Part shown: in pieces, positions 1 to 64,000 of the stretch
How the letters are laid out: every line of letters begins with the position of its first letter
Numbering within the stretch: the stretch's first letter is position 1
Notes under the pieces: model-generated
Told to the model about the DNA's origin: nothing
Database searches by the model: none
What the model saw: the letters and a program-made list of their open reading frames with translations, nothing else
Position numbers and translations under genes: made by a program
From: Macrostomum lignano
Lineage: Eukaryota
DNA: 64,000 nucleotides
Assembly: GCA_002269645.1 (NCBI GenBank)
Contig: NIVC01000981.1
Span: 329,592-393,591 of the forward strand
Direction: 5' to 3'

Positions 1-31
1 GTCAGTCAGTCAGTCAGTCAGTCAGTCAGTT
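1..31. repeat. (GTCA)n microsatellite, cut by window edge
   Basis: Direct reading of the sequence. Confidence 0.9.
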
Positions 32-777
32 CATAAGCAGATATAGATAATAAACGCAACTAGTCCATTGATTTATAAATTTTACTAATTTTCACAGCTA
101 AATCCATATCGTTCGTTACTGCATTAGCAGCTATTAAGGAACACCCAAATGCCTAATTAAACAATTGTCAGTCAAGCAAGCTCGGGAATTCAGCTCAAAT
201 AATCTAATCGTTCTCAAACAAAGCTCCATGAGGATAAACGCCACACACTGAGAGGACACTGCGGTGGTCTCAGAGCCGGAGAGACTCAAATGTAGAAATT
301 GAGCTCATAGCTGTATAGTCTGACTGTAATGTGACACCTAGCATGCGCTGGTCTGTCTGAAATTATTGCGGTGAAGGGCTGGAAGCAGTCTTAATTGATG
401 GGCTCAATTGTTTGACCCAAACTGTATGAGCCAGTTAAAACAGTCACTTTCACTCTTAACCATCTAAATGATAACAATGTAAACTTCTCTCAGTGGCCTG
501 TTCTCATGAAAATAAAAACGGTAATTTTATCTTGTGCAATAATTTTGATTGATGCATTTCGAGACGGCTCCAGCTGCGAGAGAATCGAAATAACAAATTT
601 GAGACAATGAGTTTTTATAATAAGCTTGTATAGCAGCAACGAGTGTCATTGAGATGAGTTGAGATGCTTAATTGTTTGGATATTTGCCAATGCTGCCTGT
701 TTGCTGACAGACATGGCATCCCAAATCTACAGGTTATAATTGGAGTTTCTGCAACGTAAAACTACAAATTTATACTT

Positions 778-1448
778 ACAGACTGTAGCGCCAAACAATT
801 CACAGACTGTAGCGCCAAACAATTCACAGACTGTAGCGCCAAACAATTCACAGACTGTAGCGCCAAACAATTCACAGACTGTAGCGCCAAACAATTCACA
901 GACTGTAGCGCCAAACAATTCACAGACTGTAGCGCCAAACAATTCACAGACTGTAGCGCCAAACCATGACAGACTGTAGCGCGAAACAATCACAGACTGT
1001 AGGGCCAAACTATGACAGACTGTAGTGCCAAACAATCACAGACTGTAGCGCTAAAATTCACAGACTGTAGCGCCAAACCGTGAACAGACTGTAGCGCCAA
1101 ACCATGACAGACTGTAGTGCCAAACAATCACAGACTGTAGCGCCAAACCATGACAGACTGTAGTGCCAAACAATCACAGACTGTAGCGCCAAACCATGAC
1201 AGACTGTAGCGCCAAACCATGACAGACTGTAGCGCCAAACCATGACAGACTGTAGCGCCAAACCGTGAACAGACTGTAGCGCAAAACCATGACAGACTGT
1301 AGCGAGACTGTAGCGCCAAACCGTGACAGACTGTAGCGCCAAACCGTGACAGACTGTAGCGCCAAACCATGACAGACTGTAGCGCCAAACAATCACAGAC
1401 TGTAGCGCCAAACAATCACAGACTGTAGCGCCAAACAATTACAGACTA
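778..1448. repeat. 24-bp minisatellite (CAGACTGTAGCGCCAAACAATTCA and variants)
   Basis: Tandem units; the ORF track shows an 8-aa period (TVAPNNSQ). Confidence 0.95.
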
Positions 1449-1635
1449 GCCCATGAGGGCCAACCCTCAAGACACAGAGTGTACATGACTGACGATTCGA
1501 AAGTCAGGGCTGCTGTACACGCTGTATGAGCGTGTATCCACAGAGTGCGGGTCAGCGGTCTAAAGTGTGTTGATAAAATTGCATTAAATTCAGCTTAACT
1601 GCAAATCTCTCTATTATCCTCCCCGCTTAACTTAG

Positions 1636-1910
1636 CAACTTCAGCGTCAGCCCTCCCAGCAGCCGATTCTTCATCATCATCAAGTGCTGGCAATTTGAAG
1701 CGCCGCCGTCAGCCTCGAACGGTTTTTAGCGACCTGCAGCTGCTCCAGCTGGAGGCCACATTCCGCGAGCAGGCCTACCTGAGTCCGACTGACAGGGATT
1801 TGCTGGCCCAGGCTTTGGGCCTCACCGACGCCCAGGTGAAAACTTGGTTTCAAAATCGACGTATGAAACAGAAGAAATTGCTGATGCAGCAGGCGGAGGT
1901 GCGGGATTGA
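1636..1910 (+). CDS. Terminal exon of an ANTP/NK-class homeobox gene, Bsx/Barx-like
   Basis: Homeodomain RRQPRTVFSDLQLLQLEATFREQAYLSPTDRDLLAQALGLTDAQVKTWFQNRRMKQKK; RTVFSD and VKTWFQNRRMK resemble Bsx/Barx. Acceptor ttag at 1632-1635 (phase 1) opens a Ser/Ala-rich linker; stop at 1908-1910. Upstream exons not identified in the window. Confidence 0.85.
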
Positions 1911-2236
1911 TTGACTCGATGCAAACTGTCTTCGTCTCACCGACTCGATGTGACTTTGAATAGCAATCCCCTTCTCTTTATTCACGACTGTACAGACAAC
2001 ACCAAATATTTATGAGTAGAGCAGCTGGGTCTACTCTTTGCGATGAGTAGGGTCTACTCTCACTGTTTAGAAGGGTCTACTCTCACTGATGAGTAAGGTC
2101 TTCACGTTAATAATATACAACCTTTTTTGTCTCATTTAAAGTTTCACACGAACATATATGTACTGTAGATAAAAATACACAGTCACGGATACTACTTTAG
2201 TAAGTAGTGTACTTAAATATCAATTTGAAAAAGCGT

Positions 2237-2242
2237 TTTATT
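2237..2242 (-). terminator. Candidate polyadenylation signal (AATAAA) of the ZF-TALE gene
   Basis: tttatt on + strand about 285 nt downstream of the stop codon. Confidence 0.35.
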
Positions 2243-2526
2243 AGGTAAACATTGACCTAAATATGTTGTTGAAAAAACAAACAAAAATTGCAATATTTTG
2301 TTTTAATATTTATCGGCATCGGCCTACCACATTACATCAAGGTTTATCGACTGAACTTTGATTACGTTAATTTTTTTGTTTTACTGGTACGGTTTAGCAC
2401 ACTGAAAAATTTGTTTTTTACAAGAAAATTAATGAAACTTCGAGCGTTTAAACAACAGTGAAACCAACCTACAATACTGTTGTTATTGTAATTTAAAACT
2501 TATTCCAAACTTCTTTCATTTAAAGT

Positions 2527-5500
2527 TCAGGCGGTGGAACTCTCCTCCAAGAGATGTTGCTCGCAATCTTGCAATTGATTTCCATCATCGGACGGCTGAA
2601 AGCGCGAAAATATTGCAGTTTAATTATAGAATACTATAATTATACAGACTCTTTCTGCATAAAAGAGTTTTCTTTGAGAATTTCCATTTCGAGATTTCGT
2701 TACATGTTTACATATATTCACCTCAATACATGTAGAAATTTAAAATTACCAGAAAGAATACCTCGTACTTTACGAATGAGATTCAAATTGGATTCCCCGA
2801 ATATAATGTCCCAAACGGAATTTCCCGAAAGGGATTCCCCAGTCGGATTCCCCAATTGGATTCCCGAATGAGATTTTCCGAATGGAGATTCTCAGAGTAG
2901 GATTCCTCAAACAGAAATCCCCCATTAGATTCCCAGAATGGGATCCTCTAATCGAATTCCAGGAATGAAATTCCAGAAAATGGAATTCCCCGAACAGGCT
3001 TCTCCGAATGAGATTCATCGAATGGGATTCCCCGAACGAGATTCCCCGAATGGGATTCCCCGAATGGGATTCCCCGAATGGGATTCCCCGAATGAGATTC
3101 CCTGAATGGGATTCCCCAAATGGGATTCCGCGAATGAGATTCCACGAATGGGATTTCCCGAATGGGATTCCCCGAATGAGATTCCCTGAATGGTATTCCC
3201 CAAATGGGATTCCGCGAATGAGATTCCACGAATGGGATTTCCCGAATGGGATTCCCCGAATGGGATTCCCCGAATGGGATTCCCCAGATGAATGAAATAA
3301 TCCGTAAAGAATTCTCCGAATTAGATTACTCAAGTCGATTTCCCAATTGAGACTTCCGAATAGGATTCCCTTGAGCTTCATGCTAAAAAGATGTAAGTCC
3401 CCAGATTGAAATCCCCTCGCTCACCTCTCTCATCTGAGCCTCTTCCTCCCAGTCGGGTTGCGCTGGTACGGGGATCACCAACTCGACTCCATCGGAGGCC
3501 GCATCGTCAACCTCGCCATCAGCGACAGTCAAAGCTACGGTAGACTTGGATCGCATCCGTTTATTAGCGAACCATTTCTTCACCTGAGCATAGTTCAATC
3601 CGGTGAGAGCCGATAGCGCCTTGGTGTCCTCCCCAGTCGGGTAGGGCTTGTCGCTGTGCTCGCAGAACCACTTCAACAGCTGGCGATTCTGAGTCGGAGT
3701 AAAATTCTGACGCTGAGTTTTGCCCTGCGACTGTGGCGAGTCCGCTCGCTGCTGCTCGGAGTCGACTGTAGCCGTGTCCAGCGTCGGGTCCTTCAACGAC
3801 GGGCTGCTCTGATGACTGCGACCGCGAGCGCCGCGAGCACCTCCGGCTCGTTGTCGATTTTGTCGCCGGATGCGCCCGGCTGACCGCTTTGAATTCGATG
3901 AAGAAGCGGCTGCTGACTGCTGCTGCTGCTGCTGCTGAAGAGACGCCAAGAGTTTTGCTTCCTTCACCGATAAGTCCAACACTGATGAGGCAAAGTCTTC
4001 CTGCGACTGCGGCTGCTGCTTCGGTTCCACGGCTGTCACTGGGAGCTGGCAGAGGGTTTGATTGGCAATTGGCCAAAAATAAATATCACTATCTAGCATA
4101 GTGATAGTAGTGTAGCAGCATACTATAAGGATAGATTTTTAATGGAAAATAAAATTGAAAATGAAACCAGTTTTTATTTATTCTCCAAGTTTCAGTTGGA
4201 CGATTTCTTAGATCAATCTAACCCACGCTCACCTTCTCCCTCTCACTTTTGTCCCTCACATCACCCTCTCGCCCTCACCCTCACTCTCACCCTCTCTCTC
4301 ATCCTCTCTCTCACTCTTACCCTCTCTCTCACCCTCTCTCTCACTCTCACCCTCTCTCTCATCCTCTCTCTTACTCTTACCCTCTCTCTCACCCTCTCTC
4401 TCACTCTCACCCCCTCTTTCCTTCATCCTCACCCTCTCCCTTAACCTCTCCCTCACCCTCTTCCTCTCCCTCACCCTCTCTCTCAGCCTCACCCTCTCCC
4501 TCTCCCTCACCCTCTCACTCTCTCCCACCCTCTTCCTCACCTGCAGTGCCGAAGGGGTGGCGGCTCCCAGCTGCATAGCGGTGGCACCATTGAAGCTCAG
4601 GCTGTGAAGCGGCGCCCCGGTCACGGCAGTCACAGCGGCAGCAGACGTGAGCAGCTGATGATGAAGATGCTGCTGCTGCTGCTGCTGCTGCTGAGTGAGT
4701 CTGGCCGCCTCCCACAGTTTAAACGGCAGGTAAAGTCCAGATGAAATTGCCAGAGCTGTGGTGCCGGTTGCTGGGTAGTTGCCAATGGCTAGAACGGTGG
4801 TGTCAGTTCTCTGTGACGGAGACTGCAGCAGATTCTGCTGTTGCTGTGGTAGAAATTTCTGATGCTGCTGTCTGTTGCTTTTATTTGCCTGTCTCACAAC
4901 CAGCTGCTGCTGTTGGCTGCTACTTCGAATTAAGTTCAGGTTCTCAGCGACGCCGTTTCTGGGATGGAACTCCAGCGATGGCAGCGGCTGAGCAGTGGTG
5001 TCAGCTTCAGCTCTCACTGCTGGCTGACTCTCAGGCCCTTGGCTGGGATCGGTTGGCAACTTTTCCTGAGGAGTTTAATGGAATTGAATATGCGGGACAC
5101 CTGTTTTCGGTACAGCTGGTGGTTTGGTAGAGTAGACATAAGAGAAATTAGAGTAGACATTGTTAGAGGTGAGAGTAGACACTGTCAGAGTGGTGAGAGT
5201 AGACATTGTCAGAGAGGTGAGAGTAGACACTGTCAGAGAGGTGAGAGTAGACATTGTCAGAGAGGTGAGAGTAGACATTGTCAGAGAGGTGAGATAGATA
5301 TTGTCAGAGAGGTGAGAGTAGACATTGTCAGAGAGGTGAGAGTATGTCAGAGAGGTGAGAGTAGACACTGTCAGAGAGGTGAGAGTAGACATTGCCAGAG
5401 CCCTCACCGGAACTGTCAGTTTCCGCTTTCTTGATCCGGTAGCAATGCTTGGTGATGCCTGCTGCTTCAAAGCGGAGTCCTGCATTTTCTGCTCCTGGCC

Positions 5501-6423
5501 TGCTGGTGCTCCATAATTTCCTGGCAGCTTTAAGTCTCGAACCACAAGCAAATCATCTTCTTGCTGCAACAAAAATGTTTCAAGTTGAAATGCAGCTGAA
5601 AAGTCAGCAACTTTCTCTCTGAGAGCCTTTTTAAAATTTTTGGTAGTGCCCCATTGTGTCTGTTGGTGGTGCCTCATTGTGTCTGTTGAGGGGCCTCATT
5701 GTGTCTGTTAGGGGGCCTCATTGTCTGTTGATGGTGCTTCATTGTGTCTGTTGTGGGGGCCTCATTGTGTCTGTTGTGGGGGCCTCATTGTGTCTGTTGA
5801 GGGCGCCTCATTGTGTCTGTTGTGGGTGCCTCATTGTGTCTATTGAGGGGCCTCATTGTGTCTATTGAGGGGCCTCATTGTGTCTATTGAGGGGCCTCAT
5901 TGTGTCTATTGAGGGGCCTCATTGTGTCTATTGAGGGGCCTCATTGTGTCTATTGAGGGGCCTCATTGTGTCTGTTGTCGGCATTAGAGCCTATAGTTAC
6001 CAATAGGATCTAAGGGAGAAAGAAGGCAGCAGTCACTCCCTGCACATTCTCATTGGCTGATGCTACACTGATTGATCCTTTTCATCAGTTTGCTCAAATT
6101 ATTCGAAATTCTAAGAACAGCCACCGCCTCACCTGACGCGACTCGGCACCGTGAAACACGGCGGCGTGCTCCAACATCAGGCACTTCTGCGTTGACACGG
6201 AGTCGCACAGCTTGCAGCGGTACAACTTCAGCTGGTTAACGGATTCTGCGCCAGCGTCGGCGGATGGCGGCTCCGGGTGAGCGCCGGTCACGTGGTCGAT
6301 CAAGACGCTCTCCTGCAGGCACATGTAGGGACAGCTGGGACAGCAGAGAACGTGGATCAGGGGCTTCGGAGATGACGGCAGCAATTTGCTGGAATTATTG
6401 TTTGGCTCGGAGTCCACTGTCAT
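2527..6423 (-). CDS. Multi-exon C2H2 zinc-finger + TALE-class homeodomain transcription factor (about 553 aa from ATG 6423)
   Basis: Exons 6423-6133, 5563-5408, 5065-4541, 4045-3425, 2595-2527 (stop TGA 2529-2527); all junctions GT/AG and phase 0. Two C-x2-C-x12-H-x4-H fingers in the first exon; homeodomain RQNFTPTQNRQLLKWFCEHSDKPYPTGEDTKALSALTGLNYAQVKKWFANKRMRS (about 3722-3540) with the TALE PYP loop; poly-Q tracts; VLDLS motif. Confidence 0.8.
2790..3290. repeat. 14-15-bp minisatellite (GGGATTCCCCGAAT) in last intron of ZF-TALE gene
   Basis: Direct tandem units. Confidence 0.9.
4230..4540. repeat. CT-rich low-complexity repeat (CTCACC/CTCT) in ZF-TALE intron
   Basis: Direct reading. Confidence 0.85.
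5128..5400. repeat. 24-bp minisatellite (GTAGACATTGTCAGAGAGGTGAGA) in ZF-TALE intron
   Basis: Tandem units, 8-aa period QRGESRHC in ORF track. Confidence 0.9.
5650..5975. repeat. 22-bp minisatellite (GGGGCCTCATTGTGTCTATTGA) in ZF-TALE intron
   Basis: Direct tandem units. Confidence 0.9.
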
Positions 6424-7059
6424 GACTGCTGCTGTGTTTGTTGATCAAGCAGACTGCTTCTGTGTGATTCAGCAATGCAGACACCGTCAATTGCGATGGG
6501 ATGGCATTTTATGGGTTGAGGCGGGGGGGGGGGCAGCCTTTGGATCCTCCACTTCAGTCTCTGGTGGCATGGCGGGTTCAGCGCTTGGTTCCAGCTTCCT
6601 CCATCCAATCCTCCAACTTCACCTCTCTCCCCTATCCCTTCCTCCACCCTCGGATCACCTTTGCTATTTTGCGGCAAGCGAGACGAGATGGAGCTGAAGC
6701 AGAAGCTGAGAGAGAGATAAGAGGAGGATGGGGAGGACTGCGGTCCCGCATAGGTTTGGAGGTGATGGGGTGGGGGCAAGAGAGAAAGGGAAAACGGACC
6801 CCGCGACCCCCCTCGAACACGAGCTATGCAGCTCGATCCCCAGCGCTTGGGAGCTCCGCTTCTCCCAAAAACGCTTGTGTGGAGGGTTATTCATCAGAGG
6901 AGGAAAGCCGTTTTGTCTGGGAGCATGGATCCTCTTAGTAAGCTTACGTCTAGGAGAGGATAGGAAGAATTCGGGAGACAAGGCTGAGGAGTTTCCAAAC
7001 CCCCCACACACAACTGCGCCTTCTGCACACGGAGCGATCGATAAAATCTAAACTCTCAC

Positions 7060-7132
7060 TATACTGCAGGAAGCCTGATGCTGGAAACCCATCACCATCA
7101 GTTGTTGCTTGTGGAGCCTCCTCGTATAGCAT
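7060..7132 (-). CDS. Possible upstream first exon of the ZF-TALE gene (MLYEEAPQATTDGDGFPASGFLQY)
   Basis: ATG at 7132, donor GTGAGA at 7059 (phase 1), compatible with acceptor CAG/TC at 6425 just before ATG 6423. Not otherwise supported. Confidence 0.35.
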
Positions 7133-9294
7133 CGTTAGATTAGATTTTGTACATGCACAGGTAGCTGCAGCTCGAGACTTTGGGGCTGACTCGAAGGGAT
7201 GCAGAGCTGATACGAGACTAGACTATAAGAGCTGCTACACATGTAGATGCCAGGAAAGAGAGTAAAAATAAGTGAAAAATTCGATCATTTCTTTATGTTC
7301 AACTGCAGATTCATTAGTCAACACCGGCCTTTTTGAATGAGAACTGTTAATAATTAACTTGTGACACCTGTACATATGTACGAATTGTATTGTACAGCTG
7401 AGGCTATATTGTAGTACATGTAGTGTACAAATGCATTTACAAATTTAAAAAATGTAAAATTATGTCACACCAAAAACCTATAATAACCTTATGCATGTGT
7501 ATTCATTGTAAAGTGTATTGTGCAGTCCAATTTTCGTCGGATACTTCATTGAGAAAGTCAGTTCGGTCATTATGCAGTCACAGATACAGTAGTCTTATAA
7601 TGAACCTTTACCTTTAATTTAGTCCTTACAGGTGTAGCTAGTACTAGTTGCTGATCTATAGCTAATTTAATGTGCATGAAGTAGTACATGTAGTCCTTGA
7701 CTCGTACAAGAAAAATTATATGCATATATATATAAATTTAGATATACGACGTGCTTATTCTATTCTTGGTTAATAAGAGAACTGTACACGAGTAACATTA
7801 TAGCGACTTGTGAGACTGTACACGCGCAGAAACTTTATTCAGCTTTAATGAAGTAAGTGGAGTGACAAATTTTAGGCAGAATTTTTCACAATGAGCCAAG
7901 GGCAACTGATGATTTGGCTAAATCCATATACTAAAAATGTCTGTACTAAATTTGCCCTTGGCTGCAATGTATGCAATTTATCCAATCCGGACAACAAGTA
8001 AAGTCTTCATCGCATCCCAATATTTAAGTTTGATTTTTGCATTCATCGCTTGTACCACAGAGCTACTTAGTAACTTCTTCTCTGAATTAATTATAAATGG
8101 AGTCGCTTGAACCAAGGAACATTTCTTATAACCAACTAAAAGTTCCCGGAAAATTCGCGCTTGGTTTAAGTGAAATGACGACGGTCAAGCGTGCACGCCT
8201 TAGTGAGACTTGGCCAGGGGACCCACACGGGTTGGATTCAAACCTGATCAGGTTTTCCCTCCTAGTAGCTTAAATAACACTATATATTAGAGCTACTAGG
8301 AAATAGCCTAGGGCGTAACTATATATCCCATTTTTACTTAAATATGTACAGCTGGGTCGAAGAATTTTATAGTCGTACTTGTAGTGTAGGGCCTAGTTGT
8401 AGACAAGACTTGTAGTAGGAGGCTGGTGTAGTTAAACTAACACAGTGACAGTGTGGGTTCAAATTTATGTACATATCGCAGACATTAGTTAATTATATAT
8501 TATAAATTAGGTAATTCTACACAATTGTGCATTTTATTTATTAGGCCTAAAATATGCTCAATAATAATTGAGAAAATTTGTTTTTAGACTTATAATTATG
8601 TAGTTGTTTAATTTGTACTTTGTAGTTTTTTTTCTTTTTTAAATTAAGTAGGCCCTAATAAATCCGTATTTTGCAAAAGCAAAAATATACTAGGCCTAGT
8701 TTAGTATTATTGATCCAAATTGAAGATGCCAATTGCCAAAATGAAAGAGATCTAGTAGCCTAGTATATGTTTTTAGTGGGCCTATATAAATATCTATGAA
8801 AAATTGTGGCTTAAAAATATAGGCCCATTTCATAAATGTTTATCATTTTTGTTTATTAATGGTTTTTTGACAACATGCTTATATTCAATTTGTTCATATG
8901 GCAACGTGCAAAATCATTTTAAATATGAATTTATAAATACTAACTAAAAAACATATAATGTCCTAACATCGGCAATCCTTCAGTTTATAATCACTGTCTA
9001 TTTTGCCAGTTCCGGTTTATGATCACCTTATATTTTGCTTATTGCAATGCAAAACTGGCATGTTAAAAACTAAGACATAAAAACTAATGGTAGTTTCAAA
9101 TGAAAAGAAAGCAAAATTTTGCTGATCAACTAGGCCTAATTTATTTAAAATTGAAAAGATTGTACATCAGTTCACTAGTAGCTTATATATATCACCTTTG
9201 GTTTACAAACATCCAAAGCTGGCTGTAGGAAAGCATGTCAAGATTGTCAACCCTAGCTTAGTATAATTAATCTTTAGCGCCGCATCCCCCCCCC

Positions 9295-9465
9295 TCACTT
9301 TTGGTTTATGATCACTTCCACACATGCACTCCATTGAAATGATTGTGAACCAAAGCTGGTTATAGGAAAGCATGTTAACCCTTAGTACACTTTCTTATGG
9401 CCAGCTTTAGTTCATGATCATTTTAATGGAGTGCATGTGTGGAAGTGATCATAAACCAAAAGTGA
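9295..9465. repeat. Long inverted repeat (about 76-bp arms, about 19-nt loop); foldback/MITE-like
   Basis: 9295-9370 TCACTTTTGGTTTATGATCACTTCCACACATGCACTCCATT... is the near-perfect reverse complement of 9390-9465. Confidence 0.85.
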
Positions 9466-10883
9466 AATATATGACAATCTTATCATCTTTTGAAATAAAC
9501 AAAGTTAGTTTGCCAATATTTGATTTTGTTTCATTGGAAATTATGGATTTTATGTCTTATAATACAACTGTTATTTTTGTGGTGATCGTCACTGTTTTTT
9601 TTATTACAGGCAGGGGGGTTGTGTGCACCCTGGCGCAATTTAAGCGACATTGTCACACAACCGGCGAGAGGCATTACTGCCCATTCCACCGACTCCCCTG
9701 AGCAGGCATACAAGCGCGCGGATACGTTACGCAGGCACACACTCACACAGGAGTGTACAGCGGCCCTAACTTTATCAATTGTTAGGCATGTACACTTCAC
9801 TGCACATTGGGGGGTTGGCTCTCAAGGCCGTTAATTGCACAAGCGAACCAAGCCAAGATTCCAATCCAGCCCCAAATTAATGTGGCTGCACTTGGAATCG
9901 AGCCTGGGTTGCAGCACACCAGAGCAGCTGCGCTACCGCTGGGCTACGGCCCCCGCGATCGTCACTGTTTAAGGTGATTGTCACTGTTTGGGATGATTGT
10001 AAACTGAAGGATTGCCCTAATATCTTCTTTGTATTATTATAAATGGTTAAAATATTCCCATGGCCATGGGCATGCATGGTCATATGCTATAGTCAATTCC
10101 ATTATTGGCATATATAATATATAAAAAATGAGCTACTTCATACTTAGAAAAATAGTTTAATTAGATTTTAGTTAAAAAAGCTCTTTTAAATGTAAAAAAA
10201 ACTATAATAAAAATGATTGGCCTATACTATGCAATTCTACTAAAAAAGGTAAGACTAAAACATACAAGCTATTTGGTATATTTTTGCTATTTATGGATAG
10301 AAAGTTGTAAGAATAAGTAAGTCAATTAAGCCTAAATAGTAAGAAATAAGCTTTTGACATAATATGTAGTTTACAATATAAAAATTCTTATTATTTTTAG
10401 ATTATTAAGTGCATTAATAACAAATGTTATATATTGAACAAGCTTGCAAATTTTAAAAGTGATTTCTTTAAAGACTTCTAGGCTTTTGCTTATGCTAGAT
10501 ATAGTCTTAGAATCTAAGGTATCAATTGTTAAGATAAGCTATTCAAAGTTATAGAATTGCAAAACTAGGTCAGTCAAATATTTATAGATAGTATTAGTAC
10601 ACTATGTTTAGTAATAAAGTATTTTCCTTGATCTCTGCTACTTGGGCTAGCTAGTCATAATCAATAAACAATTTATTAAAACAAAGCTCAAAACTTTTTT
10701 GTTCTTTAGTTATAATAATATATTAGATTTTTAGTAATCTACTAGCAATCTTCGCCCCCCGATGGGGGACATCTGGATAGAATCTCTGTTCTATACAAGT
10801 AACAAAAAAACAGCCAAAAATCCTTCAAAAAGACAACAGACAAACTGCTCAAATGAAGTGCATTGCAAAAAGAAATCATCCCA

Positions 10884-11455
10884 AGACCGCAAGCATCCCC
10901 CAGATAGCAAGCATCCCCAAGATAGCAAGCATCCCCCAGATAGCAAGCATCCCCAAGATAGCAAGCATCCCCCAGATAGCAAGCGTCCCCCAGATAGCAA
11001 GCATCCCCCAGATAGCAAGCATCCCTCAGATAGCAAGCATCCCCCAGATTGCAAGCATCCCCCAGATAGCAAGCATCCCCTGGATAGCAAGCATCCCCCG
11101 GATAGCAAGCATCCCCCGGATAGCAAGCATCCCCCAGAAAGCAAGCATCCCCCGGATAGCAAGCATCCCCCGGATAGCAAGCATCCCCCAGAAAGCAAGC
11201 ATCCCCCAGATAGCAAGCATCCCTCAGATAGCAAGCATCCCCCAGATAGCAAGCATCTCCCAGATAGCAAGCATCCCCCAGATAGCAGGCATCCCCCAGA
11301 TAGCAAGCATCCCCCAGATAGCAGGCATCCCCCAGATAGCAAGCATCCCCCAGATAGCAGGTATCCCCCAGATAGCAAGCATCCCCCAGATAGCAAGCAT
11401 CCCCAAGATAGCAAGCATCCCCAAGATAGATAGCATCCCCAAATAGTAAGCATCC
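10884..11455. repeat. 18-bp minisatellite (GCAAGCATCCCCCAGATA)
   Basis: Tandem units, 6-aa period DSKHPP. Confidence 0.95.
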
Positions 11456-11559
11456 ACCAGACAATAAGTAGCTAGTGCGACAATTTCCTTAGCATTATAG
11501 CGGCTCCTTTAAAATTCGCTTACTTTTACGTTTGAAATTGTGTATCTTTTATGTTTAAC

Positions 11560-14100
11560 AGGGTGGCTCTTTTATGTTATACATTGTGGCTCTTTTATGT
11601 TATACATTGTGGCTCTTTTTTGTTCTACGCTCGTACATGGTAACTCTTTTATGTTTGATACGGTGGCTTTTCAATGTCTGACATGGTGGCTCTTCTATGT
11701 TTGACATGGGGGCTCTTCTATGTTTGACATGGGGGCTCTTCTATGTTTGACATGGGAGCTCTTCTATGTTTGACAAAGTGGCTTTTTAATGTTTGACATG
11801 GTGGCTCTATTATGTTTGACATGGTGGCTCTTTTATGTTCGACATGGTGGCTCTTTAATGTTTGACATGGGGTCTCTTCAATGTTTGACATGGAGTTACG
11901 TATATGTTTGACATGGTGGCTCTTTAATGTTTTACATGGTGGCACTTTCATGTTTGACCTGGTGGCTCTTTAATATTTGACATGGTGGCTCTTTTATGTT
12001 TGACATGGTGGCTCTTTTATCTTTGACATGGTGGCTCTGTAATGTTCGACATGGAGTCATGTATATGTTCACATGGTAGCTCTTAAATGTTTGACATGGT
12101 GGCTCTTTTATGTTCGACATGGCATCATGTATATGTTTGACATGGTGGCTCTTAAATGTTCGACATAGTGGCTCTATAATGTTTGACATGGTGGCTCTTC
12201 AATGTTTGACATGGTGGCTCTTTAATGTTCGACATGGCGTCATGTATATGTTTGACATGGTAGCTCTTGAATGTTCAACATGGAGTCATGTATATGTTTG
12301 ACATGGTGGCTCTTAAATGTTCGACATGGTGGCTTTTTAATGTTTGACATAGTGTCTCTTTAATGTTTGACATGGAGTCATGTATATGTTTGACATGGTG
12401 GCTCTTTAATGTTAGACACGGTGGCTCTTTTATGTTTTGCATGGTGGCTCTTTTATGTTCGGCATGGTGTCTCTTCAATGTTTGACATGGCGTCATGTAT
12501 ATGTTTGACATGGATGCTCTTGTATTTTTAACATGTTGACTCTTTAATGTTCGAAATGGTGGCTCTTTAATGTCTAACATGGAGTCACGTATATGTTTGA
12601 CATGGAGTCATGCATATGCCTGATATGGTAGCTCTTTAATGTTTTACATGGAGTCACGTATATGTTTCACATGGTGGCTATTTTATGTTTGACATGGTGG
12701 TTCTTAAATGTTCGACATGGTGGCTCTTTAATGTTTTACATGGTGGCACTTTCATGTTTGACCTGGTGGCTCTTTTATGTTTGACATGGTGGCTCTTTAA
12801 TATTTGACATGGTGGCCCTTTTATGTTTGACATGGTGGCTCTTCAATGTTTGACATGGAGTCATGTATATGTTTGACCTGGTGGCTCTTTAATGTTTGAC
12901 ATGGTGGCTCTTTAATGTTTTACATGGTGGCACTTTCATGTTTGACCTGGTGGCTCTTTAATGTTCGACATGGTCGCTCTTTAATGTTCGACATGGTGGC
13001 CCTTTAATGTTCGACATGGTGTCGCTTCAATGTTTGACATGGAGTTACGTATATGTTTTACATGGTGGCTCTTTTATGTTCGACATGGCATCATGTATAT
13101 GTTTGACATGGTAGCTCTTGAATGTTCAACATGGAGTCATGTATATGTTTGACATGGTAGCTCTAAAATGTTCAACATGGAGTCATGTATATGTTTGACA
13201 TGGTGGCTCTTAAATGTTTGACATGGTGGCTCTTTAATGTTTGACATAGTGTCTCTTTAATGTTTGACATGGAGTCATGTATATGTTTGACATGGTAGCT
13301 CTTGAATGTTCGACACAAAGTCATGTATATGTTTGCCATGGTGGCTCTTTAATGTTAGACATGGTGTCTCTTCAATGTTTGACATGGAGTCATGTATATG
13401 TTTGACATGGTGGCTCTTGTATTTTTAACATGTTGGCTTTATAATGTTCGACATGGTGGCTCTTTAATGTCTAACATGGAGTCACGTATATGTTTGACAT
13501 GGAGTCATGTATATGTCTGATATGGTAGCTCTTTAATGTTTGACATGGAGTCATGTATATGTTTGACATGGTAGCTCTTGAATGTTCGACATAGAGTCAT
13601 GTATATGTTTGCCATGGTGGCTCTTTAATGTTAGACATGGTGGCTCTTTAATATTTGACATGGTGGCCCTTTAATATTTGACATGGTGGCCCTTTAATGT
13701 TCGACATGGTGGCTCTTCAATGTTCGACATGGAGTCATGTATATGTTTGACCTGGTTGCTCTTTAATGTTTGACATGGTGGCTCTTTAATGTTCGACATG
13801 GTGGCTCTTTTAGGTTTGAAATGGTGGCTCTTTAATGTTCGACATGGTGGCTCTTTTATGTTCGACATGGCGTCATGTATATGTTTGACATGGTAGCTCT
13901 TGAATGTTCAACATGGAGTCATGTATATGTTGGACATGGTGGCTCTTTAATGTTCGACATGGTGGCTTTTTAATGGTCGACATGGTGGCTCTTTAATGTT
14001 CGACATGGTAGCTCTTTAATGGTCGACATGGTGGCTCTTTAATGGTCGACATGGTGGCTCTTTAATGTTTGACATGGTGGCTCTTTAATGTTTGACATTG
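11560..14100. repeat. About 23-bp minisatellite with two interleaved variants (GACATGGTGGCTCTTTAATGTTT / GACATGGAGTCATGTATATGTTT)
   Basis: About 2.5 kb of tandem units. Confidence 0.95.
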
Positions 14101-14984
14101 TGCTTTTTTGTGTTTAGCATTTTGTGTTTTTAAGGTTTTTGAATAAAAAAATCTTTTTGCACTACTAAGATTCGAACCCAGGTCGCAGCATTAGCAGTCC
14201 AGTCTGTTCGCATCTATGCTATCTCTTGTCTTGAATTGTGGCCCTTATAATTTAATTCTTATAGCAAATCAGTTAGAGTAAAAAGTTATGACATAATCAA
14301 TTTCTCAGTCAGCCAGTATCAGTGTCAATTTAAGTTAGCAATATTGTTACGCAATTTAAATCAAGTTTTGTGTGCATTTGTTCGGCACTGTTTTCAACTG
14401 GTTGTGATGTAATCTTTATCACAATTGGAATTCAGTCAGTCAGTTTTTTCTCTAGCATTCTTACAATGCATTTCAGGTCGAAAGAGCTGCTTGACCTTTG
14501 CAAAAAAGCATGTTTTTCGAATATTTAATCCCTTTATCATTGAGCAATTTCTTAGCCAAGATGCATGTATCGTCCCAGGAAAATTTCTGATCGAATGGTG
14601 CAAGTTTGAAGAAAATCGGTTGAGCCATTTTTTCTGAAATCTATCGCATACCTACCTACCTACCCACAGACAACTCATTTTTAGTATATAGGACTAGCAA
14701 TTTAAGCCCCCCGTTGGGGGGCGCAAGAATGACGCCAAGTGGTTTTTATTTTGGCCTATGAGTAATAACCTTACTAATTATTAAAAATCCATTAATCAAA
14801 ACTTACTTTTCCTCATTCTTGGCAAAAATAAATTGCCATGAATCAAAACCTTCACCAGCCAAAGTTTCCTTCATCAGCCCAAAACCCTTTCTCATTCAGC
14901 AAATAGTACTTATCCTTTCAAGCACAAACTCTTAGTGCATTTCGTCATTGGCCTGGGCATATTCTGGTCCGCAGCAGGAGCTCA

Positions 14985-16400
14985 ATATGCCATAAGCCTT
15001 GATGACATCTCAATAATTTCCCCAGTAAGCTTTGTCATCGCAGAAATCCCCCCAGTAAGCCTTGATATCGCAGCAATTCCCTCAATAAGCCTTGACATTG
15101 CAGCAACGCAAAGGCGAGCCTTGGCATCAACGCAATTCTCCCAGCCCAGTAAGCCTTGACATCTCAGAAATTTCCCCAGTAAGCCTCGACATCGCAGCAA
15201 TTACCCCATTAAGCCTTGAAATCTCAGAAATCCCCCCAGTAAGCCTTGACATCTCAGCAATTCCCTCAGTAAGCCTTGAAATCTTATAAATTCCCCCAGT
15301 AAGCCTTGAAGTCTCAGTAATTCCCCCAGTAAGCCTTGACAACTCAGCAATTCCCCCAGTAAGCCTTGACATCTCAGTAATTCCCCAGTAAGTCTCGAAT
15401 CTCAGTAATTCCCCAGTAAGTCTCGAATCTCAGTAATTCCCCAGTAAGTCTTGACATCTCACAATTCCCCCAGTAGGCCCTGACATCTCAGCAATTCCCC
15501 CAAGTAAGCCTTGACATCTCAGCAATTCCCCCAGTAAGCCTTGAAGTCTCAGTAATTCCCCCAGTAAGCCTTGACAACTCAGCAATTCCCTCAGTAAGCC
15601 TTGACATCTCAGTAATTCCCCAGTAAGTCTCGAATCTCAGTAATTCCTCCAGTAAGTCTTGACATCTCACATTTCCCCCAGTAGGCCCTGAAATCTCAGC
15701 AATTCCCCCAAGTAAGCCTTGATATCTCAGTAATTCCCCCAGTTAGCCTTGACCTCTCAGTAATTCCCCCAGTAAGCCTAGAAATCTCAGCAATTCCCCC
15801 AGTAAGCCTTGACATTTCAGCAATTCCCCCAGTTAGCCTTGACCTCTCAGCAATTCCCCCAGTAAGCCTTGACATCTCAGCAATTCCCCCCGTCAGCCTT
15901 GACATCTCAGAAATTTCCCCAGTAAGCCTCGACATCGCAGCAATTACCCCAGTAAGCCTTGACATCTCAGAAATTTCCCCAGTAAGCCTCGACATCGCAG
16001 CAATTACCCCATTAAGCCTTGAAATCTCAGAAATCCCCCCCAGTAAGCCTTGACATTGCAGCAATTAAACTCGAGCCTCGGCATCTACGCAATTCTCCCA
16101 GTCCAGTAAGCCTCGAGATCGCAGCAATTCCCCCAGTAAGCCTTGACATCTCAGCAAATTCCCCAGTAAGCCTTGACATATCAGTAATTCCCCCCAGTAA
16201 GCCTTGACATCTCAGCAATTCCCCCAGTAAGCCTTGAAATCTCAGCAATTCCCCCCAGTAAGCCTTGACATCTCAGCAAATTCCCCAGTAAGCCTTGACA
16301 TCTCAGCAATTCCCCCCAGTAAGCCTTGATATCGCAGCAATTCCCCCAGTAAGCCTTGACATCGCAGCAATTAAACTCCAGCCTCGACATCTATGCAATT
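14985..16400. repeat. 30-bp minisatellite (GTAAGCCTTGACATCTCAGCAATTCCCCCA), decaying to about 17000
   Basis: 10-aa period MSRLTGGIAE in ORF track. Confidence 0.95.
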
Positions 16401-17404
16401 CTCCCAGCGCAGTAATTAGCCTTGACATCCCAACAACCCAACTCCCCTCTCCCAAGAATTCAGCAATCCCCTTATAAGACTTGATAACTCAGCAATCCCC
16501 TTATAAGCCTTGACAACTCAGCATTTTATAAGCCTTGATAACTCAGCAATCCCCTTATAAGCCTTGACAACTCAGCTATTCCCCGATGAGCTTAGATATC
16601 TTAGCAAGTCTTTAATTGATGGTTGACAGCGGTTAATCTATGATTGAACCAAAACTGACCCTAAGCCTCTAACCCTAACCCATAAGAAAATCTTGCCATG
16701 TTAGCAATTTCGACAATGAGCCTTGAGCCTCAGCATTAAAGTAACTTCCTCATAAGCTTTTAGAATTTCACCGGAAGCCTTGACCTGTCAGCAATTCCCC
16801 GTAGAGCCAAAGCATTTAAGTAATTCGCCCCAAGAGCATTTAATCTTAGCAATTCCTCGATGGATCATTAATGATTGACACGACGATCGCGCTATAATTA
16901 AACCCTAAGCCTAACCCTTAACCTGCAGCGGAATTTCAGCAATTCCCCAATGAGCTTTGGAAATTTTAGTAATTTCCCCATGAGCCTGAAAATTGAGTGA
17001 CTTTTGATACCTTTTGATATCTTGGCACTTGCATTTCAACAATTTATTTCTGCAATTTCACAAATGAACCTTGAAATCAAAGCAATTCTCCCCAGAATGA
17101 CAATTATAGAAATTCCCCTTGTGCCTTGAGATCTTATAAATCCTCCCATGAGTATTTATTGATATATCATCATGATATACCAGTATCAAATTGATATATC
17201 ACAGCAATTTGCCATACCAGCATTATACTCGTAGCAATAGTCTTAGCAGTCTTAACAGTCTTAGCAATTCCCAATGAGACTTTTACTTTCGACAGGGCGC
17301 TTCTTTTATAATTGACATGATGATTCTTGTTCGTTTTTTCTTGCCTTTGCGTTTTCTTCTCTTTAAAGAAGTTTTTAATAAAAAAACAATATTTCACTAT
17401 AGCT

Positions 17405-18320
17405 TTCTGCAGTTTAGCAATGGTTCACCAGCAGTTTAGCAATATAGTTTAGCAATGCAGTTTAGCAATGCTTCACACCAGCAGTTTAGCAATGGTTCAC
17501 CAGCAGTTTAGCAATGCTTCACCAGCAGTTTAGCAATGGTTCACCAGCAGTTTAGCAATGCTTCACCAGCAGTTTAGCAATACTTTACCAGCAGTTTAGC
17601 AATGCTTCACCAGCAGTTTAGCAATACTTTACCAGCAGTTTAGCAATGCTTCACCAGCAGTTTAGCAATGCTTCACCAGCAGTTTAGCAATGCTTCACCA
17701 GCAGTTTAGCAATACTTTACCAGCAGTTTAGCAATGCTTCACCAGCAGTTTAGCAATGCTTCACCAGCAGTTTAGCAATGCTTCACCAGCAGTTTAGCAA
17801 TACTTTACCAGCAGTTTAGCAATGCTTCACCAGCAGTTTAGCAATGCAGTTTAGCAATGCTTCACCAGCAGTTTAGCAATGCTTCACCAGCAGTTTAGCA
17901 ATGCTTCACCAGCAGTTTAGCAATGCTTCACCAGCAGTTTAGCAATGGTTCACCAGCAGTTTAGCAATGCTTCACCAGCAGTTTAGCAATGGTTCACCAG
18001 CAGTTTAGCAATGCTTCACCAGCAGTTTAGCAATGCTTCACCAGCAGTTTAGCAATGCTTCACCAGCAGTTTAGCAATACTTTACCAGCAGTTTAGCAAT
18101 GCTTCACCAGCAGTTTAGCAATACTTTACCAGCAGTTTAGCAATGCTTCACCAGCAGTTTAGCAATGCTTCACCAGCAGTTTAGCAATGCTTCACCAGCA
18201 GTTTAGCAATACTTTACCAGCAGTTTAGCAATGCTTCACCAGCAGTTTAGCAATGCAGTTTAGCAATGCTTCACCAGCAGTTTAGCAATGCTTCACCAGC
18301 AGTTTAGCAATGCTTCACCA
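17405..18320. repeat. 22-bp minisatellite (AGTTTAGCAATGCTTCACCAGC)
   Basis: Direct tandem units. Confidence 0.95.
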
Positions 18321-19959
18321 GTACTTTTTCACTCAATGAGTGTGCATATGGCTCAATAATCGAACCCATTTTTTGCAACCCTTAATTTAAATTTGCTTTG
18401 CAATCCTCTGACAATTCTTTTCTTTGGTATATATATATATTCCAGATTAGCACTGCTCTCCCCAATTTAGCAGTCTGCCGTTCTACTCTCGGCCGGCTTT
18501 TCAGTCTCCTTAGCAAACTGCAATGATCCTTTTAATAGTCTAAAAAATTGCTCAGCATTTATAGTACGGCTCACTAATCAATCGGCAGTTGTTTGCGCAA
18601 CTCAGAATTTAGCAATACCTTCAGGAGTTTAGCCGAATAGCAAAAATAACGCAGCCACTGAGTATTTTTCTCTCCGTTGTGCATATATACACCTAGTTGC
18701 GCAATACTTCAATTCTTTTAAAATGCACTGGCTGATTTCTCTCAATCATGCAAAAAGCATGTTTTCGAATATTCAACTATTTATAGCTCGATTGTACGAG
18801 CGTAGCATCAGCTCAAGAAATTAAATTTTAGTCTATGGCCATAGACGTATTATTATTTTTCGAGCTCTCACTGCGGGAAAAATACACTAATTAGATAGGG
18901 AAAATACAGTTTTTTGAATATTTAAGACCTTTAGAATTGAAGCAGATAAAAGAAATTTTGAACCATATAATCCTTGGCTGAGTTGCAATTTTTTGGTGAA
19001 AACGCGATCGAAATTGGTCAAGAATTGCAATGTGTAGAGCGTTTTACATGGACAGACAGACAGACATAGATTAGAGATTTAGTATATAAGAAGAAGGATA
19101 CATTTGCTAAATATTTTGCTAAGGTAGGTATAAAATTTGAGAATATTCTTGGGAGTTTTCTTTTTTATTAATTACTAAAATGGTTTAAACAACTGCATAG
19201 TCTCTCTATCTATACCCACTGTGCTACTTAGTTTAATAAAAATACTTAGTTGACTCTAGTTCCAATTTATATTTGTTTTTCTATATGCTTGGGTGCAACC
19301 TTGGGATTTACTTGGCCATTTCTATTGGCAACGCACACTTATAAGTCACTATTGGATAGAATAGTAGTCACGTGAATGCTCTTAGCCACTAGCAACTTAC
19401 ATGTATGTGTTGCCAATAGAAATGGCTGGGTGATTCCCAAGGTTATGCATCTATATTCTTCTATGATTTTCCTATTGCCTCATTATTTTTCATTCCTTAT
19501 TTTTGTTTTCTATTTATCTTTCTGCTCTTGCTTCAAGTCTTAATTGTTATTTTTTACATATTAACTAGCTTAACTGGATGTTGAATTTGTTGAATTTATT
19601 TGCATTCATTTAAAATAACTGTAAACATTAACTGTTCTACTTAAAGTAAAAATGTGTGAATATTATTTCCTATTTCTTAGATTTCTATTTATTACATTTT
19701 TTATTTTTGTAGTATTCAAATGTAAATGTGATTAGATCAAATTATTTATTGCAGTTCTATACATATTTCTAAGTTGGCCTTCTTATCAAAGGGTGGCTTT
19801 TATATATAGTCAAATCTATTGTCTAATGCTGCATTTTTTAACTTCAGACATCAAGTATTTTGATTCAACAATAAACTTGTATAGAATTTAAAAGCTAAAT
19901 CTAGATCTGGTGAGCCCAGTAGATTTAAAGTAGCAAAGAAGGTCGCCATTTAATTCAGG

Positions 19960-20265
19960 GGGCACCTTAAAGGGCGTCATTTAATTAAAGTTGCACTAAA
20001 AAGGGTCCCAGTTGACTCAGGGGCGCTAAAAAGGGCGCCAGTAAATTGAATGGGCGCTAAAAAGGATGCCACTTGACTCAAGGGGCGCTAAAAGGGATGC
20101 CAGTTGATTCAAGGGGCGCTAAAAGGGATGCCAGTTGATTCAAGGGGCGTTAAAAGGGCACCAGTTGATTAAAGGGGCGCTAAAAAGGGTTTCAGTTAAT
20201 TCAAGGAGCGCTAAAAAGGGCGTTAAAAGGCGCCAATTAATTCAGTGGCGCTAAATAGGCGCCAA
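19960..20265. repeat. Degenerate about 31-bp minisatellite (TTGATTCAAGGGGCGCTAAAAGGGATGCCAG)
   Basis: Direct reading; units diverged. Confidence 0.75.
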
Positions 20266-22044
20266 AACTTGAGTGATAGAATCTATTTCTTGATTAATAG
20301 GGTTGATTAAAATTGAGTCAACTGCGCATTTAAAGAATCGATTGTATCGAAATTTAGAAAGTAAATTCCCACAGAAGTTATTCACTTTTTTGAATCATTC
20401 TGCTTTGAGTTTATAAATTCCTTGCGCCTTTTCAAGCAATCAAGCTGTGCTCTCTTCTGCTTTTCCGCTGGTAAATCGTTGGAGATTTGAGTTGCAATCC
20501 AAGCGAAGCGGTCGACTTTGGCTTCTTTTATTCTCCCTCCTCTCCGTGTTCAGTGGTGCGAGCATTTGCCTTGCATTTGTGCCAGTTTTCGTGGCCTGTT
20601 TGGGCCTTATAACTATGACAGTTTCATTATGATGAGAGGGCAGTGAGTATGCTTATTTTCTGTTTCATTTCCTAAAGTGCTTCCATCTCTGCTGTTGTGC
20701 AGTTCAAGATTCTTACGACTACGGGAATCTGGGGTCGGCAAAATCCATATCTGACCCTCGGGTCCTTTGAAACTTCACAATAGAAATCTGGCCCGCTCAG
20801 GGCTTGTGTCTCTTCTCAGCTCTCTTCTCTTATCTCTCTTCTTTCCTCTTCCCTCTTCTCTCCCATCTTTCTCTTTATCGTCTCTCCCTTCTCTCATCTC
20901 ATCTTTCCTCTTCATCATTATATTAGCTGTCTGTTCCCTCATCTGGCCCGCAGTCATTAGCCCTTGAGGCCAAAATAAGTTGGCCAACCCCTGTTTTAGA
21001 TAGATAATACAGCACCTCTTTGTGTGTTCTATATCTAGTTATGAGAGATAAAAATAAACTATTTATTTCCAGAATTTTCCAGCTTTGTAATAACTATTCT
21101 TTTTTCTATATCGATGCAGTTTTTGTTGCTTGTCAAGTCTCTGGAAAGAAAGATGAAATGAAAAGAAAACGTGGATGAGAGGGGGAGAGAGAGTGAGAGA
21201 AGGATAGAGAAGATAGAACAAGGTGCGGCTAAGCATATATGGTTGTCAGCTTTAATCATGTGACCAACAAAAAGCACTCTTCAGTATTAGAAGTAGCTGG
21301 CAAGGGGTTCTGTTGTACATTATTTTTATGACCGAAAGAGAATGCGTAGTTGGAGTACTTGTTTGCTTTTGGCTTGGGACCCATGCTCCGCGCTGCTCTG
21401 TGTTAAGCATCTCAGTGATGACGTTGTCGGACTGTACATTTCTATAATTGTTCAATGTGCAGTCGGAGTCTCACTAACTCTTGTAACCATGTCCTCTGAG
21501 TAACCATAGAAAATTGTACTCAATATTTGGACCGAGAGTTCGGTGTAGAAAGAAAAGTTTTTTTACACAAACCTCGGCTGCTCATTGGCTGAGATTTTGG
21601 AGACTGGCAGAGTGGTGCAGAAATGGGTGAGACGAAGGCTCAGAGAATATAGTTTTCCAGCTATAAACTCAACAAACCCAAACTGTTGTTAGGCACTTGG
21701 TCTGAAAAACAAGTTCTCCATCGCCACCGACTTAAAAGGTATTCTGTTCTACAGAATATACTTGCGATTGTTTCCATTTCTTAGTAAAACTTTCACGCAG
21801 TCTATTTTATAGACAGCACAAGTTAGAAGTGAGGCTGCTAGGGCTTTTCAGCTTCGTTTTTTGAGTTATGGAGGATTGCAGCGCATGGCTGCACCATATT
21901 CAAGTCTTTGATCACAGCAAGTACCCTTATTATTGCCATTTCCCGTCTGTGAAAGGCAACTACAGTAGCAAATCTGCTTTGCCTCTGCTAGAAGTCTGCA
22001 TCAGAATCTTCCCGCACTTTGCGAGCTTTGTAAGTGCCTTATGC

Positions 22045-24585
<2,541 letters not shown>

Positions 24586-25640
24586 CTACCGACCTATTTT
24601 TTCGTATACGTATCTGTTTAATCGTGTGTTTCATTCTTGTCTATTAAAAGATTTCCAAGGGGTCGCCCCCGCAATGTGTATCACGCATGCCCCGAGAGAT
24701 AATCTAGATTCCAAATAGTTTTTTCGGTCGAGTATTAGCACTGTATAACCATATTCATCCACACGGTCTTGTTTTCGCCGTGTATGCACTGCCTGAGACT
24801 TAAATAAACAACCAATAGTCCCTAATAGAGTTACTAATATGTTATTAGTTAATATACATAATCATTCACTTGTGCTCACGTGAGCCGCGCGCTATCAAAA
24901 CAGTTTTTTTTAGCATGCTGTCACCCAACATGCAGGCTTAGTACACGTTCGCCTTTTCTCAAAATTTGAAAAGTCAAAGCAAGAAACCTCCACAAATAGA
25001 TACAGGCGCTTGCTAAGCTTATCTGTGCCCACAGGACTGCATTCGCGCTTGGATAGGATAAACTTTCTGTTTAGAAAAAACCCTATCATAGTGCAGTCCG
25101 TAGTTAACGTTCAAAATTAAAGCCAAGCGTTGGAAAATTTGAGTGGAAATTTTTTGTTCAATTTTTTTGGCCAGTGAATGAATGCAGTAACCGAGTGGTC
25201 AACTAATAAAATCCTATTGCCACAGGTTGTTGAGTTAGTTTTTGATTCTAGTAGGCCAAGGATCGGCAAAGGGTTTTACCTCAATGGCCAGATAAAGAAA
25301 CCAGCTCATGGTTGCAAGCTAGATGAGAAAGCAAAGTAAAGGGAATAGAAGACGACGAAAGATGAGACTTGAGAGGACCCGAAGGCCGGATAGAGAGGCT
25401 TCGTGGGCCGGAGTTTGCCGGAGTATTTAATTGAACTCTCAGTTTTTAGAGGAATTATAACCTTTTTATCCTGTTTCATCAATCAAATAAAGATTCGATA
25501 TCCATTTTTTAACTTTCCAGACGTCTCATCTAAGTGGCTAAGACTATCGTCAGTGGAGTTGTAAGACCTGAGGTCGTTCGTTTGTCGTCTCGTCTCTCTG
25601 TCGCATAATCAAAATCGCAGCTTGAAGAAATCCAGTCCAA

Positions 25641-26954
25641 ATGCGCGAGCCCTACCTAGCGGATTTCTTGTGGCATCGTTATCAACTGCTGCGAGCCCCA
25701 ATAGACAGTGTAAATAGTGTCAGGTCTAAGGAGGATAGCAGCAATGATAGCAGTCTGGATAACAACAGAGAACTGTGCTCACCGCATATCCTAGGCAATG
25801 GCACATACAACTCAGCAATCGACAGTCGCAGAGCAATCAGTGAATTCGACTATTGGCTGAGATACGGCTGTGTGTCGTGGCTATTCCCTTTAATGTGGCT
25901 AGTGGCTGTCGTTGGCATCACCGTTACCTTAGTTACCGTTCGCAAGCATCCTAAAGTGATTCCATCAACTACTAGAGTACTATTAGTTAGTCTATTCATT
26001 GTGGACGCTCTGGTGCTGAGCATTGTAGGCCTGCGCTGGTGGTCCTACACTGTATTCGGTGCGGATTTCCGCAACAGCTACGCCCTACTAAGCGCCGTGT
26101 TTAACTACGCTAATTATCTTCTTGTTCACCTGTCCGGCTGGCTGCAGGCCTTCATATTTGTGGAACGAATGCTAGTTGTCCGCGATCCAATGCTAGCCAA
26201 GACTTATTTAAGACGCGGCCGGGCCAAGCTATGCATTGCTATTTTGCTTGGCACGCTGGCTCTGCTCAACTTACCTGTCGCTTTTCTGACTTACAATTTT
26301 GCCGAGTCGAGCGTGGCAGCTGATAGCACAGTTCGGCTGATGTGCTCAGAGTGGGCCTACATCGGTTTGAAAGTTGTTGGCTTGGCCGATCTGCTAGTTG
26401 GAAGTGTGCTGCCTTTGCTAATTATGCTCACTGGCACCGTTGTGATCTCAGGTGCCCTGCTGTCGCACAAGGAGATGCTGGCGGGGTCTCGGTCAACTCC
26501 ATCGCCTCAGGCTTTAGCCGCCTCGGCCGTGGCTAATGACAGTCGGGTGCATTCGTCTGGCAAGAGGCGCAAGCGACAGCAAAGAATCTGCGTTGTATCG
26601 CTGGCTATGAACGGGCTCTATCTGGTTACTAACTACCCGCTGACTGTTGTACTGCTATATACTACTTTCAGTAGGCAGTCGGGTTTTCCGCCTACGTTCT
26701 CCGCTTTCACCATCTTGTACCTGGTGTCGCTAATTAATAACGCTAGCAACTGGGCGCTGCTTACGCTTACTGGTAGAGGCTACAGAAAGAAATTAGCCAG
26801 CGTGTTGAAATGCCATGGCAACGGTGTTGGCGGCGGCGCCGGGACCGGCTGCTGTTACCAGCTGCAGCATCCTTATCCCACTGTACAACTGGCTAGAAGG
26901 CGGATGAATACCAGGGGCAGTTCCGCTTCAGCTATGGTCATCTTACCGAACTGA
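25641..26954 (+). CDS. Rhodopsin-family (class A) GPCR, peptide-receptor-like, 437 aa, single coding exon
   Basis: Seven hydrophobic segments, N-terminal N-glycosylation sites, TM3 FIFVERMLVVRDP (DRY-equivalent ERM), TM7 NNASNWALLTLTGRGYRKKL (NPxxY/helix-8 equivalent). An acceptor-like ttttttaactttccag ending at 25520 suggests a 5'UTR intron. Confidence 0.88.
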   Translation: MREPYLADFLWHRYQLLRAPIDSVNSVRSKEDSSNDSSLDNNRELCSPHILGNGTYNSAIDSRRAISEFDYWLRYGCVSWLFPLMWLVAVVGITVTLVTVRKHPKVIPSTTRVLLVSLFIVDALVLSIVGLRWWSYTVFGADFRNSYALLSAVFNYANYLLVHLSGWLQAFIFVERMLVVRDPMLAKTYLRRGRAKLCIAILLGTLALLNLPVAFLTYNFAESSVAADSTVRLMCSEWAYIGLKVVGLADLLVGSVLPLLIMLTGTVVISGALLSHKEMLAGSRSTPSPQALAASAVANDSRVHSSGKRRKRQQRICVVSLAMNGLYLVTNYPLTVVLLYTTFSRQSGFPPTFSAFTILYLVSLINNASNWALLTLTGRGYRKKLASVLKCHGNGVGGGAGTGCCYQLQHPYPTVQLARRRMNTRGSSASAMVILPN

Positions 26955-28374
26955 CTGTTTAACAACAACTGTTTAGTATGTAGTTGCCATCTTGCCCTCG
27001 AATCGAGTGTTTTTTTGCTATCCACAGATATACTATAATAACTGGATTGGGTCAATGGCATAGAGCGGACTAGTGAAGTTTCTAGAAGAAACCAGTATTG
27101 CTTTTGTCAGCCAAGTTGAGAATTCGACCATTTGAGGGCAGTAGATTTGGTCTGGCCCATAGACATAGGCGGAATATAGGCAAGCGAATTGATAATTCTG
27201 AGCCTTACTGCATGGAATGAGAGAGAGAGGGGGAGAGACAGAGAGAGAGACAATCTTTGAGAGTGGTTTCTGCTCGCGTCTATCTTTCTGTTGATGTCTA
27301 TGGCCGAAACATCAACTTGCCTTGCCTTTTTCTGTCTATGGGCAAAACCAATGACCAATTCTCAACTTGGTTAGCTTACAATGATCATTTTATAAAGTGT
27401 TTTTCAGACTTGGTCATTGACTTTTTGCAAGTTTTTCAATAGTTTTTACTCCTGTCTAATAAAATAGCTTACACATTCCTTCCTGCTACTTAAGCTGAAA
27501 GTAGTGAAGATGTTTTTTTTATTAGAAAAAAAGAATTAGAGTTATTATAGTATCTTGCAGCTTTTGTTAGAAAGTCTGGATAGCAAAGTAGGATGGAGTT
27601 CAGAAAACCGGTTACAATTTATATATACTTAATCCATCAATTAATACCCCAGTTAGTTCAGCTCCCACTGCATTCAGGCCACTTTCCAGTCATCTCGACG
27701 TATTCTAAATCAATTCCGGTTGTTTATTTTTAAACATAAATTTTGTTCCACACTGAGAAAAATGGTAGCCTTTCTGTGATTTTTGTTCATTATTAATTTT
27801 TTAACTTAAAAAAATTGTACAATATTTATCTAGGATTATTAATTAATACTGCCTATAAGCATCTTAAACAGCTTCAACCGCCGCTTAAGTTTCCTATCCT
27901 ATTTTAGTATATATATAATACTCAAAAGAGCTTTCTATCTCTCTGTGTGCTAATCTTTGTTTGTCTGTCTGTCCACAGGAACACGCGGCCTTCTAAATGC
28001 ACGATTGCACAACCAACTGATGTACATTGATTTCTATAATTGTTTATTTATTGCAATTCCCTTGTATTGACTTGTTCTTGTTAACATTTTTTCGTCTTGT
28101 ACAAATATGTTGCGTAAATTCAAGCACCGTCCTTATTCACCCGCTGCGCACGCGCTTAATCTACAAATAAAAGTACTCAAATATGATGGCAGAAGCTTCT
28201 GCTTTTTGACAACTAAACAAAATTTATTATTCAATTACTGTGCCATAACTTTAGCTGGACTAAAAAGTCAGTAGTAGAAGTAGTATCAGTCGAATATGTG
28301 CAACTTAAAATAGTTTAAAATATAAATTCACCAACTGTTAATTATTGTTACAGTTTAGCAACTTCGTTGATAAT

Positions 28375-28375
28375 T

Positions 28376-28467
<92 letters not shown>

Positions 28468-28469
28468 CT

Positions 28470-28506
<37 letters not shown>

Positions 28507-28543
28507 GTGTCTGTCTGTCTGTCTGTGTGTCTGTCTGTCTGTG

Positions 28544-28574
<31 letters not shown>

Positions 28575-28623
28575 CTGTCTGTGTGTCTGTCTGTCTGTCT
28601 GTCTGTCTGTCTTTCTGTGTGCG

Positions 28624-28676
<53 letters not shown>

Positions 28677-28687
28677 TTCTGTGTGTG

Positions 28688-28719
<32 letters not shown>

Positions 28720-28721
28720 CT

Positions 28722-28762
<41 letters not shown>

Positions 28763-28799
28763 GTGTCTGTCTGTCTGTCTGTGTGTCTGTCTGTCTGTG

Positions 28800-28830
<31 letters not shown>

Positions 28831-28895
28831 CTGTCTGTGTGTCTGTCTGTCTGTCTGTCTGTCTTTCTGTCTGTGTGTCTGTCTGTCTGTCTGTG

Positions 28896-28930
<35 letters not shown>

Positions 28931-28931
28931 G

Positions 28932-28998
<67 letters not shown>

Positions 28999-29019
28999 GT
29001 GTCTGTCTGTCTGTCTGTG

Positions 29020-29066
<47 letters not shown>

Positions 29067-29075
29067 GTGTCTGTG

Positions 29076-29172
<97 letters not shown>

Positions 29173-29191
29173 GTCTGTCTGTCCGTCTGTA

Positions 29192-29240
<49 letters not shown>

Positions 29241-29251
29241 TTCTGTGTGCG

Positions 29252-29304
<53 letters not shown>

Positions 29305-29315
29305 TTCTGTGTGTG

Positions 29316-29375
<60 letters not shown>
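28375..29375. repeat. (TCTG)n microsatellite, about 1 kb
   Basis: Direct reading. Confidence 0.98.
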
Positions 29376-30199
29376 CAGCTTATCAGTGCGCTTGTTATAT
29401 ATTTTAAAGGCTTTACGAAAAGCGTAATAAAAAGCAATCGAATAGATTCCCTTGAACTAAAACAGTAAAATACAAACATTCCTTTTAGTTTTAGTAACTT
29501 CTATTCACTTTCCATCTCAATTGACAATAGAAGACCATTCCACAAAGCAGCAGTTCTAATATAATACTTACAGTAGTTGTAAAGCAATTGATATCAATTC
29601 ATTCAAAAACGGATATACGATCTTAGGTATCTCTATCAAGCAAATTTCTATTTTACCCTAATTTTTTGCATTGTAGATACTACAAATAAATAAATAATGC
29701 AAATTATACCCTTGGTCCAATCTGCTTTCCAATCTCTTGCCAAATTATTTTGTCTTTTTTTACAACTGTATTCAAAGCAGCTGGTTCTGTCTTTAACTTT
29801 CAATGCATCCCCGCTCAATGCAGAGTTTGATCTCCTGCGCCAAATAAATTTTGACTTAATCATCATGGCTTTACCTATGCTGCTGCTGTAACATTTTCTC
29901 TTCTGCTGCAGGTTTTTGCGAGTATTTGTTTTAATTGATTGCTGCAAATTTTTCGTTTAAATTTGAAAATTGAATATCTGGCATTTTTTCTGTTCAAATG
30001 TGTAATAAACTTATATAGATTAGCGTTGTGTTTTTTATAGTAAAATATATGCTCACGGTTTGCTACTATTTGTCAGTTTTTTTAAATAACACTGCCGACT
30101 TGATTTTCTTTTTATAGTCGATCTGACTGATTGCGGTACAGCAGTTGATGTGCCATGCCTGTCATGCCTGATTTTGTGACCAAAATTCGGCTAAGTTCC

Positions 30200-31150
30200 C
30201 GGGGCGCCAACCAAGAGACAGGGGCGCCAACCAAGAGACAGGGGCGCCAACCAAGAGACAGGGGCGCCAACCAAGAGACAGGGGCGCCAACCAAGAGACA
30301 GGGGCGCCAACCAAGAGACAGGGGCGCCAACCAAGAGACGGGCGCCAACCAAGAAACCGGGGCGCCAACCAAAAGACAGGGGCGCCAACTAAGAGACAGG
30401 GGCGCCAACTAAGAGACAGGGGCGCTAACTAAGAGACAGGGGCGCCAACCAAGAGACCGGGGCGCCAACCAAGAGACAGGGGCGCCAACCAAGAGACAGG
30501 GGCGCCAACTAAGAGACAGGGGCGCCAACTAAGAGACAGGGGCGCCAACCAAGAGACAGGGGCGCCAACTAAGAGACAGGGGCGCCAACCAAGAGACAGG
30601 GGCGCCAACCAAGAGACAGGGGCGCCAACTAAGAGACAGGGGCGCCAACTAAGAGAAAGGGGCGCCAACCAAGAGACCGGGGCGCCAACCAAGAGACAGG
30701 GGCGCCAACCAAGAGACAGGGGCGCCAACCAAGAGACAGGGGCGCCAACCAAGAAACCGGGGCGCCAACCAAAAGACAGGGGCGCCAACTAAGAGACAGG
30801 GGCGCCAACTAAGAGAAAGGGGCGCCAACCAAGAGACAGGGGCGCCAACCAAGAGACAGGGGCGCCAACCAAGAGACAGGGGCGCCAACCAAGAAACCGG
30901 GGCGCCAACCAAAAGACAGGGGCGCCAACTAAGAGACCGGGGCGCCAACTAAGAGACAGGGGCGCCAACTAAGAGACAGGGGCGCCAACTAAGAGAAAGG
31001 GGCGCCAACTAAGAGACAGGGGCGCCAACCAAGAGACAGGGGCGCCAACCAAGAGACAGGGGCGCCAACCAAGAGACAGGAGCGCCAACCAAGAGACAGG
31101 AGCGCCAACCAAGAGACGGGCACCAACCAAGCGACAAGGGCACCGTCCAA
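30200..31150. repeat. 20-bp minisatellite (GGGGCGCCAACCAAGAGACA)
   Basis: Direct tandem units. Confidence 0.97.
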
Positions 31151-31576
31151 GAGACCAACTGTTGGCGCCCCTTAGAATTGCGACTGCCTTGTATTAAAAG
31201 TCCTGCACACTCTACTCATGCAGTCACACGCTTACACGGATGTACAGCAGCTGTGACTTTCAAATCGTCAGGCATTACAAGTGTACAATACAGTGGTTTC
31301 GGTAGATTGCTGAGCTGCCAAAGTCTGTCTGCAGATATTGCGAACTTTAAATTTTTGTCAGAAAGGATAATAGTTTTTCTAGTTCAGACATTTTGATCTC
31401 TACAAAAATAACGCTGGGGCAGTGACTATATAAGGCTTTTTAATTCCTTCAGTCCTTTGTTGTCTCCCTGCTGAGAGGCCAAGATTGCTGGTACGGTTTT
31501 AAAAAGCTTTTTATGGTTTTTAAGATGTAAAAATTAATAATAATTTGTTACACCTGCTCCAATTGGCACAGATGTG

Positions 31577-31632
31577 CAACCCTCAATTAACCCAGCTAAT
31601 GCTGACACCCGTTTTACAGTTGGGTGAACTGA
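31577..31632 (-). mobile_element. Internal fragment of the SINE family seen at 47885 and 58126
   Basis: Reverse complement TCAGTTCACCCAACTGTAAAACGGGTGTCAGCATTAGCTGGGTTAATTGAGGG matches 58245-58296. Confidence 0.75.
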
Positions 31633-31681
31633 GAAGTCTCCTATTAACTGCAGAGAGCCTGATCGTTAATTAAATTTGCAG

Positions 31682-32236
31682 TCGAACCAATCAGACCGTC
31701 GATCGTCAGTGCCGTCAGGCGTCACTCCGACCACCCTAGTGGCCGAATTTCTCGAAGTATTTCTTCATCAAGCGCTTCGTCTGTCGGGCGCTTATCCACC
31801 TGGCTGTTTCTCTCGACGAGTGGTGTACGATTCGTCCGCCCCGGTGTTCCGCTGCGCTGACGTTCAAGTTTCTAATTACGTTGGCGAACTGGCCTTGGCG
31901 TACGAGGCAGATGCTCGTCACGTTGACGCGATAGATTTATTTTTAGGCAGACGGCGCCGTTTGAGACTGCGACTGCGGCCGCGTTCTAGCGATGCCTTCA
32001 CTCTGGATGTCACTCGTCTGGTTGATTGGCCCCTAGCTGAGCTGCAGTCGGCGTTCTGTCGCCTGTTGTTAGCGTTGAGCGTCTTGCCGATTCCACCGGA
32101 CGCAGCCGAGGGCAGCAATTGGAGCGTGGAATTCGTTGAAGGCGGCTGCTACGAGGAAGGCGACGGATTCCATTTGGCTTGCTCGGTGGCTACAGAGTTC
32201 TATGCGATCGATCTGATGGTTCAGCTGTTTTCTTAG
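31682..32236 (+). CDS. MAD2L2: HORMA-domain protein, REV7/MAD2L2-like (exon lacking its own ATG)
   Basis: LVAEFLEVFLHQALRLSGAYPPGCFSRRVVY..PVFRC.D.QVSNYV matches the REV7 N-terminal pattern (EFLEVA.H.ILY.R..YP..IF..R.KY..PV); LAELQSAFCRLLLALSVL..WSVEF matches the downstream helix and strand. Acceptor tttgcag ending at 31681, phase 0; the ORF-track start is TTG. Confidence 0.72.
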   Translation, partial: SNQSDRRSSVPSGVTPTTLVAEFLEVFLHQALRLSGAYPPGCFSRRVVYDSSAPVFRCADVQVSNYVGELALAYEADARHVDAIDLFLGRRRRLRLRLRPRSSDAFTLDVTRLVDWPLAELQSAFCRLLLALSVLPIPPDAAEGSNWSVEFVEGGCYEEGDGFHLACSVATEFYAIDLMVQLFS

Positions 32237-32379
32237 GGCATTTGGCGAGTTTTTCTAGGGGTGACTTGGTCTTCCGTAACGCGACACTATTGATCCATGT
32301 CTTGAGCCATTGGACATTGACTGGCTAACTTTTTTAGCGTTGCTATGTTAAGTTGTCGGCGTTGAGGGGTTGGTCTAGC

Positions 32380-34150
32380 TATAACGTGTGTACATTGAGG
32401 GGTTGGGCTCGCTATAACGAGTGTACATTGAGCGGTTTGGCTAGGTAGAGCGTGTATACATTGAGGGTTGGGCTAAACATGTGTACATTGAGAGGTTGGG
32501 TAAGAGCGTGCGTACATTGAGAGGTTGGGCTAGGTAGAGCGTGTATACTTTGAGGGGTTGGGCTAAAGCATGTGTACATTGAGAGGTTGGGCTAGAGCGT
32601 GTGTACATTAAGGGGTTGGGCTAGAGCATGTGTACATTGAGAGGTTGGGTAAAAGCGTGCGTACATTGAGAGGTTGGGCTAGGTAGAGCGTGTATACTTT
32701 GAGGGGTTGGGCTAAAGCATGTGTACATTGAGGGGTTGGGCTAGAGCGTGTGTACATTGAGGGGTTGGGCTAGAGCGTGTGTACATTGAGGGGTTGGGCT
32801 AGAGCGTGTGTACATTGAGGGGTTGGGCTAGAGCGTGTGTACATTGAGGGGTTGGGCTAGAGCGTGTGTACATTGAGGGGTTTGGCTAGAGCGTGTGTAC
32901 ATTGAGGGGTTGGGCTAGAGCGTGTGTACATTGAGGGGTTGGGCTAGAGCGTATGTACATTGAGAGGTTGGGCTAGAGCGTGTGTACATTGAGGGGTTGG
33001 GCTAGAGCGTGTGTACATTGAGGGGTTGGGCTAGAGCGTATGTACATTGAGAGGTTGGGCTAGAGCGTGTGTACATTGAGGGGTTGGGCTAGAGCGTGTG
33101 TACATTGAGGGGTTGGGCTAGAGCGTGTGTACATTGAGGGGTTGGGCTAGAGCGTATGTACATTGAGAGGTTGGGCTAGAGCGTGTGTACATTGAGGGGT
33201 TGGGCTAGAGCGTGTGTACATTGAGAGGTTGGGCTAGAGCGTGTGTACATTGAGGGGTTGGGCTAGAGCGTGTGTACATTGAGGGGTTGGGCTAGAGCGT
33301 GTGTACATTGAGGGGTTGGGCTAGAGCGTGTGTACATTGAGGGGTTGGGCTAGAGCGTGTGTACATTGAGGGGTTGGGCTAGAGCGTATGTACATTGAGA
33401 GGTTGGGCTAGAGCGTGTGTACATTGAGGGGTTGGGCTAGAGCGTGTGTACATTGAGGGGTTGGGCTAGAGCGTATGTACATTGAGAGGTTGGGCTAGAG
33501 CGTGTGTACATTGAGGGGTTGGGCTAGAGCGTGTGTACATTGAGGGGTTGGGCTAAAGCATGTGTACATTGAGGGGTTGGGCTAGAGCGTGTGTACATTG
33601 AGGGGTTGGGCTAGAGCGTGTGTACATTGAGGGGTTGGGCTAGAGCGTGTGTACATTGAGGGGTTGGGCTAGAGCGTATATACGTTGAGAGGTTGGGCTA
33701 GAGCGTGTGTACATTGAGGGGTTGGGCTAGAGCGTGTGTACATTGAGGGGTTGGGCTAGAGCGTGTGTACATTGAGGGGTTGGGCTAGAGCGTGTGTACA
33801 TTGAGGGGTTGGGCTAGAGCGTGTGTACATTGAGGGGTTGGGCTAGAGCGTGTGTACATTGAGGGGTTGGGCTAGAGCGTGTGTACATTGAGGGGTTGGG
33901 CTAGGTAGAGCGTGTGTACTTTGAGGGGTTGGGCTAAAGCATGTGTACATTGAGGGGTTGGGCTAGAGCGTGTGTACATTGAGGGGTTGGGCTAGAGCGT
34001 GTGTACATTGAGGGGTTGGGCTAGAGCGTATGTACATTGAGAGGTTGGGCTAGAGCGTGTGTACATTGAGGGGTTGGGCTAGAGCGTGTGTACATTGAGG
34101 GGTTGGGCTAGAGCGTGTCTACATGGAGGGTTCGAGCTAAAGCATGTGTA
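32380..34150. repeat. 29-bp minisatellite (GTGTGTACATTGAGGGGTTGGGCTAGAGC)
   Basis: Direct tandem units. Confidence 0.97.
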
Positions 34151-34744
34151 CATTGCATCTTAGCTTTGGACTTCATTTTTTGCTACAAAGTCTAGAAACG
34201 AAGGCAATCTTTAGTTTTGTGTTCCAGTCTGTCTATTTTTAAACAGTTTATTTGTATGCATTTCAACTTGTTCTTTTCAGTAGCTAAGCATTTTTCTCCA
34301 GTTCTTCCTGTTTTGTTAATTATTAAAAATATACCGATTGTCGAGTTTCTGTTCAGTTGCATTAAAGTTTGTGGTTATACTACGAGTAGTTTGAAAATTT
34401 TGGTGCGTGGATTTTTGCTTGCTTTTTTAACGCCAGTAAAATTATTCCAGCTAGAGTTGCAGTGCTAGGTTGGGAAGTAAATGTCTGTTAGTTAATTAAA
34501 GAAAAAATAGTTTAGAAATATCCTGAACTGGCTACTGTTAGTAGCAGTGTTTGCAGAGAAGCTACGGTTGCTGCAATACTGAGCACCACCAACCAGAGCG
34601 TGCTGGACGAATTTAGCAAACTGGCCGAGCTGTTGTAGTCTACGCAGTAGGGGCACTGGAACGAGCCGCAAACTCTGCAGAGGTCGTTGGCCTGCAATGA
34701 CCTTGTGCTGTAAAGTGTGTAGTTTCCATTGTCTTCAGAGAATA

Positions 34745-35125
34745 CCACTGAATTCTACAGTTTGGTCAGGAGGGAATGCCACTGAATTCTCCAGTTTGGT
34801 CAGGAGGGAATGCCACTGAATTCTACAGTTTGGTCAGGAGGGAATGCCACTGAATTGTCCAGTTTGGTCAGGAGGGAATGCCACTGAATTCTCCAGTTTG
34901 GTCAGGAGGGAATGCCACTGAATTGTCCAGTTTGGTCAGGAGGGAATGCCACTGAATTCTCCAGTTTGGTCAGGAGGGAATGCCACTGAATTCTCCAGTT
35001 TAGCCAGGAGGGAATGCCACTGAATTCTCCAGTTTAGCCAGGAGGGAATGCCACTGAATTCTCCAGTTTGGTCAGGAGGGAATGCCACTGAATTCTACAG
35101 TTTGGTCAGGAGGGAATGCTACTGA
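34745..35125. repeat. 34-bp minisatellite in last intron of Mcr copy A
   Basis: CCACTGAATTCTCCAGTTTGGTCAGGAGGGAATG tandem units. Confidence 0.93.
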
Positions 35126-35986
35126 ATTTGCTAAGAGGCCCACGATATGAGCCACAATTCTCTCTCCTTACTGACCAGTCTCAAAGTACTCGTAGATCTG
35201 GCAGCTCTGCTCGATGCTTGTGTTTGCCACTGGGTGCCATCGGGGCATGCGGATGGTCAGACAAGTCGACTGACGGGATGAAATCTGCAGAGCCATTATT
35301 TTTTATTGGTTGGTGTCGCTCACCGAGGGGGCGAATTATAATTTATTATTTTATCACATCGGTTCTCACATTAGTAAAGAAGGCCTTAACAGCGACCCCG
35401 TCATTCCACAGGTGCCTGAGGTTGGGCACGGTTGGCCTCAACGCTAGCAGGAAATTTCTCAGGCCGTAGTTGCTCGAATGGTAGCCAGTGGGAAAGGTGA
35501 AGGACAGCAGACCCATGCCGCTAGTCTCGGAGCGTTCTGTCCAAGTCCATCTGGGAAATGACGTTTGAATCAGGTCATGTTGTTCATCTTGAATGATGCT
35601 AAATTGCTAAGATGTTCCTGTTGAGATCGCGCTGGGCCAGATCCCGCAGCGCTCTGACTGCAAACGCTGTGTCCTGAGTCGACACCCAGCCGTTTGCCGA
35701 ATTTTTGGTCTCGGCTATGAAGTTTACGATTTTAGTAACGTTATGCTGCAGGCTTGCGCTCATGCTCTCTGCCGCATTGGTTGGTTTGGACTTCAACAAG
35801 GCGAGCAGAGCGAATGACGAGGCTTGAACCGCGTAAGCGTCGTTTGCGCCTTCGATGCGAGCTCTGCGATGGAATGATTTTAATGCATCTGTAAAACTCC
35901 CGTGCGCTGGAAACATTGCTGATCTTTTGTGTGAACTTTTTTCTTGTTGGCTTGTGGTCCAGAACAGATTTTTTAGTCCCAGATCT

Positions 35987-36297
35987 TCAGTTGCTGGGCC
36001 AGCCTCCCAGATCCTCAGTTGCTGGGCCACCAGCCTCCCAGATCCTCAGTTGCTGGGCCACCAGCCTCCCAGATCCTCAGTTGCTGGGCCACCAGCCTCC
36101 CAGATCCTCAGTTGCTGGGCCACCAGCCTCCCAGATCCTCAGTTGCTGGGCCACCAGCCTCCCAGATCCTCAGTTGTTGGGCCACCAGCCTCCCAGATCC
36201 TCAGTTGCTGGGCCACCAGCCTCCCAGATCCTCAGTTGTTGGGCCACCAGCCTCCCAGATCCTCAGTTGCTGGGCCACCAGCCTCCCAGATCCTCAA
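35987..36297. repeat. 31-bp minisatellite (CAGTTGCTGGGCCACCAGCCTCCCAGATCCT)
   Basis: Tandem units; 31-aa period per three units in ORF track. Confidence 0.95.
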
Positions 36298-36484
36298 TCC
36301 GAACTCCCATCAGATACCCAGCAATGCATTTGCTGCTCAGCAGCGAGCTCCCCAAACCTGATCAGAGTTCTCCCAGCGGAGTCGGTCTCCCTGGCAGCCG
36401 GTCGCACCCTCTCCGCAGCCCAGTACAGGTAATTATCAGTCCTGGCCGTCCTCTGCAACAAGTCTCTGGCCGCGAATTTCTCGC

Positions 36485-36760
36485 TACCCGATGGGGATCT
36501 TGATGGGATATGGGGATCTACTAGATAAATATTTAGACGAGTAGTTAGATGGGGATCTAGATGAGAAACTGGATGGGAATCTGGATGAGAATCTGGATGA
36601 GGATCTAGACAAGGATTATCGATGGAGATCTACATGTAGATGATTATCTAGATGGGACCTTGATGGGATCTAGATTTGGAGCTGGATGGGGATTAAGATG
36701 TGATCTAGATGGGACTGAGAGGATTGAGAGGATTTAGATGAAGATCTAAAGCGAGATGAA
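36485..36760. repeat. Degenerate GATGGGATCTAG-like repeat occupying the place of the missing TED segment
   Basis: Direct reading. Confidence 0.7.
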
Positions 36761-37249
36761 GGTCAGGATTGAGGATGTCTTACCGCCACATCAATAGTCA
36801 CTGTCGAGCTGGCGTCCTCTGCAACCAGGGAGAGCGGCTCAGCGCCAGAGAGTGTGAGTGCGGTGAGCACTCCGCCCAAGAAGGCGAACGAACAAAAAGT
36901 GACGAGATTCAGGTCGAGCTTCTTTGGCAGCACGGGAAATTAAACCATCTTGGTGCTGCCGGCGGGAAGGTATACCATCGTGTGAGCGCTGTGATTGGCC
37001 AGCGATCTTACGGAGTAGCTGCCTTGCCGACTCAACGCGTCGACTTGGATGAATTCGACTTCGGAGCTTTTCTTCATTTCGACCAGAATCTGTTTTCGAG
37101 TGACATCGTGAGAAGCTCTTGAAGCATTGGGTCAGCCATGATGAAGAGCGACTGCATTTTTGTTATTTGGCTGGCCATACGCTCGTAGTTAAACGGGAAA
37201 ACGGAGAAACTGGAAGAGAGGATAGAGAAATGAGTAGATAGTAGTAGAG

Positions 37250-37820
37250 AAAGAGGGGGAGAAGAGAAAAGAGAGTAGATGAGCGAAGGAGGGGAGAAGA
37301 AAGTAGGAGAGAGAGAAAAGAGGAGATGAGGAGAGGAGATGAGGAGAGGAGAGGAGATGAGGAGAGGAGAGGCGATGAGGAGAGGAGAGGAGATGAGGAG
37401 AGGAGAAGAGATGAGGAGAGGAGAGGAGATTAGGAGAGGAGAGGAGATGAGGAGAGGAGAGGAGATGAGGAGAGGAGAGGAGATGAGGAGATGAGAGGAT
37501 ATGAGGAGATGAGAGGAGATGAGGAGAGGAGAGGAGATGAGGAGAGGAGATGAGGAGAGGAGATGAGGACAGGAGAGGAGAGGAGAGAAGAGGAGAGGAG
37601 ATGAGATGAGATGAGGAGAGGAGATGAGGAGAGGAGATGAGGAGAGGAGATAAGGAGAGGAGATGAGGAGAGGAGATAAGGAGAGGAGATGAGGAGAGGA
37701 GATGAGGAGAGGAGAGGAGATGAGGACAGGAGAGGAGAGGAGAGGAGAGGAGAGGAGAGGAGAGGAGAGGAGAGGAGAGGAGGAGAGGAGATGAGGAGAG
37801 GAGAGGAGAGGAGAGAAAGT
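37250..37820. repeat. (GAGGA)n / GAGGAGAT purine-rich repeat
   Basis: Direct reading. Confidence 0.93.
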
Positions 37821-38164
37821 AGAGGAGACAAAAGAAAACGGGTAGAAGTGAGTACATCAGTGGGATCTCAATGCGATACTGCCAGCGGTCCCTACCTCAG
37901 CCCAGTAGTCGCCTCTGTTGAACAGGGCCACCCTGACGCCCGCGTACTCGCCACGGACCAGCCGCCTTGGCGCCTCCAACACCATGTAGAACCTTCGGCT
38001 GGGAGTGAACCGAATCGGCGACGTCTGCACTCGAATCCCACCGATTGGATCGATCTGAATCGCCCCGACAACCCAAGTGGTTTCTTGCTTAGGGATACCG
38101 GCTCGCTTGATTGGCGCTGTGCCGTCTGGGCTGGGGAAGTGGAGGAAAAATAATCAAGATCACA

Positions 38165-38265
38165 CACCTGTTAGACAGTGTCACACCCTGTTAGATAGTG
38201 TCACACCCTGTTAGATAGTGTCACACCCTGTTAGACAGTGTCACACCCTGTTAGACAGTGTCACA
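38165..38265. repeat. 20-bp minisatellite (ACACCCTGTTAGACAGTGTC)
   Basis: About five units. Confidence 0.85.
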
Positions 38266-38649
38266 CACCAGCTGCTAGATCACCCTAACCACACACCGAA
38301 CATAGAGTTCCTGCCACAGCCAGTTATCGTCGAACACACAATGTCGCATGACCGGTTCGATTCTCGGAGTGACTTGTCCAGGAAGCGGTTTTTCCTTCTC
38401 GGACAGAACTGACTCGCAGTTGAGTTCGTCCACCCCGGTCTCGCAGTCGATGTTACCGTCGCACCGGTGCCGATGCCCGTAGCACCTGTCTGGAGTTGAG
38501 TAGCACGGGAACGCTCTGTCGGGATTGAGCGTCTCGTTGCACGAGTCTGCAGGAGGGCAAACACAGGTGCGAATCTTAGTGCAATGCTGTGTGCATTTCC
38601 CACTACTGCGCAAGATACGAGCGTAGTTATGTGGGTAAGTCTCTCACAG

Positions 38650-38825
38650 CTAACAGGTTAATATCCTGGAACTAACAGGTGAATGTCTCATGACTAACAG
38701 GTAACTCTACCATGGCGAACAGGTAAATGTCCCATGGCGAACAGGCAAATCTCCTATGGTTAACAGGTAAATCTCCAATAATTGACAGGTAAATCTCCCA
38801 TAACTAACAGGTAATTAACAGGTAA
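38650..38825. repeat. Degenerate about 21-bp repeat (AACAGGTAAATCTCC...)
   Basis: Direct reading. Confidence 0.75.
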
Positions 38826-39449
38826 ACTTCTTTCTATCAGGAAACTCACGCCAAAATGTGACAGCCCTATAATTGGCATCCGTGAACAGTAGCAGTCCAG
38901 AAAAGTTCATCGTTTTATTCGCGTCGGGACCCGCCGTGGCGGTGGCGAAGTGCACAGCGCTGGCCTGGTCGGCTCGGTCGTCCTCGAACCAACGATAGGA
39001 CACCGGCTGCTCCGAATGCGCATCGGAGGAGCGGAGCTCGTCTATCAGCTGTTGGAGTTCGGTATGCATCAGATCAAAGAGCTGAACTCATTATGCTCAA
39101 TAGTGAACTTTTTACTGAAAAGCACTGAGTTGTGGACTCCGCATCTCGTGTCCCTTCGTACATGTAGCATGTAGCAACGAAAGCGTATCGAGATGGCGCT
39201 CGATTCAATCACAAAACACGAAAGCTCCAGTGCATAAGTCTGGATAAGTTTTCAGGTTTCATAGTCTATTATCGATGTTTATACCTTCTATATCGAGGTT
39301 GCTATTGCTGTACTGTTCTATCTTGTCAGTATATGAAATTATTTGTCAGTTTGAGCAACTTGCCCGTGCATATATCATTTTTCTCACGTCGCGGAGATTA
39401 CCAAACTAAAAAACTAGAAAACTCTCACCACTCGGATCAACCTGTGGGT

Positions 39450-39830
39450 GGCTTCTTAAAGCAGAGGGAGGGGTGGTCTTACACCCCCGACTGCCGGAAA
39501 TCCCGCGCGGCTGTCCCCAGTCCTTCCCCTGCCCTCCGTAAGGCCCTGCTTGGACTCAACCTCAGGGACATCAGGGCGGTGACCATGGCCCTCTCGGGAC
39601 ATGGGCTGTTTTGCCAGGCATCGTCGCCTACAGGTAAAAGTCCGTAGCGAGGAATGCGCATTCTTCCCCTCGGAGCACTTCATTTGTGAATGCCCCGCCT
39701 TTACTCAGGACATGATCAACTACCTCGGCCCAAACCCGGACCTCTGACGTTTTTAGGCCTCGAGAATCTCTACCAGCTTGTCCGCTACCTGGTCTACCGG
39801 GCGAGCGACCATCCTCCTCCTGGACTTTCC
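39450..39830 (+). mobile_element. 5'-truncated, decayed LINE 3' fragment (I/R1/LOA-type C-terminal zinc knuckle) in an Mcr copy A intron
   Basis: [20 protein letters not shown] then, after a frameshift, FARH...C....EHFICECPAF...NYLG, the typical post-RNase H C-terminus of I-group LINEs. Confidence 0.65.
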
Positions 39831-42498
39831 GGAGGGGGACCGCGCTGCGGACACCAGCACCACCGGATCTCCCTGCGCGACACCGCAGCACCAGCTGCCT
39901 GTGGTCGCCAGGGGTTAGCGAAACGGCGTTGTATCGGGATGCCCAGAACCCCTGCAGCTGAGTCAAGTAAGTCAAAAGGAAAACTTACCAAACCTAAGAT
40001 ATTTTGAGCAGTTACTCACAGCATTTGGTTCCAATATGACTCTGCCGCCGAACCTCGCATACAGCTCGTAGGGCAGAGCGGACAGCAGGATATATGAACC
40101 AGGAGTTCCTCGAACTAACCTGTTAGGCTGTTACCGCTCAGGTCGGAGCCTTCAGTGAGGCTCACCCGAAGTGAGTCCATGGTTGGCGGGCTCACAAAAA
40201 AGCTGAGAGCGTCGGTGACCAGCTCTCCGTCTGGCTTCATGAAGTAGGCCACAACTCTTGCCACTGGCGCCATCTCTCGCGACAGCGCGATGGAGAAGGT
40301 CTTGGCTGGAGCACCGCTTGGCATGCTGACAGTGTCGCTGAATGCGATGTTCCCTCCAGCCTCGATGAGGTAGTGAATCTCGGGCGTAAAGTGAGTAGTT
40401 CGAATGTTGAACACCATGTAGCGATCTGCGGCCGGTCTGTCAGTCGAAGTGCTCACTCTGAGATAAGCTCCTGTGGCCGAGTAGTGACGAAAGATGAACT
40501 GCTCAGAAGTCTTTGCGGCCGAACTGCCTTCAGACTGGAGCACCGCCACCAGCCTGTAGTTGATGCAGTCTCTCGTGGTCGGCACAGTGTAGCGAACTAT
40601 TGAGTCATCAGGAATGGGAATCCCCCGATCCGCATTCACCGAATTTCCAGTGTTGCAATAGAGATTCACGTTCACGTGCCGCCTGCGCAAATTCGGCTTC
40701 CTGCCGTCCGGTTGAAAAATGTGCATCTGAAATTTGAGCGGACGAGCACAGCGGTAGCAAACCAATCAATGTCACTGGTTGGACAGTGGCTAGTTAAAAC
40801 TGACGCCATACCAAAGCGATGAAAGGAAATCCGGGTTTGAACTGACTCTACCGCCCAGGAACTTGATGTTCGGCGTTTCTCGGAATATCACCGTGTGAGC
40901 GGCGTGCGAGATGTTCAACAGGTAGTACCAGTCCAGTACGCTGGCGTCCACTGTCACGTCGATGTCATCAACTAGCGCTGCCATTTTCAGCTCCTTCTTG
41001 ATCTCGCTCATCGTGAACAGAAACGAAGCACGTCCTTTGAACTGTCGAGTTTATTCGTGTAAAATTGATGTGGCATTTCAATGCTACAGTAGGTGGTGTC
41101 TTAAAGAACTTTGATAGCTACATGTAGATAAGCGACAAGTACTTACATACGGTATGAATCGCCACATGGTTCCCAATGGTGAAGTCTCGGTCAGCGCGCC
41201 TCTGTTTCTAAACTGCAATCGCAGGGTTGCATTTCCTGTAGTGGGCGCATTGGTCGTGTGATTGGCCTCCAAAATGCCGTAGACACCGAAGGAGAACTCG
41301 GAGAGTTTCAGCGGCAGGCTCACGTTGACGGACAGCGGGCCACTGTTGGTGTTGTAGAAAACTGTGAAAGATTTCTCCGTAGCGAATCTTCCACTCGCCG
41401 TGACTGCAGGTTGGGGGCAGCTGGAAACTCAACTCAATATAGCCTCGGGCATTGGTTCTTGGTGAAAGCCATCGTCTCACGGCGATGCCGTTTGAGTCCA
41501 CAACCTCGATGGTGTTCAATACTCGACTCTTGACCGTCAGATCAGCTTCATACGGTATCACTCGGAACTTGATTAGATCGCCCATTGCATAAATTGGCTT
41601 TGAGAACTGAATGTATGTTGAGAATAGTTTGGGCTCGACCAGCAGTTCCGTTCTGTTTTGAAACAACAGACCAGCCTTCGACTCGACGGATCCTTCAACA
41701 AGGATGCTTACTTCCCCAATGGAGCATTCTCTGGCACCTGAAGTGCAAATACGAGTAGTTCAAGCTCAATGCATCAAAATATTGTTGGCATCGCACGTTA
41801 GTTGAATGCTTTGATAGTGATTGTGGCTATTTTCTGCATGCTGTGTTGCAACAAAAAATCTCAAATCTTTTCTTTCAGCCTGAGCAGGTCTCTTCGTCCT
41901 TCTCTACATGGCATTGCGTTCTGCACGTTCTGTTATAGCGCTTTTAGAGTGGAATATGCTATTTGGCATTGCGTTCTGTCCGCTAAATTACAGTATCTGC
42001 CGCGGTGCAGAGAATAACTTTCTATGAACCGCACTAGTGAACGACTCTCAAATGACTCACCGTTAGGAAAAGTGGTCGGGTTGCTGGTTTAGTGAATGTC
42101 TCCGAAGCGAAGGCCAGTTCTCGTTCCGGTTGATCAGCTTTGCCAGATTTGGCGTCCGGCTTCGCTCTTAGAGACACTCTAAATGAGAGGCTGCCGTGCA
42201 GGAGACGGAATACCGTGATGCTGATTCGCACCTTTTGCTCTGGACGAATTTTCTTTGGCGCTAACAGCAGATAGGTTCTGTAAGATTTTTGTTTATTTGG
42301 CCGGAAGGTGTCTGAATGGTACGGAAAGACAGTACGGATTGACTGACTGCATGCCGTTACTTACGGGGTTGAAGACAACTCTATGGACGTTTGTGGTAGA
42401 AAAGTTAATTGTTGCTGTTGCTGTTGCTGTCGCTGTTGTTGTTGTTGCTGTTGTCGTTGTTGTTGTTGTGTGTGTGTGTGTGCCTCGGACCGGAGCTC

Positions 42499-45400
42499 TC
42501 AGGTGATCCACTGCGGGTGGGCCACCCTCAAGAACCCTATCACCATGTTCTCCTCGCGCAGATCCTTCAGTTCACGCAGACCAGTGTGCTGCCGAAGCCC
42601 GTCCCAACGCGCGCACGACCACCAGTGGTCTTTATCTTCTATGTCACCGCAGTCCTCGCAAACGCCTTCTGCTTCCAGACCAATCTTCTGCCTCCAGTAC
42701 TTAGTGAGTCTGCAGTGACCAGACCTGAGCTGGGCTAAGATGGAAGCAACTTTCCTGCCACATTCCGCGCGTTCAATCACACCACCGTACACCGAGCGCA
42801 GACGGGGGTCATTTATGCAGGGCCTCCACCGGTGCTTCAGGTGTCTGCGTAACGCCTCAAACTCAACGGCCGTCTGCCCTTGGGGCAAGAGCGCTGCCTG
42901 CTTTGCCAGCTCGTCGGCCCTCTCATTTCCAGCGATGCTGCAGTGGCCTGGGATCCACTGGAGGGTGATGCTGCACCATACACTCGTCCTCCTGAGCCTG
43001 TCAATCAAGTTAAATTGGCTCCTGTTTCCAGTGACCCTCTCGGTACCGGTGGCCAAGACGGCGGACTTGCTGTCAGTCAGGATGAGAGCGCTACTTGGCC
43101 TCAGCTCTTCCACAAGATCTAGCGCCAGGTGCAAAGCCGTTCTTTCCGCGATAAGGGAGCTACAGAATTCGCCCGCTGCAGCTAACTTGCAGTACTCACG
43201 TTCATCGCACCAGGCGACACAGGCCGCTCCTCCGTTCCTTCCGTTTCCGTCTACAGAGCCGTCCGTGAAGATTTTCAACTCGACCTGACCTCTTTCCTGG
43301 ATGGTTCGAGCCGCGTCTTCTGCGATGTCTTCATCACCCTTCTTGGCATTGCCGGATAGGTCGGGAAACAACCCGACCCCGTCGAGTCTGAGCCTTCTCC
43401 AAGGGGGGTGCCTTTTCCTCATGAATTCCTCCCTGGGAGCCTCGCTGATGGATCTACTTTCATACCTCGCTTGCTCGCGCCATCCCTTGTTTGCCTTAAG
43501 TCTCCTGGGGAGGACGATGTCGCACATATCACGCTTGAGGCTGGGTCGGGGCTCGCGCTCAGCTTTCTCCCATTCGAGAACGCAGCGCAGGATCGCTTTT
43601 TCGGAAATGGGCGGGATTCCTGTTTCCAGGTGAACCGCTTCCACCGGCGTTGATTTCACGAGCCCAGCTGTCAGACGGAGGGCTTCACGCTGCGCCCGCT
43701 CGATCTTTTGAACGTTGGTCTTCGAAATCCAGGGTAACCAAGCTGCCGCGGCGTACCAAACGCAGCTCTCAACGATCGCAGAGTAAACTTTCTTTAGACT
43801 CTCCGCCTGCCAGCCCCATTCCGTATTGGCCACCGCCTTGAGAACCCTGCTTCTTCGGCGCATTTTATCGACCACGGCGTCCGTGTGTTCCTGGAAATTG
43901 AGGCCACGGTCGATGCGCACTCCCAGGTACTTAAGCGAGACTTTCCCCGCGATCTCCTTTCCGCTAATCCAGAGCTTCGGGTGGCGATTTTTGTCTTTCG
44001 TGGACTTGCTGAAGAGGCAGGATTCGCACTTCCCTGGGTTCAGCTCAATTTTAAGGCCATCCGCCCAGCCGCCGATCTTATCCAGCGCACGCTGCAGGCG
44101 TTTAGTGATCTCCTCGGTGTCATCTCCGCTGCACCAGACTGCCAGGTCATCCGCGAAGCCGCCGTACTGCACTCCCTCCTCTTTCACACCGGTCCAACCA
44201 TTTACATACAGGAGGAACAGAACAGGGGAGCTCACCGCGCCCTGCGGGAGACCTTCCTGGAGGCGTCTGTATTTGCTGTTGCCGTCCCCGGCACGGACTC
44301 TGGCTTGTCTTCCTTCCAAGAAGCTAGCAAACCACCTTGTGATCCTGGCTGGGACGCCCTCCTCCATCATTCTCTCAAGGAGTTTCACTCTCCAAACTTT
44401 TTCGAACGCTTTCGAACAGTCCAATGTCACGGCCAGAGTTTTTTTTGGTTTTTTGCTCTCCCAGCCGTCTTGAATGTGCTGCACAAGCCTGAGCACCTGT
44501 TCCTCGGTGCTTCTGCCCCTCTGGAAGCCGGCTTGCCAGGGCTGAATGATGTTATTCTCCTCCAGCCAGAAGTACAACCTGTTCACGACCATCCTTTCCA
44601 TGAGCTTGGCGCAGACCGGAGTTAGGCTGACCGGTCTGTAGGATTCCTTCGCCGCTGGGTCTTTGCCGGGTTTAAGCAACGGAACGATTTCCGCTTTCTT
44701 CCAGGACCCAGGGCATAGCTCATCTGCCCAGCTTCTGTTGAAAACATCCAACCATCTCTGACGGCCTACTACGGAGAGGTTTTTAAGAAGCCGAACTTCA
44801 ACTCCGTCAACTCCCCCCTTCTTCGTTGGGTCCATCAGCTTGAGCGCATCATCCATCTCATCCATAACGAATGGTGTGTCAAACTCCTGGTGCGCGTTAT
44901 AGGCTCTTAGTCTTCTAGCCACCTCCACCCGCTTGACCCGGTCCGCCTTCCCGATCTTGACCTTACTGTTATCAGCGTACATGCTAACGAACACAGCCGC
45001 CTTTTCGACATCCGATCTGGCTTCGCGCCCTTTGTCAGCTAAAATTTGGTTAGGCGGGGCAGTATCTCTAGCTGAGTACAGTGATTTGATGGTACTCCAG
45101 GTCTTCTTCCCGTCGTCGTTTTCTTTAAGGCTTTCCACATGTTCGGCCCAGAAGGACCGCTTCTTTTCCCTGATTTTAGCCTCCAGGTTCCTGTTTACCT
45201 CCAACCACTTTTCTCTGCTGACAGTCGTGCTTCTAGAGCAGTTGTCCCGCTCATTCTGCAGAGCGCTCAGTTCATCGTCCCAAAAAGGTTTGTACTTTCC
45301 TCCCACTTTCTTCTTAGGGATGCTCAACTCCGCCGCCTTGACCATGGCTGCACTCAGCCCTCTGACCTCGGCTGCTAACTCGGTCCTTGGCACTTTCTCG

Positions 45401-46884
45401 AACAGATCATCCGCATTACGTTGGAACTCCGAGAAGTCCGCTTTCTTCCACGCCCAGTTTAGCTTGGTCTTCTTTTGCCGGATTTCTCTCCTGGTAGCCA
45501 CGGTGACCAGGATGGGGAGATGGTCTGAGCCGAGACCTTCGAGGGTTTTCCACTCGCAGCGCTCCGCCAGCTCTCCCGCCGCCAACGAAATGTCCGGGAC
45601 GCTGGTCCGTCCTGTACGCCAATCCACGCGCGTCGCGGCTCCATCGTTTAGGATCCTGTAGTCAAATTCTTCGCACCAGGATTCCAGCTCTAAAGCCTCC
45701 CTTCTGCTGTCTCTTCCTTGGTCGTCACAGCTTCCCCAGCTTCTGCTGTGTAGGTTTAAGTCGCCGAGAATCAGCTCTCTTCTGTCTGGTTTAAGCCAGC
45801 TCCAGACACTATCATCCTCCCTGTCGTCACTGCCTTCGACAGTGCGCACAGGGGGGCGGTAAACATTAGTGATGACACACCTTTCCTTCCTGTTAACGTC
45901 CACGATCACGCGGCAGCCCTCCGTGGTAGTGCCTTTCCAGCCTGTCCAGCGCTTGAAAGGAAGATTGTGCTTGATCAGGGTGATCAGGCCTCCCCCTTTA
46001 GACTTATCGCTTCTGCGGATCTCCACCCTGTCCTTCCGGGCGGTGGTGTAGCCGGCGAAGCGGGGGGTTGGCGACTCGCTGTCAAGTTTAGATTCCTGAA
46101 TGACAGCCACGTCAATGTCATGCGCTTTCAGAAACCGCTCAAGCTCCACTTTCTTATTTCTAATGCCATCGGCGTTCCATTGCAGAATCCTCAGGTTTTC
46201 CCTCCGGGCGCTCGACCAGCCCTCGCCGGCCGGGTTTCTGGTCTCTTCCTTATCCACGGCGATATTATCGGTTCTGGCTCTTTCCAACTTGTCTGAGCAC
46301 ATCTGGCAGGTCCAAAGGCCTTTTTTAATTTCACCGTCGATTTGAGCTCTGCTGGCTCCAGTACACTTGTTATGGAACAGTTCGTCACATCTAGTGCACC
46401 GCGCAATAACCTTAGTGACCTTGAGCTTGCCTCCACAGCCAGGCTTAGCACATCTGCTACCCTTCTCGATCCTCTCGATGCAGCGTTTTCTTCTCTCCTC
46501 AGCCGCCGCGGCATCTTCCGCCAACCAATCCTCCTGCTGAGAGCATCCGCCGCACTTCCAATCCTTCTTTCCTTCTCTCGCTTTGCTCTGGCCCGCTCTA
46601 GTCAAGCCTGTGCAGCTGCCGTGGACTTCGTTACCGCAGCCGACGCAGCGGACCGGGTTTTGGCCCCTAGTGATGTTTTTTCCACATCTGGCGCACGGGC
46701 CAGGGTTGGGTTCCACATCGCCGTCCCTGTCAAGCCGCTCAGTTCTCCAGCCTCTCCTGTCTTCCTGCGCGTTGGTAGCGGGTTTCACAGCATACCCTTC
46801 CAATCTCTTCCACCCTCTCTTATCATGGTGAACATGGTGATCCGCGTTACTCCGGGTGTTCGTATCCAAATTAGGAACTCTCAT
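42499..46884 (-). CDS. LINE polyprotein (1461 aa from ATG 46884): 2A - PHD - PHD - APE - RT - RNase H - zinc knuckle
   Basis: GDVEPNPGP; CARC..CVGC..HGSC..WKCGGC and CAKPGC..CTRC..HNKC..WTCQMC; LQWNADG, QESK, GDLNLH, GSDHLPI; YRPVSLT, QAGFQRGRST, DCSKAFE, GLPQG, FADD; FTDGS, TDSK, WIPGH..GNERADELAK. Confidence 0.92.
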   Translation of the reverse strand: MRVPNLDTNTRSNADHHVHHDKRGWKRLEGYAVKPATNAQEDRRGWRTERLDRDGDVEPNPGPCARCGKNITRGQNPVRCVGCGNEVHGSCTGLTRAGQSKAREGKKDWKCGGCSQQEDWLAEDAAAAEERRKRCIERIEKGSRCAKPGCGGKLKVTKVIARCTRCDELFHNKCTGASRAQIDGEIKKGLWTCQMCSDKLERARTDNIAVDKEETRNPAGEGWSSARRENLRILQWNADGIRNKKVELERFLKAHDIDVAVIQESKLDSESPTPRFAGYTTARKDRVEIRRSDKSKGGGLITLIKHNLPFKRWTGWKGTTTEGCRVIVDVNRKERCVITNVYRPPVRTVEGSDDREDDSVWSWLKPDRRELILGDLNLHSRSWGSCDDQGRDSRREALELESWCEEFDYRILNDGAATRVDWRTGRTSVPDISLAAGELAERCEWKTLEGLGSDHLPILVTVATRREIRQKKTKLNWAWKKADFSEFQRNADDLFEKVPRTELAAEVRGLSAAMVKAAELSIPKKKVGGKYKPFWDDELSALQNERDNCSRSTTVSREKWLEVNRNLEAKIREKKRSFWAEHVESLKENDDGKKTWSTIKSLYSARDTAPPNQILADKGREARSDVEKAAVFVSMYADNSKVKIGKADRVKRVEVARRLRAYNAHQEFDTPFVMDEMDDALKLMDPTKKGGVDGVEVRLLKNLSVVGRQRWLDVFNRSWADELCPGSWKKAEIVPLLKPGKDPAAKESYRPVSLTPVCAKLMERMVVNRLYFWLEENNIIQPWQAGFQRGRSTEEQVLRLVQHIQDGWESKKPKKTLAVTLDCSKAFEKVWRVKLLERMMEEGVPARITRWFASFLEGRQARVRAGDGNSKYRRLQEGLPQGAVSSPVLFLLYVNGWTGVKEEGVQYGGFADDLAVWCSGDDTEEITKRLQRALDKIGGWADGLKIELNPGKCESCLFSKSTKDKNRHPKLWISGKEIAGKVSLKYLGVRIDRGLNFQEHTDAVVDKMRRRSRVLKAVANTEWGWQAESLKKVYSAIVESCVWYAAAAWLPWISKTNVQKIERAQREALRLTAGLVKSTPVEAVHLETGIPPISEKAILRCVLEWEKAEREPRPSLKRDMCDIVLPRRLKANKGWREQARYESRSISEAPREEFMRKRHPPWRRLRLDGVGLFPDLSGNAKKGDEDIAEDAARTIQERGQVELKIFTDGSVDGNGRNGGAACVAWCDEREYCKLAAAGEFCSSLIAERTALHLALDLVEELRPSSALILTDSKSAVLATGTERVTGNRSQFNLIDRLRRTSVWCSITLQWIPGHCSIAGNERADELAKQAALLPQGQTAVEFEALRRHLKHRWRPCINDPRLRSVYGGVIERAECGRKVASILAQLRSGHCRLTKYWRQKIGLEAEGVCEDCGDIEDKDHWWSCARWDGLRQHTGLRELKDLREENMVIGFLRVAHPQWIT

Positions 46885-46918
46885 CCGCCGCGAAGAGGCC
46901 CCCAGAGTGTAGGACGAG
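46850..46918 (-). ncRNA. HDV-like self-cleaving ribozyme at the LINE 5' end
   Basis: Minus strand: P1 CTCGTCC/GGATGAG; P2 CTCTGGGG/C(A)CCCGGAG; P3 GCC/GGC; L3 TCTTCGC; J1/4 AG pairing with L3 CT (P1.1); P4 TCC-TAATTT-GGA; J4/2 CGAA with the catalytic C. The first nucleotide coincides with the TSD boundary. Folded by eye. Confidence 0.8.
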
Positions 46919-47884
46919 TGTTGTTGTTGTTGTTGTGCCAGATGCATCGCACCTGAATCAGGGACGGTGCCCGACTCCGGGCGCTCTTCGCTGCCCCAAA
47001 AAGTGACATTGCCTCTCCGCTGCGAGAAAGACGCGGTGCCGGATATGGCCTGCTGGTTACCTGGGGGCTGCTGTTGCTGCTTCATAATCATCTGCGCACT
47101 GCTTATTGACTGCGAACAATAACTCAGCAGAATGAGCAGTGAAATGGCAACCAATTTAACTCTAAATTGGATTAACCTCGTTTTGCAGAACATCTCACCT
47201 CGGTGTGTGACGTGTGGCTCTGGTATCGGATTTGCTCTTCAAGGTGATTCCAAATTTGATTGCAAATTTTGACAGGTGGTTGTCTTAGAAAAGTAGCCTC
47301 AAAGTGAAACCTACGGCCTGATATTTTCTTTAGAAAAATTCAAATTTAAAGAAAAACTTGACTACTTAAACTTTAGCAATTAACGAGATAAAGTCTGACT
47401 TGAGGTGGGGCAGGTCGGCTCGGCTCATTCACGGAGCGGCAGGTCAAGTGTTCAAAAATTCAACGAAACCGCTTGCTTTGAGTTGCCGCCCCCCGCGATA
47501 GCGGCTTCCATGTCTTTAAGGCCCAAACACAGACAATAAAAATTTAGGAATAAACTATTTATTTGTTAAGCTCAAATTATGAGACGCCCCTGTACAGGCT
47601 GATGACAGCATTTATTAAACCTAATTTTCAGGTTACTAAATCGTCCTAATTATCAACATTATAGGCAAGTTGGATACGGAGTCTCACAAAATCCATGTTA
47701 CTTGGCCAGCTCAGGTGAAAGAGTGCAATACTAGTAAGGTTTTTACTGAGTCAGCAGAAAAACGCATTTTAGGCTGCTATTGAGAAACTCAACGACTTAT
47801 TTTCGCAATAACAAAGTATCTTTATCGAATTTGAGTAAAATCTACTTATATTTGAATAATTACTGCAAATATAGTGTCTAAATA

Positions 47885-48153
47885 TACATAATAATAGGAA
47901 TAAAATTTGATTTCATCTGTCCTAATGGTTTTATGTGCAACCGACAACTCAGCCGTAGGCGGCGCATTTGAAGGCTGCAAACGGCTGTTCAGTCCAAGGA
48001 CTGGGGGTTGCCACACACACCCTCAATTACCACCCATTTTACAGCTGGGTGAACTGAAGCAATGTAGAGTTAAGTGTCTTGCTCAAGGACACAAATTGTT
48101 CCGAAGTGGGTCGAGAATCAGAGTCCGACGCTCTGACCACTAGGCTACAACCA
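47885..48153 (-). mobile_element. tRNA-headed SINE with CORE-like centre (B-box region deleted in this copy)
   Basis: A-box TAGCCTAGTGG, core TGTGTCCTTGAGCAAGACACTTAAC...CCCAGCTGTAAATGGG, (TAT)n tail; aligns with 58126-58446. Confidence 0.8.
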
Positions 48154-48331
48154 TCTGATGATGCATGTTTTGAAAATGAATCAAAAACGTGATTTTAAAG
48201 AAAATGTACGTGATGTTCATAGTTTGGAAAGAATAGCGCTGCAGAGTGTTATGCACCTGTAACGGACACTACAATACACTGTGGCATGTGGCACTGCAAT
48301 AGCTGAGCTCTGCAATAACTCTTTAGCTGGT

Positions 48332-58666
<10,335 letters not shown>

Positions 58667-59989
58667 CTGAGCGTTTTTTGGCGTTAGAAAATCATATTTA
58701 GTAAATTGCGATGACGATTTAGAAAAGCGTTTGTTTTTGGAGGACCAAACAGATACAGACGCACAATTTCACTTGAAGAATGACTTCGAAACCTTAAGAC
58801 TTTTGGTATGCTTTAGAAAATAACCAAAGCTCATACTAACTAGTATTTTAGTGAGATCTTGAACACCTTGATGCAATACTTTTGGCGACATCGTCCCACA
58901 ATCAACGCTGACGGCAATTCTGCCCGTTCCGCTGCCTCCTGAGTATACGTACAAGAGCGCTAATACTGTACGAACGTACACACTCACGCACACGCTCGTC
59001 CAGGATGTAGCGCGGCCCATTTGACTTTCTCTAATCGTCAGGAATGTACAGTCTCTGTGCCTCGATAGCGCGAGAGTCAGTCGCGTTTTCCGCTGATCTG
59101 CTCTGGTCCCATCGATATGTTTTAGGGAAAATCGAGACCCAAAGGTTTTTTTTCGACTGTTACAACGATTCACTGTCAGATTAGCTCCTATGTCAATGAA
59201 CAACATTTTGGAGACTGTCCTACCGCTACCTCTTGCAGAGCAATTCATCCACTTCAGCTGAGAGAGAAGTATTTGCTTTCTACGAATGAATTCTCTTGTC
59301 TACATCAATGCAGCCACTCAAAGCCTTCAACAGTTCTTGGGGAACTCACGGTGTCTCCGCCAATTCAATGCTTGTTGAAGGAACTCCCCCTGCCAGAGGA
59401 GACTGGCAGTTTACCGCGATGGATAGACAAGCAATCGCTAGTACGGCTCCCGTTGCGATAATGCTCCACAGCATTATGAATTTTCTGGCAAATTTGTAAT
59501 TTTCAAAACTGCGGCAATTTAAAATAATACTTGAACAGATCTCTTACACAGTTTTTAGTGCCTAAAAATTAAAACAGGCCTCCGCGTTTTAGCGTTCCAG
59601 CACCGGGCGCTTCGGTACTTTGCTTTGTAGCGCACAAACGCTGCGCTGTCGAGCCCCTCTCGAACTCTTTAACGCAAAACAACTGCCAAAAGTCTTCACT
59701 GCAAGCGTAGTGGGGCCCAATAAGCAGTTGCACACTCTTGCAATGCATCTCTGCTCGGTGCATCTCTGCCCTCAGGACAATAGTGAAACTGGCCGGGCGC
59801 GTTGGAGTCATGGAGTGTACGATTTCACAATGCATATTTGTACTTTCTGTGTGCAATATTTCTGCAAATGCTACAATGTAATTCTGCGATGCATTATAAA
59901 TCAGGTGGTGCAGTTTTTCACAGTAAGGCTTGAGACACTTGAGAAAGATTAAGTGGTTTGCTAGATTTTAGCTGAGTGTAGTTAGCGAC

Positions 59990-60240
<251 letters not shown>

Positions 60241-62497
60241 CATTTAGCTTGACCTATTTCTGAGAGGCTTCTATAATATTTTTGAGCTTGATGTTGCTGG
60301 ATGTAAATATTTTTCCAACAACACATCTGCGGTTTCTTGACTTGCGAAAACTGATAATGCCATAAACTGGGACCAAGCACAAGTTTGCACTACCATGGCA
60401 GATAAATAACTAAAAGCTGACAGAAAAATGGCCTATAGGCAAAGGGCAGAGCCACTGTCGCAGTTGCTCATAAATTTCAGCCACAGCTTCTATCACTGTA
60501 GGTAGCATTGTGAATTCAAACCACTGAGTTGCACCGCAGCTGCAGGCAAAAGACTTCTCAGGCTGTGAGTGGCTGCTATAGGCTGACTTTTTATCTCTAT
60601 CCGCCGACAAAAGAGAAAGAGAACGAGCTCACAATGGAGACAAATTTTGGAGAAGGAAAAAGCCAGACTTCCAAACCGAAAGCCGGCAAAAAATGTGGCG
60701 CGTTCTGTTTCAACTGGGTTCAGCAACAATGGAATAGAAAAATATTTATGACACTCCGTCTGTCAGGCCATATGTTACAGGCCTTATTATTCACTCCCTT
60801 CCTTCGTTTCTCTTCTTTATATCTTTTGCTTTACTAATGCTTATAGTATTCGCAAACTGAAGTATAGTCAGAAGCTTATTTTAACCAGTACTTAAATTGC
60901 TCAAAATAATGAACTGTAGACTCAGATTGTGTGCTCGAAAATTGGGTTCTCGTGCCATTCACAGCTACGAGGGCCAGCCCCAAGGCACAGAGGGTGTTCT
61001 ACATACCTGACGATTAGTATGTAAGCGTGTCTTCGTACAGTATTGGCGCACTTGCATGTGCTCAGAGGCAGCAGAATGAGCAGAATTGTCGTCAGCGCTG
61101 CTTGTGAGACGATGCCATCGAAGGCGTTGCGCCAGGGTGCCCGCAGCCCTTCTGCGAATACACGACTGCGAATATTGATCTTTAGTAAGGGAATAAAATC
61201 GATGCAGTAGGAAACACAATTTATTGAGAGAAAAATTGTCTTTTTTAAAACCTCTTGTTGAATTTCTAAAGTTACTTTGCAGAGTTTCCCAGCTCAGCGG
61301 GAAAAGAATAATAAAATCAACGAGGCCAAGTGGCTCACTCTCCGAAGAATGTTTCATTAATAATATAACGCGTCAATGGGCCCTGTTCTTCTGGTCAGAA
61401 ATTGGTTTGGGTCGATTTTTTGTTCGTTCATTTGCCCTAAAAAATTCGGGGTTGGACAAGCGATGGCAGCTGGACTGACAACCCACGGTGCTTAGCCATG
61501 CTTTCGGGTCACCCGCCACGGTGCGGGGGGCGGCTTGGTGTCTTACAGAAATGCAACAAGAATATGGAACCGCTCGGGGCAATATGAAGATGGGCATGGA
61601 CACAAAAATGGGAGAAGGGCATTATTTATGCATGCTGGCTGTTGAGAGTTTTGCTGCGACCAAGAAAAGCCGCTCTCTTCTTCCAACACGGCGGAGGCGT
61701 CGCTTGAGATGCAACCGTGTACTGTCTGTATTCTGGGAAACTGTTTCACAGCAAAGCTATAGAGAAAGATACTGACACTGTACAAACACTGAGAGGGATG
61801 AATTTCTTGCCTGTATCTATCTCCTATTCACGTCACTCCATCTTGGCTCCCACTCCTAGATCGACATGTTTGTCATGCAGGCGGCTGCTAGATTTCCATC
61901 TGCAGTCCCATCAGATAGGCGCTGAGAGAGGCCCTAACCCGGAATTAGCACTCTCTTCCTTCTCTTTCTGTTTCGAATTAAATTTGCCCAATATTAGGGG
62001 TGTTTTTCGCGCCTCTGCATTAATTGGCGAGGTTTTGGAAATAGGGGAAGCTTCTGCTCACGATTCGCCTTCTAGCAGCGCATCCGGGACTCACTTTTGA
62101 TTGAAAAGGATAGCCAAAGGAAAGACGGAACCGCTCTGCCTGTCCCTGGCCTTGCTCGCGGCCCCCTGCCTGAATAATTTGAGTCGGCAAGGGCTGTCCA
62201 ATTAGCCAGAAGCTGCTTCCGTTGCTTATCTAAGCCAGCCGGTCTTCTTAAAATTCAGAATCGCAGACAATTCGACGGTGGCTGCTATAGCTCAAGCCAA
62301 ATTAGTTGCGAACGAATCAATCAATGGCGTTCTCTTTTGCAGCCTCGTCGCTGACTGTTCTGCAGTCTCTGGGCATCACTGAGAAGCTTCAAGAGCAGGT
62401 TACTCGAATTCGAGGCGAATTTGAAAGGTAGGACAATACTTAATGCTCTGTCACCAACCGAGGGATACCCATTGGACTAAGCCTCCAATAGTCTTTA

Positions 62498-62861
62498 AAG
62501 AGGTTGTGAACTTAAGCGCGATTTGGAAGCCGTGAGTCCAGCAACCAAACCAACTCGAAATATGGCCCGTAAAAAAGCATCAACGCAAGAGGGGTGCGGT
62601 TTTCGACGATTCTTCTCTCATTGTCGGTCCAGTAGAGAGATCCGATAGAGAAACCGGCTCAATCGGCCACCGCTTCCATTTCAGAGCCTTAAGTTCACAT
62701 GAAATCCCCATTTTTCCCTTTTATCCATGCGGAAGCGGCCGGGGTGGAAGAAAGATCAATTACGCTTTTCTTGTCTATTTTGGGTCTGAATAGTGAGAAT
62801 TTCGCAGCGGTTTGGTTGCTGAACTCACGGCTTCCAAATCGCGCTTAAGTTCACATCCTCT
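62498..62861. mobile_element. Non-autonomous DNA transposon (MITE) with about 53-bp TIRs, possibly Kolobok-like
   Basis: AGAGGTTGTGAACTTAAGCGCGATTTGGAAGCCGTGAGTCCAGCAACCAAACC (62499-62551) versus reverse complement of 62809-62861; flanks TTAA / TTTA. Confidence 0.75.
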
Positions 62862-63329
62862 TTATACCAAGGACTTGCATTTTTAACCGATTGTTCTCCA
62901 AAAAACTCTACTTCTAAAACGAGTTTTATGGTCTCTATTGTTGGCTTCCTAGAAATTGAGATAGTAAAGATAGATAAAGTTTGAGACTTCTCTTGTTTTA
63001 TTATATGCGTTTGTTTGGATTTCGCCCTCGTTAATACCTAAAAAGTATACTGTATGGATAAAAGCATACTACAGGCAATAGAAAACCGTCAGGCAAACAG
63101 AAGACACAAATATCTTTTGACAATGCAATAAGTCTTTAAATGTAGGCAGCTGCCCAAGCCACTTGTAGTTGTCAACTTGCAGTGCATCTGAGATGGCTGT
63201 ACGCTATCAGTGCGAGAGTATTTTATAATGAAAACCGTCAAAATAGAAGCGCAGCGAGTGCAGAAAAACGTCTGTGCCGTGCTAAATTAATTGTTTATTC
63301 AAGCTAGGCAAGCAAATGCCAAGTTTTTA

Positions 63330-64000
63330 TCACAGTGTCGCTTATCACAGTATCGCTTATCAACAGTGTCGCTTATCACAGTGTCGCTTATTAGAGTGTC
63401 GTTTATTACAGTGTCGCTTATCACAGTGTCGCTTGTCACAGTGTCGCTTATCAGAGTGTCGCTTATCAATTTTCGCTTATTATAGTGTCGCTTATCACAG
63501 TGTCGCTTATTACAGTGTCGCTTATCACAGTGTCGCTTATTACAGTGTCGCTTATTACAGTGTCGCTTATCTCAGTGTCGCTTATCTCAGTGTCGTTTAT
63601 CACAGTGTCGCTTATTAGAGTGTCGCTTGTCACAGTGTCGCTTTTAGAGTGTCGCTTATCTCAGAGTCGCTTATCTCAGTGTCGTTTATCACAGTGTCGC
63701 TTATTACAGTGTCGCTTATTAGAGTGTCGCTTATTAGAGTGTCGCTTATCATAGTGCCGCCTATCGCAGTGTCGCTTGTCCAGTGTCGCTTATTAGAGTG
63801 TCGCTTATCTCAGAGTCGCTTATCTCAGTGTCGTTTATCAACAGTGTCGCTTATTACAGTGTTGCTATTAGAGTGTCGCTTATCTCAGTGTCGTTTATCA
63901 CAGTGTCGCTTATTACAGTGTCGCTTATTAGAGTGTCGCTTATTAGAGTGTCGCTTATTAGAGTGTCGCTTATCATAGTGCCGCCTATCGCAGTGTCGCT
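63330..64000. repeat. 15-bp minisatellite (ACAGTGTCGCTTATT), runs off window end
   Basis: Direct tandem units. Confidence 0.95.

What the first reader, a model, noticed from the sequence alone, without database searches (positions are those of the whole stretch)
46850..46918. Complete HDV-like ribozyme forming the exact 5' end of an intact animal Ingi-type LINE
Seen in sequence: on the minus strand CTCGTCC-TACA-CTCTGGGG-GCC-TCTTCGC-GGC-GGATGAG-AG-TTCCTAATTTGGAT-ACGAA-CACCCGGAG supplies every element of the nested double pseudoknot. These are a 7-bp P1, a P2 with one bulged A, a 3-bp P3, L3, P1.1, P4 and J4/2 with C-G-A-A. P1.1 shows a compensatory change (CT:AG instead of the usual CC:GG). 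The predicted cleavage site (5' of 46918) falls exactly on the TSD boundary. Established knowledge: HDV-like ribozymes process the 5' ends of R2 and trypanosomatid L1Tc/ingi elements, and the latter also begin with a C1-G pair as here. Inference: this element excises its own RNA from host read-through transcripts and so needs no promoter of its own. The element's first ATG (46884) lies inside the P1 3' strand, so the RNA is both catalytic and coding.
Basis: partly seen in the sequence, partly recalled or inferred. Interest (0 to 1): 0.85.

Follow-up and report, generated by a model that had tools for sequence, protein, structure and literature searches.

The report
Self-cleaving ribozyme heading a flatworm-type LINE
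The first 70 bases of an intact jumping gene (a LINE) in this animal genome fold into a hepatitis-delta-like self-cleaving RNA that relatives keep through compensating mutations, so the element most likely cuts itself out of host transcripts, a trick already known from other LINEs.

Summary
Window 46918..46849 (-) meets a full HDV-like descriptor: 7-bp P1, 9-bp P2 with a bulged A, 3-bp GC P3, 2-bp P1.1, short P4 and J4/2 CGAA with the putative catalytic C at 46862. It is the only strong match in the window.

The motif alone is only modestly improbable (0.03-0.17 expected per shuffled window). Context makes the case:
- It starts exactly where a (CAA)n target-site duplication ends.
- It lies about 210 nt upstream of a 2A skipping peptide (DVEPNPGP) that opens an intact 1461-aa PHD-APE-RT-RNase H ORF.
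- Relatives fetched by protein similarity alone carry the same fold at the same place. These include Macrostomum lignano (55% aa identity) and metagenome contigs.
- Across three of them, 9 of 21 pairs change on both sides, 98% of cells stay paired, and L3, CGAA and the C1-G first pair are conserved.

Best explanation: a 5'-terminal HDV-like ribozyme that frees LINE RNA from host or tandem co-transcripts, as in L1Tc/ingi and R2. It is a new member of a known kind.

- The AUG inside P1 is not conserved.
- "Ingi-type" was not tested by phylogeny.
- Promoter independence is inference.

The family has (CAA/CAG)n directly 5' of most copies. This copy and the M. lignano one sit sense and in frame inside polyQ-coding host exons.

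The parts
46849..46918 (-). HDV-like ribozyme, 70 nt; predicted cleavage 5' of C46918
   Evidence: Descriptor hit. Same fold in relatives with covariation.
46912..46918 (-). P1 5' strand CUCGUCC (C1 = 46918)
   Evidence: Pairs with 46880-46886 (7 bp, one G.U). 4 of 7 pairs change on both sides among window, L001 and L005b.
46900..46908 (-). P2 5' strand ACUCUGGGG
   Evidence: Pairs with 46849-46858 around a bulged A (46857). 5 of 9 pairs change on both sides. P2 is also recovered by the nested MFE fold.
46887..46899 (-). P3 GCC / L3 UCUUCGC / P3' GGC core
   Evidence: Invariant GCC..GGC in window, L001 and L005b. Resembles the R2 core CCUCCUCGUGG quoted in PMC5035012.
46880..46886 (-). P1 3' strand GGAUGAG, holding the first AUG (46884-46882)
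   Evidence: The AUG is in frame with the ORF but not conserved in relatives.
46878..46879 (-). P1.1 3' nucleotides AG, pairing with C46895 and U46894 of L3
   Evidence: CG and UA pairs in window and L001; one pair lost in L005b.
46863..46877 (-). P4 region, minimal 3-bp stem UCC/GGA
   Evidence: P4 length varies among relatives (9-52 nt), as expected of a peripheral helix.
46859..46862 (-). J4/2 CGAA; C46862 is the putative catalytic cytosine (C75 equivalent)
   Evidence: CGAA is invariant in all nine ribozyme-like 5' ends found.
46849..46858 (-). P2 3' strand C-A(bulge)-CCCGGAGU
   Evidence: The bulged A at the second position is shared with L001, L005b and L002.
46919..46937 (-). 5' copy of the target-site duplication, (CAA)n: CACAACAACAACAACAACA
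42452..42470 (-). 3' copy of the target-site duplication: CACAACAACAACAACGACA
   Evidence: 15 nt exact, 19 nt with one mismatch.
46696..46719 (-). 2A ribosome-skipping motif DVEPNPGP
   Evidence: Translation. Canonical D(V/I)ExNPGP. Present in many relatives.
42499..46884 (-). LINE ORF from AUG +35 to the stop (1461 aa). The frame stays open upstream to 47193 through the host exon.
46297..46695 (-). Two PHD/C1-like zinc fingers between the 2A and the endonuclease
   Evidence: Pfam PF00628 and PF00130, both below their curated cut-offs.
45520..46185 (-). APE-type endonuclease domain
   Evidence: PF03372 and PF14529.
43912..44667 (-). Reverse transcriptase domain (FADD motif)
   Evidence: PF00078, E = 1.8e-34. 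Matches PDB LINE-1 ORF2p.
42892..43278 (-). RNase H domain
   Evidence: PF00075, E = 3e-13. Matches PDB RNase HI.
42469..42498 (-). 16-nt 3' UTR plus (CA)7 tail
   Evidence: L001 has the same layout, a 21-nt UTR plus a (CA)n tail.
46919..47193 (-). Host exon, 5' part: ATG, signal-peptide-like N-terminus, Q-rich tract, in frame with the LINE
   Evidence: Reading it as a host exon is inference.
42365..42468 (-). Host exon, 3' part: (CAA/CAG/CGA)20 then LTFLPQTSIELSSTP, ending at a GTAAGT donor (GT at 42364-42363)
   Evidence: The empty-site reconstruction stays in frame.

Best explanation
Window 46918-46849 (-) is a functional HDV-like (delta-type, nested double-pseudoknot) self-cleaving ribozyme that forms the first 70 nt of an intact single-ORF LINE (2A, PHD fingers, APE, RT, RNase H). 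Proposed mechanism: (1) The element is transcribed as part of a longer RNA. Here that is a host gene whose polyQ-coding exon it interrupts in sense orientation; elsewhere it is an upstream tandem copy. (2) The ribozyme cleaves 5' of C46918 using C46862 in J4/2, giving an RNA whose 5' end is exactly the element's first base. (3) The stop-free leader (AUG at +35 in this copy) is translated, and the 2A motif releases the enzymatic protein from whatever lies upstream. (4) The protein copies the RNA back into (CAA/CAG)n tracts by target-primed reverse transcription from its (CA)n/(CAA)n tail. Shown here: the fold, its exact coincidence with the element boundary, its conservation with compensatory changes, the intact ORF and 2A, and the (CAR)n flanks. 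Inferred: catalysis, co-transcription, the mode of translation, and target choice.
For: Structure: a strict descriptor hits exactly 46918..46849. It is the only hit in 128 kb with a 7-bp P1, a 9-bp P2, a GC P3, a P1.1 and CGAA. Boundary: the TSD and the end of the microsatellite fall at 46919/46918, and the empty-site exon reconstructs in frame. Relatives fetched by protein only: the M. lignano locus L001 (55% aa) has the same fold at 3965-4044, 199 nt before its 2A and directly after host (CAA CAG)n. L005b at 5102-5164 and L002 at 40-107 share the bulged-A P2, the GCC/GCG P3, a UCUUCG-like L3, CGAA and C1-G. Variant HDV folds occur at the same position in L003/L004, L005a, L008 and L184. Covariation across window, L001 and L005b: 98.4% of cells paired, 9 of 21 pairs changed on both sides, 0 of 500 shuffles as good, slid registers 42-50% paired. 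Negative control: 161 bacterial or viral sequences match the core pattern GCCTYTTCGYGGCG..A..CGAA, and none has P1 plus P2. Rfam RF02682 (HDV-F-prausnitzii) aligns L001 from exactly the predicted +1, at 23.4 bits and E = 0.008 in a 121-nt search. Two copies of one family (L003, L004) are identical from the predicted +1 onward and differ at -1 and -5 upstream, in CAA-like flanks. Precedent: L1TcRz occupies the first 77 nt of L1Tc and cleaves at C1 (PMC3185411). HDV-like ribozymes process R2, Baggins and RTE co-transcripts (PMC6765202). 2A peptides lie at the N-terminus of Ingi-clade ORFs, including an animal one (PMC3708506).
Against: No cleavage assay has been done. No Rfam HDV family reaches even E = 10 on the window copy. 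The nested-only MFE is unremarkable (z = 0.16), which is expected for a pseudoknot but gives no support. The motif alone is only p of about 0.03-0.17 per window. The relaxed descriptor used for distant relatives has a background of 0.12-0.2 hits per kb, so each variant fold is weak taken alone. P4 is only 3 bp. The first pair is C1-G rather than the G.U of HDV and R2. No second copy of this exact family could be examined in the same genome. Several more distant relatives (L006, L007, L009, L010/14, L012/13, L180-183) gave no descriptor hit.
Confidence: 0.8

Rival explanations
1. The region is a conserved structured 5' element with a non-catalytic role. Candidates are an IRES-like platform for cap-independent translation, a binding site for the element's own protein, or an internal promoter like Pr77 of L1Tc. 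On this view the HDV-like fold does not cleave.
For: HDV-like ribozymes of R2 and L1Tc have been proposed to aid translation initiation, and Pr77 doubles as a promoter (PMC6765202; PMC3383444 abstract). The leader is stop-free from +1 to the 2A in 7 of 8 elements and sometimes lacks any AUG, which suggests unusual initiation. The window copy has a minimal P4 and a C1-G pair.
Against: CGAA with the cytosine in the catalytic position is invariant in all nine 5' ends, and L3 and P1.1 keep HDV-like positions. The genomic 5' end coincides to the nucleotide with the predicted scissile bond in every context seen. A non-cleaving structure would not explain that coincidence. These roles also do not exclude cleavage.
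Confidence: 0.1
2. Chance resemblance: a GC-rich coding leader happens to satisfy an HDV descriptor.
For: Shuffles give 0.03-0.47 hits per window depending on stringency. A second, weak hit exists at 14927-14991. There is no Rfam hit.
Against: The same fold is at the same position in relatives of 33-55% protein identity, with 9 double compensatory changes. None of 161 core-pattern matches elsewhere has P1 plus P2. The start falls exactly at the TSD boundary.
Confidence: 0.03
3. The conservation reflects selection on the encoded leader peptide, because the region is in frame with the ORF, and not on RNA structure.
For: The frame is open through the ribozyme in 7 of 8 elements.
Against: The leader peptides are essentially unrelated: SSYTLGASSRRMRV (window), PLYCPVASSWRVGA (L001), SLYLREPFRGEGDL (L005b). 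Meanwhile base pairing is kept at 98%. The 2A would discard this peptide anyway.
Confidence: 0.02

Closest known systems
L1TcRz / Pr77 hallmark of trypanosomatid L1Tc/ingi LINEs
   Same: An HDV-like ribozyme occupies the first ~70-77 nt of a single-ORF APE-RT-RNase H LINE. Cleavage is at C1 with a GC-rich start of P1. A 2A skipping peptide lies near the ORF N-terminus. TSDs are of about 12 bp or more. Copies form tandems and are co-transcribed (PMC3185411; PMC6765202; PMC3708506).
   Different: The host is an animal. P1.1 has 2 bp (L1Tc has 1-2). Two PHD-like fingers lie between the 2A and the APE. The tail is (CA)n/(CAA)n rather than poly(A). The 5' flanks are (CAA/CAG)n. No evidence was sought or found for promoter activity.
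R2 element 5' ribozyme
   Same: An HDV-like fold at the 5' end liberates the element from a co-transcript with its repeated target. The L3/P3 core is similar (R2 CCUCCUCGUGG against GCCUCUUCGCGGC here). The ORF is open upstream of any AUG.
   Different: R2 has a restriction-like endonuclease and no APE, RNase H or 2A. It targets 28S rDNA. Its P1 starts with G.U, and it often has a large J1/2.
HDV-family ribozymes in Rfam (HDV, CPEB3, drz-Agam, HDV-F-prausnitzii RF02682)
   Same: Same nested double-pseudoknot topology. RF02682 aligns the M. lignano relative full-length from the predicted +1.
   Different: That score is sub-threshold (23.4 against 44 bits). The window copy is not detected at all. 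The genomic context is different.
Microsatellite-specific LINEs (Waldo, Mino, Kibi, Koshi, Dong; Kojima & Fujiwara 2004, cited in PMC5035012; the names are from my own knowledge)
   Same: Insertion into simple repeats that match the element's own 3' tail.
   Different: Those belong to the R1/R4 clades and target other motifs. I know of no ribozyme or 2A reported for them. (CAA/CAG)n specificity here is inferred from about 8 junctions, not from a genome census.
2A-bearing animal LINEs (Ingi-1_AC, CR1/L2/Rex1/Crack families; Odon et al. 2013, PMC3708506)
   Same: An N-terminal 2A in a single-ORF APE LINE, sometimes with a PHD finger between the 2A and the APE.
   Different: That paper does not mention ribozymes ('ribozyme' occurs 0 times). 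Most of those clades lack RNase H.

Membership tests
HDV-like self-cleaving ribozymes | Nested double pseudoknot: P1, P2 crossing P1, P3 inside P1, P1.1 between L3 and J1/4, and P4 | tested here: met
   Descriptor hit at 46918..46849. All 19 P1/P2/P3 pairs are canonical.
HDV-like self-cleaving ribozymes | Catalytic cytosine in J4/2 (C75 equivalent), directly before the P2 3' strand | tested here: met
   C46862 in CGAA. CGAA is invariant in all related 5' ends.
HDV-like self-cleaving ribozymes | Helices supported by covariation among homologues | tested here: met
   9 of 21 pairs change on both sides, 98.4% of cells paired, 0 of 500 shuffles as good, slid registers 42-50%. Only 3 sequences, and P4 was removed for the alignment.
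HDV-like self-cleaving ribozymes | G1.U wobble closing P1 at the cleavage site (HDV, CPEB3, R2) | tested here: not met
   C1-G in the window and in the relatives tabulated. This matches L1TcRz, which is active with C1, so the feature is not universal.
HDV-like self-cleaving ribozymes | Match to a curated covariance model | tested here: not met
   No HDV-family hit on the window copy at gathering score or at E <= 10. The relative L001 gets RF02682 at 23.4 bits, against a gathering score of 44. These models omit the pseudoknots and are known to miss divergent members.
HDV-like self-cleaving ribozymes | Mg-dependent site-specific self-cleavage giving 5'-OH and 2',3'-cyclic phosphate | not testable with these tools
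   Needs an in vitro transcription and cleavage assay.
Ingi-clade LINE | Single ORF with APE, RT and RNase H, and no ORF1 | tested here: met
   Pfam domains in one 1461-1564 aa ORF.
Ingi-clade LINE | 2A-like sequence in the N-terminal region | tested here: met
   DVEPNPGP at 46719-46696. See PMC3708506.
Ingi-clade LINE | RT domain groups with ingi/L1Tc in a phylogeny of reference RT sequences | not tested
   No reference LINE library was available. The named homologues were uninformative, and the supplement of PMC3708506 is not held.
Ingi-clade LINE | Pr77 hallmark sequence at the 5' end | not tested
Only the shared fold and the C1 cleavage site can be stated.
Target-specific (microsatellite) LINE | Most copies are flanked by the same target motif | tested here: inconclusive
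   (CAA/CAG)n lies directly 5' of +1 in the window, L001, L003, L004, L005a, L005b, L006, L007 and L184 (two copies). It is absent in L002 and L008. Several of these are tandems in which the repeat is the upstream copy's tail. No genome-wide census was possible.

The most novel reading that the evidence does not exclude
This LINE lineage may be specialised to land in (CAA/CAG)n tracts, including polyglutamine-coding exons, in sense orientation and in the Gln reading frame. The junction register (CAR)n-CA|C is the same in the window, L001 and L005b. On this reading it exploits its host twice. Uncleaved host-LINE fusion mRNAs would be capped and translated from the host start codon, with the 2A peptide shedding the host polyQ leader. 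Ribozyme-cleaved RNAs would supply the exact-ended retrotransposition template. A related reading is that the ribozyme-plus-2A head is ancestral to the whole Ingi group, shared by trypanosomatid and animal elements.
Probability: 0.2. Interest if true: 0.75.

Novelty: new member of a known kind. Interest (0 to 1): 0.5.

Why it matters
HDV-like ribozymes at LINE 5' ends are established for R2, L1Tc/ingi, Baggins and RTE. This case does not change the picture, but it extends it in three ways. First, the same ribozyme-then-2A head seen in trypanosome L1Tc occurs in animal (flatworm-type and marine metagenome) LINEs. That points to an old, conserved module and supplies a set of natural variants with C1-G starts and minimal P4 for ribozyme biochemistry. 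I found no paper pairing 2A-bearing animal LINEs with ribozymes: the key 2A paper never mentions ribozymes, and a search for Macrostomum, non-LTR and ribozyme returned nothing. Second, the (CAA/CAG)n association and the two in-frame, sense insertions in polyQ exons suggest a testable link between target choice, host transcription and 2A-mediated release. Third, current Rfam models miss this group, so a new covariance model would improve LINE 5'-end annotation.

Tried and rejected
- Rfam at gathering score on the whole window, and at E <= 10 on 601-nt and 101-nt stretches: no HDV family.
- Nested MFE folding: recovers P2 and P4, but z = 0.16, which is uninformative for a pseudoknot.
- blastn of the element against the window: no second copy.
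- Genome contigs and viral-contig scans with the core pattern: 161 matches, all lacking P1/P2. They served only as a negative control.
- JGI metagenome relatives (L008-L018) and L180-L183: 2A present, but no descriptor hit except L008, which was folded by eye. L006, L007, L009 and L010/14 could not be folded convincingly by hand.
- MAFFT alignments of full ribozymes misaligned the 3' halves because P4 varies in length. I therefore counted pairs on a three-sequence alignment with P4 removed and on my own segment table.
- Global identity across the boundary was not discriminating at this divergence.
- Organism identification through the A2M-TED ORF: best hit only 26% identity, so the source species is not in the protein collection.
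- Ingi phylogeny: no reference sequences could be obtained.
- Ruminski et al. 2011 is not held.
- The second descriptor hit at 14927-14991 was rejected as chance: 5-bp P2, CTAA, and no LINE nearby.
Full report
**Observation.** The minus strand of window 46918-46849 reads CTCGTCC TAC ACTCTGGGG GCC TCTTCGC GGC GGATGAG AG TTCCTAATTTGGATA CGAA CACCCGGAGT. It required:
- a P1 of 7 bp;
- a J1/2 of 0-6 nt;
- a P2 of at least 5 bp, with an optional single bulge;
- a Watson-Crick P3 of 3 bp;
- an L3 of 6-8 nt;
- a 2-bp P1.1 between L3 and the two bases after P1;
- a P4 region;
- a J4/2 of the form C-N-R-A.

It returns exactly this site: 7-bp P1 (one G.U), 9-bp P2 with a bulged A, GCC/GGC P3, P1.1 CU:AG, and J4/2 CGAA. 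The only other hit in the window, at 14991-14927, has a 5-bp P2 and CTAA. It sits at the edge of a minisatellite with no LINE nearby, so I treat it as chance.

**Chance level.** I ran sixty dinucleotide shuffles in 2-kb blocks. They gave:

| Descriptor | Hits per shuffled window |
|---|---|
| loose | 0.47 |
| P2 of at least 7 bp | 0.17 |
| P2 of at least 7 bp and CGAA | 0.033 |

The motif alone is therefore suggestive, not compelling. Rfam finds no HDV family here, either at gathering score or at E <= 10. The nested-only MFE recovers P2 and P4 but is unremarkable (z = 0.16). Neither result carries much weight against a pseudoknotted, sequence-poor family.

**The element.**
- One reading frame runs from 47193 to the stop at 42499.
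- From the ribozyme onward it encodes a short leader, a canonical 2A skipping motif DVEPNPGP (46719-46696), and two PHD/C1-like zinc fingers.
- These are followed by an APE endonuclease, a reverse transcriptase and an RNase H (Pfam). The nearest solved structures are LINE-1 ORF2p and RNase HI.
- The ORF is uninterrupted, so the copy is intact.
- Other ORFs in the window encode a rhodopsin-type GPCR, an alpha-2-macroglobulin TED domain and a TALE homeobox, so this is an animal genome.
- The species is not in the protein collection.
- The closest LINE protein is from the flatworm Macrostomum lignano, at 55% identity.

**Boundaries.**
- After the stop come a 16-nt UTR, (CA)7 and then a (CAA/CAG/CGA)n tract.
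- Immediately 5' of C46918 lies GGCACAACAACAACAACAACA.
- The 19 nt before the element (CACAACAACAACAACAACA) recur after the (CA)7 tail as CACAACAACAACAACGACA. This is a target-site duplication.
- The microsatellite phase breaks exactly at C46918.
- Removing the element and one TSD copy joins an upstream ORF to QQQQRQQQ...LTFLPQTSIELSSTP, which ends at a GTAAGT donor. The upstream ORF has an ATG at 47193, a signal-peptide-like start and a Q-rich tract.
- The LINE therefore appears to sit inside a polyQ-coding host exon, in sense and in frame. This is inference.
- That context explains why the frame is open 275 nt upstream of the ribozyme.

**Relatives, retrieved by protein and not by ribozyme.**
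- *M. lignano (L001).* The strict descriptor hits 3965-4043, and the relaxed one extends the hit to 4044. This is 199 nt before the locus's own 2A. The fold is P1 CCCACTC/GAGTGGG, P2 TTGTCCAGTG/C-A-ACTGGACGA, P3 GCC/GGC, L3 TCTTCGT, P1.1 AG, and CGAA.
- *L001 context.* It too follows host GAGCAACAGCAACAGCA directly. It has a (CA)n tail, then host CAG repeats and a Pro-rich ORF. It is fused in the annotation to a COMPASS-Shg1 host gene.
- *Other close folds.* A tandem metagenome contig (L005) has the fold at 5102-5164, right after the upstream copy's (CAR)n tail. A beach-sand contig (L002) has it at 40-107.
- *Variant folds.* Variant HDV folds with the same CGAA and the same position occur in L003/L004, L005a and L184. 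L008 also has one, folded by eye.
- *Same-family pair.* L003 and L004 are two copies of one family. They are identical from the predicted +1 onward. Their upstream flanks are both CAA-like and differ at -1 and -5.
- *Background.* The relaxed descriptor has a background of 0.12-0.2 hits per kb. The variants count mainly through their position.

**Covariation.** For the window, L001 and L005b (P4 removed so that MAFFT keeps register):
- 98.4% of cells are paired.
- 9 of 21 pairs change on both sides (4 in P1, 5 in P2).
- 0 of 500 shuffles do as well.
- Sliding the 3' partner by 1-3 nt gives 42-50% pairing and 0-2 double changes.

P3, L3, CGAA and the C1-G first pair are conserved. The leader peptides encoded by the same bases are unrelated, so selection acts on the RNA. 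As a negative control, 161 bacterial or viral sequences match the core pattern GCCTYTTCGYGGCG...A...CGAA, and none has P1 plus P2. Rfam RF02682 aligns L001 full-length from exactly 3965, at 23.4 bits against a gathering score of 44.

**Mechanism.** The best-supported reading is the known one for LINE-borne HDV-like ribozymes:
- The element is co-transcribed with a host gene or an upstream tandem copy.
- It cleaves itself 5' of C1 through C46862.
- The RNA then carries the folded ribozyme at a 5'-OH end.
- The leader is translated and the 2A releases the enzymatic protein.
- Reverse transcription is primed at (CAA/CAG)n targets from the (CA)n/(CAA)n tail.

Only the anatomy is shown here. Catalysis, co-transcription and target choice are inferred. 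The AUG inside the P1 3' strand is real here (+35, in frame). It is not conserved: L001's first in-frame AUG is at +149, and L003/L004 have none before the 2A. What is conserved is a stop-free frame from +1 to the 2A, in 7 of 8 elements.

**Comparison with known systems.**
- *L1TcRz / Pr77.* This trypanosomatid L1Tc/ingi element is the closest analogue. It has the ribozyme in the first 77 nt, cleavage at C1, a GC-rich start of P1, a single APE-RT-RNase H ORF and an N-terminal 2A.
- *R2.* R2 shares the logic and a similar L3 core.
- *Differences here.* The host is an animal. PHD fingers are present. The tail and target are microsatellites. No promoter test was done.
- *Clade.* Ingi-clade membership is plausible from the architecture but was not tested by phylogeny.
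- *Literature.* The open literature I could search has no report of an HDV-like ribozyme in flatworm or 2A-bearing animal LINEs. Ruminski et al. 2011 could not be read.

**Verdict.** It is a new member of a known kind and of moderate interest. The most interesting loose end is the (CAA/CAG)n and polyQ-exon association, with in-frame, sense insertions in both copies that have genomic context.

Noticed in passing
window 46919-47193 and 42365-42468 (-); L001 3627-3964 and 8395-8700: Both LINE copies with genomic context interrupt polyglutamine-coding host exons, in sense orientation and in the Gln frame. A single ORF therefore runs from the host ATG through the ribozyme and the 2A into the LINE. 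The M. lignano copy is annotated as a fusion with a COMPASS-Shg1 gene.
   Followed up: partly
5' junctions: window 46919-46937; L001 3948-3964; L003 1-16; L004 75-100; L005 78-98 and 5060-5101; L006 ~2955-2991; L007 ~2973-2990; L184 2785-2808 and 7564-7599: (CAA/CAG)n lies directly 5' of the predicted cleavage site in most relatives, and the elements' 3' tails are (CAA)n or (CA)n. This suggests microsatellite-targeted insertion and frequent head-to-tail tandems. L002 and L008 lack it.
   Followed up: partly
L003 ~160-180, L006 ~3210-3225, L007 ~3400-3415, L008 ~510-525, L009 ~222-238, L010 ~325-340, L012 ~165-182, L013 ~10-26, L180 ~268-280, L181 ~222-233, L182 ~227-238, L002 ~140-155: More distant relatives carry a small hairpin whose loop is a run of 5-7 T (for example GACCG-TTTTTT-CGGTC), 50-90 nt upstream of the 2A codons. 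It is absent from the window element and from L001. It may be a slippery site or an initiation signal; its function is unknown.
   Followed up: no
L003 and L004, +1 to the 2A (225 nt); L005 104-421: Some relatives have no in-frame AUG between the ribozyme start and the 2A (L003/L004), or have a stop in that stretch (L005a). This hints at non-AUG initiation, read-in translation, or decayed copies.
   Followed up: no
window 14927-14991 (-): A second, weak HDV-descriptor match (P1 GGCATAT/ATATGCC, 5-bp P2, J4/2 CTAA) lies at the edge of a 30-bp-period minisatellite. No LINE is nearby. It is consistent with the chance rate of about 0.5 per window.
   Followed up: yes
window 22045-24583, 28376-29375, 48878-49915, and many others: The window is unusually rich in simple repeats: (ATCT)638, (TGTC)251, (CTA)346, and more than 15 minisatellite arrays of 13-34 bp period. 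These arrays produce the long artefactual ORFs and the extreme GC and AT skews.
   Followed up: partly
L001 265-376 (-): A sub-threshold Rfam match to U4 snRNA (28.3 bits against a gathering score of 46) lies upstream of the M. lignano locus.
   Followed up: no
L181 1-75: A 12-nt tandem repeat (CCAATGGCAACG, six copies) precedes the 5' region of a distant relative, in place of (CAA)n.
   Followed up: no
window 25641-26954 (+), 50304-51905 (-), 3383-4099 (-): Host genes in the window: a rhodopsin-family GPCR, an alpha-2-macroglobulin TED-domain protein whose best database hit is only 26% identical, and a TALE-class homeobox. They show the window is from an animal whose proteome is not in the searched collection.
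   Followed up: partly
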